Of a stretch of 64,000 nt of DNA, positions 1 through 64,000 are shown piece after piece. The DNA is from Spirochaetota bacterium. GTDB taxonomy: Bacteria; Spirochaetota; UBA6919; CBDBPB01. Position numbers and translations under genes: made by a program. The notes beneath the pieces are model-generated. The model was not told the origin of the DNA, did no database searches, and was given only the letters and a program-made list of their open reading frames with translations. The stretch is taken from NCBI GenBank assembly GCA_965208615.1, contig CBDBPB010000004.1, positions 416,001 to 480,000 on the forward strand. Direction: 5' to 3'. How positions within the stretch are numbered: position 1 is the first letter of the stretch; the number at the start of each line of letters is the position of its first letter.

Positions 1-1776
1 CAAAACAGATACCTCTTGATTTAACTCATCTATCTCTCTATTAATAGAAGTTTTATCATTCATAATATAGTTATTAAGGTCCTTACCAAGAAATATAGAA
101 TATTTATAAGTATATTTTCCTTTTGCCAATAAAAACTTACCTGTCCAGCTTCCATCATCTTGTTTGTTAAGCTCATATTCCTTAACCTGCTTACTTTCAC
201 TAGATTTAATAATAACAGATACCTTTTTTACACTATCTTCACTATACATAGCTAAAAATTGCTTATATCCGCTAAGCTTCTTTTTATCTGGACTATCTTT
301 AGCCGCTTCTTCATTAATAGCTTTTTTCATCTCTATTCTAACCATATTAAGCTGATCAAACTTAAAAGCAACCCTATAATAACTTATATTACCAACATTA
401 ACAACATTACTATTAGAAATACTACTAGTAAGTTCCCTTTCTTCGATTCTTAGTTCCTCAGGATCATAAGGAAGTTTTTTCAAAACCTCTTTTTTGATAA
501 CTTTATTATCGGCAATACTATCCCTAACTGACTTAGGTTTTCTTTTCTTATCAATTTTTTTATCTATAAGCGGCTCTGTAAACATTCCAGGTACTTCTAT
601 TACACAAACATTTCCTGTTATATTATTTTCTCTATTAACATTTTTAGCTATACCTTTATCATCCTTTACAGGCACTTTATTTACTCTATAGCTTTCATCG
701 TTCGAGATAACCTTATTAGAATAAGGATCTAAAACCTTTAACTCAATATTACTAGTTCCAGAAAAGGATAATATAAAATAATACTTATACACTCCAGCTG
801 AAAGAGGAATTTTAACAGAATAAATCCCATTTTTGTCCTTAACCATTGGATGTTTTGAACTATCCCAGTTATTAAAGGATCCTACAACGCTTACCCCTTC
901 AACCCTATCAGAATTATAAAGTTTTAGATTTTCAACCAGCATATCAAGCTTTTGAGGATCAGTCTCACCAGCAATCATGTCTTCAAGGGTTTTTCTACCT
1001 AACTCAAGGTTTAAAAACCTAAATGTAACAGAATAGTCCTTTTTTTCAAACCTAGGTTGAGCACTCTCACCAAGGAAATGATGAAGTTTATATAACCTTA
1101 ATATACCTTTTAGTCTTTTAACAAGTTTAACTAAAACAATATTCTTATCACTAAGCTCGGTTATACCAAGACCAGGAATATTAAGAATAACCTTTTTCTT
1201 TCCAAAGATGTTCAAGCTCTTATCTAAAGATGATTCATTTAATTTAATAGATTTATAATCATTTAGTATTATTTCTGTAGCAATCAAGCTATTTCTAAAC
1301 CTGATAACTTTAATAGCGTTAATATTTTGACTATCTATGGTTTTAGTTTCAGTTTCCTCAAATGGTATATAAGTTATATTGCGATCTATTATTATATTTC
1401 TTTGAATGGTAATTTGTCTTCCTTCTTTTTCATACACTACTTCTGCGTGATAGTTATAGCCATCCCATTTATATACGTTATTTACTTTATCTCCAGACTT
1501 AATACTATCCAAGTTTCCGTCAATTATTTTAGCCTTTAAATACCTTGGTATAATCTTTGATACTTTTATAATAGCTTTTGTTGAGTCATCCTTATCATGA
1601 ATATATAAAACGGTTCCCTTTTTTATGGACTGTGCCTGATTAGTTTTTATCCAGACAGTTTTATCATTTTGAGCCGTATTTTTTATAACTCCCTTAAAAA
1701 TACTTTTAGCAATAAGGCTATGGCTAAATAATATGGACAATGATATTATAATTGCTATTTTTATAGGCGTTTTCAT
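1..1776 (-). CDS. Secreted protein with two CBM48/AMPK-beta-like glycogen-binding (E-set) domains; 3' end runs off the window
   Basis: Hand translation gives an open frame from ATG at 1776 (GGGGG RBS) to position 1. It starts with the signal peptide MKTPIKIAIIISLSILFSHSLIA. It contains VSVVGSFNNWDSSKHPMVKDKNGIYSVKIPLSAGVYKYYF and a second degenerate copy, YELNKQDDGSWTGKFLLAKGKYTYKY. Absent from the ORF track because no stop lies in the window. Confidence 0.8.
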   Translation of the reverse strand, partial: MKTPIKIAIIISLSILFSHSLIAKSIFKGVIKNTAQNDKTVWIKTNQAQSIKKGTVLYIHDKDDSTKAIIKVSKIIPRYLKAKIIDGNLDSIKSGDKVNNVYKWDGYNYHAEVVYEKEGRQITIQRNIIIDRNITYIPFEETETKTIDSQNINAIKVIRFRNSLIATEIILNDYKSIKLNESSLDKSLNIFGKKKVILNIPGLGITELSDKNIVLVKLVKRLKGILRLYKLHHFLGESAQPRFEKKDYSVTFRFLNLELGRKTLEDMIAGETDPQKLDMLVENLKLYNSDRVEGVSVVGSFNNWDSSKHPMVKDKNGIYSVKIPLSAGVYKYYFILSFSGTSNIELKVLDPYSNKVISNDESYRVNKVPVKDDKGIAKNVNRENNITGNVCVIEVPGMFTEPLIDKKIDKKRKPKSVRDSIADNKVIKKEVLKKLPYDPEELRIEERELTSSISNSNVVNVGNISYYRVAFKFDQLNMVRIEMKKAINEEAAKDSPDKKKLSGYKQFLAMYSEDSVKKVSVIIKSSESKQVKEYELNKQDDGSWTGKFLLAKGKYTYKYSIFLGKDLNNYIMNDKTSINREIDELNQEVSVL

Positions 1777-1921
1777 TAAAATCCCCCTTAACTTCATTGT
1801 GTGAAATATATAATAAATATAGAAATTTTCAAGTTAATTTAATAAAAAAACAATTTTTAGTATACTCTTAGTTATATTGCTCTATATAACTCTATAACAT
1901 ATATAGAAACTAGTTAAGTTA

Positions 1922-2917
1922 TCATAGCTTTTCTGCAATCTGAACAGCATTTAATGCCGCACCTTTTAAAAGCTGATCACCTGCCGTAAATAATGCAATA
2001 CCATTTTCTGTAGAGTAGTCATAGCGTATTCTTCCCACAAGGACATCGTCTATATTAGAAGCCAATAAAGGCATAGGAAAATAGTTTTTTTCTATATCAT
2101 CAACAAGTTTTGTTCCATCGAACTCGTCAATAGCCTTTTTAACAGCCGATAATGATAAGTCATTTTCCAGTTCAAGGTTAATAGACTCCGAATGAGCACG
2201 TAACACTGGAACACGTATACAAGTAGCAGATATCTTTATCTTACTATTATTTAATATTTTCTGAACTTCATTAATCATCTTTTTTTCTTCTGTATTATAT
2301 CCATCGTCACCAATCATGGAGTCATGAGAAAAAAGATTAAAAGCAATTTGATGAGGAAAAACTTTTTTAATAATAGATTCATTATTAATATATGCTCTAG
2401 ACTGTTTTATTAATTCCTCCATGGCCTCATGTCCTGCACCACTTGCAGACTGATAGGTGGATACAATAATACGCTTTATTTTGGATAACCTATAAATAGG
2501 GAAAACAGCCATAAGCAGTATAATAGTACTACAATTCGGATTAGCAATAATACCTTTGTGATGCTTAATAACGTCTGAGTTAATCTCTGGTATAACAAGG
2601 GGAGTATTATTATCCATTCTAAATGCAGAACTATTATCTACAACAATACATCCCTCTTTAACCGCATGAGGTGCAAATTCAACACTTCTACTACCTCCAG
2701 CACTAAATAATGCAATATCCATACCCTTAAAAGAGCTAGGTTTTAATTCTTCTATAAGTATTTTCTCACCGTTAAAATTAAGCTTTTGTCCTTTTGAACG
2801 CCTTGATGCCAAAAGCTTAATGGATCTAACAGGAAAACTTCTTTTTTCTAAAACCTTTAAAATCTCATTCCCAACGGCACCACTGGCACCAACAACAGCT
2901 ACATTTTTTAAATTCAC
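1922..2917 (-). CDS. asd: Aspartate-semialdehyde dehydrogenase
   Basis: VGASGAVG Rossmann motif, IANPNCST catalytic Cys, STYQSASGAG, RVPVLRAHS, LLKGAALNAVQIAE. Confidence 0.97.
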   Translation of the reverse strand: MNLKNVAVVGASGAVGNEILKVLEKRSFPVRSIKLLASRRSKGQKLNFNGEKILIEELKPSSFKGMDIALFSAGGSRSVEFAPHAVKEGCIVVDNSSAFRMDNNTPLVIPEINSDVIKHHKGIIANPNCSTIILLMAVFPIYRLSKIKRIIVSTYQSASGAGHEAMEELIKQSRAYINNESIIKKVFPHQIAFNLFSHDSMIGDDGYNTEEKKMINEVQKILNNSKIKISATCIRVPVLRAHSESINLELENDLSLSAVKKAIDEFDGTKLVDDIEKNYFPMPLLASNIDDVLVGRIRYDYSTENGIALFTAGDQLLKGAALNAVQIAEKL

Positions 2918-3067
2918 TTAATTATCCTTAATTTTATAAGATAATCTAATAAATTAATACCCTAGCCTCCCCAAAGGCAACCTAAACTTATAAAAAAAAA
3001 TATAAACTCCATTAGTAGTATATTTTAATGTTTAACTAATTAAATTCCTCAACTGCTAAACTAATAT

Positions 3068-4273
3068 TTAATTGTTGGTTGGTTCCATAGGAAAGTCTTT
3101 ACCCATAACCAAAAGAATATCATAATACTGATCAGGCTTATTAGCAGTATTATAAATATGTTTAATTTTTAATGATCCCTTTATATAGTTAGCCATCTCA
3201 AGGTTATCAGATAAATTAACAATATATGACTCATCTATTATATTTCTGCCTATTCCATAAAAGCTAACATCAAGATTTAGCACCTTTACTAAAAAGTTTT
3301 TACGCTCAGACTGGCTAAACTCATCAAGATGTCCTAATCCGCTGGAATCAATAACCTTTACACGAATCTTATTAGAGGCCTTAGGATATAAACTCGTTGG
3401 AGACTTTATAAACCTAAAATAATCCTCTGGAGAGTCTTTTAAAGATAATTCTCCTTTTTCTCTAAAAGAAAACATATAAGAATAAATATCCATAATCCTA
3501 ATCCTAGATAGCATATCCAAAAATATCCTCCCCTTATTAGATGGCATATTAGATATAACACCATAATTATTAATAGCCTTAACAAATTCGCTACCGTTAG
3601 ATAACAATTTTAATACCGAATATAATACTCTATTATGCTTAGTCTTAGTAGAAAGAACTTTGTTAGCAGGATTCATATACTTTGATATACCATATCCCTG
3701 TATCAAAAAGAAATTATTACTCTGATCATATTTCTCTAAAATAGATCCATGTACAATAATTTCTTTATTCTTTTCTGAGTATAGAATAACTTTTTTTAAT
3801 TTTCTTGATACCTTTTCATAAAGGTTGTCATATAAAACCAAATAATAAAACTTTTTATTAAAAAACCACTGAAATTGATCTAAAAGACCATTTTCTTTTT
3901 TCTTATTATAAACATTGATAAGCTGTTTTTGTTTAAGAGAGGCCTTTGCAGGAAAATAAGATAGTATTAACTTTCCGGTATTTTTTTTATACCCCATCAT
4001 TATAACCGATATAAGTTTATTATCCCTAGGGTTATTTACATTAATTATTATAAAGTGGTAGTCAGACTTGCTTAGCTCATGAGATTCTTTAGTTTTGTTT
4101 ATGCCCAAAAAGTAGTATAATAAAACCGTAATTAAAATAAATATAACAAATATGCTTATTAATCCCTTTATCGGAAAGCTTTTCTTCTTATTTATTCTTT
4201 TTCTTCTTGATACACTTTGTTTAAACTTATAGTTTTTGTAATCAAACTTTTTTTGCCTCATTATATAAACCAC
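3068..4273 (-). CDS. Membrane-anchored LCP-like protein with LytR C-terminal domain (divergent)
   Basis: Basic N-terminus followed by a single TM helix. The segment ISVIMMGYKKNTGKLILSYFP resembles the LCP N-terminal strands. The C-terminus IRVKVIDSSG...DILLVMGKDF matches the LytR_C pattern. Confidence 0.65.
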   Translation of the reverse strand: MVYIMRQKKFDYKNYKFKQSVSRRKRINKKKSFPIKGLISIFVIFILITVLLYYFLGINKTKESHELSKSDYHFIIINVNNPRDNKLISVIMMGYKKNTGKLILSYFPAKASLKQKQLINVYNKKKENGLLDQFQWFFNKKFYYLVLYDNLYEKVSRKLKKVILYSEKNKEIIVHGSILEKYDQSNNFFLIQGYGISKYMNPANKVLSTKTKHNRVLYSVLKLLSNGSEFVKAINNYGVISNMPSNKGRIFLDMLSRIRIMDIYSYMFSFREKGELSLKDSPEDYFRFIKSPTSLYPKASNKIRVKVIDSSGLGHLDEFSQSERKNFLVKVLNLDVSFYGIGRNIIDESYIVNLSDNLEMANYIKGSLKIKHIYNTANKPDQYYDILLVMGKDFPMEPTNN

Positions 4274-4514
4274 TTTGTTTTTTATTAATCCAACTTATAT
4301 TTGCGATAATATATTGCTGTTCGAGCTTTCTAACAATTTAAATAGCCTAACCTTAGTATACAGTAATACAAGCAAAATTGATAAATCAAATACTTCAAAA
4401 GTTAATGATAACAATTATAAATGACAAGAAAATATAATCCTAATAAGGCTCATATATAATTTCTTTACTAAGATTATGTTAAAGGTCTTTGTTTTTATAT
4501 TATAAAATCACTTT

Positions 4515-7223
4515 TTGGATAAGCCTATGCTTAATGATAAAACTTTTAAACAAAGCAATACAGCTACCTTAAACAACTTAAAAAATATAATCTCGTCACA
4601 AAAAAAATGGATAATAATAGAGTCCTCATATTCTGTATCTAAGCTATATAAAAAACTAAATAAAGAAATAACAAAAACCCTTTGGATAAGTGATAACTCT
4701 AAGTTGATACCCTTTATAGCTAATAGTATAAAAAATAATCCTAACTATAATGATTATTATAACATGCTAAAAGTGGATAGTAACGTTTACATTTTCATGC
4801 AACACCTTTCATACATAAACGAGCTAATCACTAAATATAGATGGAATCTCATAATAATAGACATAAATACATTTGATAAAAATATTACAAAAAACTCAGA
4901 ACTATTTTTACTCCTAAAAAAGTTAAGAAATATTAATCAAAAGCTTATATTAATAACCTCATCAAAAATAGCTTTGTCTATAAGACGATATTTTAATCAA
5001 TCTTTTTCAAGTTTAATTAAGCCTACAATAAATACATATTCAAACTTTAGAGTACTAACAGAAAAAAAAACTTCTCATAAACTTTTAAAAATATTAACAC
5101 TACTACAAAATATAAAGGGTAAAGGGATAATATTTATCTCACACAAAGAAGAAGGACAATTAGTAAAAGCTTTCTTAGACTCAAAAGGATATTCATCAGT
5201 ATATACTAAAGATTCAAAAGTAAGCTATAGGTATTTAAAGAATCAATTTTCATCATCAAAAAGCCATTTATATGCGGTAAAAGTAGTTATCACTAACAGC
5301 ATTGATGATATATCCTTTATCTCAAGCGATATTAACTGGATAATTCATTATAACTTTTCCAGCGGTATAACTGACTATCTAAAAGAGCTAAACTGGATAA
5401 CATCCAAAACCAATGAGCCAGAATCTTATATATTCTACAACCATAGAGATAAGGTATTAAGAGAGTCAATTATCAAAGAAGGATGTCCTGATAATAAATC
5501 CATAAGGATGGTATACTCCCATATAAAAAAAAACTTTAGGTGGGGTAACTATTGCTTTGTACCTCTTAACAAACATTTTAGTAATTTAAGGCTATCGAAT
5601 AAAAGGCTTAAAGCAACTCTAAAGGTTTTAGAACAAAAAAAACTTATAAAAAAAGAATCCCGTATAATTAGCTATGCAAAAATACTAATAGACTCCTATA
5701 CCTTTAAAAACTATCCTCAATACCTTAATAGAATGGTTAACACTGATAAGCAAAACTGCCGAATAATTAATGTATTTACTATTTGTAAAAATACTAATAT
5801 ATCCCCAATTGCTATAACAAAAAACCTTTTAAACCTAGAACAAGAAGGCAAAATATTATTCTTAGAAAAACATTTCGCAGAAGCATACTATATAACAGAA
5901 AATAACGATATCCGGTTAAAGCTTGATTACAAAGAAATAAGAAAGGCTGTTGAAATCCATAATGACTACAACGAACTTAATAAATTAGAACAGCTTGTTC
6001 AAAAAAAGCTATGCCTTAGTCCAGATAAACCAAATATCACTGATAACATAGATAGTTCTACAATGACTGGCAGAGTTATTTTAGGTATACTAGTGGTATT
6101 AGAAGAATCTTTTTTTCCATTGGGCAAATGTTTAGTATCGGAGGTTCTAACAGGATCAGGGTCAAAGAAACTAAAAAAGCTTAAACTGGATACACTATCT
6201 TTATATAGTTCTTTTAGTTTAGTAAAAGCTGAGTATATAAAAGAATTGGTTATAGAGCTTATCCTAAACGGATTATTAGAAGAAATATTTATTAAAGGCG
6301 GACTCCTTAAAGGATTAAGGCTCTCTAACAAAGGGGTTGAGGTAGTAAAAAAGGAAGGCCAGTTTAATAAGTTTTTTTGGAAAAACCATAAACAAAACTT
6401 CTCAAATAAAAAAAGCTCCCTTTACTCTACCATAAAGAAAACTATAGATAATGAATATAAAGGAAAATTATCAGACAATATTCTAAAGGCTATTTCGTAC
6501 ATGAGGCCGGAAAATAAAAAAGAACTCTCTATGATTAAAGGCATAAAACATGAACAGGTTGATAAGTTAGCTCCATTAGTCTTACAGAACACACTTTCTA
6601 ATAACAAAACTAATGATGATATACAGTCTATGAAATGCATAACAGAAATAGAAAACTTTATCAAAAATGAGTTTTATCCACAAATAAAAGGAGATTTTAA
6701 TAAAGGATATAGTTTAAGTTATTATACGTCAATATCAGAGGGCAAAAGGAGTTATACACCTATTGGTAAAATAGTTCACAACTATAAGTATAAAAATAAA
6801 AAAGAGATTAGCCATTTAATTAAGGATAAAATACTATCTTTTTTTGAAAAAGAAAAGGAGTTCTTAAAAGTCGACTTTATAAGTGTGATACCGTCTCATA
6901 AAAAGTATCCTTCTATTACATCAGAGTTAGCCGAGTGGATTAGTATTAAACTAAATATTCCTTTTCAGCCCGATCTTATAATGCAAACAAGGGATTCTAA
7001 TTATCAAAAAACACTGGATACCCTTGACAAACGAGTTAATAATTCTCTTAACTTGTTTACTACAGCTTATAAGGACCTAATAAAAAACCGCTCTATACTC
7101 ATCATGGATGATATTTATGACTCTGGTACTACTGCTAATGAGTGTACAAGGTACTTAAAGGCACATAAGGCATACAGAATATATTTGTTAACCTGTACTA
7201 AAACTTCTTATAGGGATATATAA
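4515..7223 (+). CDS. Degenerate RecQ-like helicase (inactive motifs) + RQC + HRDC + ComF-type phosphoribosyltransferase domain
   Basis: RecQ layout is recognisable (GIIF, WIIHYN, SYIFYN). RQC: LGKCLVSEVLTGS. HRDC: LKAISYMRPENKKELSMIKGI. C-terminal PRT: ILIMDDIYDSGTTANEC. Confidence 0.8.
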   Translation: MDKPMLNDKTFKQSNTATLNNLKNIISSQKKWIIIESSYSVSKLYKKLNKEITKTLWISDNSKLIPFIANSIKNNPNYNDYYNMLKVDSNVYIFMQHLSYINELITKYRWNLIIIDINTFDKNITKNSELFLLLKKLRNINQKLILITSSKIALSIRRYFNQSFSSLIKPTINTYSNFRVLTEKKTSHKLLKILTLLQNIKGKGIIFISHKEEGQLVKAFLDSKGYSSVYTKDSKVSYRYLKNQFSSSKSHLYAVKVVITNSIDDISFISSDINWIIHYNFSSGITDYLKELNWITSKTNEPESYIFYNHRDKVLRESIIKEGCPDNKSIRMVYSHIKKNFRWGNYCFVPLNKHFSNLRLSNKRLKATLKVLEQKKLIKKESRIISYAKILIDSYTFKNYPQYLNRMVNTDKQNCRIINVFTICKNTNISPIAITKNLLNLEQEGKILFLEKHFAEAYYITENNDIRLKLDYKEIRKAVEIHNDYNELNKLEQLVQKKLCLSPDKPNITDNIDSSTMTGRVILGILVVLEESFFPLGKCLVSEVLTGSGSKKLKKLKLDTLSLYSSFSLVKAEYIKELVIELILNGLLEEIFIKGGLLKGLRLSNKGVEVVKKEGQFNKFFWKNHKQNFSNKKSSLYSTIKKTIDNEYKGKLSDNILKAISYMRPENKKELSMIKGIKHEQVDKLAPLVLQNTLSNNKTNDDIQSMKCITEIENFIKNEFYPQIKGDFNKGYSLSYYTSISEGKRSYTPIGKIVHNYKYKNKKEISHLIKDKILSFFEKEKEFLKVDFISVIPSHKKYPSITSELAEWISIKLNIPFQPDLIMQTRDSNYQKTLDTLDKRVNNSLNLFTTAYKDLIKNRSILIMDDIYDSGTTANECTRYLKAHKAYRIYLLTCTKTSYRDI

Positions 7224-7461
7224 TAGCCTGTTAAACTGTTATACATTACATTAACTGTAAAAAACCATATAACAAATATAATAAAAACTATTCTAAGTTA
7301 GCCAACCACTCTCATAAAGAAGTATAAAATAAACCTATCCTTATATTCTATATTTTGTCATAAAGTGATAAGTGTTATATAAAAATCTATGCCTTAGTGA
7401 GTTAATTAAATATCTTACTTTTATGATAGTTTTTCTTAATATTTAAATTATTGTATAAGAT

Positions 7462-7489
7462 TTGACATAATAAATGTAGAAGATATAGT
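7462..7489 (+). promoter_or_regulatory. Putative sigma70 promoter of nrdJ
   Basis: TTGACA (7462-7467), 16-nt spacer, TATAGT; GGGG RBS before the ATG at 7523. Confidence 0.5.
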
Positions 7490-7522
7490 ATATATAATTT
7501 ATAAATGTTACGGGGATAATAA

Positions 7523-10234
7523 ATGAAAGTACTTGGTGATAACGGATCTAACAGTTTAATGGGAAAAAACATTATAGATATGGATGAGGAGGAGCATATT
7601 ATTGGGAATAAAAATGGAATAACTATAAATAGGATGTTTAGTAAAGATAATATACATCCATTTGATGAGCTTGAGTGGGAGTTGAGGAGTGCATCCATTA
7701 CCAATGAAAAAGGGGATATTATTTTTGAAGAGAATGGAGTTGAATATCCCAAGTCATGGTCTCAGATGGCTACTAATGTTGTAACTTCAAAGTATTTCAC
7801 TGGGGGACTGAACCGCGAAAAGAGTGTTAAACAAGTTATTAACAGAGTAGCACGGACTATAACTGACTGGGGCTATGCTGATGGATATTTTAATGATAAA
7901 AACTCTTCCGAAGTCTTTTGTTCAGAGCTATGTTATCTTTTGATTAACCAAATGAGTTCATTTAATAGTCCTGTATGGTTCAATTGTGGTGTAGAAGGCA
8001 ATAGTAACCAGTTTTCGGCATGTTTTATCAACTCCATAGAGGATACTATGGAATCTATATTGGGTTTAGTTAAAACTGAGGGTATGCTTTTTAAGTGGGG
8101 TTCTGGCACTGGTACTAATCTATCCCCTTTAAGATCGTCAAAAGAAGGCTTAACTGGAGGGGGTACTGCATCTGGACCAGTATCTTTTATGAAGGGCTAT
8201 GATGCTTTTGCTGGAGTCATAAAATCTGGGGGCAAGACTAGACGAGCCGCTAAAATGGTAGTGTTAAACGTTGATCACCCCGATATTAAGGAATATATAT
8301 ACTGCAAGGCTAATGAGGAAAAAAAAGCATGGACTTTAATTGATTCTGGCTATGACGGCTCTTTTAACGGTGAAGCTTATAGTTCAGTCTTTTTTCAGAA
8401 CTCTAATAATAGCGTTAGGGTTAGTAATGACTTTATGGGCAGTGTTTTATCTAACGATAACTGGGCAACCAAATCAGTTGTGCTGAGGCAGGATGTGGAT
8501 AACTACCCCGCAAGAGAGCTTCTTAATGATATGGCTGAGGCCGCTTATATATGCGGTGATCCTGGCATTCAGTTTGATACTACCATAAACAAATGGCATA
8601 CATGTCCTACTTCTGGGCGGATAGAGGCCAGTAATCCTTGTTCTGAGTATATGTTTTTAAGTGATTCCGCTTGTAATTTATCATCCATAAACGTTCTTAG
8701 GTTTAGGGATAAAGATGGTAACTTTAATATAAGTCAGTTTTTATACGCAGTTAGCGTTATGATCATTGCTCAGGAGATATTAGTGGATCATGCCGATTAT
8801 CCAACGGATAGGATTGCTAAAAACAGCACAGAGTTTAGACCTCTTGGACTTGGTTATGCTAACTTGGGTGCACTTTTAATGGCGAATAGTTTAGCTTATG
8901 ACAGTTCAGAAGGCAGAAGTTATGCATCCTTAATAACTGCATTGATGACTGGTCAAGCGTATAAAATATCTTCCATTATTGCATCCAATAAGGGAAGCTT
9001 TAAGCATTATAATAAAAATAGCAAGTTTATGCTTAATGTTATATCCATGCACAAAAATAGTATAGATAAAATCGAAATTGATAAAAATTGTCAATATCTT
9101 AATTTGCTTAAAAATAGGGCTAAGGAAGTTTGGTCTGAGGCTTATGATCTTGGCAATAAATATGGATACAGAAATGCACAAACTACTGTTTTGGCTCCCA
9201 CTGGGACTATAGCTTTTATGATGGACTGTGATACTACTGGTATTGAGCCTGACATTGCTCTTGTTAAATATAAAAAAATGGTGGGCGGTGGACTCTTAAA
9301 AATAGTTAATCAGACTGTCCCTCTCACACTAAAAAGTTTGGGCTATACCAAAGAAAGTACTAATAGTATTTTACAGTATATTAATGATAATGATACTATT
9401 GAAGGCTGTTCTGATCTAAAAAAAGAGCATTTATCTATATTCGATTGTGCATTTAAGCCGATTAATGGAACTCGATCTATTCATTATATGGGTCATATTA
9501 AGATGATGGAGGCTGTACAACCTTTTCTATCCGGGGCAATATCAAAGACTATTAACATGCCCAATGAGATAACCATTGAAGAGATTTATAATACCTTTAT
9601 TGAAGCGTGGAATAGGGGATTAAAGTCCATTGCTATTTATAGGGATGGCTCAAAGCGTACTCAGCCTTTGACTACCAAAAAAGATGAAAAAGAAATAGTC
9701 AGGGGACTACATAGAAAAAGACTCCCTGATGAGAGAGAGTCTATTACTCATAAGTTTAGTGTTGGCGGACATGAGGGCTATATCACCGTTGGGATGTATG
9801 AAGATGGTAATCCTGGAGAGATATTTGTGGTTATGGCAAAAGAGGGTTCTGTTGTATCCGGCTTAATGGATTCCTTTGCTACTGCAATATCCCTCGCTTT
9901 ACAATATGGCGTACCCTTAGAGGTGCTTATTAGTAAGTTTAGCCACACCCGTTTTGAGCCCTCTGGATGGACGTCTAATAAAAAGATTCCCATTGCAAAG
10001 TCTATTATGGATTATATTTTTAGATGGCTTGCGTTAAAGTTTGCTCCTGACAAAGATGAGGACAGTATAAACATAGAGTTAGAAAACGATAATAAGCTTA
10101 TATCTAAAAAAGAAGAAAGTATATTTGATAATCAGGCTGACGGCATTCCATGTTTTACTTGTGGCTCTATTATGGTTAGGAATGGCACTTGTTATCGCTG
10201 TCTTAATTGCGGTAATACTAGTGGTTGCTCCTAA
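7523..10234 (+). CDS. nrdJ: Class II (adenosylcobalamin-dependent) ribonucleoside-diphosphate reductase with TSCPD domain and C-terminal Zn-ribbon
   Basis: FNSPVWFNCG, SACFI, GGKTRRAAKM, ASNPCSEY catalytic loop, LAPTGTI, GAISKTINMP, C-terminal CFTCG...CYRCLNCG...GCS. Confidence 0.96.
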   Translation: MKVLGDNGSNSLMGKNIIDMDEEEHIIGNKNGITINRMFSKDNIHPFDELEWELRSASITNEKGDIIFEENGVEYPKSWSQMATNVVTSKYFTGGLNREKSVKQVINRVARTITDWGYADGYFNDKNSSEVFCSELCYLLINQMSSFNSPVWFNCGVEGNSNQFSACFINSIEDTMESILGLVKTEGMLFKWGSGTGTNLSPLRSSKEGLTGGGTASGPVSFMKGYDAFAGVIKSGGKTRRAAKMVVLNVDHPDIKEYIYCKANEEKKAWTLIDSGYDGSFNGEAYSSVFFQNSNNSVRVSNDFMGSVLSNDNWATKSVVLRQDVDNYPARELLNDMAEAAYICGDPGIQFDTTINKWHTCPTSGRIEASNPCSEYMFLSDSACNLSSINVLRFRDKDGNFNISQFLYAVSVMIIAQEILVDHADYPTDRIAKNSTEFRPLGLGYANLGALLMANSLAYDSSEGRSYASLITALMTGQAYKISSIIASNKGSFKHYNKNSKFMLNVISMHKNSIDKIEIDKNCQYLNLLKNRAKEVWSEAYDLGNKYGYRNAQTTVLAPTGTIAFMMDCDTTGIEPDIALVKYKKMVGGGLLKIVNQTVPLTLKSLGYTKESTNSILQYINDNDTIEGCSDLKKEHLSIFDCAFKPINGTRSIHYMGHIKMMEAVQPFLSGAISKTINMPNEITIEEIYNTFIEAWNRGLKSIAIYRDGSKRTQPLTTKKDEKEIVRGLHRKRLPDERESITHKFSVGGHEGYITVGMYEDGNPGEIFVVMAKEGSVVSGLMDSFATAISLALQYGVPLEVLISKFSHTRFEPSGWTSNKKIPIAKSIMDYIFRWLALKFAPDKDEDSINIELENDNKLISKKEESIFDNQADGIPCFTCGSIMVRNGTCYRCLNCGNTSGCS

Positions 10235-10244
10235 CTCTTTGAAA

Positions 10245-10273
10245 TAGGTATAAATAAACCTTATTTATACCTA
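10245..10273 (+). terminator. Hairpin downstream of nrdJ (possible terminator or mRNA stabiliser)
   Basis: Perfect 13-bp inverted repeat TAGGTATAAATAA-ACC-TTATTTATACCTA, 10 nt after the stop; no clear U-tract. Confidence 0.5.
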
Positions 10274-10567
10274 ACCTTAAGACTGAGACAGTATTATAAA
10301 GTACACTTTTTACTGCCATATTATGTTTTTTCTACTCATTAAAAAACTACTTGTTATGTATAAAGTTAAATATTTCTTGCTATAATTAAAAAAATTACTA
10401 TCTTTACATTACAATAAAATAAAAAATCAGGTAAAGGGAAATTAAAACTTTATAACTTAGCTCATTAATAAATATACCTTATTATAAAGATTATAGGCCA
10501 AGATTTAGGTCTTAATATAATTATTTTACCTTAACCTACCTTTAACTCTACCATTAAGGGTATCTTT

Positions 10568-12193
10568 ATGAAAAAGTCTAAAACTATATTTAATATAATT
10601 ATTTTACTTTTTTTAACAACTCTAATACTACTTGTCTATGATCAGTCTTACCACTCTCTAATACCATTTGCTATTACGGCAATTTTATTGCTTGTATACT
10701 CTTATAACCTAATTACCATTGCACATGAAAATCCAAAAAAACAAATCGATAGTAATAAAAATAAAGAAATGCCTATTATAGTTAAGCAAGATAAACGTAC
10801 TAAAAAACTTATTGCCGGCCTAAGAGATCAGTTTACTGATTTTTTTAATGCTATTTCATCCCGCTCCAATGACTCAAGCAAACTCGTGTACTTTATCGAA
10901 CGTATACGTATTTTAAGTCAACAACAAAATGATAACTCTAGTAAAATTGATAACTCTTTGCTTGAAATCTCTAATATACTACGAGAGGTAGTTGGGTTAA
11001 CAGAAAAATCAAAAAAACAAGTTAATGAAACCTATGATTCTGCTGAAAAGGGCGTAGAAAAAATGGGACAGTCTATGAAGGTTATGACTAACTTCTTTCA
11101 GTCCATGGATGGCGTTAATAAAACTACCAGAAAATTAACCGACTCTACAGAAAAAATATCAGCAATTATAGATATTATTGTAAGCATATCTCAAAAAATT
11201 GAACTATTGTCCTTTAATGCGGCTATAGAGGCCGCTAAGGTAAAAGAACATGGAAGAGGATTTAATGTTGTTGCTCAAGAAATAAGAAAACTCTCTGATA
11301 TGACAAAAAAGTCATCTGATGGAATTGCTAACTTAATTAACTCCATGCAGTTTATGGTATTACAGCTTATCTCCCAGTTAAAAGATAGTACAGGTCAGCT
11401 CGATAAAGGCTGGGATGCCGTTTATAAAACTAAAGAAATATTTGATGAAATACTTAAACATACTAAAAAAAGTAAACTCCAAACAGAGAGCTTGTTTGAG
11501 GCAATTGATAAACAGAGTAACTCTCTCAATAGCATTACTGAGTGTATGTATGACTTAACAAAAAATACTTATGGTATTCATAATAGTATTAAGGAGTCTG
11601 AAGAGTTTGCTGAACAAATATCCGTATCAGGTGAAGAAAGCCTAAGACGCTTGCTATCTTATAGATTAAAAAATAAATCACAAAAAATATTATTCCACTT
11701 AAGAAGACTTAGCAAAAAAATTATAGAGGTCCTTGAAAAAGGCGAAAGGGATAATATAGATATTTGGGATACTAATTATATCCCTATGCCTAATACTAAT
11801 CCAATTAAGTATGTAACAAGCTATATTAACTGGATCGATAAAAGCGAAATACAAAAACTCCAGGATGGCTTTCAACGTGAATTAGATGTTAAGTTTGTAG
11901 TTTTGGTTGATAAAAATGGATATTTACCCAAACATAATTCTAGTTATGATTATGAGATGGTAGGTGACCCTAAAGTAGACCTACTAAATAGTAGAAGTAG
12001 AAGAATATTTAATGACCGTACCGGACTAAGAGCCGGACAAAACAGTAAAGACGTCTTACTGCAAACTTATGTTAGGGATACTGGAGAGGTTATGATGGAT
12101 ATGTCTTTACCAATTTATGTAAGCAACGTTCATTGGGGAGGAATTAGGGTTGGATATCAGCTGGAAAACGGATCTTCTGCTTTTTTATCTTAG
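10568..12193 (+). CDS. Methyl-accepting chemotaxis protein with C-terminal Cache-like sensor domain
   Basis: Two N-terminal TM segments; hairpin tip LLSFNAAIEAAKVKEHGRGFNVVAQEIRKLS; C-terminal VDKNGYLPKHN...RIFNDRTG...LLQTYVRDTGEVMMDMSLPI..HWGGIRVGY. Confidence 0.92.
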   Translation: MKKSKTIFNIIILLFLTTLILLVYDQSYHSLIPFAITAILLLVYSYNLITIAHENPKKQIDSNKNKEMPIIVKQDKRTKKLIAGLRDQFTDFFNAISSRSNDSSKLVYFIERIRILSQQQNDNSSKIDNSLLEISNILREVVGLTEKSKKQVNETYDSAEKGVEKMGQSMKVMTNFFQSMDGVNKTTRKLTDSTEKISAIIDIIVSISQKIELLSFNAAIEAAKVKEHGRGFNVVAQEIRKLSDMTKKSSDGIANLINSMQFMVLQLISQLKDSTGQLDKGWDAVYKTKEIFDEILKHTKKSKLQTESLFEAIDKQSNSLNSITECMYDLTKNTYGIHNSIKESEEFAEQISVSGEESLRRLLSYRLKNKSQKILFHLRRLSKKIIEVLEKGERDNIDIWDTNYIPMPNTNPIKYVTSYINWIDKSEIQKLQDGFQRELDVKFVVLVDKNGYLPKHNSSYDYEMVGDPKVDLLNSRSRRIFNDRTGLRAGQNSKDVLLQTYVRDTGEVMMDMSLPIYVSNVHWGGIRVGYQLENGSSAFLS

Positions 12194-12209
12194 CTATTTA
12201 TTTGCGGTA

Positions 12210-15200
12210 TTAACTTAGTTCTGTTAATATCTTTTTTAAAAAGTTAACTTTTTTATTTAGATCATAGTCCCCTATTTTTAGATTTAATAGATTAGTATTG
12301 TTAGGGCTAATACTAATAAGTCCATCATAATGGCTCATAAGTAAAATAAGCCTTTCAGGCTTTATTAAAGAATGCTTATTAAATTTAACTATAACTTCAT
12401 TATTCTGCTCTATAATAGAACTAATCTTAAGAGTCTTACCTATAACCTTAACATAAGACAACGTTAAAAGATTATCTATTATTTTTGGACTAGTACCAAA
12501 ACGATCTATAAGCTCAGTTTTTAATGACATGATTTGTTCATTCGAAATAGCCCCAGCCATCTTTTTATAGATTTCAATCTTTTGCTTCTCATCTGGGATA
12601 TAGCTACTTGGAATATATCCAGAATACTTTAAATCAACAAAAACATCGCTCTCATATTGTTTTTCTGAGTCAGAAAGTTCAAGGATTGCCTCATCCAATA
12701 GCTTAGAGTATAATTCAAAGCCTACACTAATAATATTACCGCTTTGAGCAGTACCAAGAATATTACCAGCACCTCTAAATTCCATATCTTTCATAGCAAT
12801 TTTAAATCCACTACCTAGATCGGTATACTCACTAATAACCGCAAGACGTTTTTGAGCAACCTCTGTTAATGCTATGTCAGTGGGATAAAATAAATAACAA
12901 TATGCCTTTCTATTACTCCTACCTACTCGCCCTCTAAGCTGGTATAGCTGGGATAATCCAAGACTATCGGCTCTATCAATTAGAATAGTATTAGCATTGG
13001 GAATATCAATACCCGATTCTATAATAGTGGTGCATATCATAACATCATATTTATTATGAATGAAATCGGTAAATACCTTTTCTAACTCCCCCTCATCCAT
13101 TTGTCCATGGGCAACACATATCTTCGCCTCTATAACCAATTGTTTAACAAACTGTGCAAAGCCCTTTATAGTCTTTACTCTATTGTGAATGAAATATACC
13201 TGTCCATTTCTGTCTAGCTCTCTGTATATGGCATCTTTAATAATATCCTCGTTAAACTCAGTAGTATAGGTGTCTATAGGGAGACGATTCTCAGGGGGAG
13301 TGTTAATAACACTCATATCCCTAATTTTTATAAGGGACATATAAAGAGTCCTCGGTATAGGAGTAGCAGACAGAGAAATAACATCTACCATTGTTCTAAG
13401 CGATTTTAGCCTTTCTTTATGCCTAACACCAAATCTTTGTTCTTCGTCAATAACAACAAGTCCTAAATTCTTAAAATTAATATCCTTGGATAGTAGTCTA
13501 TGAGTACCAATAATAACATCAATTTCAGCATCAGCAATCATTTTTACTATCTTTTTTTGCTCATTATAACTCTTAACCCTTGATAACATTTCGGTTTCAA
13601 TAGGATAAAAGTCAAACCGCTCAGTAAATGTACTGAAGTGTTGTTCGCAAAGAATAGTAGTAGGAGCAAGAACAGCAACTTGTTTACCGTCCATAACAGC
13701 CTTAAATGTAGCTCTAATGGCTATTTCTGTTTTACCATAACCTACATCACCACATATTAAGCGATCAGTAGGGCTTTTAGACTCCATATCTCTTTTTATA
13801 TCCTTTATGGCACTAAGCTGATCAGGAGTCTCTTCGTATTGAAAGCCAGTTTCAAAGTCATGTTGCCAGTTAGTATCTTTAGCAAAAGCATATCCAACAA
13901 GCTTAGATCTGGCGGAATATATATCTACAAGCTCTTTAGCCACCTCTTTAACAGAGTTTTTAACCCTAGATTTTGTCTTCTCCCAAGACTTAGAGCCAAG
14001 TTTATCCAGCGGAGCCTTTTTTCCTTGCATACCAATATATTTTTGAATCATATTAAGCTGTTCTATTGGTATATACAGTTTTTCATTATCGGCATACTCA
14101 AGTACAATGCAGTCCCTTTCTCTATTAGCGGCTTTTATTCTCTCTATTCCGCAATATTTACCAATTCCATGATTTATGTGTACTATAAGGTCTCCTATGG
14201 CCAGCTCATAAAAGCCTTCTATTGGATTAGAGGATATTTTTCTAAGTTTTTTATATATACTTCGTTTTCTACCGAATATCTCTCTATCCATTATGACTAA
14301 GACTTTTTCTTCAGGTATAGAAAAGCCTTCGGTTAGTTCTGCAACGTCTAAATACAATCCACTACCATTAACCTTGCTATCAGTGATAGGGTTAAAGTCA
14401 GCTAAGACAGATTTAAGCCTATGAGCTTGTCCTTCATAAGAAGAAAAAAGAAAAACTTTATATTCATTATTTATTTTTTCACTAAGCTTATCCCTAAAAA
14501 TATTTATATCGCCTATATAACTATCCACTGATGATATAGGCATATTAAAAACATTATTTCCTTTATCAAGTCTTGTTAGCTGGGTGATGTTAACTCTATT
14601 AATAACTCTACTTTCGACTTGTTCATATTTGCTAAAGAGCTCATAAGGCTCTACCCTAACTGTATTGACTTTATGACTCTGGTTATACAAGGTTTTACAT
14701 TCTTTTAATAATGATACACTTTTTTTTCTAATTTCTATATCTTCATTAAAAACAAATATACTTTTTTCGTCAATATAGTCTAATAAAGTATTAGGCTCAT
14801 AAAAAAAAGGGATAAGGTGTTCAATACCCTGAAAGTAATCCTTATTTTCTATTTTACTTATAACATCATTTAGGTTTTTATAGTTTTTAAATCTTGTTTT
14901 GATAGTGCTTAAAGCATTGTCTATATTTTTGTCTGTTAAGATAAGCTCTCTTTGGGGTAGTATTTCGATAAAATCAAGCTTTTTTTTTGTAAGCTGAGTG
15001 ATAGCGTCAAAAGCTCTAATAGACTCAATTTCGTCATCAAACAGCTCTACTCTAATAGGGTCTTCATAGGATGACGGAAAAATATCTAAAATACTCCCTT
15101 TTAAGCTAAAACTACCGGGTTGCTCAACTTTATACTCTTTGGAGTAGCCTAATTCTAACAGAATAGAGGCTATATTGCTATAGTCAATAATGTCTTTTAC

Positions 15201-15659
15201 CTTTAGATTAAGATATTCCTTTTTAAATACCTCTTTTGGTATAATAACCTTCATCAAATTAACAATAGGAGTAACAATAAGGACGGGTTTGGAAGAGAGT
15301 AAATTGTGGAGTACCTCTATTCTATGGTGGACTATATCATAAAATGGGGATATGTTTTCGTATGGAAGGATTTCCCATGGAGGAAAGTAAAATATTCTGT
15401 TATTATCAGAAAAGCTTTTTATGTCTTGATAAAAGTTTTCACCATCTTGAGTTGTTGCAGTAACAACTACAAGACTCTTATTAACCTTGCTGAAGTCAGA
15501 GAACAACTTATAGACAAGTAGAGCTTTAGAACTGCCATAAAGATTTTGAATAGTTAGAGAACATCCATCATTACAGAGGTTTAGCCCAGTTTCTAAAAGT
15601 CTTTTATATTCTTTGGCATTTGAAAAGTATTTTGGAAGTATTTTAGTATAATAGTTCAT
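12210..15659 (-). CDS. mfd: Transcription-repair coupling factor
   Basis: UvrB-homology N-terminus, CarD/RID VHINHGIGKY, CGDVGYGKTE, DEEQRFGV, QLRGRVGRS, TRCF C-terminal domain. Confidence 0.98.
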   Translation of the reverse strand: MNYYTKILPKYFSNAKEYKRLLETGLNLCNDGCSLTIQNLYGSSKALLVYKLFSDFSKVNKSLVVVTATTQDGENFYQDIKSFSDNNRIFYFPPWEILPYENISPFYDIVHHRIEVLHNLLSSKPVLIVTPIVNLMKVIIPKEVFKKEYLNLKVKDIIDYSNIASILLELGYSKEYKVEQPGSFSLKGSILDIFPSSYEDPIRVELFDDEIESIRAFDAITQLTKKKLDFIEILPQRELILTDKNIDNALSTIKTRFKNYKNLNDVISKIENKDYFQGIEHLIPFFYEPNTLLDYIDEKSIFVFNEDIEIRKKSVSLLKECKTLYNQSHKVNTVRVEPYELFSKYEQVESRVINRVNITQLTRLDKGNNVFNMPISSVDSYIGDINIFRDKLSEKINNEYKVFLFSSYEGQAHRLKSVLADFNPITDSKVNGSGLYLDVAELTEGFSIPEEKVLVIMDREIFGRKRSIYKKLRKISSNPIEGFYELAIGDLIVHINHGIGKYCGIERIKAANRERDCIVLEYADNEKLYIPIEQLNMIQKYIGMQGKKAPLDKLGSKSWEKTKSRVKNSVKEVAKELVDIYSARSKLVGYAFAKDTNWQHDFETGFQYEETPDQLSAIKDIKRDMESKSPTDRLICGDVGYGKTEIAIRATFKAVMDGKQVAVLAPTTILCEQHFSTFTERFDFYPIETEMLSRVKSYNEQKKIVKMIADAEIDVIIGTHRLLSKDINFKNLGLVVIDEEQRFGVRHKERLKSLRTMVDVISLSATPIPRTLYMSLIKIRDMSVINTPPENRLPIDTYTTEFNEDIIKDAIYRELDRNGQVYFIHNRVKTIKGFAQFVKQLVIEAKICVAHGQMDEGELEKVFTDFIHNKYDVMICTTIIESGIDIPNANTILIDRADSLGLSQLYQLRGRVGRSNRKAYCYLFYPTDIALTEVAQKRLAVISEYTDLGSGFKIAMKDMEFRGAGNILGTAQSGNIISVGFELYSKLLDEAILELSDSEKQYESDVFVDLKYSGYIPSSYIPDEKQKIEIYKKMAGAISNEQIMSLKTELIDRFGTSPKIIDNLLTLSYVKVIGKTLKISSIIEQNNEVIVKFNKHSLIKPERLILLMSHYDGLISISPNNTNLLNLKIGDYDLNKKVNFLKKILTELS

Positions 15660-15744
15660 TAATTATATTACTATAAGTTAAGACATACCTTAGAAATGAT
15701 CTCATTGATTTAAATTAAGTATTGTTCAGATAGGGATTATAGTG

Positions 15745-16326
15745 TTAAAACTTAAAGCTGATACCTGACAAAACACTAATTACATATGCATTACTTTCAG
15801 CAAAAATAACATCTATTCGCCCTATTATTGGAATAGAGATAACTTCGGATAGTTTTAAGTCAGAACCTCCTGAAAAAAATATACCAATCTCTTTACTTTT
15901 CATCTCATATGCACTAATCCCTATTTTCTCACCAATATAAAAGTATGGTCCAACACCAGCTTGGATAACAAGACCATCATAAAAATGAAATTCAAGTACT
16001 CCTGAGACATTAACATAACTAATATCAAGGTCTATATCAAACTTAAAATTATATCCGTTATAATTTTGTTTTACCTTAGTAATTTTAGATACCTTTATGT
16101 AAGACGAATCTACACCAATACTAAGCCAACTAAATAACCTAACAAGGCCTTGACCTCCACCTCTATAATTTAATGGATTACCACTTATAACCCTATCATC
16201 CTTACCAACTGTTATACCTACAGCACCATAAAGTCTAACAGTAATGATATTTTCGTTTGCGGACAAGAAACTGGTTAAACCTAAGATAAAAAATAGGGTT
16301 AACAGCAATATATAAAATCTTTTCAT
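15745..16326 (-). CDS. Putative outer-membrane beta-barrel protein
   Basis: Signal peptide, alternating amphipathic strands, terminal GISFKF with C-terminal Phe. Confidence 0.65.
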   Translation of the reverse strand: MKRFYILLLTLFFILGLTSFLSANENIITVRLYGAVGITVGKDDRVISGNPLNYRGGGQGLVRLFSWLSIGVDSSYIKVSKITKVKQNYNGYNFKFDIDLDISYVNVSGVLEFHFYDGLVIQAGVGPYFYIGEKIGISAYEMKSKEIGIFFSGGSDLKLSEVISIPIIGRIDVIFAESNAYVISVLSGISFKF

Positions 16327-16724
16327 TATCAGCCTCTTTTTATATATATTAAATAGCTTTATTGTTATAACATTAAAATAAATATAAACACAATAATAAC
16401 ATAATTATTAAGAATAAGTCAATTTTTTATGCTTAATTTGAATATAGATTAAATTACGTTAAAATAAAATATCTTTATACCCATTAAAAAGTATTATTAA
16501 TAATAACCATAAAATTAAAAATTACTAAAAAAAATAAAAAGATATTAACTATTTAGTATAACAATATTATTTTATCTTTAAATAATTTGGTATATTTGTA
16601 ATGACAATTATTAGTGGATTTTTATAAATAACTATTTGTTATTCCGCTGGTTGAGAGTCTTTTAGTAAAAAGAAAATAGTTAAAATAAATAACATAGAAT
16701 TGATTTTTATAATAGGAGTAGTAA

Positions 16725-18005
16725 ATGAAAAACTATCACTTTTACTTAATATTAATTTTATTAGTCCTTGGACACTGTGACAATAAAACAAAAAAGAATA
16801 ATCTTTCTGACCTTAATAAGCTATCTAAAGATAGTATAAAAGTGGATGCCTTAACTAAAAAAGATGATGGAACTTGGACCGCTATTATTGAGGGAAAACT
16901 AATAAGTAAAAATAAATTTGAAGAATTATATAGCTTTTGGCTAAAAATGTCATCTATGACCGGTGGTATTGGTAAGGCTCAACAAGAATTACTCAAAGAT
17001 AATATCAAAAATAAAAAAACAATGCTTGATTTACTAATTAATATTGAGTTAGCCGTTTTAGAGGCTATGAATGGACCTTTTTTTAAAAGTGATAAGGGTA
17101 AATCTTTGATTAAGATATATGGTAAGCAAGCCTTAACCCAATACTATTTGTTGGATAAGTTTTGGCCTAAAGTTAAGGAGCCATCTGATAAAGAACTTAA
17201 AGCTTTCTTTGAAAAGTTTATTAAGCCTAAATCTGCTATAAAAGAAATAAAAACTAAAAATGATAAAAATCAAATAACAGTATATTATCGCCATACCAAA
17301 TTAAATGAGTTAGTTAATAACGAACTATCACGCCTTGTTTTAGAAAGAAAGGTTAGGGATAATAAAAAAGTTTTGTTAGATTATATAAAAGGTAAAATTA
17401 AAAAAGAACTTTATATGAATAATAAAGAAAATAAATATTGGATATTAAAAATAGATGATGAGGCAATTTATTTAAAAGATATATCACCATTTTTAGATTT
17501 ACAGCTTAAGGGTAGTAAGTTTGATAGTGCAAAAGCTAATGAGGCTAATTTAAAAATGTTTTCTAAAGAAATTCTAAACTCATTTAAGATGATGGAGTTA
17601 AATTATCAAAATGCCTTAAAAGAAAAGTATTTTGATAAGCCAGAAGTTAAAAACTTTATAAAGTTTTTTCAAAAAAGAAGTATTGCAGATTTTTTTATAA
17701 AAAAGGAAGTCCTTGAAAGAGTTAAAAAACCAACTGATAAAGATATTGATGAAAAGCTAAGGGATAACTCTATAAAAGAGAAAGCCATTAAGTTATTAGG
17801 TAAAAAAAAGATAGCTATAAATGATAAAAATATTAAGAAATTAGTTAAAGAAATGATTTATGCTGAAAGATTGCAAACTTCTAATAGAGAAATAATAGAT
17901 GAATTAAAGGGTTCTTATAAGGTTAAGATTAGTAAAAAGTATTTTGAGACTGAGTCTGATAAAATACAAGAAAAGATACTGAAAAATAATAAAGATAACA
18001 ATTAG
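16725..18005 (+). CDS. Lipoprotein, SurA/PrsA N-domain-like foldase (two internal repeats, no parvulin motif seen)
   Basis: Lipobox-like LVLGHC; WTAIIEGKLISKNKFEELY and WILKIDDEAIYLKDI repeats; KEPSDKEL and KKPTDKDI; ends ELKGSYKVKI as PrsA/SurA chaperones do. Confidence 0.6.
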   Translation: MKNYHFYLILILLVLGHCDNKTKKNNLSDLNKLSKDSIKVDALTKKDDGTWTAIIEGKLISKNKFEELYSFWLKMSSMTGGIGKAQQELLKDNIKNKKTMLDLLINIELAVLEAMNGPFFKSDKGKSLIKIYGKQALTQYYLLDKFWPKVKEPSDKELKAFFEKFIKPKSAIKEIKTKNDKNQITVYYRHTKLNELVNNELSRLVLERKVRDNKKVLLDYIKGKIKKELYMNNKENKYWILKIDDEAIYLKDISPFLDLQLKGSKFDSAKANEANLKMFSKEILNSFKMMELNYQNALKEKYFDKPEVKNFIKFFQKRSIADFFIKKEVLERVKKPTDKDIDEKLRDNSIKEKAIKLLGKKKIAINDKNIKKLVKEMIYAERLQTSNREIIDELKGSYKVKISKKYFETESDKIQEKILKNNKDNN

Positions 18006-18056
18006 TCATACTTATATGTGCTAATCCAAATAAAGTAAGCTGAAGTAAGGAAGTTT

Positions 18057-19230
18057 ATGGTAAAGTATATTTCTTTATTAGTGTTAATAATTAACATTTT
18101 CTTTGCTTGTGAGGAAAAGTCAAAAGCTGTTAAAAAAACCAACGATAAAGACTATAAACATTCAAATGAAGAATATCTTAATAAGCTTACCAATAATATG
18201 TTTGCAAAAGATGCAAGTAAACATATTAAGGGTAAGAAAGATAAGCAGTTAGATGATAGTAGCTGGATAATATTGATTAATAACCATAAAATAGCTAAAA
18301 TAAGAATTTGAAAATAGCTATAATAGATTTATTAGGCAAGCTGGTATAAGGATACCCAAAGAAAAATTCCTAAACTTTTTTTTGTTAAACTACTCAATAA
18401 AGAAAAAAGCTAATGCTTACTTTTCTTCAAGAAAGAAATTACTAAAGTTTGTTAGAACTCCAAGCAGTAATAAGGGAATATTTAAAAACGTTTATATCAA
18501 AACGAAAAATTAAAAAGCCTTCTTATGAAAAGCTTAAACAATTTTATAGTGTGCTTATTAGAGAAAAAGGCTTTAGACATCTTAATTTTAAAAAAGATAA
18601 AAAAAAGATTAGACTTTTATATAAAAAATCAAAAACTAAATCAAGAGTATGCCTTTTTGGAACAAAAACTTATTGGTAAATTTAGGGTTATCAAAAATGA
18701 TGAGTGGGAAAATGGCATTATTGAAAAGTATATCAATAACAAAATTAATCTCAAAAAGGCCTTGGCTAGTAAATATAAAGAGTATTGGCTATTTCGTATT
18801 GTTACTAAAAAACCATCTAGACAAAAAGAACTAATAATAACCTTAAAAATAAAAGCTCAAAATATATTATAAAGCAGGCTTATTATGTTAAAGATGTTGA
18901 AAAATAAAATTAAAATGTTAGGCTTAAGCGGTCTTAACCCTTTATTAGTAAAGAAGTTTTAGACGGAATATTAATGTTAGAAAAATGATTATAAACTCAT
19001 TCCTTACCGAAATATTGGCATATAACCTGTTAAAAAAGACTAGGATGCTTTATAACAAGAGTTATAGAAAAGTAGCTTATAATGCTGAACAAAATTTTAT
19101 GATTAACTATTACATAAAAAATGTCTTAAAGTTGAGAACAGAAAGTGCTAAGCAAGAGTATATTTGGAATTTCATTAATAACAATAAGATAACTCTTAAT
19201 AAAGGTTATTTTTATAATAGTAAACCCTAG
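18057..19230 (+). pseudogene. Frameshift-broken paralog of the upstream SurA-like lipoprotein (probably assembly errors)
   Basis: Lipobox FFAC. Fragments in different frames align collinearly with 16725..18005: SWIILINNHKIAK, QAVIREYL...KKPSYEKLKQFY, KLNQEYAFLEQKL, YWLFRI. Confidence 0.6.
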
Positions 19231-19250
19231 ATTAAATGTTGGTTTGAATC

Positions 19251-19894
19251 ATGATTTATTTAATTCTTTTTTTGATTAGCTATATTATAGGATCTATCCC
19301 CAGCGCTTTTTTGATTGGTAAAAAGGTTAGGGGCATTGATATTAGCGATCATGGTAGTGGGAATGTTGGTGCTACTAATGTACTCAGGGTTTTAGGAAAG
19401 AAATGGGGAGCTTTAGTTTTAGGGATTGGACGTATTTAAGGGTATATACTAGCCAGTTCTTATAGCTAAGATTGTTTTGGATGACTATCATGGCCTATAT
19501 TTAAACTGGGTATTTCTTGGTGTTGGCGGAGGAGCTTTTTTAGGTCATCTATTTCCTTGTTGGTTAAAGTTTAAAGGTGGAAAAGGTGTGTGGCTGTAGC
19601 TGCCGGAGTATTTTTAGTATTGGCTCCTATTGAAGTCCTTTATTGCTCTATTTTATTTTTATAATCGTTACTAGTATTACAAAGTATGTCTCTTTAGGTT
19701 CTATGGTTTCTGCTTTTATCTTACCTGTCATGATTTCTCTTAATTTTTCTGGAAATAAATGGGTAGAACAGCTGCCATATTTAATTGCCTCTAGTATAAT
19801 ATGCGTTTTAGTTATTTTTATGCATAGGAAAAATATTGTACGTCTATTAAAAGGAAACGAAGATAAGGTTTTTTCTGCTAACAAAGGCTTATAA
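19251..19894 (+). CDS. plsY: Glycerol-3-phosphate acyltransferase PlsY, disrupted by several indels in this sequence
   Basis: Motif 1 [12 protein letters not shown], motif 2 LGHLFP...FKGGKGV(A) and motif 3 [13 protein letters not shown] lie in different frames; breaks near 19428, 19448, 19589 and 19640. Confidence 0.88.
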
Positions 19895-20173
19895 TTTGAG
19901 GTTTTTTATAAAGAATTTTTAACTTTAATATAAAAACTTTTCAGCTGTTATAAACGATTTGTAGAGTACAGGTCATTTTGTTAATAAAATATAACATGTA
20001 TATGATAGTTTAAATTTGATTAATATAAATCGATAATATTATTATCAATTTATGATTGAGTATATCTTAACAAATAAAAATCCCTTAGAATGCTGAAAGA
20101 GTTTAGGTACTAATTAATAGTAGGTTGTTTAGCATAGCAACTTTAAATATGCTAATAAAGGTTTTTTTTTTGT

Positions 20174-20202
20174 TTGACAAAAGGATTATATTATAATATT
20201 AT
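20174..20202 (+). promoter_or_regulatory. Putative sigma70 promoter upstream of the che operon
   Basis: TTGACA-N17-TATTAT; about 340 nt upstream of the cheA ATG. Confidence 0.5.
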
Positions 20203-20545
20203 ATAATTATAAGGTTAATAAGAAATCATAAAATAATATATATATATTTATTTTTTTGTAAATGCTCTACTATATAGGCTTTTGGGTAGCTTTTTTACAT
20301 ACTAATTTGTAAAAGTAAAAAAAAGACTTTATACATAGGTTATTGTTTATAATATTTTATAGTGGTTTCTTAGTATAAAAGTTTTTTTGGGGTGTATATA
20401 TTTATATATTTTAAAATCAGAAGAGTCATATAGACTTATAGTGAATTATCCCAAACCTTATAAGTCATCTTTTAATTTTTGAATATGTTAAAAATATAAC
20501 ATAAGGACTAATATTTTTTTATTGTTTAATTAGGAACCTTAATTT

Positions 20546-23265
20546 ATGGATGATGCACAATTTTTAGAAGAGCTTAAAAAAGACTTTTTTGATGAAGCAC
20601 AAAGCTTTATTGATATATTGGAGTCTAATATCCTAATTTTAGAAAAGGATCCAACAAATGAAGAAGCCATTAATGAAATATTTAGGGCCGGCCCATACTC
20701 TAAAAGGCGGCTCATCTACTTTAGATCTTGAATAGAATTGCCAATTTTACCCACGACATGGAAGACTTATTAGATGATGTTAGAGGAGGTAAAATACCTT
20801 TAACCCCCAATATTATAGATATACTTTTAAAATCAATAGATATAGTAAAAACACTTTTGAATGACAGCCTAGAAGGACATGAACGAGAAACAGGATATGA
20901 AAATGAAGTTATTGAGTTAATAAAGGCTGTTTTAAAAGGTGACTCCAGTAAAGAAGATAGCGTTGATGACATAGATAAGGCTAAGATTGAAGACAGTAAA
21001 CCTAAAACTAAGTTAGCATTTAATGAATATGAAAGATTTTTAATTAAGAATGCTTACTTAAAAGGATATTCTGTTTATGAGGTATATATTCGTTTAAATA
21101 GCTCTAACCCTATGAAAACGGTTAGTGGACTCCAGGTGCACTCTCAGATTAAGGAGGTGGCTGATATATTAAAAAGTTCCCCTGATATTGATGACTTAAT
21201 GAGTGATCAATTTTATGAGGAAGTATTATTTATAGTTCAGTCAACTGCTAGTCGTGATGAGGTTTATTCAAAAGTATTTTTAAGTGATGTTACTGATCTT
21301 GTTGAGGTTTCTGATTTTAGCGAAGATTTTGATATTGATAAAGATAAAGATAAAGATAAAGAGTTAGTTGACCATAAGACTGAGTGCAAGATGGTGCTAA
21401 CTAATGATGATCTTAGTACCATAAAGTCTTTTTTACAAAAAGGATCAAGGGTATTTAAGATCTTAGTTGTTTTTGATGAAACAAATCCCATGAGGGGGGT
21501 TAGCGGAGTTCTTTTTTATACTATGCTTAAAACAAAAGGAGATGTATTAAGGTCTATCCCAACTTATGACGACTTTAAAGAGGATACCTTTTATGATAAA
21601 GGGGAGTTTATTTTAGTTACTAATAGTAACATTGATGAACTAAGAGCAAAGCTATATTTAAGTGATGTAACTATTACCTTAAAATTTCAAGAGTTTGAAA
21701 AGGATATGGCTGATGAAACTATAGCCCCCGACTCTACTGAAGTAAAACCTATACCTAATGAGAAAAAGCCTGGTGATACTAAACCCTCAGTACCGTTAGA
21801 TAAGTCACTTTCTGTAGAGGCTTCTTCTATTAAACCAATTATTTCACAGTCTCCTAATAGAAAAAGTATTACAAGTGTTTTGAGAGTGGAAAGCTCTCGA
21901 ATTGATGAAATGCTAAACTTGGTTGGAGAGCTGGTTATTATAAAAGCAAGTTTTAGTCAGCTTAATGATGATAACTTAGCTATTTTTGATGATCTTATTA
22001 CCTTAAACGTACAGTATAAGGATTTTATTAGGCAGCTATTAGACGATATTGATGAGATCCTTAAGAAAACAGAAACTGATGATGATAAAGCTGGTGAATA
22101 TGTTGAGAAGTTAAAAAAAATAGAACTTCAAGATAGAATAGAACCTATAATTGGACATTTTGATAAAGTTTTCCCTAAATATCGTGAGGTACAAGAAAAA
22201 CTAAAAAGATCCACCCAAAACCTTGGCAGGATAACTGACGATCTACAAGAAAGTGTTATGAAAGTTAGGATGGTTCCTATTAATCAGATATTTAGTAGGT
22301 TTCCGCGTCTAATAAGGGATATTTCTAAAAATCTTAATAAGAATATTAATTTATCCATGTATGGTGAAGATACTGAGCTTGACAAGAGTGTTGTAGAGGA
22401 TTTAGTTGATCCTCTTATTCATATTGTAAGAAATGCAGTAGATCATGGTATTGAGCTTCCTGATGAGAGAATTAAAAAAGGTAAAGAAGAAACTGGATCT
22501 GTTGAGTTAAAAGCAGAACATGAAGGTAATACTGTTGCCATTTCTATTAAGGATGACGGTAGAGGTCTAAGTCTTTCTAAGATACGTAAAAAAGCTATAG
22601 ATAATAAGTTAATTGAGGCTAATCAAGAGTTAAGTAATGAGGAGCTTGTTAATCTTATATTCCATCCCGGTTTTTCTACTGCTACTGAGGTGACTTCTAT
22701 TTCTGGTAGAGGAGTAGGCTTGGATGTAGTAAAAAAGAAAATTGAAAATATTGGTGGTGCTATTGAGATCACTTCAGAAGAAGGAAAAGGAAGTAATTTT
22801 GGAATAAAAATACCCCTTACACTGGCTATTATTCAGGCTCTTTTAGTCCAAGTTAACAACTATATTTATTCTATACCTATAAACTCTGTTCTTGAGACTT
22901 TAAGAGTTTCTCCTGAGGATGTTAAACTATTAGAAAATACTGAAGTTATTAGAGTAAGAGAGGAAATATTATCACTGGTTCAACTGGACTATTTATTTAA
23001 ACATCGTTTAGCAGAAAGAGAAGGTGGAAGCTTTTATGTTATAGTTGTTGGGATCTCTGGTAAAAAAATGGCCTTAGGTGTAGATAGTTTATTAGGTGAG
23101 CAGGATGTAGTAATTAAACCTTTAAATAATAGATATACTAATGTAAAAGGAATTGCTGGAGCTACCATACTAGGCGATGGACAAATTAGCTTGGTACTGG
23201 ATGTTGGAGGTATATTTCATTTAGTAAGTACACAAAAAAGAAAGTTATATGATATACAAGCTTAA
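20546..23265 (+). CDS. cheA: Chemotaxis histidine kinase CheA (two indels in the Hpt/P1 region)
   Basis: P1 INEIFRA(A)HTLKGG is split by extra bases near 20689 and 20727. Also seen: two P2-like domains, RVESSRIDEMLNLVGELVI, HIVRNAVDHGIE, DDGRG, SGRGVGLDVV, and CheW domain IAGATILGDG. Confidence 0.95.
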
Positions 23266-23276
23266 TAGGTAAACCA

Positions 23277-24587
23277 ATGTCAGCTATATTATCAACGATT
23301 AACCAATTAGTTACTTTTCAGTTAGAGAGTGATATTCTGGGTGTTGACATTATGCATACTCAAGAGATCCTCAGCTTAGGTAACCTTAGAAAAGTTCCAA
23401 ACTCCCCTTTTTATTTTGACGGAATGCTAGATCTTAGAGGAACTGTTCTCCCTGTTATCAATTTTAAAAAACTATTTAACTTTGGAACATTTGATTTATC
23501 CCGTGATAAGGGAATTGTCATTATTAAAGATGATAATAAAAAGTGTTTTGGGGTTATTATTGATGAGATTTTACGTGTAGTTAACATTGAAAAGGCTAAA
23601 GTAAAAAAGATACCAGAAAGCTTTTCTAAATCTCTTAAGCAATATATTTCCGGAGTAGTTGAGGTAGAGAATGAATTAATCTCTATTTTGGATATTAAAG
23701 CTATTTTTCAAACTGTTGTTAAAGATCTTGGGAAAAATGCTGAAGATGATCAGGTTTTTTTAGATTTTCGTAGGGATAAATTTAAGCTACTTGATACTGA
23801 AGAAGAAAAACAAATTTATCACTTTTTAGATTCTTTTGGCGTTAAACAGAATATGGTAACTAGTATTGGAGCAAAAAATTATTTTTCAAGAATGAGAATT
23901 AATACTAATCTACCTATAGATGTTGTACTTAATGACTTTAAAACTTCTCTTGCAGAAAAAGCATATAATGTTTTGGCTTTCAAAAAAAGTATAGAATTTT
24001 TTGATTATTATAATGATTATTTTAATTTTTTAGCTATTTTAGAAAGTGTGATTTTACCTATTAAGAAAAAACAAGGATTATTAAATATAAAAATTGTTAA
24101 CCTGCAGTGTGGAAAAGGTTTTGAATGCTATTCTATTCTTTTTATCTTGAAGGCATTCATTCCTAATTTTTCTAAGTGGAACATAGAAATTATAGCTTTT
24201 AATGACGATTATAATGAGTTATCCTTTGCAAGTGAAGGACTTTATCAAGAGGAATACTTATTAAAAGTTAGCAATTGCGATTACGATAACTTTTTCTATA
24301 AAGAAAAAGAAGGGTATAAGGTTAAAGATGAGCTTAGGAAAATGATAAAATTTAGGTTTGGCACAGTAAAAAACTTTGAACCTGTAAAAAATGTTGATTT
24401 ATTTTTTTGCCGGGGAGTTTTTGCTAAATTAGGTGACAATGTTATTAGGAGAGTAGTTCTGTCTATAAAGGAATCTTTAGGTATAAATGGTATTTTACTA
24501 CTTGGCGAATTAGAAGATTTACTTTATATAAATCAACCTTTAGTAAGTAGGGAAATTAACGGAAGAAAGTTTTATTTAAATGTTTAG
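23277..24587 (+). CDS. cheW: CheW with C-terminal CheR-like domain (spirochaete CheW3 type)
   Basis: N-terminal CheW (GMLDLRGTVLPVI); C-terminal CheR-like CGKGFECYSI...DLFFCRGV...GILLLGELE. Confidence 0.88.
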   Translation: MSAILSTINQLVTFQLESDILGVDIMHTQEILSLGNLRKVPNSPFYFDGMLDLRGTVLPVINFKKLFNFGTFDLSRDKGIVIIKDDNKKCFGVIIDEILRVVNIEKAKVKKIPESFSKSLKQYISGVVEVENELISILDIKAIFQTVVKDLGKNAEDDQVFLDFRRDKFKLLDTEEEKQIYHFLDSFGVKQNMVTSIGAKNYFSRMRINTNLPIDVVLNDFKTSLAEKAYNVLAFKKSIEFFDYYNDYFNFLAILESVILPIKKKQGLLNIKIVNLQCGKGFECYSILFILKAFIPNFSKWNIEIIAFNDDYNELSFASEGLYQEEYLLKVSNCDYDNFFYKEKEGYKVKDELRKMIKFRFGTVKNFEPVKNVDLFFCRGVFAKLGDNVIRRVVLSIKESLGINGILLLGELEDLLYINQPLVSREINGRKFYLNV

Positions 24588-24601
24588 GATGGAGAAATGT
24601 T

Positions 24602-25072
24602 ATGAGGTTAGAATATATTAATCCATTTTTAGAAGCTTCTTGCGATATTTTAGAAGAAGTTTTAGAAACAAAAGTCAAAAAAGAAGAGCTATTCTTAAAA
24701 GATACAACTATACCTATTCTGGGTGTTGCTGTACTCATTGGCTTAACTGGGAGTGTCAGAGGACGGGTTCTTCTCGATATGGATATGGAAACTGCTTTAA
24801 AAATATCGTCCAAGATGAATAATGAAAAGATTAGTAATTTTGATAATCTTAGTAAGGCTACTATTAGTGAGTTAGCTAATATGATTGGAGGTAGAGCTAT
24901 TACTAGTTTACATAATGAAGGATTTTCTTTTCAGGTATCCCCGCCCAGTATTTTTACTGGAACAAATATGGAGATAACTTCACATTCGTTAGAGGCATTT
25001 ATTGTTCCCTTAAGTACGCCTTTCGGAAAAATAGAGGTAAATGTTGCTGTCAAAGAGAGAGAAGATTTTTAA
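24602..25072 (+). CDS. cheX: CheY-P phosphatase CheX
   Basis: MRLEYINPF, GLTGSVRGRV, ISELANMIGG (ExxN), VSPPSIFTG. Confidence 0.95.
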   Translation: MRLEYINPFLEASCDILEEVLETKVKKEELFLKDTTIPILGVAVLIGLTGSVRGRVLLDMDMETALKISSKMNNEKISNFDNLSKATISELANMIGGRAITSLHNEGFSFQVSPPSIFTGTNMEITSHSLEAFIVPLSTPFGKIEVNVAVKEREDF

Positions 25073-25096
25073 AATAAAGCTATAGGAGAAGAGTAT

Positions 25097-25528
25097 ATGT
25101 CTTCATCAGATTATATAAATATTAACGAAAGCCCACCTGAGGGACTTAAAGAAGATGGTACTAACTATAAAATAATGGTAGTTGACGATTCTATGTTTGT
25201 TACTAAACAGTTAAGTCAGATATTGCAATCTGAGGAGTATGAGGTAATTGCTATAGCAGAGAATGGTGAGGCGGCATTAGATAAGTATAAATCTTTATAT
25301 CCTAGTATTGATCTGGTAACCATGGATATTACAATGCCAAAGATGGATGGTATTGAATGCTTAAAAAGAATTATTGAATTTGATAAAAGTGCTAAGATTA
25401 TAATGATTAGTGCCATTGGAAAGCAGGACCTTGTAAAGGAGTCATTGCTAATAGGGGCTAAGAATTATATTGTTAAGCCTCTTAACAGAACTAAAGTATT
25501 AGAAAGAATTAAGAATGCCTTATCCTGA
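25097..25528 (+). CDS. cheY: Chemotaxis response regulator CheY
   Basis: VVDDS, DLVTMDITMPKMDG, YIVKP; N-terminal extension typical of spirochaete CheY. Confidence 0.93.
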   Translation: MSSSDYININESPPEGLKEDGTNYKIMVVDDSMFVTKQLSQILQSEEYEVIAIAENGEAALDKYKSLYPSIDLVTMDITMPKMDGIECLKRIIEFDKSAKIIMISAIGKQDLVKESLLIGAKNYIVKPLNRTKVLERIKNALS

Positions 25529-25531
25529 TTA

Positions 25532-26485
25532 ATGAATAAGCGGCTTGCCATTGGAATAGATATTGGAGGCACTTTTATTAAAGGTGCTGTTGTTGATAAT
25601 GAAGGTATAGTTCTTGAGAAGATAATTATTCCTACTTATGCTAAAGATGATGTTCAGTCCATTTTTAATAACATTTTAAAATCTATTAAATTGCTTTTAA
25701 AAAACCGTAATAATATTAGTGGTATTGGAATAGGTATACCTGGTAATTTTGATAAACATTGCGGGACTATTGAAGGATGTTATAATATTCCTAGTTTAGT
25801 TGGTTTTCCTATTATCCAAAAGATAAAAGAACATTTTAAACATTCCATATTTATTGATAATGATGCTACCAATGCGGTTAAGGGCGAGTTCCTTTTTGGA
25901 GCAGGTAGAAAAACTGATAGTTTAGTTATGTATACCTTAGGAACTGGTATTGGAGGAGGTATTATACTCAATAATAGGGTATTCCATGGGATTACTAATC
26001 AAGCTGGTGAAGTTGGACACATGATTCTATATCCCAATGGAATGTTATGTACTTGTGGAGCTTATGGGTGTTTTGAGGCTTATGCGTCTACTAATGCTAT
26101 GATCAGCTATGCTAAACAGGCTGTTAAACGTAACTTACAAACGAGGTTAAGGAATAGAAATATCGATGATATCGATGGAAAGGTTATTTGTCAGTTAGCC
26201 GAAGAGAATGATTTAGTTTGTATAGATATAATTAATAGGATTTCTTCATATATTGCTATTGCCAGTACTAGTATTATTAATTTCCTAAACATTTCGCTTA
26301 TTGTTATTGGAGGTGGAATCTCTCAAGGTAGTACATTGCTTTTTAAAGCTATATATGATAATATGTATAACTTAGTTCTACCTAGGCTTAGGGATAGCTT
26401 TGCTGTTGTCAAGGCTGAACTTGGTAATGATGCTGGAATGGTTGGTTCTGCGTCATCCATTTTCATAGAGGATGTGTTGTATTAG
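25532..26485 (+). CDS. ROK-family sugar kinase (glucokinase-like)
   Basis: IGIDIGGT, DNDA, TLGTGIGGG, GEVGHM, CTCGAYGCFEAYAS. Confidence 0.92.
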   Translation: MNKRLAIGIDIGGTFIKGAVVDNEGIVLEKIIIPTYAKDDVQSIFNNILKSIKLLLKNRNNISGIGIGIPGNFDKHCGTIEGCYNIPSLVGFPIIQKIKEHFKHSIFIDNDATNAVKGEFLFGAGRKTDSLVMYTLGTGIGGGIILNNRVFHGITNQAGEVGHMILYPNGMLCTCGAYGCFEAYASTNAMISYAKQAVKRNLQTRLRNRNIDDIDGKVICQLAEENDLVCIDIINRISSYIAIASTSIINFLNISLIVIGGGISQGSTLLFKAIYDNMYNLVLPRLRDSFAVVKAELGNDAGMVGSASSIFIEDVLY

Positions 26486-26526
26486 CTTATAGAACTGTAT
26501 ATAAAAGTTTTTATTATAGGGGATAA

Positions 26527-27294
26527 ATGTCTAAAGATATTCTAGAACAAATACTAATAGATAAGCGAGCTGAGGTTGATAATTTAAAAAAGACTGCTAT
26601 TACTCGTAAAGATGATCTACACATTGATAAACCTTCATTTCTCCATGCTTTTAAGAAAGGAACTCCTGTTATAATAGGAGAAGTTAAGAAGGCCTCTCCT
26701 TCTAGAGGTATTATTAGGGATAATTTTAATCATATTGAAATTGCTAAGACCTATGAGAAAGCTGGAATAGGTGCTATATCCGTATTGACCGATGAAAAGT
26801 ATTTTATGGGGAATATTGCATATTTAAAAGAAATTAGAAAAGAGGTTAACCTTCCTTTATTGAGAAAGGATTTTATAATAGATCCTTATCAAATAGAAGA
26901 GGCATTTTATGCTGGTGCTAGTGCTATTCTGCTTATTGCCGCCATTCTTAGTGATAAAGAGATAAAAGAATATATTCACATGGCTGAAAGTTTATCTATA
27001 GATGTTCTTGTAGAGACGCATAATCAAGAAGATATTAATAAAGCTATTAACGCTGGAGCAAATATTATTGGAATAAATAATCGTGATTTAAGAACCTTCA
27101 AGACTGATATTAGCTTAACTCAGAAATTATTATATAATATACCAAAAGATAAAATTGTTATATCAGAAAGCGGAATAAATAAACCTTATGACATATCTTA
27201 TTTAACATCATTGGGTGTTGACGGCTTTTTAATTGGAGAGGCCTTTATGAAAGAAAATGATATTGAAAAAAAGATAAAAGAAATGCTTAATTAA
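26527..27294 (+). CDS. trpC: Indole-3-glycerol phosphate synthase
   Basis: IGEVKKASPSRG, ISVLTDEKYF, LLRKDFIID, IGINNRDL, ISESGI, LIGEAFM. Confidence 0.97.
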   Translation: MSKDILEQILIDKRAEVDNLKKTAITRKDDLHIDKPSFLHAFKKGTPVIIGEVKKASPSRGIIRDNFNHIEIAKTYEKAGIGAISVLTDEKYFMGNIAYLKEIRKEVNLPLLRKDFIIDPYQIEEAFYAGASAILLIAAILSDKEIKEYIHMAESLSIDVLVETHNQEDINKAINAGANIIGINNRDLRTFKTDISLTQKLLYNIPKDKIVISESGINKPYDISYLTSLGVDGFLIGEAFMKENDIEKKIKEMLN

Positions 27295-27440
27295 GGGGGT
27301 TAAAAAGGGTTAAGTTTAATTACTTTACTTTTTTAATAAAAGGTATTATTATTATTTTATTATTAAAAGTTATAGTGTGGTTAACATAACACATGAAATA
27401 CATTATATATTTTGCTATACTGGTTTTTAGGTCTTAAGGG

Positions 27441-27626
27441 GTGTACATGATAAACAAAAATGATAAGGAATGGCTCGCCTCACTTGTTGCAGGGGGATTA
27501 ATTGGTGCTGGTTTGGTATTATTATTTGCTCCTCAGTCTGGTGATAAGACAGTGAAATCCATAAAAAGAATATCTAAAGATGTGAAAGACAGGGTAAACT
27601 TAACTCATTTTGTAAAGGAAATCTGA
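27441..27626 (+). CDS. Short YtxH-domain protein
   Basis: GGLIGAGLVLLFAPQSG YtxH signature; AAGGGG RBS. Confidence 0.75.
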   Translation: MYMINKNDKEWLASLVAGGLIGAGLVLLFAPQSGDKTVKSIKRISKDVKDRVNLTHFVKEI

Positions 27627-27639
27627 TATAGGAGGATTT

Positions 27640-27924
27640 ATGAATGATAGAGCTGGAAGTAATGTTAGGGCATTTTTTATTGGAGGATTAATTGGGGCTG
27701 GATTAGCTCTTATTTTTGCACCAAGAAGTGGTAAAGAAACTAGAGAACATCTTAAAGAATATGTTAATGATTTAGAGGATAAGTTCAAATCTCAATATGC
27801 TGTTGCAAAAAAGACTGCCACCGAAGAGGTAGATAAAATAAAGCGTAAGACTAAAGCCGCTGTAGAGAAAGGTAAAGAGGCTTTTAGAGAAGAACTTGAC
27901 AAAAAAGAGACTGATAATATTTAG
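27640..27924 (+). CDS. YtxH-domain protein
   Basis: FFIGGLIGAGLALIFAPRSGKETRE followed by an amphipathic helix; AGGAGG RBS. Confidence 0.9.
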   Translation: MNDRAGSNVRAFFIGGLIGAGLALIFAPRSGKETREHLKEYVNDLEDKFKSQYAVAKKTATEEVDKIKRKTKAAVEKGKEAFREELDKKETDNI

Positions 27925-27943
27925 GTTATATTAAACTTACGAT

Positions 27944-28294
27944 ATGGCTATTGAAACTTCATTAGGGATAATTAGTATATCTTTGCTTGTACTAACTAGT
28001 TTAGTACTTGTTCTTATGTTTATAGTGCTATATCTTTTCCTTAAGATTTTACCTCTTATTAGTCAATCCAAAAAGGTATTAGATAATTTAAGGGCATCTA
28101 GTATTTATATTAGAAAAGAGATTCGTCATATTACAAAGACCATACATAAAATTACTAGTAGCACTAAAAACAGGTTCTACTCTTTTGATGAGACTATATC
28201 AAAGATTAACGATAGTGCTTATAGGTTGAATGCTCTTTTAAAGGGAGTTACATCCTCATTAGAGTACTTTTTTAAGAATAAAAAAGATAATTAG
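27944..28294 (+). CDS. DUF948/YoxC-like membrane-anchored coiled-coil protein
   Basis: N-terminal TM followed by a helical tail; usual neighbour of YtxH genes. Confidence 0.6.
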   Translation: MAIETSLGIISISLLVLTSLVLVLMFIVLYLFLKILPLISQSKKVLDNLRASSIYIRKEIRHITKTIHKITSSTKNRFYSFDETISKINDSAYRLNALLKGVTSSLEYFFKNKKDN

Positions 28295-28331
28295 TTAATT
28301 ATGTCTTTTTTAAATATCACAATAATATATA

Positions 28332-29882
28332 ATGGACTACGACAAACCCAGCCTTATTGATAATATTTTCCTTCAAATGTTCAGGCTATACAGCTCTGAC
28401 AAACACCTTATTAGCTATATTCGCTCTCAATTACTTGACAGAAAAACCATATTAGACATACCTGATAAAGTTGTTTTTCCTATTAGTATTTTCAAAGATT
28501 TTTCTTTTTATTTTATGCTGTCTTTTGCTGACTACGAAAGACATAGAACATATATAGCTGATATTGTTTTATTGTTAGCAAGGGGTATTGAAAGTTTTAT
28601 TAAGGATAGCACTCTTAAAAAGGGGAAGGCTAAAGTTGGAGATATTAAAAGGCTTAATTTTTCTAAAGTTAAACATAGCCATGATATTATCGGATATTAT
28701 ATTGAGGCTAACTTTAAGAGTGAAGAGGCTCAATTTAATTTTTACTATTATATACCTAGAAAGTCTGTTGATAAGATAATATATTTTTTATCGAAGAAGA
28801 ATACTAGTAAGATTAGTGATATTGGAGTTTTGTCTGAACTTATCCATGGTCTTAGGACTGAGTTTTATAAGAGGAGTCTTACTTTTCCTTTAGATATACT
28901 CGACTTTTTTAACTATATTTCTAATAATGACCTACAGCGTATAATGGGATTACTTATTAGTAATAACATGATTACTTTTGATATGCTTTGGGCTTTGGCA
29001 AGCCGTATGGATAATGGTATGGATAGGATTATGAATAATCTATCCAAGAATCAGAAGGAGGATTTTTTATCTGTTATAGACAAAAAGGCTGACCAGAGCG
29101 ATTATTTATGGAATAGTATTGTGTTATACCAGCTTAGTCTTAATATGGATATTCTTTTAAAAGAGAATAAGATTGAATCTGGTGTTATTTTTAGGGTTAA
29201 GAATATCTTAGGGGATATTTTTCATCAAGAGATAAATAGTTTCTTTTATTTTAAGCCATTCGATATGTGGATAAAAGAGGCTAATGATAAAGGTGTACTA
29301 CAGGAGTTTTTAAGTAAGTGTCACGATGCTATTTTGGGTAAGAGTTTTATTTTTCTGTCTGAGGAGTCTTTAGCTATTATAAGGGCTAATAGTTCAAAGA
29401 GAAAGTTTCAGACTTTTATGGAAGATATAGAATATTACAAGAGGGACATTAAAAAAAGAGATATTTATTTAGCTCAGTACGAGGCTGTAACCAGTCTTAT
29501 AGACATATTATTTAGAAAGTTAACTCCTAAGGAAAAGAATACGGAAACATGGATTAAGAGGTTTAATAAGGCTAATGATTTTAATTTAGCGGTACACTAT
29601 GTTGGACCTATAGACTTTTCTTTAGCTCTTATACCATTGCCTATTACCGTTAAGAGGTTTGTTATTAAGAACTTAAAGCCTCCCATAAAGCATTTTGTAT
29701 ATTATTTTTTATCCAACAAGATTAAGTTAAACTTTCCTTATGGTGAGATTAGGATTAAGGAAGCATCATTAGAGGTAGTTAGGTCATTTTATCGTTTGGA
29801 GAAAGAGAATAAGGTTAGTTTAAAGCCTATTGAAAAGATCACCGAAGAAGATAGTATCAATCATACTGCTAGACTACTATAA
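28332..29882 (+). CDS. Hypothetical protein with three FliG C-terminal-like repeats and a possible CheC/FliM-like N-terminal domain
   Basis: Repeats: ISNNDLQRIM...IMNNLSKNQKEDF; IRANSSKRKFQTFMEDIEY...DIYLAQYEAV; IKEASLEVVRSFYRLEKENKVSL. Confidence 0.6.
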   Translation: MDYDKPSLIDNIFLQMFRLYSSDKHLISYIRSQLLDRKTILDIPDKVVFPISIFKDFSFYFMLSFADYERHRTYIADIVLLLARGIESFIKDSTLKKGKAKVGDIKRLNFSKVKHSHDIIGYYIEANFKSEEAQFNFYYYIPRKSVDKIIYFLSKKNTSKISDIGVLSELIHGLRTEFYKRSLTFPLDILDFFNYISNNDLQRIMGLLISNNMITFDMLWALASRMDNGMDRIMNNLSKNQKEDFLSVIDKKADQSDYLWNSIVLYQLSLNMDILLKENKIESGVIFRVKNILGDIFHQEINSFFYFKPFDMWIKEANDKGVLQEFLSKCHDAILGKSFIFLSEESLAIIRANSSKRKFQTFMEDIEYYKRDIKKRDIYLAQYEAVTSLIDILFRKLTPKEKNTETWIKRFNKANDFNLAVHYVGPIDFSLALIPLPITVKRFVIKNLKPPIKHFVYYFLSNKIKLNFPYGEIRIKEASLEVVRSFYRLEKENKVSLKPIEKITEEDSINHTARLL

Positions 29883-30068
29883 ATATGACAATCACTTTTT
29901 TATAGCTTTTTAACATATAAAAACATTAAAAACATATAATTTTAGTTAAAATGATAATATCTGCTGTTATTCTAAAATCCTTCTATTATGGTTTAATAAA
30001 TAATACAAGACTTTAAGAATGGTGTTTATACTTTAAATATGATTATTTAAGATATAAAAGGTGGGGTT

Positions 30069-31559
30069 ATGGGAAGTGTTAGGATCCTTGCTATAGTCGA
30101 TGAAGAAGACTTTCTTATATTAAACAATTTTAATAGTAATATTAGGAATAATAAATACGACTTTATTTTTTTCGATAGTACCAAAGATAATTTAAAAGAA
30201 AAACTCAATGATAAACTTGATATCATCCTCATAAATAATGATATACTAACTCTAGCTAAGCTTAATATATTCTCAGAAATCGAAAAAACCCCTACTATTG
30301 CCGTTATCGTTATGTTTGACTATGGCGATATAGACAATATTAGAAGGATTATGAATAAAGGGGCATTTGACTTTATCGTAAAGCCAATTGACTGTAAGGA
30401 TTTAGATATTACTATAAATAGGTCGTTAGGCTATGTGAAACAGCTTAGAAAATTAGATATTACTAAAAAGGATAATGATAGATTAAAAAAAGAAATTGAT
30501 AAATATAAAATCAAAGAGATATATCTTAAAAACAAGAAAGACCTTTCTATATTTTTGAAAACTGCCTTTGAATCCATAATTATATACGAAGATAATAAAA
30601 TTATAGATGTTAATAATAGGTTTATTAAAACCTTTGGTTACAACGCTAATGACCTTATAGGAACAAGTATATTAGATTTTATTGATCCAGATTATCGTCT
30701 TATTGTTATGAATGCTCTTAAAAGTGGGGATAGTAAATTTGATGTTATTGCGATAAAGCAAAATGGAGAAGAGATTAATGTTAGACTTTTCTTTAAGACT
30801 ATGGTATACAAGGATAAAGCTATAAAGGCCATCAATTTAGTAGATATCACCGACCTTAAAAGACTGGATGACCTTAGAAAGGTTAATGAGCGTATTGTTA
30901 GACATGAGTTAAAAAATCAGTTAAGTGGTATTGTAGGTTTTGCGCAGTTATTTTTGACCGAGGATAATTTAAAACCTGAACATTTAGAATGGGCTAATTG
31001 TATTTTGGATAGCAGTAATCAACTGCTTTATATATTGGATTACTCATCAGATATCCTAAAAATGGAAGAGGGTATATATACCTTAAAGCCAAAGCCATTC
31101 GATATGATAAAACTTTTTAATAAGCTTAATAATGTTATACAATATACCTTAAACCATAGAATGGGGTCTACTAGTTATTTTATTAATGGAGAGCCTATAT
31201 CTGCAGATGATAGTTATTATATTAAAGGAGAAGAAAAGCATATTGAAGGTTTATTTGCTAATTTGATAAAAAATGTTTTTAAATATACTCCTAAAAATAC
31301 TAAGGTAATGGTATCTATTGAGGAAAATACTGATTCTCATAGATTTATAATCCACAATAATGCTATAATACCAAACAGACTTAAGAGTGAATTTAACTAT
31401 AAAGAGAAAAATAGTAGCAATAAGTCAGGACTTGGAGCATCTAGTGCATTTATAATAGCCAAGACCCATGGTGGTAATGTAAGCTTTAGAGGTTCTGATG
31501 ATAGCCTCTCACATTTAATAGTAGAGATCCCAAAGGAATTGCCTTCTATATACTATTGA
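30069..31559 (+). CDS. Hybrid pseudo-receiver-PAS-histidine kinase
   Basis: REC-like N-terminus (GAFDFIVKP) with Asn at the phospho-Asp position; PAS IIDVNNRF...FIDPD; H-box RHELKNQL; N-box FANLIKNVFKY; SGLG. Confidence 0.85.
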   Translation: MGSVRILAIVDEEDFLILNNFNSNIRNNKYDFIFFDSTKDNLKEKLNDKLDIILINNDILTLAKLNIFSEIEKTPTIAVIVMFDYGDIDNIRRIMNKGAFDFIVKPIDCKDLDITINRSLGYVKQLRKLDITKKDNDRLKKEIDKYKIKEIYLKNKKDLSIFLKTAFESIIIYEDNKIIDVNNRFIKTFGYNANDLIGTSILDFIDPDYRLIVMNALKSGDSKFDVIAIKQNGEEINVRLFFKTMVYKDKAIKAINLVDITDLKRLDDLRKVNERIVRHELKNQLSGIVGFAQLFLTEDNLKPEHLEWANCILDSSNQLLYILDYSSDILKMEEGIYTLKPKPFDMIKLFNKLNNVIQYTLNHRMGSTSYFINGEPISADDSYYIKGEEKHIEGLFANLIKNVFKYTPKNTKVMVSIEENTDSHRFIIHNNAIIPNRLKSEFNYKEKNSSNKSGLGASSAFIIAKTHGGNVSFRGSDDSLSHLIVEIPKELPSIYY

Positions 31560-31689
31560 TAAAAATAATAAAAAGTCCTTGCTAATAAATAGCTTTATTA
31601 TATTTATACGCATCGCATTTTGGATATTATAACCTTTACTAATAATATATTAATACCATCCCCAACTTTAACAAACTGAAGGTACTAAA

Positions 31690-33272
31690 ATGAAAGCTAT
31701 AGTTGTTGGATCAGGCCCTAGTGGTATATCTTGTGCCTATGCCCTTGTTAATAAGGGAATAGAAGTCATTATGCTAGATGTTGGAATAGAGCTTGAACCA
31801 GATAAACAAAGAATTGTTAATGAGCTATCCAACACTACTAAAGATAATTGGGATAATAGTCTTAGTTCTTTTATCAAAGATAGTCGGAATGATGACTTAA
31901 ACAATGTAGATGCTGTTAAAAAGTTAATCTTTGGTTCTGACTTCCCTTATAAGGGAGTCGAGAGTTTTATAAAGACTGACTTTTATAATACAGAGGTTCT
32001 ATCTTCTTTTGCAAAAGGCGGATTTAGTAATGTATGGGGTAAGTCCATATTGCCGTATCACCAAAACGATTTAAAAGACTGGCCAATAACTATAAAAGAC
32101 TTAGAACCCTATTATAAAAAGGTACTTTCGTTTATGGGGCTTTCAGCGGTTAAAGATAGTCTTGAGGATATTTTCCCTCTTTACTGTGATAGCTATGATA
32201 GTCTTAAGTCTAGTCATCAGTCAGAGGCAATGATGGCTACCTTTTAAATAATAACAAAGTATTAAACGACTTAGGTATTTTCTTTGGTTTTTCAAGGTTG
32301 GCTTGTAGACTTAACTCTATTGACAACTGTGAATATTGTGGTCTTTGTGTATATGGTTGTCCTTATGATATTGATTATTGTTCTTCCCAAACGTTAAGGC
32401 AGTTATTAGAACATGATAATTTCACATATATTCCTGATACTGTTGTTAAGCGGGTTAATGAGAAGTCTGGTTTTGTTGAGGTTATTGCTGAGTCATATAC
32501 TAACAGAAGTTCTATTGTTTATAATTGTTCTAGGGTATACTTAGCTTGTGGCTTTCTTAACACTGCTAAAATTATACTTGAGTCTATGGAGGCTTATGAT
32601 CAACCTTTAACTGTAAAAGACTGTCTATATTTTCTTATCCCACTATTACGGTATAAGGGTGCTAAGAACATAATGAATACAGAACTCCATACTTTACCCC
32701 ATATCTTTTTAGAGGTTTTAGATAAAAGCTTATCAGAGCAGTTTATTCATATGCAAGTATATGGTTATAACGAGTTATATTTAACTGCTATTGGTCAAAA
32801 GCTTGGTGGTCTTTATAAATTAGCCAGTCCTTTTATGGGGTTTATATTGGATAGGCTTTTCACTATACAGGGCTTTTTGCACTCTGATATATCCCCTAAT
32901 ATTAGCATTCGTTTAATTTCTAAAGATCAACCTTATTTAGTTTGTGAGTCAGAGACTAATCATATAGGAAAAACTGTGGTCAAAGGCCTTGTTAAAAAAC
33001 TATTCAAAAACAGAAAGTACTTAAAAGCAATACCAATTTCTAAGGCATTACAAATATCAAAACCTGGTAGGAGCTTCCATACAGGGGGTACTTTTCCTAT
33101 GCGTAATAGTCCTGTTAGTTTTGAGAGTGATATTTATGGCAGGCCTTATGGACTAAATCGTATTCATTTAGTTGACTCTTCGGTTTTTCCGTCGATCCCT
33201 GCCACTACCATTACCTTAACTTTAATGGCTAATGCTTATAGGATCGCCTTAGAGTCTATTAATTTGGAGTAA
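31690..33272 (+). CDS. GMC-family flavin oxidoreductase, split by one frameshift near 32243
   Basis: VVGSGPSG FAD motif, KGGFSNVWG, CEYCGLCVYGCP, SFHTGGT, VDSSVFPSIP...TLMANAYRIA. Adding one T to the T4 run at ACCTTTTAAAT joins the two ORFs. Confidence 0.85.
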
Positions 33273-33274
33273 TT

Positions 33275-34141
33275 ATGATTAAAAAGTGTTTATTAACTGG
33301 CTCAAGCGGTTATGTTGGAGGGGTCATAAAAAGCTATCTTCGTAATAAGGATTGGGTTGTTTATGAGCTAAGACGTAATATATTGAGTGGTTCAGCTGAG
33401 CATATTATACCTTATACCCTTGGGCAACATGTTGATAAGACTATTTTTAAGAATATGGATGTTTTAATTCACTGTGCTTATGATTTTAGTATTAGGGATA
33501 AAAACAAAGTTTTTGAGATTAATGTTAAGGGTTCAATACGTTTATTTGAATTAGCTAAAACTATGGGGGTAAAGATAGTATTTATTTCGTCCATGAGTGC
33601 TTTTGAGGGCTGTCGTTCAGTTTATGGTCAAGCTAAATTGGAGATTGAAAAATGGGTATTAAGTGCCAATGGTATTGTTATTAGACCTGGCTTAATATTT
33701 GGACAAAAGCCTGGGGGAATATTTGGACGTCTAAATAGTCTTGTTAGCCATTTAAGGATAATACCATTAGTTGGTAAGGGTGATCAGCTCCAATATGTTT
33801 GCCTGGATACTGACTTAAGTATAGCAATTTACAAGCTAATACTTGGTAATAAGGTTAAAAAGGTGCCTATAATAGCGGCTTCGACTAAGTGTATGACCTT
33901 TAAAGAGATTATATATGTTTTGGCACAAAGTAAAAATAAGAAGGTTTGGTTTATTTATTTTCCGTATAGTATATTGTTAATGGCATTAAGGTTTTGCGAG
34001 CTAATTGGTCTTAATATAGCCTTTAGGAGTGATAGCCTAATTGGATTAGTTAATCATAATCCCAAGCCTAACTTTTATGCTACATTATCAGCAGGACTTA
34101 TCTTTCAAGATCTTAACCCTATATTGCTAAAAAAGCAATAG
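33275..34141 (+). CDS. NAD-dependent epimerase/dehydratase (extended SDR)
   Basis: LTGSSGYVG, FISSMSA, YGQAK (YxxxK), IRPGLIFG. Confidence 0.9.
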   Translation: MIKKCLLTGSSGYVGGVIKSYLRNKDWVVYELRRNILSGSAEHIIPYTLGQHVDKTIFKNMDVLIHCAYDFSIRDKNKVFEINVKGSIRLFELAKTMGVKIVFISSMSAFEGCRSVYGQAKLEIEKWVLSANGIVIRPGLIFGQKPGGIFGRLNSLVSHLRIIPLVGKGDQLQYVCLDTDLSIAIYKLILGNKVKKVPIIAASTKCMTFKEIIYVLAQSKNKKVWFIYFPYSILLMALRFCELIGLNIAFRSDSLIGLVNHNPKPNFYATLSAGLIFQDLNPILLKKQ

Positions 34142-34191
34142 GATATTACTTTATTTAACTGCAAAACAAATAGTTAATAATACCTAATATA

Positions 34192-35373
34192 TTAATGGTT
34201 AATTAGTCTTATAATATATCTTGATCCGTCTTTTGTTAGGTCAACAAAAATTGGTTTTTGTAATACTTGTCCCTTTTCATTTTTTATTATCTCTACCCCC
34301 GGACGTGATGTTGTTTCAGAGTCTTTGGATACCACTATAGCAATCTCATTTGTATTTAGTAAAACTGCTGAACCAAGATGATAAAAATTACTTTCTTTAA
34401 ATAATATTCCCATATTTTTAGAAAACCTATGAGCAATATCCGGTTTAAAATGAGTACCCGCATTCTTTATAATATTTTTTAGTGCCTCCTTAGACCCTAA
34501 AGCCTCTTTATAAGAAAGTTTTGTGGTAAGAGCATCATAAAACTCAGCAATGGCAACAATATATACACCATCATCAATTTGCTGGTCCTTAAAGCCAAAA
34601 GGATAACCACTGCCATCAAACCTTTCATGGTGTAGTAATACTATTTTTTTTACAGACTCAGGTAGCCCCTTACTATCCTTTATAATTTCATAACTATATC
34701 TAGAGTGCTTTTTTACAGTTTCAAACTCTTTAGGATTTAGAGTGGAAGCCTTATGAATAAGATCATAAGGCAAGCGTATTTTTCCTATATCATGCAAGAA
34801 GCCAGCAATTCCAATTTCTTTAATATCATTTTCTTCAAAACCTATCTTTCTGGCAAAAGCCATAGCAATAACTCCAACATTCAAGCAGTGGGAATATGTA
34901 AAGTCATCAAATGATTGGATATCCAAAAGATTAATAACTTCTTGTTGACTATTTTTAAGATCATCCAATATATTATCTATAACAGAGTTAGCACCTTCAA
35001 AATCAATTTCACTATTATTCTTTATTGCCTGCTCAATCTTTTCTGCAACATTAACAGCTTTTATTTGCGTATCTATACTGATAGACCTTGGTCCATCATA
35101 TATATTTTGATTTAGATAATCTTTTAAGTTAGCGTCATACAATGGCTGATGGTCTATTGACTTTGATTTTGAATAAAACACCTCTTCAACACCTGCATCA
35201 ATAAGATTATCAATATCGCTCTGAGAGAAGGGAGTATAAGCAGGATGAACAATATTACCATGGGTATCGAATGTTGGACAGTTTAAAACAGTATTAGGCT
35301 TTAAAAACTTAACCTTAATTAATACTTGTTCGCCTTGTTCTATAAATTTATCTTCAGTATTACCATTTTTCAC
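34192..35373 (-). CDS. HD-GYP domain cyclic-dinucleotide phosphodiesterase
   Basis: TYSHCLNV, LHDIGK, HHERFDGSGYP, FYDALT; GGAGGAG RBS. Confidence 0.93.
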   Translation of the reverse strand: MKNGNTEDKFIEQGEQVLIKVKFLKPNTVLNCPTFDTHGNIVHPAYTPFSQSDIDNLIDAGVEEVFYSKSKSIDHQPLYDANLKDYLNQNIYDGPRSISIDTQIKAVNVAEKIEQAIKNNSEIDFEGANSVIDNILDDLKNSQQEVINLLDIQSFDDFTYSHCLNVGVIAMAFARKIGFEENDIKEIGIAGFLHDIGKIRLPYDLIHKASTLNPKEFETVKKHSRYSYEIIKDSKGLPESVKKIVLLHHERFDGSGYPFGFKDQQIDDGVYIVAIAEFYDALTTKLSYKEALGSKEALKNIIKNAGTHFKPDIAHRFSKNMGILFKESNFYHLGSAVLLNTNEIAIVVSKDSETTSRPGVEIIKNEKGQVLQKPIFVDLTKDGSRYIIRLINH

Positions 35374-35578
35374 TTGCTCCTCCGGTATTATAGCATTGTT
35401 TAAAGCAAGATATAGTTTTATTGTTTTAAACTATAGTTTTTTTACTAAGGTTTTCGTTATCGATAATAATTAATATAATAAAGTTTTTTTTAAAATGATA
35501 ATTAAATAACACAAAACCTAAAGATAGAAGTATAGTTTCAACAAGGAGTTAGTCAATTTAGCTTATATGTTATGATTT

Positions 35579-36340
35579 TTAACTAATCCCAGTCAGGAGT
35601 TTAGTTAATATTTCAGGTTGTGCATCAGCAACTAATATTGTATGTTCAAAGTGTGCAGAAGGCATTTTATCTTTTGTAGTAACGGTCCACCTATCTTTCT
35701 GCAAAACTATACGGTGAGAACCCATATTAACCATAGGCTCAATAGCAAGAACCATGCCCGTCTTCAATCTCATACCCTTATTAGGAGGCCCGGTATTATA
35801 TATTGGAGGTTCTTCCCAAACGTCTGATCCAACACCGTGTCCACAATACTCCCTAACTAAACTGAATCCTTGACCTTCAACATAACTTTGTATAGCATGA
35901 GAGATATCTCCAACTCGATTACCTGTAATAGCCTTTTCTATACCAAGGTATAAGGATTTTTCAGTAACCTCAAGCAATCTTTTTTTTTCATCATTTATCC
36001 CGCCGACAGAATATGTATATGCCGCATCTCCAAATCCGCCATCAGTTTTAACTCCAACATCAACGCCAACTATATCACCATTTTTTAGCCTATAATTATT
36101 AGGTATTCCATGTATAACGTTTTCATTGACCGAAATACAAGTTGCATTTGGATAACCTTTAAACCCTTTAAAAGATGGTAATCCCTTATTGGATATAATA
36201 TATTGTTCACAATAACTATCTATATCCAAGGGAGTTACTCCCTCTTTTATAATATTTTTAAGGCTAAGCAATAATTTAGAAATAACCTTACAACTATATC
36301 TAATTTTATCAATTTGATCTTTTCTTTTAATCAGTGCCAT
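35579..36340 (-). CDS. map: Methionine aminopeptidase type I
   Basis: CISVNENVIHGIP, DVGV, GDAA, CGHGVG, AIEPMVN, SAHFEHT. Confidence 0.97.
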   Translation of the reverse strand: MALIKRKDQIDKIRYSCKVISKLLLSLKNIIKEGVTPLDIDSYCEQYIISNKGLPSFKGFKGYPNATCISVNENVIHGIPNNYRLKNGDIVGVDVGVKTDGGFGDAAYTYSVGGINDEKKRLLEVTEKSLYLGIEKAITGNRVGDISHAIQSYVEGQGFSLVREYCGHGVGSDVWEEPPIYNTGPPNKGMRLKTGMVLAIEPMVNMGSHRIVLQKDRWTVTTKDKMPSAHFEHTILVADAQPEILTKLLTGIS

Positions 36341-36348
36341 TTATTCTC

Positions 36349-38013
36349 TCACTCAAAGTTATCCACCTTAGTTATATTACCATTAGAGTCAAAATAAATT
36401 ACTTTAATAAGCTCCTTAAGCCAGTTATATCGCTTTTCTTTAGCAACCTTGCCAATAGAGTTATAATAAAATACCCTTGATCCAATATACTGCTTTTTTT
36501 TATCGAATCCATGTTCCATAATTCGCTGATTTTTTTTATTATATACATAAACCAATATTTTATCCAGCTCTCTAACTTTATTATAAAGCTTTTCTTGTTT
36601 TAGAAGTCCCTTTTTATTATACAGATAAACTACAATATTATTAACGCGACTATTTTTATAAGTAATAGCTCTATATACCCTGTTTTTAGGGTCATAAAAT
36701 AGTGTTTTTACGGGTTTATTTTTATGATATAAAGTCTTTGATTTATTTTTTCCATTGGCCTTATAGCTTAGCTTTATTTGGGATACTAAAACACCTTCTT
36801 TAAATATTTGTTCATTTATTACTCTTCCCTTTTTGTCATAGATATACTTCCAAGATATTATTAGTTTATTTGGGTCATATTGTTGAGCTTGCACCACCTG
36901 ATTTTTTTCGTTGTATTTATATATTATATAATGTTTAAGTTTACCGAAGTCATATTTCTGATTTTTTATTAGGAGTCCCTTTTCATTATAAGTTAGTTTA
37001 CGACTAAGCTTATCAAGCTTTTTAACTTCTACAGTTTTTCTAACATTGTTATTATATTTATAGACTTCCGAATAAACAATTGTATTACCTTCTATTTTCT
37101 CCAAAGATTTTATTTGTCCTAAAGGAGTATATTTACTAACCTTAACTAGGTTGTTATATTTATCATATTCTTTAGTTGTTTTACCATTCGTGGTATATTC
37201 GTTATGCTTATAGGAGTATAACGTTTCATTTTTATCATAATATTTTAATTTTACTTTTCTTCCATAATCATCATATTCAACTGTAGTTATAAGTTTACCC
37301 ATAGCATAACTATTAACATGGCGTAGATATTTATTTTTGTTATAAACAAAAGATTTATGAGCAATTAGTTTAGCATGTCTTGTAAAGCTTTCTTCTTTTA
37401 GCAGTTGATTTTCTTTATTATAATGGTATTTAACAATTTTTTTTATTAATCCCTTGTTATAGAAGGCGATTTCAGTAGGCTTATTAATATGGTTATAAAG
37501 CACTGCATAATGTAGTCTTTGATTTTTATTATACCATTTTTCTTCTTTTCCTGTTTTTAGGTATTTTATTTCACCTGTAAATAATAGTTTTTTTTTGTCA
37601 TCATGCTTTGTTTTATGTGTTAGTCTGTTATTGCTGTAATGATTTTTGGTATTTATTTTATTATTATCGAAGGTATTGGAGTATAAAAGCTTTCCATTTT
37701 TTGAGTAGTTATAAATAGTTACCTCATCCAAGAGGAGGAACTTAATTTTATCTAGCCTATTAAGACGGTTAGTTTTTTTATCGAAAAAAGCTTTTAGATA
37801 AAAGTTCTTATTTTTAAGTTGTTTTTCGTTTAAGATATTTTTATCTATGAGTTCATACGACTTAGTGGGATAGTAATACTCTTCATGCATATAGTATTTT
37901 ATATTATAGTCTTTGTTATTAGTTATATATTTAGGTTCTGGACGACTAATATTATTAGAGCATCCAAAGAATATGGTAAAAGCTATTAATATAAAGTGTA
38001 TTTTTTTTATCAT
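36349..38013 (-). CDS. Lipoprotein composed of about 24-aa Tyr/Lys-rich YD/MORN-like beta-hairpin repeats
   Basis: Lipobox FFGC; recurring Y-x-Y-[ND]-x-x-[GN] units such as YHYNKENQLLKE, YIYDKKGRVINE and YLYNKKGLLKQE. Confidence 0.75.
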   Translation of the reverse strand: MIKKIHFILIAFTIFFGCSNNISRPEPKYITNNKDYNIKYYMHEEYYYPTKSYELIDKNILNEKQLKNKNFYLKAFFDKKTNRLNRLDKIKFLLLDEVTIYNYSKNGKLLYSNTFDNNKINTKNHYSNNRLTHKTKHDDKKKLLFTGEIKYLKTGKEEKWYNKNQRLHYAVLYNHINKPTEIAFYNKGLIKKIVKYHYNKENQLLKEESFTRHAKLIAHKSFVYNKNKYLRHVNSYAMGKLITTVEYDDYGRKVKLKYYDKNETLYSYKHNEYTTNGKTTKEYDKYNNLVKVSKYTPLGQIKSLEKIEGNTIVYSEVYKYNNNVRKTVEVKKLDKLSRKLTYNEKGLLIKNQKYDFGKLKHYIIYKYNEKNQVVQAQQYDPNKLIISWKYIYDKKGRVINEQIFKEGVLVSQIKLSYKANGKNKSKTLYHKNKPVKTLFYDPKNRVYRAITYKNSRVNNIVVYLYNKKGLLKQEKLYNKVRELDKILVYVYNKKNQRIMEHGFDKKKQYIGSRVFYYNSIGKVAKEKRYNWLKELIKVIYFDSNGNITKVDNFE

Positions 38014-38248
38014 TAATCCACCTATTAAAATTATATACTGGTTTATTTAAGTTTTAGTGTTTAGTAGTTTTGTCAATAAAATGGTATATTTAAATAATCA
38101 CTTATTTTAAGTTAAACAAAAATTAATTTTTGTCAATTAATTGTTTTGTGATAGAAAGTATTATTAAGTATTCCTATTAAGTTTTTTATGTTGCTGTGGT
38201 ACATATATCTTAGTGTATACTTACTTGTACGGGGAAACATAATAATAG

Positions 38249-38380
38249 GACGTTTTATGATAATTTAATTATTAAGAAAGGTCAATTATTTTAAATAAGT
38301 TTTATACAAATGATGCATATAACGTAAAGATAAGTATATTTTAGATTTCTTTGTGGAACATAAAAGATAAAATATTGATG
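38249..38380 (+). repeat. Dispersed intergenic repeat, copy A (inverted homolog at 57056-57190)
   Basis: GACGTTTTATGATAATTT...CATATAACGTAAAG...TATATTTTAGATTTCTTTGTGGAACAtAAAAGATAAAATATTGATG matches the reverse complement of 57056-57190. Confidence 0.9.
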
Positions 38381-38641
38381 TATATTTATAGGTGAATTAA
38401 AGATAATAGAATAGTTCATACCTACTAGAACCTCTTTATAATAACCTAATAAAAAACTTGATAACATATACAACAGCATAAGTAAACTTATAAATAATTA
38501 CAAAATTACCTAATAATTAATGATTTTTTTGTAGCTTTTTACTAAATTATCTTATATAATTATCATGTTAATTACTATTAATATATGTATAAAACTCTTT
38601 AGAATAACTTTGCCATAAATCAATCGGAATACTAAAACTAT

Positions 38642-39806
38642 ATGCTCTCTTCAAAGTTTGTAGATAAAGTACTAGAACGAATAGAAAAACTAGACGTAGA
38701 AAACCTTAAAGACTTTATATATAAACTATCCCAAAACAGAAAGTTCTTTGAAACGATACTTGAAAGTATGATAGAAGGTGTTATTGTACTCAATAAAGAA
38801 CAAGATATACAATACATAAATAAACAAGCTATAATTATGTTTAATATTAATGACTCCAACGTCATAGAAAAAAACTTATTCGATGTTATTCATGATGATC
38901 CCCTAAAAACCTTTTTAATAGAAAGTTATATCCAATAATCAAAAGCAGTATGGCGTAGAACTGTTTTTAAAAAACCCTGTCAAAAAGGTTATTGAACTTA
39001 GTATCTATCCCTTTGTTAAAGAAGGAAAAATCTCTGGTAACGTTATCATACTTTTGGATATTACTGATCGAAAAGAAGAACGCCTTAAACTACAAAGAGT
39101 AGAAAGTTTAGCATCCCTAACTACTTTGGCCGCTGGAATTGCTCATGAAATTAAAAATCCTCTTGGTGCCTTAGATATCCATGTTCAGTTGTTGGATCGC
39201 ATCACAAATACCCTTAAACCTAATAGCAAAAAGGAATTTAAAAAGCTACTAAAAGTTATAATCGAAGAAATAGAGCGTATGGATAGAATAGTTAGCGACT
39301 TTCTATTTACGGTTAGGCCTATTAATATAAATCCAAAAAAAAGCGATATTTTAGAACTTTTTAACTCCATTCTTAATTTGCTAAAATACGACTTTGAGAA
39401 AAAAAATGTTACTATAACTCTCAAAGGTAATCCCATAGATAGAATATCCACCTTTGACTCCCGCTACTTAAAACATGCCTTCATAAATATACTAAAAAAT
39501 AGCCTGGATGCTTGTAAAAAAGGTGATAGCGTCTCTATCATTATAGAAAAAGAAAAAGAAAACCTAATTATTAAGATATCCGATACAGGAAAAGGAATAG
39601 ATAATAATATCCTAAACAAAATATTTGAACCATACTTTACCACTAAAGACTTCGGAACAGGGTTGGGATTAACCATCGTATATAAAATTATAAAAGAACA
39701 TAAGGGTAATATTGCAGTTGACAGCGAAAAAGACGTTGGTACAACTTTTACGTTTACTATACCATGTTATAAGGGTTATGAGCGTTTACTGCCTTATAAT
39801 TATTAA
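38642..39806 (+). CDS. PAS-domain sensor histidine kinase (NtrB/Hk2-like), one +1 frameshift near 38932
   Basis: PAS ILESMIEGVIVLN...YINKQA; H-box AHEIKNPL; NILKNSLDA, DTGKGI, FEPYFTTK, GTGLGL. Removing one base in ATCCAATAAT restores a continuous frame. Confidence 0.88.
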
Positions 39807-39858
39807 TTTATTTCTAAAAAAATGCTATACTTAAATATTATTATTAAGGAAAACTATT

Positions 39859-41214
39859 ATGAAAGGGACTATTTTAGTTGTAGATGATGAGATAAACATT
39901 AGGGAAGGGCTAAAAAAATCTCTTGAGCTGGATGGGTTTACACCAATAATGGCGGAAGACGGAAGTGAGGCATTTAAAATATTTAAAACCAAAGAAATAG
40001 ACTTAGTTATAACAGATTTAAAAATGCCTGTTATGTCGGGTGAAAGGCTTTTAAAGAAAATAATAGAAACATCATCGGCTATCCCAGTAATAATATTAAC
40101 AGGACATGGAACCGTAGAAAATGCTGTGGATGCAATGAGAGAGGGAGCTTATGACTTCCTTACCAAGCCCGTTAATTTAAATAAACTAACCCTGCTTATA
40201 AAAAGAGCTCTAGGACGAAAACAACTAGAAATAGAAAATCGTGAACTCCATCAGCAGTTGGATAAGAAATACGGATTTTCTAATATAATCGGTAACTCAC
40301 AGCAAATGAATGACTTATTTGATATTGTAAAACAAGTTGCCCCATCTAATGCAAATATTTTTATAGCTGGTGAGAATGGAACAGGTAAAGAGCTTATCGC
40401 AAATGCCATACACAGGCTGAGTCAAAGAAGAAAGTCTCCATTAATAAAAGTCCACTGTGCCGCTTTGAACGAGAATATTTTAGAAAGTGAACTCTTTGGT
40501 CATGAAAGAGGCTCATTCACTGGTGCCACAGGGCAAAAAAGAGGACGCTTTGAATTAGCTGATGGTGGTACACTATTTCTGGACGAAATAGGTGAAATAT
40601 CTCCTCTGGTACAGGTTAAACTATTAAGAGTCCTGCAAGAAAGGGAGTTTGAACGTGTTGGAGGTGAAAAAACTATTAAGGTTGATGTTAGAATAATATC
40701 TGCCACTAACAAGAATATTGAAAAAGAGGTGGCTAAAACTAATTTTAGAGAAGACCTTTATTTTAGATTAAACGTAATTACTCTTAATATCCCCGCTCTT
40801 AGGGATAGAAAAAGTGATATTCCTTTATTAGTTAATGCCTTTATTAAAGAGTTTACTAAAAGCAATAATAAACCTACTATGACTATTACTCCTCAAGCTC
40901 TATCATGCCTTGAAAACTACAACTGGCCTGGTAATATTAGAGAACTTAGAAATACCATAGAAAGGTCTGTTGTAATGACTAAGGGAATTAACATTACAAA
41001 AGATAGTATACCAATATCAATAGCCAAAGCTAGTGAAGAAGAACAGAAGATTATTAATACTGAATCAATTATTCCCCTTAGCGATATTGAAAAAAATGCT
41101 ATTCTAACTACTTTGTCATTGGTAAAAGGAAATAAAACTTTGGCCGCTAAGATGCTCGGTATAGGACGAAGAACTCTACATAGAAAATTACAGGAGTATA
41201 ATAATATAGAATAA
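39859..41214 (+). CDS. Sigma54-dependent response regulator (NtrC/AtoC/Rrp2 type)
   Basis: REC domain, GENGTGKE, ESELFGHERGSFTGA, LFLDEIGE, WPGNIREL, Fis-type HTH. Confidence 0.95.
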   Translation: MKGTILVVDDEINIREGLKKSLELDGFTPIMAEDGSEAFKIFKTKEIDLVITDLKMPVMSGERLLKKIIETSSAIPVIILTGHGTVENAVDAMREGAYDFLTKPVNLNKLTLLIKRALGRKQLEIENRELHQQLDKKYGFSNIIGNSQQMNDLFDIVKQVAPSNANIFIAGENGTGKELIANAIHRLSQRRKSPLIKVHCAALNENILESELFGHERGSFTGATGQKRGRFELADGGTLFLDEIGEISPLVQVKLLRVLQEREFERVGGEKTIKVDVRIISATNKNIEKEVAKTNFREDLYFRLNVITLNIPALRDRKSDIPLLVNAFIKEFTKSNNKPTMTITPQALSCLENYNWPGNIRELRNTIERSVVMTKGINITKDSIPISIAKASEEEQKIINTESIIPLSDIEKNAILTTLSLVKGNKTLAAKMLGIGRRTLHRKLQEYNNIE

Positions 41215-41281
41215 ATCTTTATAAAGCTTTTTGACCCCACTAAGCCCGGCTTAGATGTTATACTAATAAGGAAGGTTAGTT

Positions 41282-42337
41282 ATGAACAAACTTAACAATG
41301 AATTAATTAAAACTAAAAGAAAAGCTATTATATATAATTCTTTAGTTTACAGCTTTTTAATATTACTATTTATTTTAACTCTATTCCCTTCTATAGAAAA
41401 CGATTTTAAGTCTATAACCACTGATAAAGTATATAATGCAAATATTGAATATATAAATAGTGCATCTAATCGCTCCCTTGTAAGCCTTGCAACCATTGCT
41501 GTACTAAAAGGTGTTGTTGCAATAGGAAATATAATCCCCGTAGTAAGCGGATTTATCATGCCAATTCAAGACTTTTTAAGCGTTGCATGGAAAGCTGTAC
41601 TTTATTCTGCTATATCACTCCAAATCTTTTACTATTTTTTAATATTATTCCATCATATTGAGTTCATATTGCTGTCTATCTTTATTTTTGTTTTAATACT
41701 GTATAGGCTGTCTGTTAATTTTTCCCCCTATACGTGGATAAACAATTTTCTAAAATCATTATCGAGGTTTAGCTTATTGATTGTCCTTTTTACGTGGATA
41801 GTATTCCCTCTTTCTATTCAGGGAAGTAAACTACTATCCGAGGTTACTACTAAAAATCTTATGAAGAATGCTAATCGTGAATTAGCACAAATAAAAAAAG
41901 AACTAATCTCATTAGACTTCAAAGATGAAAAAACTAAATTAACACAAGAAAATACTACTAAGCAAAATACTACTAAAAAAGACCACTCTAATAAGAATAG
42001 TAAACCTAAAAATCAGGATGTCTCTTCTAAAGTTAGCAATTTTATATCAAACTTGCTTAAAGATATTAAAAACTCTGTAGTTAATAAGGCTAGTGAAATT
42101 AAAAAAACTTTAGCTATTAAGGGTAAAAAGTTAATTAAAAACATAGAGTTTTACAGCATAAAGATAAAAAACTATTCCATAATTATTATAGCTAGCTATA
42201 TACTAGACTGTTTAATCTTTCCCCTTTTAATTATATTTTTATTTATTTGGTTTTTAAAAATACTCAAACAACAATTTATCTCTGTTGAAAACGAAAAAAC
42301 AATGAAATCATTGCTAAAAACCTTAAAAAAAGGATAG
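41282..42337 (+). CDS. Hypothetical polytopic membrane protein
   Basis: Several hydrophobic segments and a Lys/Asn-rich soluble insert; no recognised motif. Confidence 0.7.
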   Translation: MNKLNNELIKTKRKAIIYNSLVYSFLILLFILTLFPSIENDFKSITTDKVYNANIEYINSASNRSLVSLATIAVLKGVVAIGNIIPVVSGFIMPIQDFLSVAWKAVLYSAISLQIFYYFLILFHHIEFILLSIFIFVLILYRLSVNFSPYTWINNFLKSLSRFSLLIVLFTWIVFPLSIQGSKLLSEVTTKNLMKNANRELAQIKKELISLDFKDEKTKLTQENTTKQNTTKKDHSNKNSKPKNQDVSSKVSNFISNLLKDIKNSVVNKASEIKKTLAIKGKKLIKNIEFYSIKIKNYSIIIIASYILDCLIFPLLIIFLFIWFLKILKQQFISVENEKTMKSLLKTLKKG

Positions 42338-42344
42338 TAATTTT

Positions 42345-43412
42345 ATGAAACAAGAAACTTTAATAATAAGAGGATTAACCTTAAGAACTTTTTTTATCTT
42401 CTTATTAGTCATAATATTAGTAGTGGGTATTTATTATTTATGGGCTATACTCGTTCCATTTTTTGTTGCCCTGCTTATTGCCTATCTTATTGATCCATTA
42501 GTCAAGTTTTTAGAAAGTAATAATCTTATTAGACTAAGGCGTACATGGGCGGTATCTTTGGTATTTATAATTTTTATATCTATTTTTATTGTTTTGCTGG
42601 TAGTACTGCTTAAACCCTTGGCTAAGGAAGCTGGAGAGTTAATTAAAGAAGTACCAAAATATTCTAAAGTTGTAGAAAATGAATATAACTTTATTTTAGA
42701 TAAGCTAAATACCATTGGTATACCCATACAAGTCGACGAAATAAAGGGACAGTTAGTCGAGATAACCGGATCATTGTTTACAGACTTTCTTTCTTTTTTG
42801 AGAAAGTTTTTTAGTTCAGCTTTGAACAGCATTCTTTTGTACCTTATATTAGTACCACTTTTTACATTCTATTTTTTAAAGGATAAGTATAAGATATTTA
42901 ACACAATAAAAAAGTTTATCAAAGACGAAAAAGAAAAACAAATTAAAAGTACATTCGATGAGGTAAACGAAAAAATTGGGGGATATATTAAGTCAATATT
43001 TTTAACTTCTGTATTAGTGGGTTTTACAGTATCTACTACTCTTTGTTTTTTTGATAACATACCATCCCCTATTCTGCTTGGGGTATTAGCCGGTATCGCA
43101 AATATTATACCATATATAGGACCAATTATTGGTTCAGCTCCTCCTTTATTGATTGCTATGGTAAGCTACTCGAGTAATGAGGTAATTACTCTTGCAATTT
43201 TTTTTATTATCCTGAACCTGCTAGTAGGAATGGTAATACAACCTAAGATTACATCAAAGGCAGTTAATATCCATCCTATTACAGTAATTCTGTCAGTTTT
43301 GATTGGTGGTAATATATTCGGGATTACTGGAATGCTATTAGCAGTACCTTTTGCTATTATTATTAAGGTATTACTTCTCTTAGTTTTCAAAATATATATT
43401 AAAGAGGTATGA
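42345..43412 (+). CDS. AI-2E (UPF0118/PerM) family transporter
   Basis: PFFVALLIAYLIDPLV, ANIIPYIGPIIG, IHPITVILSVLIGGNIFGITGMLLAVP. Confidence 0.92.
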   Translation: MKQETLIIRGLTLRTFFIFLLVIILVVGIYYLWAILVPFFVALLIAYLIDPLVKFLESNNLIRLRRTWAVSLVFIIFISIFIVLLVVLLKPLAKEAGELIKEVPKYSKVVENEYNFILDKLNTIGIPIQVDEIKGQLVEITGSLFTDFLSFLRKFFSSALNSILLYLILVPLFTFYFLKDKYKIFNTIKKFIKDEKEKQIKSTFDEVNEKIGGYIKSIFLTSVLVGFTVSTTLCFFDNIPSPILLGVLAGIANIIPYIGPIIGSAPPLLIAMVSYSSNEVITLAIFFIILNLLVGMVIQPKITSKAVNIHPITVILSVLIGGNIFGITGMLLAVPFAIIIKVLLLLVFKIYIKEV

Positions 43413-43427
43413 CAAACCTTTTATATA

Positions 43428-44621
43428 CTATTTCAACTTCCCTAACACTTTACCAATCTTATAAAACGAATCCAAAGCCTTATCAAGCTGGCTATCTGTA
43501 TGCGTAGCCATATAACTGGTTCTAATTAACGCTTGCCCTTGTGGTACACCAGGAGGTACAACAGGATTAACAAATATACCATCATCACTTAACATTTTCC
43601 AAAAGGTAAAGCAGTCATTCATATCCCCCATAAACACGGGTATAATTGGGGTTTCACTAATACCAGTATTAAAACCCATATCCTCAAGACCTTTTTTCAT
43701 TTTATTAGTATTATACCAAAGTTTTTCAATACGCTCTGGTTCACGTCTGATTATATCAATAGCCTTAGATACTGTAGCAACAGCAGGTGGAGGCATACTA
43801 GCACTAAAAATTAAAGACCTAGAATGATGTTTTAAATAATCAATAATTAGCTCATTAGACAGTACAGCTCCTCCAAGAGAAGCAAAAGACTTAGAAAAAG
43901 TGATAACTATAATATCTATTTCTTTCTCTAATCCAAAGTGTGCAGAAGTACCTTTACCATTATCCCCTAAAACCCCTGTACCATGAGCATCATCCACCAA
44001 GAGTCTGGCATTATACTTTTTAGCAAGGGTAACAATATCAGGTAGTTTAGCAATATCCCCTTCCATACTAAAAACACCATCCACTACAATTAACTTTCCC
44101 CAATTGGGTGAGCTTTTAGAACATCTAATTAAAACCCTTTCTAAGTCCTCCATATCATTATGGTTAAACTTAATAGTCTTTCCAAAAGAAAACCTAGAGG
44201 CATCAAATATACTAGCATGATCCATCTTATCCGTAATAATAAAATCCTTAGGCCCTACAAGACATCCTATTACTCCAATATTTGTTTGATATCCGGTACC
44301 ATAAAGAAGAACACTTTCACTACCAATAAAATCGGCTAATTTTTCTTCTAGTTTTCTGTGAATATCTAAGGTACCATTTAAAAAACGTGAGCCTGCATTC
44401 CCAGTACCATATTTATTAATAGCATCAATAGCGGCCTGCTTTACCTCAGGATGATTAGTTAAGCCCATATAACTATTAGAGCCTAACATAAGCATTTTTT
44501 TCCCGTTTATATATACCTCAGTATCCTGAGCAGACTCAATCTCTCTAAAAAAGGGATATAATCCCTTTTTTCTTACCTCATTTGCCTGTGTGTAATTATA
44601 ACACTTATCAAAAATATCCAT
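43428..44621 (-). CDS. Alpha-oxoamine synthase, serine palmitoyltransferase-like
   Basis: LGSNSYMGL, GSRFLNGT, DHASI, DGVFSMEGD, DDAHG, TFSKSF (PLP Lys), IFSAS, VNPVVPP. Confidence 0.85.
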   Translation of the reverse strand: MDIFDKCYNYTQANEVRKKGLYPFFREIESAQDTEVYINGKKMLMLGSNSYMGLTNHPEVKQAAIDAINKYGTGNAGSRFLNGTLDIHRKLEEKLADFIGSESVLLYGTGYQTNIGVIGCLVGPKDFIITDKMDHASIFDASRFSFGKTIKFNHNDMEDLERVLIRCSKSSPNWGKLIVVDGVFSMEGDIAKLPDIVTLAKKYNARLLVDDAHGTGVLGDNGKGTSAHFGLEKEIDIIVITFSKSFASLGGAVLSNELIIDYLKHHSRSLIFSASMPPPAVATVSKAIDIIRREPERIEKLWYNTNKMKKGLEDMGFNTGISETPIIPVFMGDMNDCFTFWKMLSDDGIFVNPVVPPGVPQGQALIRTSYMATHTDSQLDKALDSFYKIGKVLGKLK

Positions 44622-44683
44622 ATATAACCTATATAATGAATTTATCTAAAAACTTATTATTTGTAAACCATATTTGTTATATT

Positions 44684-45937
44684 TTAAGTTCCCGCACTAT
44701 AATCAGTCATATACTTTATCTGATCAGGTGTTAGCTTGTCAATGGATATACCCATAGTCTGAAGCTTGTATCCACCCACTTCTTCATCAACAGTTTTATC
44801 TAAAGTATAAACCTTTTTCTTTAAACCCCTACCGTTAGTAGCCAGGTGTATAAGGCCTAAAAACTGGTTTGCAAAAGACATATCCATAACCTCAGAAGGA
44901 TGTCCTTCAGCAGCAGCCAAGTTAACTAATCTTCCTTGTGCCAAAACATATATATTTTTACCGTTTTTAAGAGTATACCTTTCGTTATTGTTCCTAACCT
45001 CAATCTTACTCTTAGAAATAGACATTAAATCATTAATATTAAGTTCACAGTCATAGTGTCCGGTATTACAAACGATGGCACCTTCTTTCATTAGTTCAAA
45101 ATGCCTTTTAACAATGACATCCTTCATTCCAGTAGTAGTAACAAAAATATCACCTAGTTTAGATGCCTCATCCATAGTCATTACCCTAAAGCCATCCAAA
45201 GTAGCCTTTAGAGCGGCAGTAGGCAAGATTTCAGTTACAATTACATTAGCACCAGCACCCTTAGCCCGCATAGCTACCCCACGGCCGCAATGCCCATATC
45301 CTACTACTACAAAGGTTTTCCCAGCAATTAATACAGAACTTGCTCTTAATATACCATCTATCGAAGATTGTCCAGTTCCATATACATTATCAAAGTCCCA
45401 CTTTGTAACAGAGTCATTCACAGCCACAATAGGATATTTTAATGCCCCATCATTTGCCATAGCTCTAAGTCTTTGCACTCCAGTAGTAGTTTCTTCTGTT
45501 CCACCATAAATATTATCTGCTAATTCAGGCTTTTCTTTGTGTATGGTAAAAACAAGGTCAGCCCCATCATCAAGAGTTAGAGTTGGCTCAATTTCTAAAG
45601 TTTTTTTTATGCACCAATAAAAATCTTCATTATTCATACCGTGCCATGCATAAATAGATACTCCCTCTATTGCAAGGGCAGCAGCTATATCATCTTGAGT
45701 AGACAAAGGATTACAACCACTCCAACTAACCTCTGCTCCAGCAGATAGTAAAGTTTTTACTAATACAGCAGTTTCTTTGGTCACGTGAATACAACCAGAT
45801 ATCCGCATACCTTTTAATGGCTTAGTCTTACTATATTTTTCTTTTAGCAGAGCCAAAACAGGCATACGGCTTTCTGCCCATTCTATCCTAAGTAATCCTT
45901 TTTCTGCTAGTTTTTCATCTTTTACTTTATAATTCAT
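44684..45937 (-). CDS. ahcY: Adenosylhomocysteinase
   Basis: GCIHVTKETA, GCNPLSTQD, LDDGADL, EETTTG, FDNVYGTGQS, GRLVNL, GHPSEVMDMSF. Start moved to ATG 45937, which follows a GGAGG RBS. Confidence 0.97.
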   Translation of the reverse strand: MNYKVKDEKLAEKGLLRIEWAESRMPVLALLKEKYSKTKPLKGMRISGCIHVTKETAVLVKTLLSAGAEVSWSGCNPLSTQDDIAAALAIEGVSIYAWHGMNNEDFYWCIKKTLEIEPTLTLDDGADLVFTIHKEKPELADNIYGGTEETTTGVQRLRAMANDGALKYPIVAVNDSVTKWDFDNVYGTGQSSIDGILRASSVLIAGKTFVVVGYGHCGRGVAMRAKGAGANVIVTEILPTAALKATLDGFRVMTMDEASKLGDIFVTTTGMKDVIVKRHFELMKEGAIVCNTGHYDCELNINDLMSISKSKIEVRNNNERYTLKNGKNIYVLAQGRLVNLAAAEGHPSEVMDMSFANQFLGLIHLATNGRGLKKKVYTLDKTVDEEVGGYKLQTMGISIDKLTPDQIKYMTDYSAGT

Positions 45938-46141
45938 TAATTCCTCCAAAGATATATCACTATTAAACAAAAAATAGACTTTAAATATATAAAATTATTT
46001 ACCATTATCAATATTTTTTTTTGATATATTAAAATGATTTTATACCTAAAATTTAAATAATAAAAACTAAATAGACTTTAATAGATATAAATAAAAAAAA
46101 ATAAAGAAAAGTTTACTTAATTCAGAAAATTATTTATAAAA

Positions 46142-47107
46142 ATGAAAACACTATACTCATTATTACTTATTACATTATTATCTCTAGACGCTAGTGCATA
46201 CTATAAGATAAACAAGCTATCTATGGAAGACTCAGTGTTTAAGAACTTTAGAAAAGAGATTCTTTTTTATAATACTAGTTTTAAATATCGTCTTAAAAAA
46301 CTAATACAAAGTAGATCAAATATAAGAGCTGTAAAGTTAAAGACGGCTATTTATAAAGTAAAAATAGGGGATAACTTAATAAATATTGCAAATAGATCAT
46401 ATTTAAGTGTTGATACTATTGTATCAATTAACTATATAACAAGCCCTTATGATATTTTTGTAAATAAAAAAATATTAATCCCCAATATGGATGGTACTTT
46501 TTACCATATAGAAAAAGAAACTGATTTAGATCAGCTAAAAACAAAATATAAGTTGCCTAAGTTCATAATAGCTTCTGTTAACAACTTAAATAGAAATAAG
46601 TTATATAAAGGAGAAAAAGTGTTTATCCCTTTAAGAAAGCTATCTTTCGATGAAAGAAGATTCTTTAACTCTAAAATATTTTCTCGTCCATTAAAAGCTA
46701 GCGTTATTAATAAAAAGGGGTTTATTAAACCTGTTTTGGGTAGTATAACTTCAACTTTTGGTACTAGGGTTAATCCCTTTACCAATAAAAGAACCTTTCA
46801 TGGTGGATTGGATATAGCGGCACCAATAGGAAAAAAAGTTTATGCATCCCATAACGGAAAAGTTATTTTTTCGGGCTGGATGGGCGAATATGGACAATTA
46901 ATTATAATAAGCCATAAATATGACTATAAAACTTTTTATGGACACCTATCCAAAAGACTTGTAAGAAAAGGAATGACAGTAAAAAAAGGGGATATAATAG
47001 GCAAAGTAGGGTCAACAGGACATTCTACTGGACCTCATCTTCATTTTGAGGTTAGAAGATATAATCAAAGGAAAAATCCAATTAAGTTTACTCACAATAC
47101 TAAATAA
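46142..47107 (+). CDS. LysM + M23 family peptidoglycan endopeptidase
   Basis: Signal peptide, YKVKIGDNL LysM, HGGLD (HxxxD), YGHL, STGPHLHFEV (HxH). Confidence 0.93.
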   Translation: MKTLYSLLLITLLSLDASAYYKINKLSMEDSVFKNFRKEILFYNTSFKYRLKKLIQSRSNIRAVKLKTAIYKVKIGDNLINIANRSYLSVDTIVSINYITSPYDIFVNKKILIPNMDGTFYHIEKETDLDQLKTKYKLPKFIIASVNNLNRNKLYKGEKVFIPLRKLSFDERRFFNSKIFSRPLKASVINKKGFIKPVLGSITSTFGTRVNPFTNKRTFHGGLDIAAPIGKKVYASHNGKVIFSGWMGEYGQLIIISHKYDYKTFYGHLSKRLVRKGMTVKKGDIIGKVGSTGHSTGPHLHFEVRRYNQRKNPIKFTHNTK

Positions 47108-47486
47108 TTATATTAGTATTTACGAAAAATTTAATTGACAACACAATATGATTAGTATATATTTAGCCTCTATTACACTTAAGACGTTATTGTTACAATA
47201 AATTACTAAAAAAAGGGCAATTTATTAATTTAAAAGTAGTAAAATGTATAATAACTGCCCTAACTATTTGATATATAATAACATTTATAAGCTAAATAGA
47301 AAAAGATTATTTTATGAGGTGTTATATATACTAGTAACCGTTAATAAGTGTTCTAATAAATTGTAAAAAAATGCTCTAATCATATTATTCTAAAATGATT
47401 GAGTTATAATATTATTAGAAGGCATTAATAGCAATTGATTACTAATAACGTATATAATAATCTCAAATAATACTATTGGAGGAAAT

Positions 47487-47855
47487 ATGACAAAAGCAAA
47501 ATTGGAAAAGTTTAAAAAAGAGTTGCTGGATGAGAAAAAAGAGCTTTTAGAAGGACTACATAAGAATAATGAAAATATATCAAGTATAAATGCTGTAACT
47601 AAAAGTGGTGATATAGTAGATCAGGCCTATAGTTTTTATGAAAAAGAACTTCTTATAGGTTTATCTACAGGAGAAAAAGAAACTCTAAAAAACATTAATC
47701 ATGCACTAAAAAAAATAGATGACAAAACCTTTGGTATTTGCGAAGAGTGTAATAAGCCAATAGAAGAAAAAAGGTTAGAGGCTATTCCTTATGCTATTCG
47801 TTGTGTAGAGTGCAAGAAAAAGTCTACAAAAAAGCCTAAGGCAAAACTAAACTAA
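47487..47855 (+). CDS. dksA: DksA/TraR C4 zinc-finger protein
   Basis: DIVDQA (DxxDxA), CEECNKPI..RLEAIPYAIRCVEC; GGAGG RBS. Confidence 0.88.
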   Translation: MTKAKLEKFKKELLDEKKELLEGLHKNNENISSINAVTKSGDIVDQAYSFYEKELLIGLSTGEKETLKNINHALKKIDDKTFGICEECNKPIEEKRLEAIPYAIRCVECKKKSTKKPKAKLN

Positions 47856-47868
47856 AAAGTAGGCTATT

Positions 47869-48555
47869 TTGAATGACAATAATTACAAATCTGTTTTTGA
47901 GGTATTAATTCACACCAAAAATTGGATATACCAAGAACAACGGTTTAAATTAAGACAAAATAAAACTTTTTATAATAAAAGTAACGATCAGAATAAAAAG
48001 TTAGAAACTCCCTTAGCTAATCTGCAAGAACAAGTTAGAAATTGTACAAAATGTTCTTTGGCTAAAACTAGAAGACAAGTAGTTTTTGGTATAGGTAATA
48101 GTAAAAGTTCTCTTATGCTTGTTGGAGAGGCTCCTGGTCATGACGAAGATGTTAAAGGCTTACCTTTTGTTGGACAAGCCGGACAACTATTGGATAAAAT
48201 GTTAAAAGCTATAAACATAAATAGAGAAGATATATTTATCTGTAATGTAATTAAATGTCGTCCACCAAACAATAGAACTCCTTATGAAAGCGAGATTTCT
48301 TTTTGTTCTTATTATTTGGATAAGCAAATTGAGATTATAAATCCAGATATTATATTTACAATGGGAAATATTGCAACACAATATATTTTAAAGATAAAAA
48401 CTGGTATATCTAGGCTAAGAGGCAAAAGATATAATTTAGACAGCCGTATTATTTTACCTAGTTACCATCCTTCGGCACTCTTACATAATAGTGATCTAAA
48501 AAGACATGCATGGAATGATCTTAAGCTACTAAAGCTATTATTACAAAGACTGTAA
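47869..48555 (+). CDS. Uracil-DNA glycosylase family 4
   Basis: CTKCSL Fe-S motif, VGEAPG, PFVG, NVIKCRPPNNR, YHPSALL. Confidence 0.94.
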   Translation: MNDNNYKSVFEVLIHTKNWIYQEQRFKLRQNKTFYNKSNDQNKKLETPLANLQEQVRNCTKCSLAKTRRQVVFGIGNSKSSLMLVGEAPGHDEDVKGLPFVGQAGQLLDKMLKAININREDIFICNVIKCRPPNNRTPYESEISFCSYYLDKQIEIINPDIIFTMGNIATQYILKIKTGISRLRGKRYNLDSRIILPSYHPSALLHNSDLKRHAWNDLKLLKLLLQRL

Positions 48556-48774
48556 CTTATTTTTTATTAATCGTTGTTATAACGTTTAGCTGATTGTAAT
48601 GTTAATTTATAAATTAATATTGCTTTTATATAAAATGCTTGACTTTTATATAACAGTGTATAGCTTTAGAATAGTGTTACTATAACATGATAGTTTATGA
48701 AAGTTTTGTTTTTTATACTAGAAAATAATATAATAACCTATAATTAATGCTATAATATAACAAGAGTAAATAAT

Positions 48775-49626
48775 ATGACAAAACAAGAAATTATAAAAAA
48801 AATCTACGCCGAAGTAGATAATCTCCCACCAATACCAGATGTTATTACTAAAACTAATGAACTAATAAATGATCCAAATAGTAGTATAAAAGAAATAAGC
48901 TCCGTAATTAAACAGGATCCTTCCTTAACTGCTGATATCCTAAAGCTAGCTAACTCAGCATGGTATATAACTAGGTCATCTGTGGAAACAATTGAACAAG
49001 CCACTAGTATAATAGGGCTAAAACAGCTATCTACTATAATGCTATCCATAGGAGCTAAAAAAGTTCTTAAAGAACGTTATGAATCCATGGAAGAGGTTTG
49101 GAATCATTCATATAAATGCGCATTTTTCTCTAAATACCTTATGAAAATGATCACTAGACAAGTAGACGATATTGAAAGTGCTTATTTAGCAGGATTATTG
49201 CACGATATAGGAAAAATAGTTCTGCTTTCTATAACACCTGAACTAAGTAAAAGAATAATCTTGTTAAGTGAGGCTAAAAATGTTTCTATTGTTGAAATAG
49301 AAAGACTTGCACTAGGTCTAACCCATGCAGATATTGGCGGCAAGATTACAGAAAATTGGAACTTCCCAACAAAAATGACTATTGCTATATCCTATCATCA
49401 TACACCAAAACTCTATAGAAAAACTGATTGGCAAAATCTTATGTATACTGTCTATTTTGCAAATATGCTAAGCCATGTATCCAAAATTGATAATAATGAA
49501 ATTATAACGAAAATAAACTCCAATGTCTTAGAACTATTTAAAATTGACTCCAACGAAAAAATAGAAAAAGTCTTAAATACACTAAATGAATTCTATAGTT
49601 CAGTAGGAGACACTCAAAAACTATAA
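48775..49626 (+). CDS. HDOD domain protein
   Basis: LPPIP, DPSLTADILKLANSA, AGLLHDIGK, THADIGG, YHH. Confidence 0.93.
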   Translation: MTKQEIIKKIYAEVDNLPPIPDVITKTNELINDPNSSIKEISSVIKQDPSLTADILKLANSAWYITRSSVETIEQATSIIGLKQLSTIMLSIGAKKVLKERYESMEEVWNHSYKCAFFSKYLMKMITRQVDDIESAYLAGLLHDIGKIVLLSITPELSKRIILLSEAKNVSIVEIERLALGLTHADIGGKITENWNFPTKMTIAISYHHTPKLYRKTDWQNLMYTVYFANMLSHVSKIDNNEIITKINSNVLELFKIDSNEKIEKVLNTLNEFYSSVGDTQKL

Positions 49627-49637
49627 GAATAACTTAT

Positions 49638-50900
49638 CTATTGTTGCTTAGTTTTGATACTTTCTAATCCCAATGGAGGAAAATTACTGCATAATTCCTT
49701 AACTTCATTAAAAATAGAACTTAATTTATGTTCATCATCATAGTTATTAACAACATCGTTTATCCAACTGGCTATTCTTATCATCTCAGCTTCTTTCATA
49801 CCTCTAGATGTAATAGACGGAGTACCTAAACGTATACCACTAGGGTCAAAAGGCTTTCTTTTGTCAAAAGGTACAGCGTTAGCATTACAAACAAGTCCTG
49901 CACTGTCCATAGCCCTTGCTATCTTTTTACCAGTAACATCTTTACTAGTTAGGTCTATTAATATAAGATGATTATCAGTACCCCCAGTAACAAGATTAAA
50001 ACCATGATCCAGTAGTTTATGAGCCAGTACCTTTGCATTATTAACAACTTGTTTGGCATAAACCTTAAAATCATTAGTAGATGCCTCTTTTAAAGCAACA
50101 GCAATAGCCGCAGTTGTATTATTATGCGGTCCACCTTGAAGAGTAGGAAATACAGCCTTATCAATAAGTTTGGCATGATCTTGTTTACACATTACCATAC
50201 CACCTCTAGGACCTCTTAGCGTTTTATGAGTAGTTGTAGTAACAACATCAGCATGAGGAACAGGTGAATTATGCACTCCACCAACAACTAAGCCAGCAAT
50301 ATGAGCAATATCAGCGGCAAAATATGCACCAACCTCATTTGCAATATCACCAAAAACCTTAAAGTCAATCTCTCTCGGATATGCACTTGCTCCAGCCCAT
50401 ATTAACTTTGGCCTTTCTCTTTTTGCAATCTCCATAATTTTATCATAGTTTAACCTGTTACTAACCTCATCCAGAGTATAAGGAATAGACTTATACAACT
50501 TTCCAGAAAAGCTTACACTCCACCCATGAGTAAGATGACCACCATGAGGTAGGCTTAAACCCATAACTTTATCCCCAGGCTCTAAAAAAGCAAAGTATAC
50601 TGCCATGTTAGCAGGTGATCCAGAAAGAACTTGTACATTTACATGATCAACACCAAAAAGCTCCCTTGCCCTATTAATAGCAATATTCTCTATCTGATCA
50701 ATGAATTGCTGTCCCTCATAATACCTCTTATTAGGATAACCCTCTGAATACTTATTCGTTAAAATACTAGAACTAGCCTCCATAACCGACTTGGATGTAT
50801 AATTCTCAGAAGGAATAAGTCTAATTTTATCAACTTGTCTAAGCTCCTCTTGCTTTATAAGATTATATATTTCTGGATCAATATGTTTAAGGTTTTCCAA
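49638..50900 (-). CDS. glyA: Serine hydroxymethyltransferase
   Basis: LIPSENY, NKYSEGYP, GGHLTHG, TTTTHKTLRGPRGG, QGGP, SGIRLGTP. Confidence 0.98.
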   Translation of the reverse strand: MENLKHIDPEIYNLIKQEELRQVDKIRLIPSENYTSKSVMEASSSILTNKYSEGYPNKRYYEGQQFIDQIENIAINRARELFGVDHVNVQVLSGSPANMAVYFAFLEPGDKVMGLSLPHGGHLTHGWSVSFSGKLYKSIPYTLDEVSNRLNYDKIMEIAKRERPKLIWAGASAYPREIDFKVFGDIANEVGAYFAADIAHIAGLVVGGVHNSPVPHADVVTTTTHKTLRGPRGGMVMCKQDHAKLIDKAVFPTLQGGPHNNTTAAIAVALKEASTNDFKVYAKQVVNNAKVLAHKLLDHGFNLVTGGTDNHLILIDLTSKDVTGKKIARAMDSAGLVCNANAVPFDKRKPFDPSGIRLGTPSITSRGMKEAEMIRIASWINDVVNNYDDEHKLSSIFNEVKELCSNFPPLGLESIKTKQQ

Positions 50901-50985
50901 TATACTCTCCCAACTAACTTGTTAGTGAAATTCCAACGTTCTTTTTTTATATAATGTTACTAGCTCTATATAATTTGCTAAGTAG

Positions 50986-51753
50986 TTACCTTCTTCTACG
51001 ACTAAAACTACTAGAACTCTTTTTACTAGACGTCTTTTTACTACCAAAGCTACTAGACTTCTTAGTACTAGACCGCTTTTTACCACCAAACCAACTTCCC
51101 TTATTAGCTGACTTCTTGCCCCATGAACTACTAGAACCTCTCTTAAACTTTTTAGAAGTACTTTTCTAAAAAGGCTTATTAAAACTATTGGCCCTAGTGA
51201 CCTGTTTTCTATAAGCCGGAGTTGAGCGATAAGAAGTCCTTGAACGCTTTATAGTACTATAACTGGATATAGGCGTACGATAAAGTGTCCTGGGTAATGT
51301 CCAATAAGTAAGTGCACCAGTAGCCGCATAATAAATAGGTAAATGATGAGAATAAGAGCCATAACCTGTTCTGGTATACGAAGATTTATTACTTTCTGTA
51401 TCAAAGTCCCTATTAAAAGAAAGCAATCTCTCACCATTATCAGTCTTAGCATTTTGGGGATTGTTATCTATATAAAGAACTACACTTTGCTTGTTCTTAC
51501 CAGTATTATTAACAGAAATAGATATAATCTCATAGCCGGTATATATCTCATTTACCTTTTTCTCAAACTCCTGAGGGCTTTTAGCGGTCTCAAACGCCTT
51601 TGATACGGCATCCACATCAAGATTAAGCTTACTAGCCCTACCATAATCATCCTCTACCAACTGACTCCCAGAATAAGATACTAATATATAAAGTGTAACC
51701 AGTAAACCAACAACTAATGAAAATACTATCTTAAATAATTTTTTACATAACAT
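50986..51753 (-). CDS. Paralog (copy 2) of the upstream lipoprotein; in-frame TAG at 51166-51168 separates a Ser/Lys/Arg-rich tail
   Basis: Core nearly identical to 51840..52598. After the TAG the frame continues KSTSKKFKRGSSSSWGKK...SRRRR to TAA at 50986. The homologous codon in copy 1 is CAG. Confidence 0.8.
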
Positions 51754-51839
51754 ATAGCTCTCCCAATAATAATTAATTTGTTGCTAAGTCCCGGATTCTT
51801 TATTTATATAATACCTCACTTATATATAGTTTGCTATAT

Positions 51840-52598
51840 TTATCTTCTTCTACCACCAAAACTTCTTCTACCGCCAAAACCCCTACTTCTCCTACCAAAG
51901 CCACGAGACTTACCAGTACTAGAGCGTTTTCTACCACCAAACCACCCCCCTTTACCAGCTGACTTTTTCCCCCATGCACCACTAGGACCACTCTTAAATT
52001 TCTTAGGTGCATTTTTCTGAAAAGACTTATTAAAACTGTTAGTTTTTGCAACCTGTTTTTTATAAGCTGGAGTTGAACGATGAGAATTCCTTCTACTCCT
52101 TATAGTGCTATAACTGGACATAGGCGTACGATAAAACGACCTGGATAATGCCCAATATGTAAATACTCCAATAGCCGCATAATAAATAGGTGAATGATGA
52201 GAATAATAGCCATAAGGGCCATAACCTGTTCTGGTATACGAAGATTTATTACTTTCTGTATCAAAGTCCCTGTTAAAGGCAAGCAGTTTCTCACCCTTGT
52301 CAATCTTAGCATTCTGGGGATTGCTGTCTATATAAAGAACTACACTTTGTTTTTTCTCGCCAGTATTCTTAACAGCAATAGATATAATTTCATCTCCGGT
52401 ATATATTTCATTTACCTTTTTCTCAAACTCCTGAGGGCTTTTAGCGGTCTCAAACGCCTTTGATACGGCATCCACATCAAGATTAAGCTTACTAGCCCTA
52501 CCATAATCACCTTCTGCCCATTGTTTTTTTTTATCGCTCCCACAACCAAATACTAATAAAAATATAACCAATAAGCTAAATAATGTTTTATTTAACAT
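51840..52598 (-). CDS. Lipoprotein with Arg/Gly-rich low-complexity C-terminal tail (copy 1)
   Basis: Lipobox LVFGC; AGGAG RBS; tail GGWFGGRKRSSTGKSRGFGRRSRGFGGRRSFGGRRR. Confidence 0.85.
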   Translation of the reverse strand: MLNKTLFSLLVIFLLVFGCGSDKKKQWAEGDYGRASKLNLDVDAVSKAFETAKSPQEFEKKVNEIYTGDEIISIAVKNTGEKKQSVVLYIDSNPQNAKIDKGEKLLAFNRDFDTESNKSSYTRTGYGPYGYYSHHSPIYYAAIGVFTYWALSRSFYRTPMSSYSTIRSRRNSHRSTPAYKKQVAKTNSFNKSFQKNAPKKFKSGPSGAWGKKSAGKGGWFGGRKRSSTGKSRGFGRRSRGFGGRRSFGGRRR

Positions 52599-52704
52599 AT
52601 AATTCTCCTAATTTATAAAATTATAATGTATGGATTAAAAGGTTAATACTATACTAAAAAATAATACGAAGTAAAACGTCATTATATAACTACTTATACT
52701 AAAG

Positions 52705-53364
52705 CTAATAACCTGTACCATTCCCACCTATACGAGTTATATTAATGTTAGAGTTTTTTTTATTTCTCTCTATACTTTTCTCATCCTCTGCTTCTTTTAG
52801 AATATCATTTAACTCTTCATCATCCATATTTTCCATATTATCTATTTCTTCAAAAAGAATATCATAAAACTCTTTTTTGACTATAATTGTTTGCCAATCC
52901 TTAATTTTATCAGTTATACCTAAATTATCCTGCCACTGATTAAAATCATCAAACTCGCCGTCATACAACCCCCATAAAAACCTTACCCTCAATGGATTAA
53001 CCCTATCCCTTTTCATTAGATTAACTTTTGCCTGCGGATCAAAATCTTCATACCTATCAATATATCCCTCAATCTCATCGATTAAACTGTCAATATAGTC
53101 CCTACCCTTATCGCTAATCTTATAACAAATATTAACAGTATCAATTTTAACTAAATCGTTAAATAAGAGATCATCCATAACAGGCTCAAGGTGTTCATCA
53201 ATACCGCTAAGAGGTACTTCGAAAACATGTCCACCGCTGTCATCGGATATATCCATCTTTTTAAGTATATATATCCCAGCATAGTTAACGATTTCAAGGT
53301 TTATTTTTTTATTTGTTTCTTTGTCTAGTTCTTTGTTATAATAATAATGAAACTCGTCAGCCAT
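52705..53364 (-). CDS. Acidic hypothetical protein with a winged-helix-like segment
   Basis: LEPVMDDLLFNDLVKI...YKISDKGRDYIDSL resembles a wHTH wing; very Asp/Glu-rich; AGGGG RBS. Confidence 0.7.
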   Translation of the reverse strand: MADEFHYYYNKELDKETNKKINLEIVNYAGIYILKKMDISDDSGGHVFEVPLSGIDEHLEPVMDDLLFNDLVKIDTVNICYKISDKGRDYIDSLIDEIEGYIDRYEDFDPQAKVNLMKRDRVNPLRVRFLWGLYDGEFDDFNQWQDNLGITDKIKDWQTIIVKKEFYDILFEEIDNMENMDDEELNDILKEAEDEKSIERNKKNSNINITRIGGNGTGY

Positions 53365-53404
53365 TACTATACCCCTTAATAGTTAAGGTCAATACCTTAG
53401 TCAT

Positions 53405-53429
53405 ACTGTATATATAAAAATACAGTCAA
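53405..53429 (-). promoter_or_regulatory. Palindromic operator-like site overlapping a TTGACT -35 element
   Basis: ACTGTAT-N8-ATACAGT at 53405-53426; TTGACT on the minus strand at 53424-53429. Confidence 0.4.
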
Positions 53430-53533
53430 GCTCTAAAGTAGTAAATAAATTTCATACCACTCCCTTATATAGTTTAATCTAAAAAGATGTAGCTAATTTG
53501 TCAATAGAGAATGCCAAAAAAAACTACTATATA

Positions 53534-54427
53534 TTATGGCCTTGTTTTCCAGCGATCATGGAACCATAGCCATTGATCAGGCTTATCCTTAATAATATCC
53601 TCAAAATAGCTAGAAAACCTCTTTGTATTTATATATATAAACTCTTTTATAGATTTAGAATTAATAAGTTTAATTTCCTTAAAAGTTAGGGTGTGAACAT
53701 TATGAGAATCCCTATAAATATAAGCCAGCATAACTGATGCATTAGTACGCCTTGCCATACTAGCGGCTCCCCTTGCTGTAGATGCAAGCTTAGCAAAAAA
53801 TGGAACGAATATACCCCCTTTTACCTGATTTTGATCAACCAATAATGCTATTACCTCATTATTCCTTAATGCCCTACAGCTCTGGTAGTAACCATTTTTA
53901 CGATCCATAATCTTAGCACCAAAAGCCATTCTTCTTTTATTAATAAAAGTGTTTAATAAGCTATTATCCAAAGGACGAATAATAATATTTAGTAAATAAC
54001 CCAAATAAGGTATAACTAGTGCCAATAACTCCCAATTACTATAGTGAGCAGATATACAAATAATCCCTTTTCCTTTTTTGTGTAGAGCTTTAATAGTATT
54101 AAGGCTGTTATCGGAAAGTCTAATATTATCCATAAGGTTTTCACTATTAAACTTTGAAAACCCCAATACCTCAAAAATAGACTTACCCACATTAACAAAA
54201 CATTTTCGTCTAATAAGTCTAATTTCGCTATCACTTTTTGTATTAGCAAAAGCAAAACAAAGGTTTTTATAAGATTCTTTTTTAAGCTGGAACGAAAAAA
54301 TAAAGATAACGTATCCCACAATAGATGCAATTATCATACTAAGTTTATGGGGTATATATTTTACTATTTTCTCAAAAACAATTATTGGCAAATATTCTAA
54401 ATACTCTATCCATAGCGGTTTAGCCAT
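53534..54427 (-). CDS. LpxL/HtrB-family (lipid A / lysophospholipid) acyltransferase
   Basis: SAHYSNWE, RPLDN, LLVDQN, FVPFF, PDQWLWFHDRWKTRP. Confidence 0.92.
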   Translation of the reverse strand: MAKPLWIEYLEYLPIIVFEKIVKYIPHKLSMIIASIVGYVIFIFSFQLKKESYKNLCFAFANTKSDSEIRLIRRKCFVNVGKSIFEVLGFSKFNSENLMDNIRLSDNSLNTIKALHKKGKGIICISAHYSNWELLALVIPYLGYLLNIIIRPLDNSLLNTFINKRRMAFGAKIMDRKNGYYQSCRALRNNEVIALLVDQNQVKGGIFVPFFAKLASTARGAASMARRTNASVMLAYIYRDSHNVHTLTFKEIKLINSKSIKEFIYINTKRFSSYFEDIIKDKPDQWLWFHDRWKTRP

Positions 54428-54429
54428 TA

Positions 54430-54585
54430 TTAGACAGTAACGTCTAGTATTTTACCACTTTCTTCATTTTCAACTTTTTCATCCTGCTGATTATTAGCAT
54501 CAGATGCCTCTGTATTACTTTCCACTGAGGAATAACCAATGGCCGATGAATAGCTATATGCCTGTGGTAACTCACTTATAGACAT
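54430..54585 (-). CDS. 51-aa acidic small protein with YjfB-like C-terminal motif
   Basis: [60 protein letters not shown] lies inside the end of lolD, with a TAATG overlap; the ORF exactly fills the gap to the acyltransferase. Confidence 0.7.
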   Translation of the reverse strand: MSISELPQAYSYSSAIGYSSVESNTEASDANNQQDEKVENEESGKILDVTV

Positions 54586-55286
54586 TATATACCTCCATAT
54601 TTATTTATCTCTTGTATCTTACCATAAGCTAGTCTTACTTTACGGTCTGCCTTATTTGATATATCGGCATTATGGGTAACTAACACAATAGTAATTTTAT
54701 GATATTCTCTAATATCCCATAAGAGGCTTTGTATTTCTTGAGTAGTTTTTTCATCTAGATTACCAGTAGGTTCATCAGCAAGCATTATCATCGGATCATT
54801 AATTAATGCTCTAGCAACAGCAACTCTTTGCTGTTCACCGCCTGATAGCTCATTAGGCTTATGATTAGCTCTATTTTCAAGTTTAACTTCTTTTAATAAA
54901 GCCATAGCTTTTTCTTTTGCACTTTTTAGTTTAAACTTATTAGCCAAATAAGGGAGCATAACATTTTCTAGTGCAGTAAAATCGGGCAAAAGATAGTGAA
55001 ACTGAAATACAAAACCAATATTACTATTCCTAAAAGATGAAAGTTCATCTTCCGACATATCACTAATACTTTTATTAGCAATCATAATTCTACCCCTATG
55101 AATAGAGTCCAAGCCACCTATTAGGTTAAGCAAGGTACTTTTTCCACAACCGCTTTCACCAACTATAGCTATTATTTCACTTTTGTGAATATCCAAATTA
55201 ATACCTTTTAAGACTTCTAGTGGTAGGGCAGTTAAATAGTAATTTTTAAAAAGATTTCTTATTTTTATAATCTCCATATCACTCAT
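54585..55286 (-). CDS. lolD: Lipoprotein-releasing ABC transporter ATP-binding protein
   Basis: [20 protein letters not shown] (LolD motif), [19 protein letters not shown]. Confidence 0.9.
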
Positions 55287-56622
55287 ACCTTATAACAGAG
55301 GCTATATTCTCCAAAGCACTCTTCCTTGCTGGAAAGTAAGACGCCAACATGGATACAAAAATAGAAAATATACAAACCAGTTGCAAATCTCCAAAGTGTA
55401 TATGATAAGGCAGAGCTTTTATGTGTACCAATCCACCAGAGAGAACTTCCCATTTTACATATTGTTTATTAGTTCCATATTCAACATTATGGGCGAATTT
55501 TAGTATTTCATTAACAATATACTCTGTATACTGAATGAGTTCTGCCAGTGAGCCAAGGATCAATAAGCTAAAAATACTACCTAATAGTGTTCCTATAAGT
55601 CCGATTATTAGTCCTTCGATTAGGAATATCATTCTAATTGCCTTATTTTTAACGCCAAACGATTTTAAAATACCTATTTCTTTTCTTTTATCTATAACTA
55701 CTATATTGAGATTAAGATAGATAACTAAAAAGGATGCTATTATCATAATAGCCAATACTATTTTTATAAGGTCTTTTTCCCAGTTAAAGGCATGAAGAAG
55801 GTGTCTATTTAGCTCCTTCCACGTATATATAGTTAATTCTGGGAATTCTATATTTAAGATATTTTTTATTATATCGGCATCCTCTGGATTATAAAGTTTT
55901 ATTCCTAGTCCGGTTATTGCGTTATATACTTTTCCATCAATGCGGATCTTAGTATTAAAAACAATTTTGGATGTATTAATATTGGTAAAAGCCAAATAGT
56001 TATCATATTCTGCATAACCTGATTTAAATATTCCACTAACTCTAAATTTATATATTGGTATAAACTCTTCATCCATAAACCTTTCCCTTGATATTAATAC
56101 CTCGATATCGAGTTCTTTTCCCTGTTTAATTTTATTAATATTAATATTAAGTTTTTTTGCAAGACTATATCCGATTATTATTCTAAACTTTTTCAAGCTA
56201 TAATTGCCTGCCACTAAAGAAAAGTTATCCCTAAAGTCTTTATCCTTCATATAAAGGTTAGTATTATTTCCTCTTAGAAAAACTCCATAATACTTACTAT
56301 TTTCGTGTTTCAGAAGAACTTGGGATTTATAAAATGGGATAACCATTTTAATTTTATCTTTTATTTTATTATCAGTTAGTATATGATTTTTCACAAAGTT
56401 GTAGTTTATAAATTTAGTTTTAAGTAGCTGTATATGATAATCTTTATTAATATGTTTTTTTTTAATACTCTTATGGAATCCGTTAATTACAGACATAGTA
56501 ATAATAGGGATGGCTACTGACAAGCAAACTATTACTATACCAATAACAGAGATTCTGGATATAAAGTTATTAGTTTTTTTAGATTTAAAATATTTATAGC
56601 TAATGAGCAATTCGTATTTCAT
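55279..56622 (-). CDS. LolC/LolE-family ABC permease
   Basis: ISYKYFKSKK, MSVINGF, KRKEIGILKSFG, FLIEG, SYFPARKSA...VIRYE. Start placed at ATG 56622. Confidence 0.9.
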   Translation of the reverse strand: MKYELLISYKYFKSKKTNNFISRISVIGIVIVCLSVAIPIITMSVINGFHKSIKKKHINKDYHIQLLKTKFINYNFVKNHILTDNKIKDKIKMVIPFYKSQVLLKHENSKYYGVFLRGNNTNLYMKDKDFRDNFSLVAGNYSLKKFRIIIGYSLAKKLNININKIKQGKELDIEVLISRERFMDEEFIPIYKFRVSGIFKSGYAEYDNYLAFTNINTSKIVFNTKIRIDGKVYNAITGLGIKLYNPEDADIIKNILNIEFPELTIYTWKELNRHLLHAFNWEKDLIKIVLAIMIIASFLVIYLNLNIVVIDKRKEIGILKSFGVKNKAIRMIFLIEGLIIGLIGTLLGSIFSLLILGSLAELIQYTEYIVNEILKFAHNVEYGTNKQYVKWEVLSGGLVHIKALPYHIHFGDLQLVCIFSIFVSMLASYFPARKSALENIASVIRYE

Positions 56623-56848
56623 AATTTTATTATTAAGCAGGCAGTTTTTGTTAATACCGCACACATGAATATGAAATATACATGAAAGTTAGTTAAAAGT
56701 CCATATTATTGATGATGCTGCTGTATTATTGTAGAGGTATTATAAGTCATGCGGTTATTTTTTTTTATAGTTGCCTTCAATTTGTTATATAGAGGATTAG
56801 TGTCCCCACAGGGTTTTACATAAAACGTCAATATATAATATCAAAACA

Positions 56849-57025
56849 ATCCCTCCTATTCCTTTATGGAACAACAAATCCTTTAACACTTAATAAAGGT
56901 GTATAATTCCTAGTCTCAGTAAGGGATTCTTAATAGCTCTTTAAGTGATGATTACTTGCATAAAAAGTGATATTTTGTGTTCATTACTGAGGCATTTAAA
57001 CAGCACTTAAAGAGCATAGGAGGAT
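56849..57025 (+). ncRNA. Putative structured RNA (multi-branch fold with loop-loop pseudoknot), family unknown
   Basis: Six complementary pairings in about 180 nt, including a perfect 12-bp stem and a crossing 8-10-bp pair; three G-U wobbles all favour the + strand. Confidence 0.55.
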
Positions 57026-57055
57026 AAACCGTTTGATACAAGAAAATAACTTTTT

Positions 57056-57190
57056 CATCAATATTTTATCTTTTCTGTTCCACAAAGAAATCTAAAATAT
57101 ACCTCCCTTTACGTTATATGTCCTTTTTCTATGTAAAACTCCTTATAACATAATAGGCCTTACTCAATAACTAAATTATCATAAAACGTC
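57056..57190 (-). repeat. Dispersed intergenic repeat, copy B
   Basis: Reverse complement aligns end to end with 38249-38380. Confidence 0.9.
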
Positions 57191-57257
57191 ATCTCACTAC
57201 ACTTGCCTATACAAAAAAAAAATATCTATACATTAAAGTAGCCTTTAAAAAAAATAC

Positions 57258-57286
57258 TTGACTTTTTTTAATGTTCTAGTTATACT
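57258..57286 (+). promoter_or_regulatory. Putative sigma70 promoter of the small Zn-ribbon gene
   Basis: TTGACT-N17-TATACT. Confidence 0.6.
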
Positions 57287-57347
57287 TAAATACGATTATT
57301 CAACCACTTTGGTTATCTCCTTAATAAAAACATCCAGGGGTTTACAA

Positions 57348-57518
57348 ATGGCGAGTTATATTAGTGCCAAAAAAAAAGAAAATGTTGTCGGTAAATGCTG
57401 TTCATGCGACAGTAATAAAAATATAGTAAGCTGGATCCGTGATGAATATGGAAAGTTGCAAAACTTTTGTAAGGACTGCTTCGAAGAAGCTACCGGTAAA
57501 AGAGTGTCCAAAAGATAA
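57348..57518 (+). CDS. 56-aa CxxC...CxxC zinc-ribbon small protein
   Basis: MASYISAKKKENVVGKCCSCDSNKNIVSWIRDEYGKLQNFCKDCFEEATGKRVSKR; AGGGG RBS and its own promoter. Confidence 0.7.
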   Translation: MASYISAKKKENVVGKCCSCDSNKNIVSWIRDEYGKLQNFCKDCFEEATGKRVSKR

Positions 57519-57646
57519 TTTAATAAAATTATATCTTATTACAAAACCTACATAAACCTGATAATACTCGTTCTAATAGTATAGAACAAATACACTTACA
57601 AATAGTTATAGGAATCCTTTAGTATATATTTATATAGACAATAGTA

Positions 57647-59596
57647 CTATTTGTCAGTAAGAAGACTTTCAACTCCAGCCTTGTCTAGGGACTCTTTTTC
57701 TATAAGATGCTTTGCTATTAACTCTAACTTATCCACCTTATCCATGATAAGCTTCTTAGCATCACCATAACAACTATCAATAATAGCCTTAATCTCACTG
57801 TCTATAACCTCAGCAGTCTGCTCACTATAATCCTTATGACGTGCAATCTCTTTACCAATAAATATAGGCTCATCCTTCTGACCATAAGAAAGTGGACCTA
57901 ATAGCTCACTCATACCCCATTCGCATACCATTTGTCTTGCAATTTGTGTTCCTCTCTCAATATCATTAGATGCACCATTAGTAATAGCCTCTTTGCCAAA
58001 CTTGTACTCCTCACTAATTCGGCCGCCAAATAATATCATAATCTCTTCTATACAGAATTGCCTAGAATAAGTATGACGGTCATCCTCAGGCAAAGTTTGT
58101 GTTATACCAAGAGCATTCCCTCTTGGGATAATAGATACCTTATGTAGAGAGTTAGCATTAGGTAATAAATATGCCAGTAAAGCGTGTCCAGCCTCATGAT
58201 ATGCAGTAGTTATTTTCTCTTTCTCAGTTAATACAAGACTCCTACGCTCAGGACCCATAAGAACCTTATCCTTAGCCTCTTCAAGGTCTTCCATCTGAAC
58301 CCTCTTTTTACTCTTTCTTGCGGCAATAAGTGCAGCCTCATTAACAAGATTAGCAAGATCAGCTCCTGAAAAACCAGGAGTACCCCTAGCAATAATATGT
58401 GCATCCACAGACTTTGTTAATAGTATCTTCTGAAGATGTACACCTAAAATAGCCTCTCTACCCTTTATATCAGGACGTGATACAACTATTCTCCTATCAA
58501 ATCTACCAGGCCTCAAAAGTGCCGGATCTAAAACATCAGGCCGATTAGTAGCCGCCATAACAATTACAGTTTCATCACTATCAAAACCATCCATCTCAAC
58601 AAGCATCTGATTCAAAGTCTGTTCTCTTTCGTCGTGTCCACCACCATATCCAGCTCCACGCGTTCGTCCTACTGCATCCAACTCATCAATAAACAAAATA
58701 CAAGGCGCATTCTTCTTCCCCTGCTCAAAAAGATCCCGTACTCTACTAGCCCCTACTCCAACAAACATCTCAACAAACTCAGAACCACTCATATTAAAAA
58801 ATGGACGATTAGCTTCACCAGCAACAGATCTAGCCAATAAAGTCTTACCAGTCCCAGGTGGACCCATTAAAAGAACTCCCCTGGGTATTTTTGCTCCAAG
58901 CTTTTTAAATTTCTCAGGCTCTTTAAGAAATTCAACAGTTTCCTGAAGCTCAGTCTTAGCCTCTTCTACCCCAGCAACATCCTTAAAAGTAATAGACTTT
59001 TGAGAATTCTTAACTAATTTAGCTCTTGTCTTACCAAAAGAAAGTGCCTTATTACCAGTCCCCTGAATCTGGCGGAACATAAAAAACCATAATATTCCAA
59101 AAATTATAAGTCCAGGTATAACCGTTGTTAAAATGGTTGCAAAAATACTACTACTCTTTGGCTCAGCATTAAAAATAATCTTTTCGTTTTCTGGCTTATC
59201 CTTATTAACCTTTTCTAATTTATTAACAAGGTTATTATGGTCTATAGGACTATAGGTAACAAACCTTAAAGTAGGTCGTCCTTTAACTTTTTTAGCTGGT
59301 CCCCTATGATATCTTTTGTAATCCCTATAGAGACTACTTTCTAAAACAACTTCACCTTTAATTTCCTGATCGATTATTGTAATACTTTTCCATTCTACAT
59401 TTTCCTCTTCTACCAGAATAAGAAATTCTGAATAAGGAAGTTTTATATCATTTATACTGGATTCGCTAAAAATATATATAAAAAAAAGCAAACCCAAGAC
59501 TATTAAAGCTATAAAAGTAAAATTTTTATTAGGTTTTGGTCCATCTCCTTTCGGCGAAAAAGGATTCTTATTTTTTTCTTCATTGTTATCAGGCAT
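57647..59596 (-). CDS. ftsH: ATP-dependent zinc metalloprotease FtsH
   Basis: Two TM segments, [32 protein letters not shown]. Confidence 0.98.
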
Positions 59597-59757
59597 ATAT
59601 AATAATTACCTCGGATATATAAAGTTAATAATATTACTATCTTCTTTTATGAAAATTAAAATAACATAAATTTATTAAAATGTCAACTGACTTTATAAGC
59701 CTTTTTATACGCTGATACGTTTAAAACATTTAATAAAAAGTTTTATATAGCTGTTAG

Positions 59758-61176
59758 TTAAAGCTTTTTAAAATCCAAACGAATAACTATATTAGTTTTT
59801 ATGCTAACATAATAGTCCTCACAAAGAAGGCTTAACCTAAATGGAGACAGGGATAAAAGTCCAAATGGAACTATACCATCACATAAAACTAAGACTTCTT
59901 TTCTTTTATTACGAGGAATCTTTGAATTAATTAGTATTTCTTTAACTTTTTTTAATCCCGTTTTTTGATTAAGGTAAACCCTATCACCACACAATACAGA
60001 ACGAATACTAAGATTATTATTTAATCTACCTTTATCCACAAAAATAGACAGCCTATGTTCTTTATAATTACAGCTTAATTTAGGGTAATCAAAAGCACTA
60101 AACTCGGATACCTCTAACAAAACCCCTAAAGGATTTTTTAACTCAATAGCAGTATTTATTTTTAGATTTTTTAGAATCCCTCCTCCTAAGCTGTTAATCA
60201 GGTAAATAGTAAGGTGGGAATACTCAATATAAATCTCTATATCTTTTTTATGGAAAACAAGATTACTACCAATGCCATTATGCTTTTGGATCTGTGTAAC
60301 TAACTTATCGAGATTTTTTGATGAAAAATAATTATAATGTTTACCGATTTGTCGAGCGATAGTAATTATTATTCTTTTTTTTACTGAGGAGTCTAAGTTA
60401 TTAAATTTACTAATATCTATTCGTTTTTCTTTATCAGAAGAGTAAACCAAAGTCCTATTAATTTCTTTATCAACTATACTATTAATAAATTGGTTGTCCC
60501 TTTGTATATTACTAATTATCTTAGACAGTCTAGCTCTATAATCAGGGAAAACTAAACCTATGGATGGGTAAACCATAAGTCTTACTCGGTTACGTAAATA
60601 ATCTGTTTTAAGGTTTGAGCTGTCAACTAAATAGCTAATTTTATTATCATTAAGATAGCCTATAATATAAGACTTAGGAACATCCAAAAGAGGCCTTATT
60701 ATATTTATGGGATAATTTGATGAATATCCCATTGAACTAAGTCCAGCTAAAGAAGACCCCCTCATTAACCTCATAAAGAAGGTTTCCAGCTGATCATCAA
60801 GATGATGTCCTAGTGATAATTTATCAAAGTTATGCTTTATAATGATTTCTTTAAAATATTGAAAACGTACTTTCCGAGCCGACTCCTGAAGGTTTTTTTT
60901 ACTAGTAATAGGACAATCTTTTTTATAAAGAGGTATATTAATATTATTACATAGTTTTTCTATCCACTTTTCTTCATTATCCGATTCAGATTGACGAAGA
61001 TGATAATTTACATAAGCCGCACCTAATATAAGAGAATAGCTATTAGATATTGCACTAAATAAGTTTAAAAGACAGACTGAGTCTGGTCCACCAGATATTC
61101 CAATTAATATTTTATTCCCGCACTCGACTAAATCATGATCTTTAATAGTACTTATAAACCGTTCCATAAGGTTCAT
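59758..61176 (-). CDS. tilS: tRNA(Ile)-lysidine synthetase
   Basis: SGGPDS PP-loop, GHHLDDQLET, IIRPLL, DSSN...RNRVR. Confidence 0.95.
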   Translation of the reverse strand: MNLMERFISTIKDHDLVECGNKILIGISGGPDSVCLLNLFSAISNSYSLILGAAYVNYHLRQSESDNEEKWIEKLCNNINIPLYKKDCPITSKKNLQESARKVRFQYFKEIIIKHNFDKLSLGHHLDDQLETFFMRLMRGSSLAGLSSMGYSSNYPINIIRPLLDVPKSYIIGYLNDNKISYLVDSSNLKTDYLRNRVRLMVYPSIGLVFPDYRARLSKIISNIQRDNQFINSIVDKEINRTLVYSSDKEKRIDISKFNNLDSSVKKRIIITIARQIGKHYNYFSSKNLDKLVTQIQKHNGIGSNLVFHKKDIEIYIEYSHLTIYLINSLGGGILKNLKINTAIELKNPLGVLLEVSEFSAFDYPKLSCNYKEHRLSIFVDKGRLNNNLSIRSVLCGDRVYLNQKTGLKKVKEILINSKIPRNKRKEVLVLCDGIVPFGLLSLSPFRLSLLCEDYYVSIKTNIVIRLDFKKL

Positions 61177-61733
61177 GAGTTAAACTTGTTCATTCCGTAT
61201 TCAATGGATTCAGCAATTATACTTACTATAGCCTCAGCACCTCTATCAATAAAGCTGGATAAAGACTCTTTTTCTTTAAGACTAAAATGGGATAATACAT
61301 AATCTTTTACGTCACAAGCATTAACAGGTAATCCTACACCCAATCTAACCCGTGAGAACTCTTTAGTTTTAAGTTGTTCGATAATTGATTTAATCCCGTT
61401 ATGCCCGCCGTCAGAGCCTTTCTTTCTTATTCTAATAGAGCCAAAGTCTAGGTTTATATCATCGACTACAACTATTATATCATCAACAGGTATTTTATAA
61501 AATCTTACGAGATTATATATAGGTTCTCCACTTAGGTTCATGAAGGTTAATGGTTGTGCTAGTATTACGGTTTTTCCGTTAATAAAAGCTTTTGAATAAA
61601 TAGCATTAAATTTTTTTTTTGTCAAAGGTATTTGATATTTATATGCTAATCTAGATATAACCATAAAACCAAGATTATGACGATGATTTTTATACTTACT
61701 ACCTGGATTACCTAATCCTACAATTAGCTTCAT
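61173..61733 (-). CDS. pth: Peptidyl-tRNA hydrolase
   Basis: IVGLGNPG, RHNLGF, TFMNLSG, GGHNGIKS. Confidence 0.97.
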   Translation of the reverse strand: MKLIVGLGNPGSKYKNHRHNLGFMVISRLAYKYQIPLTKKKFNAIYSKAFINGKTVILAQPLTFMNLSGEPIYNLVRFYKIPVDDIIVVVDDINLDFGSIRIRKKGSDGGHNGIKSIIEQLKTKEFSRVRLGVGLPVNACDVKDYVLSHFSLKEKESLSSFIDRGAEAIVSIIAESIEYGMNKFNS

Positions 61734-62329
61734 TATTCATTATTAGAGGTTTCTTCTTTGTCCTCATCTTCCGTTTTTGTAGTTCTAGAGGCCATAACAG
61801 ATACAAGAGTCTGCTTCTTACTGGTTAAAACTCTAATATTGCTATCAAGCGTAAGTGACTCTATCCTAACACTATCCCCCACATCAAGGTTAGTTATATC
61901 CACTACAATAGAGTCTGGAATATCATTTGGAAAACACTCTATACTAACGGCATGCAGGGTATGTTCTAATACCCCTCCTTTTTTAATTCCTTTAGCTAAT
62001 CCGCTAAGGATTATTGGAATTTTTACTTTAACCTGTTTATCATTATTGACTTCAAAAAAGTCTACATGAATAATATGTTTTAATATAGGGTCTATGGCAT
62101 AATCTTTTACTAAGACTTTTTTATTATTATTTTCTATGTTCAAATCTATAGTAATATGTTTTGCAGTTTTATCAAGTATCTTTTCAAAAGTTACGGCATC
62201 CACACTTAATAACAAGTTTTGATTTTTACTGTAGCAAACACCGGGTATTCTACCATTTTTTCTTAGTTTATTCAAAAATCCTTTAGTTCCTATTTCTCTT
62301 TTTTCTGCCTTAAGTTTAATGGTTTCCAC
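61733..62329 (-). CDS. rplY: 50S ribosomal protein L25/Ctc
   Basis: LRKNGRIPGVCY, HVDF, GIKKGGVL, IPDSIVVDITNL. Confidence 0.95.
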   Translation of the reverse strand: METIKLKAEKREIGTKGFLNKLRKNGRIPGVCYSKNQNLLLSVDAVTFEKILDKTAKHITIDLNIENNNKKVLVKDYAIDPILKHIIHVDFFEVNNDKQVKVKIPIILSGLAKGIKKGGVLEHTLHAVSIECFPNDIPDSIVVDITNLDVGDSVRIESLTLDSNIRVLTSKKQTLVSVMASRTTKTEDEDKEETSNNE

Positions 62330-62627
62330 TTATCATCCTCCTAATATTGGTTAATCTATAAAGTTAATAATATTTTTATTAATTAATAATATATTTTCAT
62401 ATAGACTATGACATATTTTTCTATATTTGACTAGTTAAGATTAAGATAACATAAAAAAAGTCAAGGTAAGGTTTTTTTTGTCTTAGCTCACAGATTTATA
62501 GTACAAGCCTTTATGAAAAGATTAAAAAAGAGATAAGCTATTATAGATAAAGAGTTTTAACTAAAAAGTCTATTAATACTTGATTCTGAGCACTATGAGC
62601 AACTATAAAAGACCTTAATAATATGGT

Positions 62628-63998
62628 TTATACTGCATTATCATGTTCCAGCTCTTCAAGCTCTTCTTCAGGAAATTTTGTCTTTATATATTGATAATCT
62701 TTTATCCCTGTACCAGCAGGTATTAAATGACCAATTATAACATTTTCTTTTAGTCCTCTTAAATTATCAGTCTTTCCTTTTATTGCCGCATTAGTCAAAA
62801 CCTTAGTGGTCTCTTGAAAAGATGCCGCAGAAATAAAACTCTCTATATTAAGAGATGCTTTAGTAATACCTTGCAAAATAACCTTTGCAGTAGCAGGTTT
62901 ACCCCCCTCCTTAACAACAACATTATTTTTATCCCTAAAAACAAATTTATCAATTTGTTGTCCAATAATAAAATCTGTATCTCCAGCATCAGTAATCTCA
63001 ACCTTTCTAAGCATCTGACGTATTATAATACCAACATGCTTATCATTAATATTAACACCTTGAAGTCTATAAACTTCTTGTATCTCATTAACCAAATATT
63101 CCTGAAGCTTTTGATCACCCTCAATCTTAAGTATATCATGGGGGTTAACAGGCCCATCACAAAGTTGGTCTCCAACATTAACATAATCACCTTCACGTAC
63201 TAAAATACGTTTTCCACTAGGTATAACATGTTTCACACTGTCAATAAGCTCTTCACCTTCTTCGGATGTTAACCTCTGTTCAACCAAAATAACTGATTTT
63301 CCTTTTAGTTTGTCACCAAATTTAACAATGCCATCCTGTTCAGCTACTACACAGGCATCTTTTGGTTTTCGTGCCTCAAAAAGCTCAGTGATACGAGGTA
63401 AACCACCAGTAATATCCTTAGTCTTGGACTGCTCACGTGTTATTTTAGCAATAACATCTCCAGGTTTAATTTTATCATTTTCCTTAACAATAAGATGGGC
63501 TCCACCAGGTATAGAAATGCTAGTAAGCTCTTCTCCATTATCATTAACAATTAATACTCGCGGTATAAGACTACCATCCTTAACCTCCAGCACAATTCTA
63601 TCCCCAACTTTAGAGTCATAAGTTTTCTCAACTTTTAAAGTAGAACCAGGAATAATATCACTATATTTAATTGTACCAGCCAGCTCACTCAAAATAGGCT
63701 CATTATATGGATCAAACTCAGCAATAATCTCACCTTTTTTAACAAAATCCCCTTCTTTAATATATATTTTAGTTCCACTCTTAAGATTTATACTAGTCTC
63801 ACTACCCATAAGTAAAACTTTATCACTCTTAACCTGAACATGACAAACATTTTGTGACTTTATCTCACTATCGTCATTAGTAATACCAATAATATCACCA
63901 ATTAATATCCGTTCTCCATCTTTTACATAAACTTCTTTAAAATCCAATATAGAATATTCCATAATAACACTCTGAACAACAAGTTCACCCTTTCTACT
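62628..63998 (-). CDS. rpoC: RNA polymerase beta' subunit, C-terminal part (5' end outside the window)
   Basis: DITGGLPRITELFEAR, VYRLQGVNINDKH, SFISAASFQETT, GLKENVIIGHLIPAGTG. Confidence 0.98.
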   Translation of the reverse strand, partial: SRKGELVVQSVIMEYSILDFKEVYVKDGERILIGDIIGITNDDSEIKSQNVCHVQVKSDKVLLMGSETSINLKSGTKIYIKEGDFVKKGEIIAEFDPYNEPILSELAGTIKYSDIIPGSTLKVEKTYDSKVGDRIVLEVKDGSLIPRVLIVNDNGEELTSISIPGGAHLIVKENDKIKPGDVIAKITREQSKTKDITGGLPRITELFEARKPKDACVVAEQDGIVKFGDKLKGKSVILVEQRLTSEEGEELIDSVKHVIPSGKRILVREGDYVNVGDQLCDGPVNPHDILKIEGDQKLQEYLVNEIQEVYRLQGVNINDKHVGIIIRQMLRKVEITDAGDTDFIIGQQIDKFVFRDKNNVVVKEGGKPATAKVILQGITKASLNIESFISAASFQETTKVLTNAAIKGKTDNLRGLKENVIIGHLIPAGTGIKDYQYIKTKFPEEELEELEHDNAV

Positions 63999-64000
63999 CG

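Follow-up and report, generated by a model that had tools for sequence, protein, structure and literature searches.

The ORF on the forward strand at 28332-29882 of the window, the whole 64,000-nucleotide stretch of spirochaete DNA analysed here, encodes a 516-residue protein in which a CheC/FliM-middle-like domain is followed by three FliG_C-like domains in tandem, an architecture supported by profile comparisons and by predicted structure. Missing from the protein are FliG_N, both the EHPQ and the GGxG motif, the N-peptide and C-domain of FliM, and the active site of CheC, and it therefore does not qualify as a FliG, as a FliM or as a phosphatase. The reading that we prefer, to which we assign a probability of about 0.4, is that it is a soluble, non-anchored regulator that acts at the stator-rotor interface by rotor mimicry. 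The protein and its parts are:

28332..29882, + strand: whole ORF (P0001), ATG start, 516 aa; FliM_M/CheC-like domain and three FliG_C-like domains
28347..28799, + strand: N-terminal α/β domain with the CheC/FliY/FliM-middle/CheX fold, aa 6-156, from structural matches
28890..29174, + strand: repeat 1, aa 187-281; six-helix, FliG_C-like, from the domain model compared with 1qc7_B
29250..29522, + strand: repeat 2, aa 307-397; the closest of the three to canonical FliG_C
29394..29426, + strand: torque-helix-like segment of repeat 2 (S355-K-R357...E364-D365), from alignments to FliG2 and 8ucs_H
29532..29822, + strand: repeat 3, aa 401-497; six-helix, FliG_C-like

The ORF and this domain composition had been proposed in an earlier note on the same DNA. 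The ORF is present as described, and the composition is upheld by profiles, by the AF2 model and by structural superposition; the repeat boundaries given there (~28890-29150, 29250-29510 and 29545-29830) fit the structural domains listed above. The AF2 model of the 516-residue protein has a pLDDT of 95.1 and a pTM of 0.90 and contains four domains predicted with high confidence. A Foldseek search with this model, a check that the note had suggested, returned FliY, FliG, FliM and CheC as the top matches.

Each of the three repeats can be superposed on the C-terminal domain of Thermotoga FliG over ∼88-91 residues at 2.1-2.3 Å, with Z-scores of 11.4-12.3. Repeat 1, modelled alone, matched 1qc7_B with Z 11.4 (r.m.s.d. 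2.1 Å, 88/89 residues), while repeat 2 matched the same chain with Z 12.3 (2.1 Å, 88 residues aligned of the 89-residue chain), and repeat 3 matched residues 235-325 of 3ajc with Z 12.2 (2.3 Å, 91 residues aligned) and 8ucs_H with Z 11.0. The earlier note had raised the possibility that such repeats might be only generic MgtE_N-like helices. The MgtE cytoplasmic N-domain structure 8gpv scored no higher than Z 4.3, compared with Z 11-12 for FliG chains, and MgtE_N (PF03448) had no Pfam match in the protein; the two folds are, however, distantly related (PMC7355467).

Sequence comparisons point in the same direction with differing strength for the three repeats. In hhalign comparisons with the genome's own FliG2, repeat 2 aligned to residues 264-337 (E 3.8e-8, probability 95%) and repeat 3 was also matched (E 6.7e-6, probability 85%). 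Repeats 2 and 3 were related to each other (E 1.9e-5, probability 78%), as, more faintly, were repeats 1 and 2 (E 8e-4, probability 24%). The core of the protein is collinear with FliG2 residues 136-337 (probability 94.9%, E 4.3e-8), and two separate regions of the family profile, A2, match FliG in the PDB, with 11 chains recovered at E 2.9e-7 to 5.5e-3. At the level of these profiles the FliG signal is above chance. Repeat 1 gave low probabilities against FliG2, 7% on FliG_M and 4% on FliG_C. Its assignment as a FliG_M domain is thus weakly favoured by sequence but disfavoured by structure, the isolated model scoring Z 7.6 against FliG_M (4fq0_D) and Z 6.6 against FliG_N (5tdy_D) compared with Z 11.4 against FliG_C. 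We rejected the FliG_M assignment, and the placement of repeat 1 in FliG_C derives mainly from the modelled structure, with weak support from sequence.

The Pfam check for FliG_C (PF01706), also proposed in the earlier note, gave a divided result. Repeat 2 was detected, the only one in this protein, although at 20.7 bits it lies below the gathering cut-off of 23.3, and the segment searched alone scored 16.3 bits; repeats 1 and 3, searched as segments, and the N-terminal domain gave no match at E≤10. Within the family FliG_C was found at E≤0.01 in 28 of the 55 members, and PF01706 is precomputed for two relatives. Single-sequence searches yielded little: NCBIfam gave no match at E≤1, phmmer against the PDB recovered no FliG when the full protein was the query, and the repeat 2 segment alone had 8ucs_H as its sole PDB match (E 1.5).

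The charged residues of the torque helix in E. coli FliG are R281, D288 and D289. PMC7564593 describes contacts of FliG Arg-281 and Asp-289 with MotA Glu-98 and Arg-90, and in the MotA of the present genome R89, E97 and D98 are invariant in the alignment (30/30 sequences). The claim that repeat 2 retains the SKR...ED ridge of FliG proved correct. Its NSSKR...ED aligns in register with NMSKR...ED of the genome's FliG2 and with NQSKR...ED of 8ucs_H, a MotAB-bound FliG_C. The charged residues are complete in repeat 2 only (R357, E364 and D365). Across the family the equivalent positions of repeat 2 hold S in 46/55 members, R or K in 41/55, E or D in 38/55 and D or E in 39/55, such that the torque-helix charges are kept by only ∼70-75% of members. 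In repeat 3 the protein has Y457-Y458 where most members display an acidic pair (E in 32/55, D in 45/55), and repeat 1 contains an N-L-S-K motif, in which S238 is found in 51/55 members, with the torque-helix acidic residues out of register. An aromatic FF.F segment, read from the alignments, precedes repeat 2 at the position of MF.F in FliG. The model is compact (pTM 0.90), and some of the torque-helix equivalents may be buried within it.

The N-terminal domain (aa 6-156) displays an α/β fold in common with FliM_M, the FliY middle domain, CheC and CheX (4hyn, 4gc8, 7dm9, 2hp7, 1xkr, 1squ, 3hzh). It matched FliY 4hyn_B with Z 11.9 (148 residues aligned, r.m.s.d. 3.4 Å), FliM_M with Z 10.8-9.4 (the highest being 4gc8_B), CheC 1xkr with Z 9.4 and CheX with Z 8.2-6.6 (the highest being 1squ_A). 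Every structural match over this region with Z ≥6.6 is a CheC, FliY, FliM_M or CheX chain, and the first unrelated fold, MraZ, appears at Z 4.3. The stretch at aa 121-153, from which the earlier note recognized the fold, indeed forms the last two strands and helix of a domain of this type. In other respects the domain differs from its structural relatives, as it displays neither their sequence similarity nor GGxG, the CheC active-site motif, the CheY-binding N-peptide or a FliN-like C-domain. An hhalign comparison of the domain profile with the genome's three FliM proteins and CheX gave probabilities ≤0.3%, the segment had no Pfam CheC or CheX match at E≤10, and FliM and SpoA domains had no Pfam match in the protein at E≤0.1. 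The GGxG motif and the FliM N-peptide (LSQxEIDxLL, which binds CheY-P) each occur in 0/55 family members; the peptide is carried by all three genuine FliM paralogues of the genome. The active-site motif of CheC, CheX and FliY is D/S-x3-E-x2-N-x22-P. Its [DS]xxxExxN portion does not occur in this protein, and within the first 170 residues it is present in 9/55 members, scattered at columns that do not align. The N-terminal domain is also the most variable part of the family, with a mean top-residue fraction of 0.20 compared with 0.33-0.38 in the repeats.

Comparison with FliG (FliG_N PF14842, FliG_M PF14841, FliG_C PF01706; 1qc7, 1lkv, 3hjl, 8umd, 8ucs) shows that the C-terminal six-helix fold is common to both, but FliG has a single such domain while this protein has three in tandem together with the added FliM_M-like domain. 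The earlier statement that canonical FliG contains one C-terminal domain and is a protein distinct from FliM holds for the two FliG and three FliM genes of this genome. In contrast to FliG, the protein contains neither FliG_N, the anchor to FliF, nor a FliG_M with EHPQ, nor the domain-swapped ARM architecture. The CheC/FliM_M fold occupies the first 160 residues in place of FliG_N; FliG_N and FliG_M had no Pfam match at E≤0.1, FliG_C being the sole domain listed; EHPQ occurs in 0/55 family members; and a PF14841 profile search of the genome recovered the two canonical fliG genes only. The functions put forward in the earlier note, a C-ring mimic, a clutch or brake, or a pole-specific switch component, are hypothetical, and a switch component that forms an integral part of the ring is unlikely, since all known anchoring elements are absent. 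These comparisons establish the four folds, their order, the charge pattern of repeat 2 and the absence of the elements that fix switch proteins in the C-ring.

The genes around the ORF are as follows:

27441-27626, + strand: ytxH-like gene, upstream, from Pfam
27640-27924, + strand: ytxH, upstream, from Pfam
27944-28294, + strand: DUF948-like gene, 116 aa, separated from the ORF by 37 nt
30069..31559, + strand: hybrid sensor, REC-PAS-HisKA-HATPase, starting 186 nt past the ORF stop

The first three (27441..28294) and the ORF probably form one transcription unit. No terminator-like site was found between the ORF and the sensor gene, and scans for promoters and terminators did not rise above background (20 promoter-like sites compared with 16 ± 4.5 expected). 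The location 'downstream of the che operon' given in the earlier note is loosely true, in that cheA, cheW-cheR, cheX and cheY (cheY at 25097-25528) end at 25528, 2.8 kb upstream of the ORF, but five genes intervene (a ROK kinase, trpC, two ytxH-like genes and the DUF948-like gene). As a functional argument this linkage is weak. At 0/20 related loci is a che gene found among the three neighbours on each side, and two relatives from the same order keep trpC-ytxH-small gene-target but show no che genes over the part of the upstream region that was inspected. Flagellar genes are similarly scarce, with flgK among the three neighbours on each side at 1/20 loci and fliG ∼6 kb away at one locus. The motAB genes of this genome lie elsewhere, on contig C4, unlinked to the ORF, and ytxH and the DUF948-like gene, the partners conserved in the order, have no known link to motility.

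Genes encoding receiver domains are found repeatedly beside the family. A REC-PP2C gene lies directly upstream and co-oriented at 8/20 loci, which come from two families only (f14 and f32) and so are not independent; REC-GGDEF is within three genes at 5/20 loci and PAS-GGDEF adjoins at 1/20. At the homologous locus L055 of genome G001 a PAS gene and a HATPase-REC gene come next, and a sensor kinase also follows the ORF in the window. These recurring REC neighbours suggest that phospho-signalling or c-di-GMP signalling controls the gene. Two-component genes are, however, common, and the adjacency may have arisen by chance.

In the preferred reading the protein would be a soluble accessory factor assembled from parts of the switch complex and lacking a ring anchor, in which a catalytically dead domain of the CheC/FliM-middle type and three full FliG stator-contact domains form one compact body. 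On repeat 2, and in most family members also on repeat 3, MotA would meet the charged helix that it meets on FliG, and by this mimicry stator units might be held, parked or slowed. Docking or input would fall to the variable N-terminal domain, which would bind C-ring proteins in the manner of FliM_M, or a phosphorylated receiver domain in the manner of CheC, CheX and FliM. Brakes and clutches that work at the rotor-stator interface include the YcgR-type PilZ proteins, MotI/DgrA and EpsE. The mode proposed here resembles theirs, a soluble protein placed between MotA and FliG, but there is no PilZ or glycosyltransferase domain, and the part acting on the stator would duplicate the domain by which the rotor itself contacts it. 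YcgR is treated in 10.1101/2025.08.21.671521 and FlgX in PMC11725899. A more specific and unlikely version is a stator clamp operating as a REC-controlled brake, which would be a new class of flagellar motor regulator. The docking site of FliG_C, according to PMC11302681, lies between neighbouring MotA monomers, and by cryo-EM one MotA5B2 unit binds up to three FliG_C. The tandem domains might then fill adjacent inter-subunit grooves of a single MotA5B2, keeping the MotA pentamer from turning or holding stators off the rotor, while the FliM/CheC-like domain would take the phosphorylated receiver domain of the adjoining REC proteins. If true, such a clamp would be a phospho-controlled brake coordinating the two polar motor bundles of spirochaetes.

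Possible, though in our view doubtful, is a role in signalling, as scaffold or adaptor, with no connection to torque. The FliG_C-like domains would then have been co-opted as generic helical binding modules, as in MgtE_N, and in a pathway based on phospho or c-di-GMP signals the CheC-like domain would bind the receiver of a REC-PP2C, a REC-GGDEF or the hybrid kinase. The recurrence of REC-domain neighbours, the position of the gene outside flagellar operons and the ytxH and DUF948-like partners conserved in the order are consistent with this view, as is the distant homology of FliG to MgtE described in the review PMC7355467. Outside this family, however, both fold types are confined to proteins of chemotaxis and the flagellum, MgtE 8gpv scores far below the FliG chains, and the stator-contact charges of repeat 2 are in register, all of which speak against this view. 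A role as a stator chaperone or delivery factor, which would keep new MotAB inactive or direct it to the polar motors and leave working motors unbraked, draws on the same evidence for rotor mimicry as the interface regulator, and the variability of the N-terminal domain is what would be expected of a lineage-specific targeting module. Present data do not distinguish such a role from braking, but motAB is unlinked to the gene, and we regard this role as distinctly unlikely.

Unlikely too is a structural or alternative C-ring subunit, a covalent FliM_M-FliG unit that would replace FliG and FliM at some positions or at one pole. In its favour are a domain content like that of the FliM_M-FliG_MC switch core, the collinearity of the protein's core with FliG2 and the paralogous switch proteins that the genome already contains. 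The protein nevertheless has no FliG_N with which to bind FliF and no FliM_C/SpoA domain with which to bind FliN; the EHPQ and GGxG interface motifs and the FliM N-peptide are missing, repeat 1 modelled alone is nearer to FliG_C than to FliG_M, and in most of the phylum's sampled families no member was found. A CheY-P phosphatase of the CheC/CheX/FliY type tethered to FliG-like domains would explain the N-terminal fold and sits well with a che operon 2.8 kb upstream, but the [DS]xxxExxN motif is absent here and unaligned elsewhere in the family, Pfam CheC and CheX have no match and the che linkage is not conserved. We consider it highly improbable, and on motifs rejected the CheC phosphatase assignment.

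All torque of the flagellum is transmitted across FliG_C, and the switch has FliM_M as its hub. A soluble protein combining the two folds would provide a natural probe of stator-rotor recognition, and it is a candidate factor, of a kind long sought, for modulating or coordinating the motors at the spirochaete poles. Should it bind MotA, 'rotor mimicry' would join the PilZ proteins and the EpsE clutch as a mode of braking, and even if MotA binding fails a previously unannotated family is now defined, with a testable architecture.

The family comprises 70 sequences among 1.84 billion representatives. Full-length matches occur in ∼70 of the 301 genomes of the phylum, spread over some 20 families, and the gene is thus under purifying maintenance. 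The four families with the most genomes sampled gave no match (f11 0/45, f16 0/38, f18 0/28 and f10 0/17), indicating that spirochaete motility as such does not require it. Matches in the ESM Atlas scored at best 0.82, under the guide value of 0.9, and are leads only. Co-occurrence of the family with an order-specific fusion of FliG_C to a MotA cytoplasmic domain (contig C3) was considered and rejected, as the fusion is present in 3/301 genomes only. A literature search found no paper on a protein of this kind, combining a FliM_M-like domain with a triple FliG_C, and database labels of family members give a domain name at most, the best being 'FliG C-terminal domain-containing protein'.

The ORF at 28332-29882, here called the target, encodes a protein with an established architecture, a FliM_M/CheC-type domain (N-domain, residues 6-156) followed by three FliG_C domains (R1, R2 and R3; residues 187-281, 307-397 and 401-497). 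With a GC fraction of about 0.26-0.38, the window is AT-rich; it derives from a genome of 2.46 Mb (9 contigs, 99.4% complete). The genes surrounding the target are:

20728-23265, +, cheA, upstream of the target (Pfam)
23277-24587, +, CheW-CheR fusion, second gene of the che operon (Pfam CheW, E 1.7e-27; CheR methyltransferase SAM-binding domain, 2.2e-26)
24602-25072, +, cheX (Pfam)
25097-25528, +, cheY (Pfam)
25532-26485, +, ROK kinase (Pfam)
26527-27294, +, trpC (Pfam)
27441-27626, +, ytxH-like ORF, 61 aa (Pfam E 2e-11)
27640-27924, +, ytxH (Pfam E 2.4e-18), in tandem with the 61-aa ORF
27944-28294, +, DUF948-like gene, 116 aa, ending 37 nt before the target
28332-29882, +, target, ATG start, 516 aa
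30069-31559, +, REC-PAS-HisKA-HATPase hybrid kinase (Pfam), starting 186 nt past the target

The target is thus co-oriented with the che operon but separated from it by 2.8 kb and five genes. A terminator scan found no terminator-like site between the target and the hybrid kinase. Beyond the kinase, an ORF with an FAD/NAD-binding N-terminal motif (31690-32247, +) and an adjacent co-oriented ORF with GMC-oxidoreductase N and C pieces (32298-33272, +) may be two parts of one gene interrupted by a frameshift or stop codon.

The sequence of the target protein on its own offers thin evidence of kinship to FliG. It yields one sub-threshold Pfam FliG_C match (E 5.3e-4, 20.7 bits vs a cut-off of 23.3; residues 320-387, profile positions 29-95 of 108), and when cut into four segments and searched against Pfam at E<=10, R2 alone matches FliG_C (16.3 bits). 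NCBIfam returned nothing at E<=1, and phmmer against the PDB no FliG. A word-indexed search of 5.8 billion clusters identified two relatives (50% and 46% identity). Among 1.84 billion representatives, a HMMER profile retrieved 70 proteins of 159-563 aa with E<=1e-3 (29 at <=1e-10, 14 at <=1e-30); their conserved core corresponds to target residues 165-497. The 55-row family alignment, A2, comprises 52 of these and P0001-P0003 (P0001 is the target); the 18 left out had a best stretch spanning only part of the core. Pfam FliG_C is detected at E<=0.01 in 28 of the 55 members, and no other flagellar family among the five Pfam families listed. Searched with the A2 profile, the PDB yields 11 chains of FliG (E 2.9e-7 to 5.5e-3), with the FliG C-terminal domain aligned by two separate profile regions, 310-379 and 397-482. 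In profile-profile comparisons R2 matches R3 (probability 78%, E 1.9e-5, 90 columns), and R1 matches R2 at 24% (E 8e-4) and R3 at 7%, with no match between the N-terminal part and any repeat. Against FliG2, one of the genome's own canonical FliGs, R2 aligns with residues 264-337 (95%, E 3.8e-8) and R3 with 264-344 (85%, E 6.7e-6), and R1 aligns weakly with either FliG_M (7%) or FliG_C (4%). The sole name found, for one among the members listed (8 clusters), is 'FliG C-terminal domain-containing protein', and full-text literature searches on spirochaete FliG paralogues and FliG-like proteins returned no paper on such a fusion.

The AlphaFold2 model of the target (alignment A2; pLDDT 95.1, pTM 0.90) displays an α/β domain to about residue 156 and helices beyond. 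In Foldseek, the top PDB matches of the model are FliY, FliG, FliM and CheC. In VIA-align comparisons of the full model the N-domain aligns with FliY 4hyn_B (Z 11.9, 148 aligned, rmsd 3.4 Å), FliM_M chains (Z 10.8-9.4), CheC (Z 9.4) and CheX (Z 8.2-6.6), followed, as the first unrelated fold across these residues, by MraZ (Z 4.3), which supports the predicted CheC/FliM-like fold that the note had proposed. R2 aligns with the Thermotoga FliG C-domain 1qc7_B (VIA-align Z 12.3, rmsd 2.1 Å, 88/89 residues), and R3, in the full model, with 3ajc residues 235-325 (Z 12.2, rmsd 2.3 Å) and MotAB-bound FliG_C, 8ucs_H (Z 11.0). The whole-model search tested R1 poorly, so residues 162-310 were folded alone from A4, an alignment of 21 sequences cut from fetched loci (pLDDT 83.9), and compared with all 48,161 PDB representatives. 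The best four rows are all FliG C-domains: 1qc7_B (Z 11.4, rmsd 2.1 Å, 88/89), then 8umd_B, 3hjl_A and 1lkv_X (Z 10.8-10.2). The corresponding values are Z 7.6 and 6.4 for FliG_M, 6.6 and 6.2 for FliG_N, and 6.8 for the best unrelated chain. Each of the three repeats read earlier from the sequence thus matches FliG_C (Z 11.4-12.3, rmsd 2.1-2.3 Å); helical folds can reach a Z of about 13 through chance arrangement, and these matches span the whole domain at about 2 Å, well above unrelated rows, and for R2 and R3 are concordant with the sequence profiles. According to PMC11302681, FliG_N, FliG_M and FliG_C are mutually superposable (rmsd 2.1 Å), and therefore the repeats could have arisen from FliG_M-C with a further C-domain added, or through triplication of a C-domain. 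The former route is compatible with the collinear match of the family core to FliG2 residues 136-337 (probability 94.9%).

The R2 segment NSSKRKFQTFMEDIEY aligns with NMSKRASSLLKEDMEF of FliG2 and NQSKRAASSLKEDIEF of 8ucs_H. In the register of these two alignments, R2 keeps the SKR...ED charged ridge described in the earlier note, the charged positions being those of E. coli FliG R281, D288 and D289. Arg-281 and Asp-289 of FliG are given as contacts of MotA Glu-98 and Arg-90 in PMC7564593. Among the 55 members the R2 charged positions are S in 46, R or K in 41, E or D in 38 and D or E in 39. Most members also retain E-D in R3 (E 32/55, D 45/55), with Tyr at the D position in the target and four others. 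In R1 the nearly invariant S238 (51/55) begins an N-L-S-K motif, but the acidic residue is shifted by three positions towards the N-terminus relative to FliG. Conservation is lowest in the N-domain (mean top-residue fraction 0.20 vs 0.33-0.38 for the repeats).

We infer, with a probability of about 40%, that the target is a soluble regulator offering a FliG-type torque helix to MotA, the most economical reading. On this reading the N-domain would bind either switch proteins or a receiver domain in its phosphorylated form. The counterpart residues R89, E97 and D98 are all present in the genome's own MotA and invariant in 30/30 sequences. A signalling scaffold with no part in the motor is a somewhat less likely alternative. 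The CheC active-site motif is written [DS]xxxExxN; it is not in the target, making a phosphatase role highly improbable, and it occurs within the first 170 residues of 9/55 members, in unaligned columns. An integral subunit of the ring is unlikely, since every known ring anchor is absent from the protein: Pfam detects no FliG_N, FliG_M, FliM or SpoA in the target (E<=0.1), and EHPQ, GGxG and the FliM N-peptide each occur in 0/55 family members. EHPQR and GGXG make up the FliM_M-FliG_M interface according to a review (PMC7355467). A role as stator chaperone is about as unlikely as a ring subunit.

Genomic context was sampled in 20 loci (script-called ORFs, three neighbours scanned to either side, 119 proteins). 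In eight of them, all belonging to families f14 and f32, the gene immediately upstream and on the homologue's strand is REC-PP2C (SpoIIE); five (f14, f25, f32) have a REC-GGDEF gene at most three genes away, and one (f19) has an adjacent PAS-GGDEF gene. These recurrent REC-domain neighbours, in loci that are few and interrelated, fit a phospho-receiver input to the N-domain. Half of the loci (10/20) carry a small PC4-like gene downstream on the opposite strand. The block conserved in f14/f25/f32 comprises pyrF, REC-GGDEF, (radical SAM), REC-PP2C, the target homologue and the PC4-like gene (fetched loci L039, L041, L044, L045, L046, L049, L053, L058; L040, L046, L053, L057), and adjoins dnaA-dnaN in two f14 genomes. 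Flagellar neighbours are flgK, adjacent in one locus, and fliG, about 6 kb off in one; che genes occur among the three neighbours on either side in 0/20. Both same-order relatives retain the trpC-ytxH-small gene-target block, including the tandem ytxH-like plus DUF948-like arrangement before the target, and upstream of trpC have argS and a kinase, or ftsH, a K+ channel and RNase II, not che. The co-orientation with the che operon given in the earlier note holds; linkage to che genes is not conserved in the loci sampled.

Of 301 genomes in the phylum searched with the A2 profile, 70, from about 20 families (counted from the table of matches), have a full-length match at E<1e-30, and a few others match weakly over the full length (1e-13 to 1e-22). 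Families f11 (45 genomes), f16 (38), f18 (28) and f10 (17) contain no full-length match to this profile; their matches are limited to E 1e-6 to 1e-12 in 340-370-aa frames at profile positions 209-380 and are canonical FliG genes. A second copy in genome G004 (C143:5073-6077, 337-aa frame, profile positions 162-484) lacks the N-domain, and therefore the triple FliG_C core also occurs by itself. In four homologues the reading frame is broken by a single in-frame stop (G131:C13 TGA, G138:C1 TAA and G205:C12 TAA, all of genus g80, and G195:C14 TAG, of family f51); these may be pseudogenes or assembly errors.

The host genome has an expanded switch repertoire of three FliM and two FliG:

C4:25532-26104, full FliM paralogue
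C7:9375-9947, full FliM paralogue
C4:206014-206586, full FliM paralogue (all three with the N-terminal CheY-binding peptide)
C3:~890-1931, full-length FliG paralogue
C4:362392-363501, full-length FliG paralogue

Contig C3 also encodes, at 42134-42802 (L011:1501-2169, +), a 222-aa soluble protein without transmembrane helices that joins FliG_C (Pfam E 8.6e-13, residues 4-89) to a copy of the MotA cytoplasmic domain. In BLASTP against the genome's own MotA, its residues 95-176 align with 57-135 (E 8e-11) and 182-215 with 216-249 (E 1e-5). This fusion was found in 3/301 genomes of the phylum, all of the window's order.

Follow-up and report, generated by a model that had tools for sequence, protein, structure and literature searches.

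A strongly folded intergenic segment of a Spirochaetota genome lies in an old copy of a dispersed repeat family, probably a natural mini-Mu-like element

The segment studied here (56849-57025) is intergenic, with a divergently oriented ABC permease gene on its left and a small Cys-rich open reading frame (ORF) on its right. All positions without a contig name refer to the window, i.e., the whole 64-kb stretch of DNA that was analysed. The features of the locus are as follows.

55279-56664, - strand: neighbouring gene for an FtsX/MacB-type ABC permease, divergent from the element (Pfam FtsX, 6.3e-15, and MacB_PCD)
56665-56812, no strand: left flank, with no recognisable transposon end; similarity to the left modules of other copies is limited to ~20-30 nt beside the core
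56813-57128, + strand: repeat core, common to 40 other full copies, delimited by their coverage
56818-56828, no strand: left arm of the inner 11-bp inverted repeat, ACATAAAACGT, which pairs with 57111-57121
56849-57025, + strand: multi-stem fold of the preliminary description, real in the window copy only (minimum free energy -50.8 kcal/mol, z -5.08)
56936-57015, + strand: "12-bp stem", perfect in the window copy only
56996-57058, - strand: antisense 20-codon ORF (MKKLFSC...), without coding signal as judged from changes by codon position
57018-57023, + strand: AGGAGG, only in the window copy (ATAGGAGGAT in 1 of 41 copies; the others mostly have AAGGGA or TAGGGA)
57033-57095, + strand: putative 20-codon ORF kept in the family, judged from start and stop counts and the substitution pattern
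57096-57124, - strand: weak promoter-like site facing the small ORF (AGGACA-17-TATATT, 9 of 12 matches)
57111-57121, no strand: right arm of the inner 11-bp inverted repeat, ACGTTATATGT, partner of the left arm
57129-57250, + strand: degenerate right-hand linker, common to some copies only (coverage 3-15; 10 matches, 5 of them beside cores)
57258-57286, + strand: promoter-like site of the 56-aa ORF, from a promoter scan (TTGACT-17-TATACT)
57348-57518, + strand: neighbouring Cys-rich small ORF of 56 aa, with no Pfam match

In the window copy, the features quoted in the preliminary description were all located. The closing stem is formed by CCTCCTAT (56852-59) and ATAGGAGG (57016-23), and it is directly abutted by the 12-bp stem of GCTCTTTAAGTG (56936-47) and CACTTAAAGAGC (57004-15), which is perfect in this copy. 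The three small hairpins were also found, and the loop at 56913-22 is complementary over 10 nt to 56984-93, as required for the proposed pseudoknot. AGGAGG lies 9 nt upstream of the TTG at 57033, which opens the 20-codon ORF that runs to 57095. The 177-nt segment folds on the + strand with -50.8 kcal/mol, and none of 200 dinucleotide shuffles was as good. The - strand folds with -45.0 kcal/mol (z -3.67), and this difference agrees with the suggestion that an asymmetry of G-U pairs favours a + strand transcript. The lack of a match to a known RNA was also borne out, since no Rfam family reached its gathering score in the whole 64-kb window. An Rfam scan of 56600-57400 with a permissive E-value returned eukaryotic snoRNA and miRNA models only, with E values of at least 0.48.

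The segment had been called an orphan, which is wrong. The search covered the window's own genome assembly (2.46 Mb, 9 contigs, 31% GC), where 56800-57100 as a query gave 40 matches with 83-100% identity, and blastn placed the segment in a repeat with 41 full copies (>250 nt) and 15 partial copies. Coverage by the other copies climbs to 39-40 across 56833-57113 and drops outside, and the median identity of the 41 copies to the window copy is 85%. All copies are intergenic, no ORF of at least 90 aa overlaps any of them, and all six frames of the composite repeat are closed. Fourteen of the loci lie between divergent genes, 12 are tandem co-oriented, 11 are tandem antisense, 3 are convergent and one adjoins the end of a contig; at 27 of the 41 loci the gene downstream has the same orientation as the repeat. 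Another piece of the core, a 65-nt fragment corresponding to core positions 244-308 with 94% identity, is present elsewhere in the window at ~38316-38380 (G000:C4:454316-454380).

Conservation is uneven along the core. The mean pairwise identity is 94.6% in its central 85 nt versus 84-86% elsewhere, and the number of Fitch changes per column is 1.15 versus 2.6-3.0. This pattern suggests a requirement in cis, exchange between copies, or a host function. The inner 11-bp arms are nearly invariant in the family and form the outer helix predicted by RNAalifold (columns 30-41 with 333-343).

The repeat appears only in this genome among the DNA that was searched. It was found in none of 40 relatives, the nearest of which belong to the same order only, and a blastn search for distant matches in 50,697 phage records gave no match to the repeat. 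Two scans of metagenome contigs and one each of genome and viral contigs with an exact pattern returned 0, 2, 1 and 4 loci, which are chance matches that share the pattern alone, with unmatched surroundings. Among sequencing runs, the stretch was present in one DNA run and in no listed RNA run. No joints were seen in the contigs of this DNA run, whose depth of ~5x is uninformative on inversion or excision.

The fold was then evaluated across alignment A1 (41 copies, 375 columns), in which the 52 base pairs of the preliminary description were counted. In 79.4% of the cells the two bases can pair, which is expected because the structure was derived from one row of the alignment. Changes on both sides of a pair were found in 19 cells among the 41 copies, compared with 20 and 15 in controls slid by +3 and -2, respectively. 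For at least nine Watson-Crick pairs of the window copy, the corresponding bases do not pair in 27-40 of the 41 copies. The three central pairs of the 12-bp stem (columns 154-156 with 221-223) are unpaired in 34-40 copies, three pairs of the closing stem in 27-35, and one pair in each of two hairpins in 36 of 41. The 12-bp stem is perfect in only 1 of the 41 copies, and RNAalifold gave a consensus energy of only -19.8 kcal/mol over the 375 columns, with a compensatory change in 2 of 47 pairs.

In a co-evolution test, the 5' strand of each copy was paired with its own 3' strand and with the 3' strand of every other copy. The energies with own and swapped strands were -7.30 and -7.25 kcal/mol for the closing stem, the proposed mask of the Shine-Dalgarno (SD) sequence, -7.47 and -7.22 kcal/mol for the pseudoknot strands, and -10.60 and -10.61 kcal/mol for the strands of the 12-bp stem. 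Own and swapped values do not differ in any of the three, and the hypervariable 5' and 3' strands show no co-variation. When the homologous 177 nt of the 41 copies were each compared with 60 shuffles, the median z was -0.89; z was below -3 in three copies, and the window copy was the most extreme. Since the family median is -0.89, the excess stability of the window copy is that of the best of 41 sequences and is not a family trait. The long stems are apparently inverted repeats within the repeat that by chance are perfect in the window copy, and not a conserved RNA structure. This outcome warns that a striking fold of a single sequence can be the luckiest of 41 repeat copies and vanish when the family is aligned.

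Repeat modules also make up the flanks of the core. An intact member begins with a left end of ~100-190 nt, followed by the ~330-bp core, a linker, in many cases a tandem array, and finally a right end. The outer ends are inverted repeats that start with TG and finish with CA, and each contains two AAAYGTTYTAR-like motifs ~22 bp apart; in one 792-bp member the terminal inverted repeats are perfect over 24 bp. Tandem arrays are located downstream of many cores and are built of near-identical units of 110-263 nt, each with a right-end-like motif. Examples of such arrays are G000:C1:41798-42668, C4:172178-173131 and C7:333904-335062.

With a profile of the ends, ends were recognised at 26 of the 41 cores (both ends at 10, the left only at 14 and the right only at 2), and 15 cores, the window copy included, are without a recognisable end. 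Within 2.6 kb of a core, 61 of 62 end matches face inward, a count that is inflated because every array unit holds a right-end-like motif, and an orientation that the copies partly have in common by descent. At the window copy, the best match to the end profile in 56300-57700 had an E value of 0.2, and neither side has a recognisable end. The local alignment scores of its left flank were 11-19, compared with a mean of 12.7 for shuffled sequences (sd 2.2, maximum 25). Target duplications of 5-6 bp were found in none of the 10 composites with both ends, the best case being a match at 5 of 6 positions.

Two other origins of the repeat were considered and rejected. No resident insertion sequence was found as a source, as the ORFs of at least 90 aa include no multi-copy transposase besides the phage module described below. 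A decayed protein gene was also considered. On the - strand the array units can be read as protein-like, in a frame that stop codons interrupt in most copies, and no gene was found that carries in intact form the tail read from one array.

On contig C7, one core copy is split by an insert of 35,349 bp, which has TG..CA ends and a 6-bp duplication.

G000:C7:424829-460177: prophage locus (loci L065 and L066)

By its ends and predicted genes, the insert is a Mu/B3-like transposable prophage. The combination of TG-CA ends and a 6-bp duplication is the B3/Tn552-type footprint of transposable prophages of Leptospira and Leptospiraceae, as given in the cited part of PMC8705779. The prophage encodes a DDE transposase of 532 aa, whose rve-like core scores 23.4 bits and is below the Pfam cut-off, and an AAA_22 ATPase of 282 aa, the AAA+ partner, with weak similarity to TniB. 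Its other genes encode a DUF3102 protein, a large terminase, a Mu F-like protein, a tape measure protein and baseplate J. A sigma-70-family protein is encoded beside one end of the prophage, and a SUKH-3 immunity domain protein is encoded as well. The genome also contains a second, diverged transposable prophage (G000:C7 ~139129-166119), which is 76-92% identical in pieces, and, on another contig (G000:C3:10639-15823), a 98.5% identical second copy of the transposition module that is 5.2 kb long.

The ends of the element are homologous to both ends of the prophage, with 77-80% identity over 54-61 nt. The composite left end aligns from base 1 of the phage (47/61 identity, E 3e-7) and, when inverted, from its last base (43/54 identity, E 9e-7). 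Two AAAYGTTYTAR-like motifs ~22 bp apart are shared by the prophage ends and the composite ends. The search for core homology inside the prophage gave only AT-rich matches of 38-42 nt (E 0.003-0.006).

The small ORF behind the fold starts with TTG in 34 and with ATG in 4 of the 41 copies. At its stop position, 27 copies have TAA, 3 have TGA and 11 have TGG, and the TGG extends the ORF to 35-39 aa. The antisense ORF is intact in 33 of 40 copies, with 91, 53 and 33 changes at codon positions 1, 2 and 3 (51, 36 and 19 in independent pairs). The promoter scan found 4 sites like the weak one on the - strand, compared with 5.4 expected in shuffles. Strictly 3-periodic substitutions are confined to 45 nt (A1 columns 270-314, window 57057-57092), and their pattern fits the + strand small ORF and the antisense frame equally.

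The preliminary description had proposed a structured non-coding RNA, in the form of a riboswitch, a ribozyme or an sRNA, in which a pseudoknot is formed and the ribosome-binding site is sequestered. Such an RNA is consistent with the z of -5.08 of the window copy, with the better folding of the + strand than of the - strand in both the window copy and the family consensus, with the many one-sided changes that preserve G-U pairs on the + strand, and with the central 85-nt block being the best conserved part. However, no Rfam family reached its threshold in the 64-kb window or in the scan of 56600-57400, double-sided changes number 19 versus 20 in the +3 slid control, compensatory change is limited to 2 of 47 pairs of a consensus with only -19.8 kcal/mol, and the closing stem, the pseudoknot and the 12-bp stem each form as well with swapped strands as with own ones. 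A riboswitch also fits poorly because the 41 copies adjoin unrelated genes. A typical family member folds no better than its shuffles (median z -0.89). The proposal is unsupported; taken on its own terms it is already largely refuted, and we regard it as highly improbable. A different module could ride on the repeat, namely a small translated ORF (20 aa, or 35-39 aa by read-through) with a ribosome-binding site masked by pairing to the 5' portion of the transcript and an antisense RNA from the - strand promoter, resembling a type I toxin-antitoxin system or a leader peptide. The reading frame remains open in 38 of 40 copies, with NILTFLFHKEI retained at the C-terminus of the peptide. A TTG or ATG start is found in 38 of 41 copies, with a purine-rich GGGA or GGAG 8-9 nt upstream, and the - strand has a promoter-like site directed towards the ORF. 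Among 20 independent sister pairs, the second half of the ORF has 7, 3 and 31 changes at codon positions 1, 2 and 3, with 18 synonymous and 18 non-synonymous changes, a pattern that resembles coding sequence. The antisense frame, however, has the same third positions and scores slightly better (23 synonymous to 13 non-synonymous), which makes the strand of the signal ambiguous. Moreover, the first half is without coding signal (2 synonymous to 26 non-synonymous), the most divergent copy retains the DNA of the 3' half of the ORF but no start codon, the masking of the SD sequence shows no co-variation (own -7.30, swapped -7.25 kcal/mol), the hydrophobic run is only ~10 residues long, and neither 20-aa peptide has a Pfam or NCBIfam match. 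We therefore consider this module distinctly unlikely.

The repeat might also be a regulatory cassette of the host, located upstream of surface-lipoprotein and other genes and spread by segmental duplication or gene conversion; in one form of this explanation, a promoter is inverted between the 11-bp inner repeats. The positions of the copies are in line with it, as 27 of 41 loci have a co-oriented gene downstream and only 3 of 40 loci lie between convergent genes. Downstream neighbours are lipoprotein-like at 12 of 41 loci, compared with 130 of 2087 ORFs (6.2%), an enrichment of about five-fold by a crude pattern, which hints at a host-level role. Seven of the downstream genes belong to one paralogue family, the nearly invariant 11-bp inverted repeats bracket the core, and the high homoplasy suggests exchange between copies. 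Against an invertible promoter, the core is flipped relative to the flanking modules in 0 of 41 copies. A cassette of any form has to contend with the absence of a strong promoter conserved in the core and with a distance of 70-1900 nt to the downstream genes, which are themselves preceded by promoter-like sites, and it leaves the phage-like TG..CA ends unexplained. This origin is unlikely. A more far-reaching proposal combines phage and host, in that a Mu/B3-like phage would have spawned a natural mini-phage transposon family of ~40 copies in an uncultured spirochaete-like bacterium, whose well conserved inner core would be a working module and no passive cargo, either a cis-acting transposition enhancer or a small-ORF or antisense cassette used by the host beside surface-lipoprotein genes; we hold it to be speculative and rather unlikely.

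The explanation that we prefer, with a probability of roughly 0.62, is that the window segment represents the interior of an old copy, now without ends, of a repeat specific to this lineage, which would be a natural mini-Mu-like, non-autonomous element family whose fold is not conserved. The repeat family, the homology of its ends, the prophage and the lack of structural conservation were each observed directly, and a natural mini-Mu-like element mobilised in trans appears to be the most economical reading of them. The dispersed intergenic copies, the closed frames, the lack of any other multi-copy transposase and the ends homologous to the phage point to such an element. Against it, no target duplications were found in the 10 composites with both ends, 15 of 41 cores have no recognisable end, and no homology to the core was detected in the phage. 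In addition, the central 85 nt exceed the remainder of the core in conservation, which is unusual for passive cargo. Seven of the downstream genes are paralogous to each other, so that segmental duplication, and not transposition, may account for some of the copies. In the mini-Mu-like model, the DDE transposase of the prophage and its AAA+ helper would bind the TG/CA ends of the element in trans, and the phage transposase would then move it as a natural mini-Mu; the conserved central block may have a role in cis in transposition. The window copy itself appears to be a decayed relic that has lost its ends and would no longer be mobile. The preliminary description had also offered the RNA module of a non-autonomous mobile element as an origin. 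The evidence favours the mobile element, and nothing indicates that the module acts as an RNA.

A dispersed element family with ends matching those of a resident transposable phage is of moderate interest. Full-text searches found no report of natural MITE-like derivatives of transposable phages, although papers beyond the collection that was searched, or supplementary files, could contain one. If the phage transposase does mobilise the family, phage transposition would be tied to how intergenic regions beside surface-protein genes are shaped in a little-known lineage.

Among known systems, the core resembles type I toxin-antitoxin loci (e.g., hok/sok, ibs/sib and aapA/isoA) by description, in that a very short ORF lies behind a long folded leader; this leader could hide the ribosome-binding site, and an antisense promoter may be present. 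Unlike them, the repeat has ~40 copies, its masking helix is without co-variation, the hydrophobic run is only ~10 residues, and it is ambiguous on which strand the coding-like signal lies.

Bacterial MITEs and other non-autonomous derivatives of DDE elements include the Correia elements, RUP, ERIC and the Tn3-derived TIMEs. Like them, the repeat is present in dozens of dispersed intergenic copies with no internal transposase, its terminal inverted repeats are related to an autonomous element of the same genome, and its internal inverted repeats would give long stem-loops if transcribed. It differs from MITEs in that its ends resemble a transposable phage and not an insertion sequence, its units are 0.8-2 kb long versus <0.6 kb, its interior is better conserved than its ends, its right end is often in tandem arrays, and no target duplications were found. 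A general review of such elements is PMC3184786.

Mini-Mu and mini-D3112 are laboratory deletion derivatives that keep only the phage ends, with or without the enhancer, according to the cited parts of PMC8705779 and PMC5847225. As in those derivatives, the repeat combines phage-type TG..CA ends and repeated putative transposase-binding motifs with the absence of phage genes, and it would likewise depend on the phage transposase and a MuB-type ATPase in trans. Compared with these engineered constructs, the repeat family would be natural and amplified, and no homology to the enhancer was found in it. The Leptospiraceae study (PMC8705779) deals with whole prophages, and its main text is without mention of MITEs or miniature elements; the window segment itself is no prophage. 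The resident 35-kb prophage, on the other hand, is like the prophages of that study in its size class, its TG..CA ends and 6-bp duplication, its DDE transposase with an AAA+ partner, and its spirochaete-like host.
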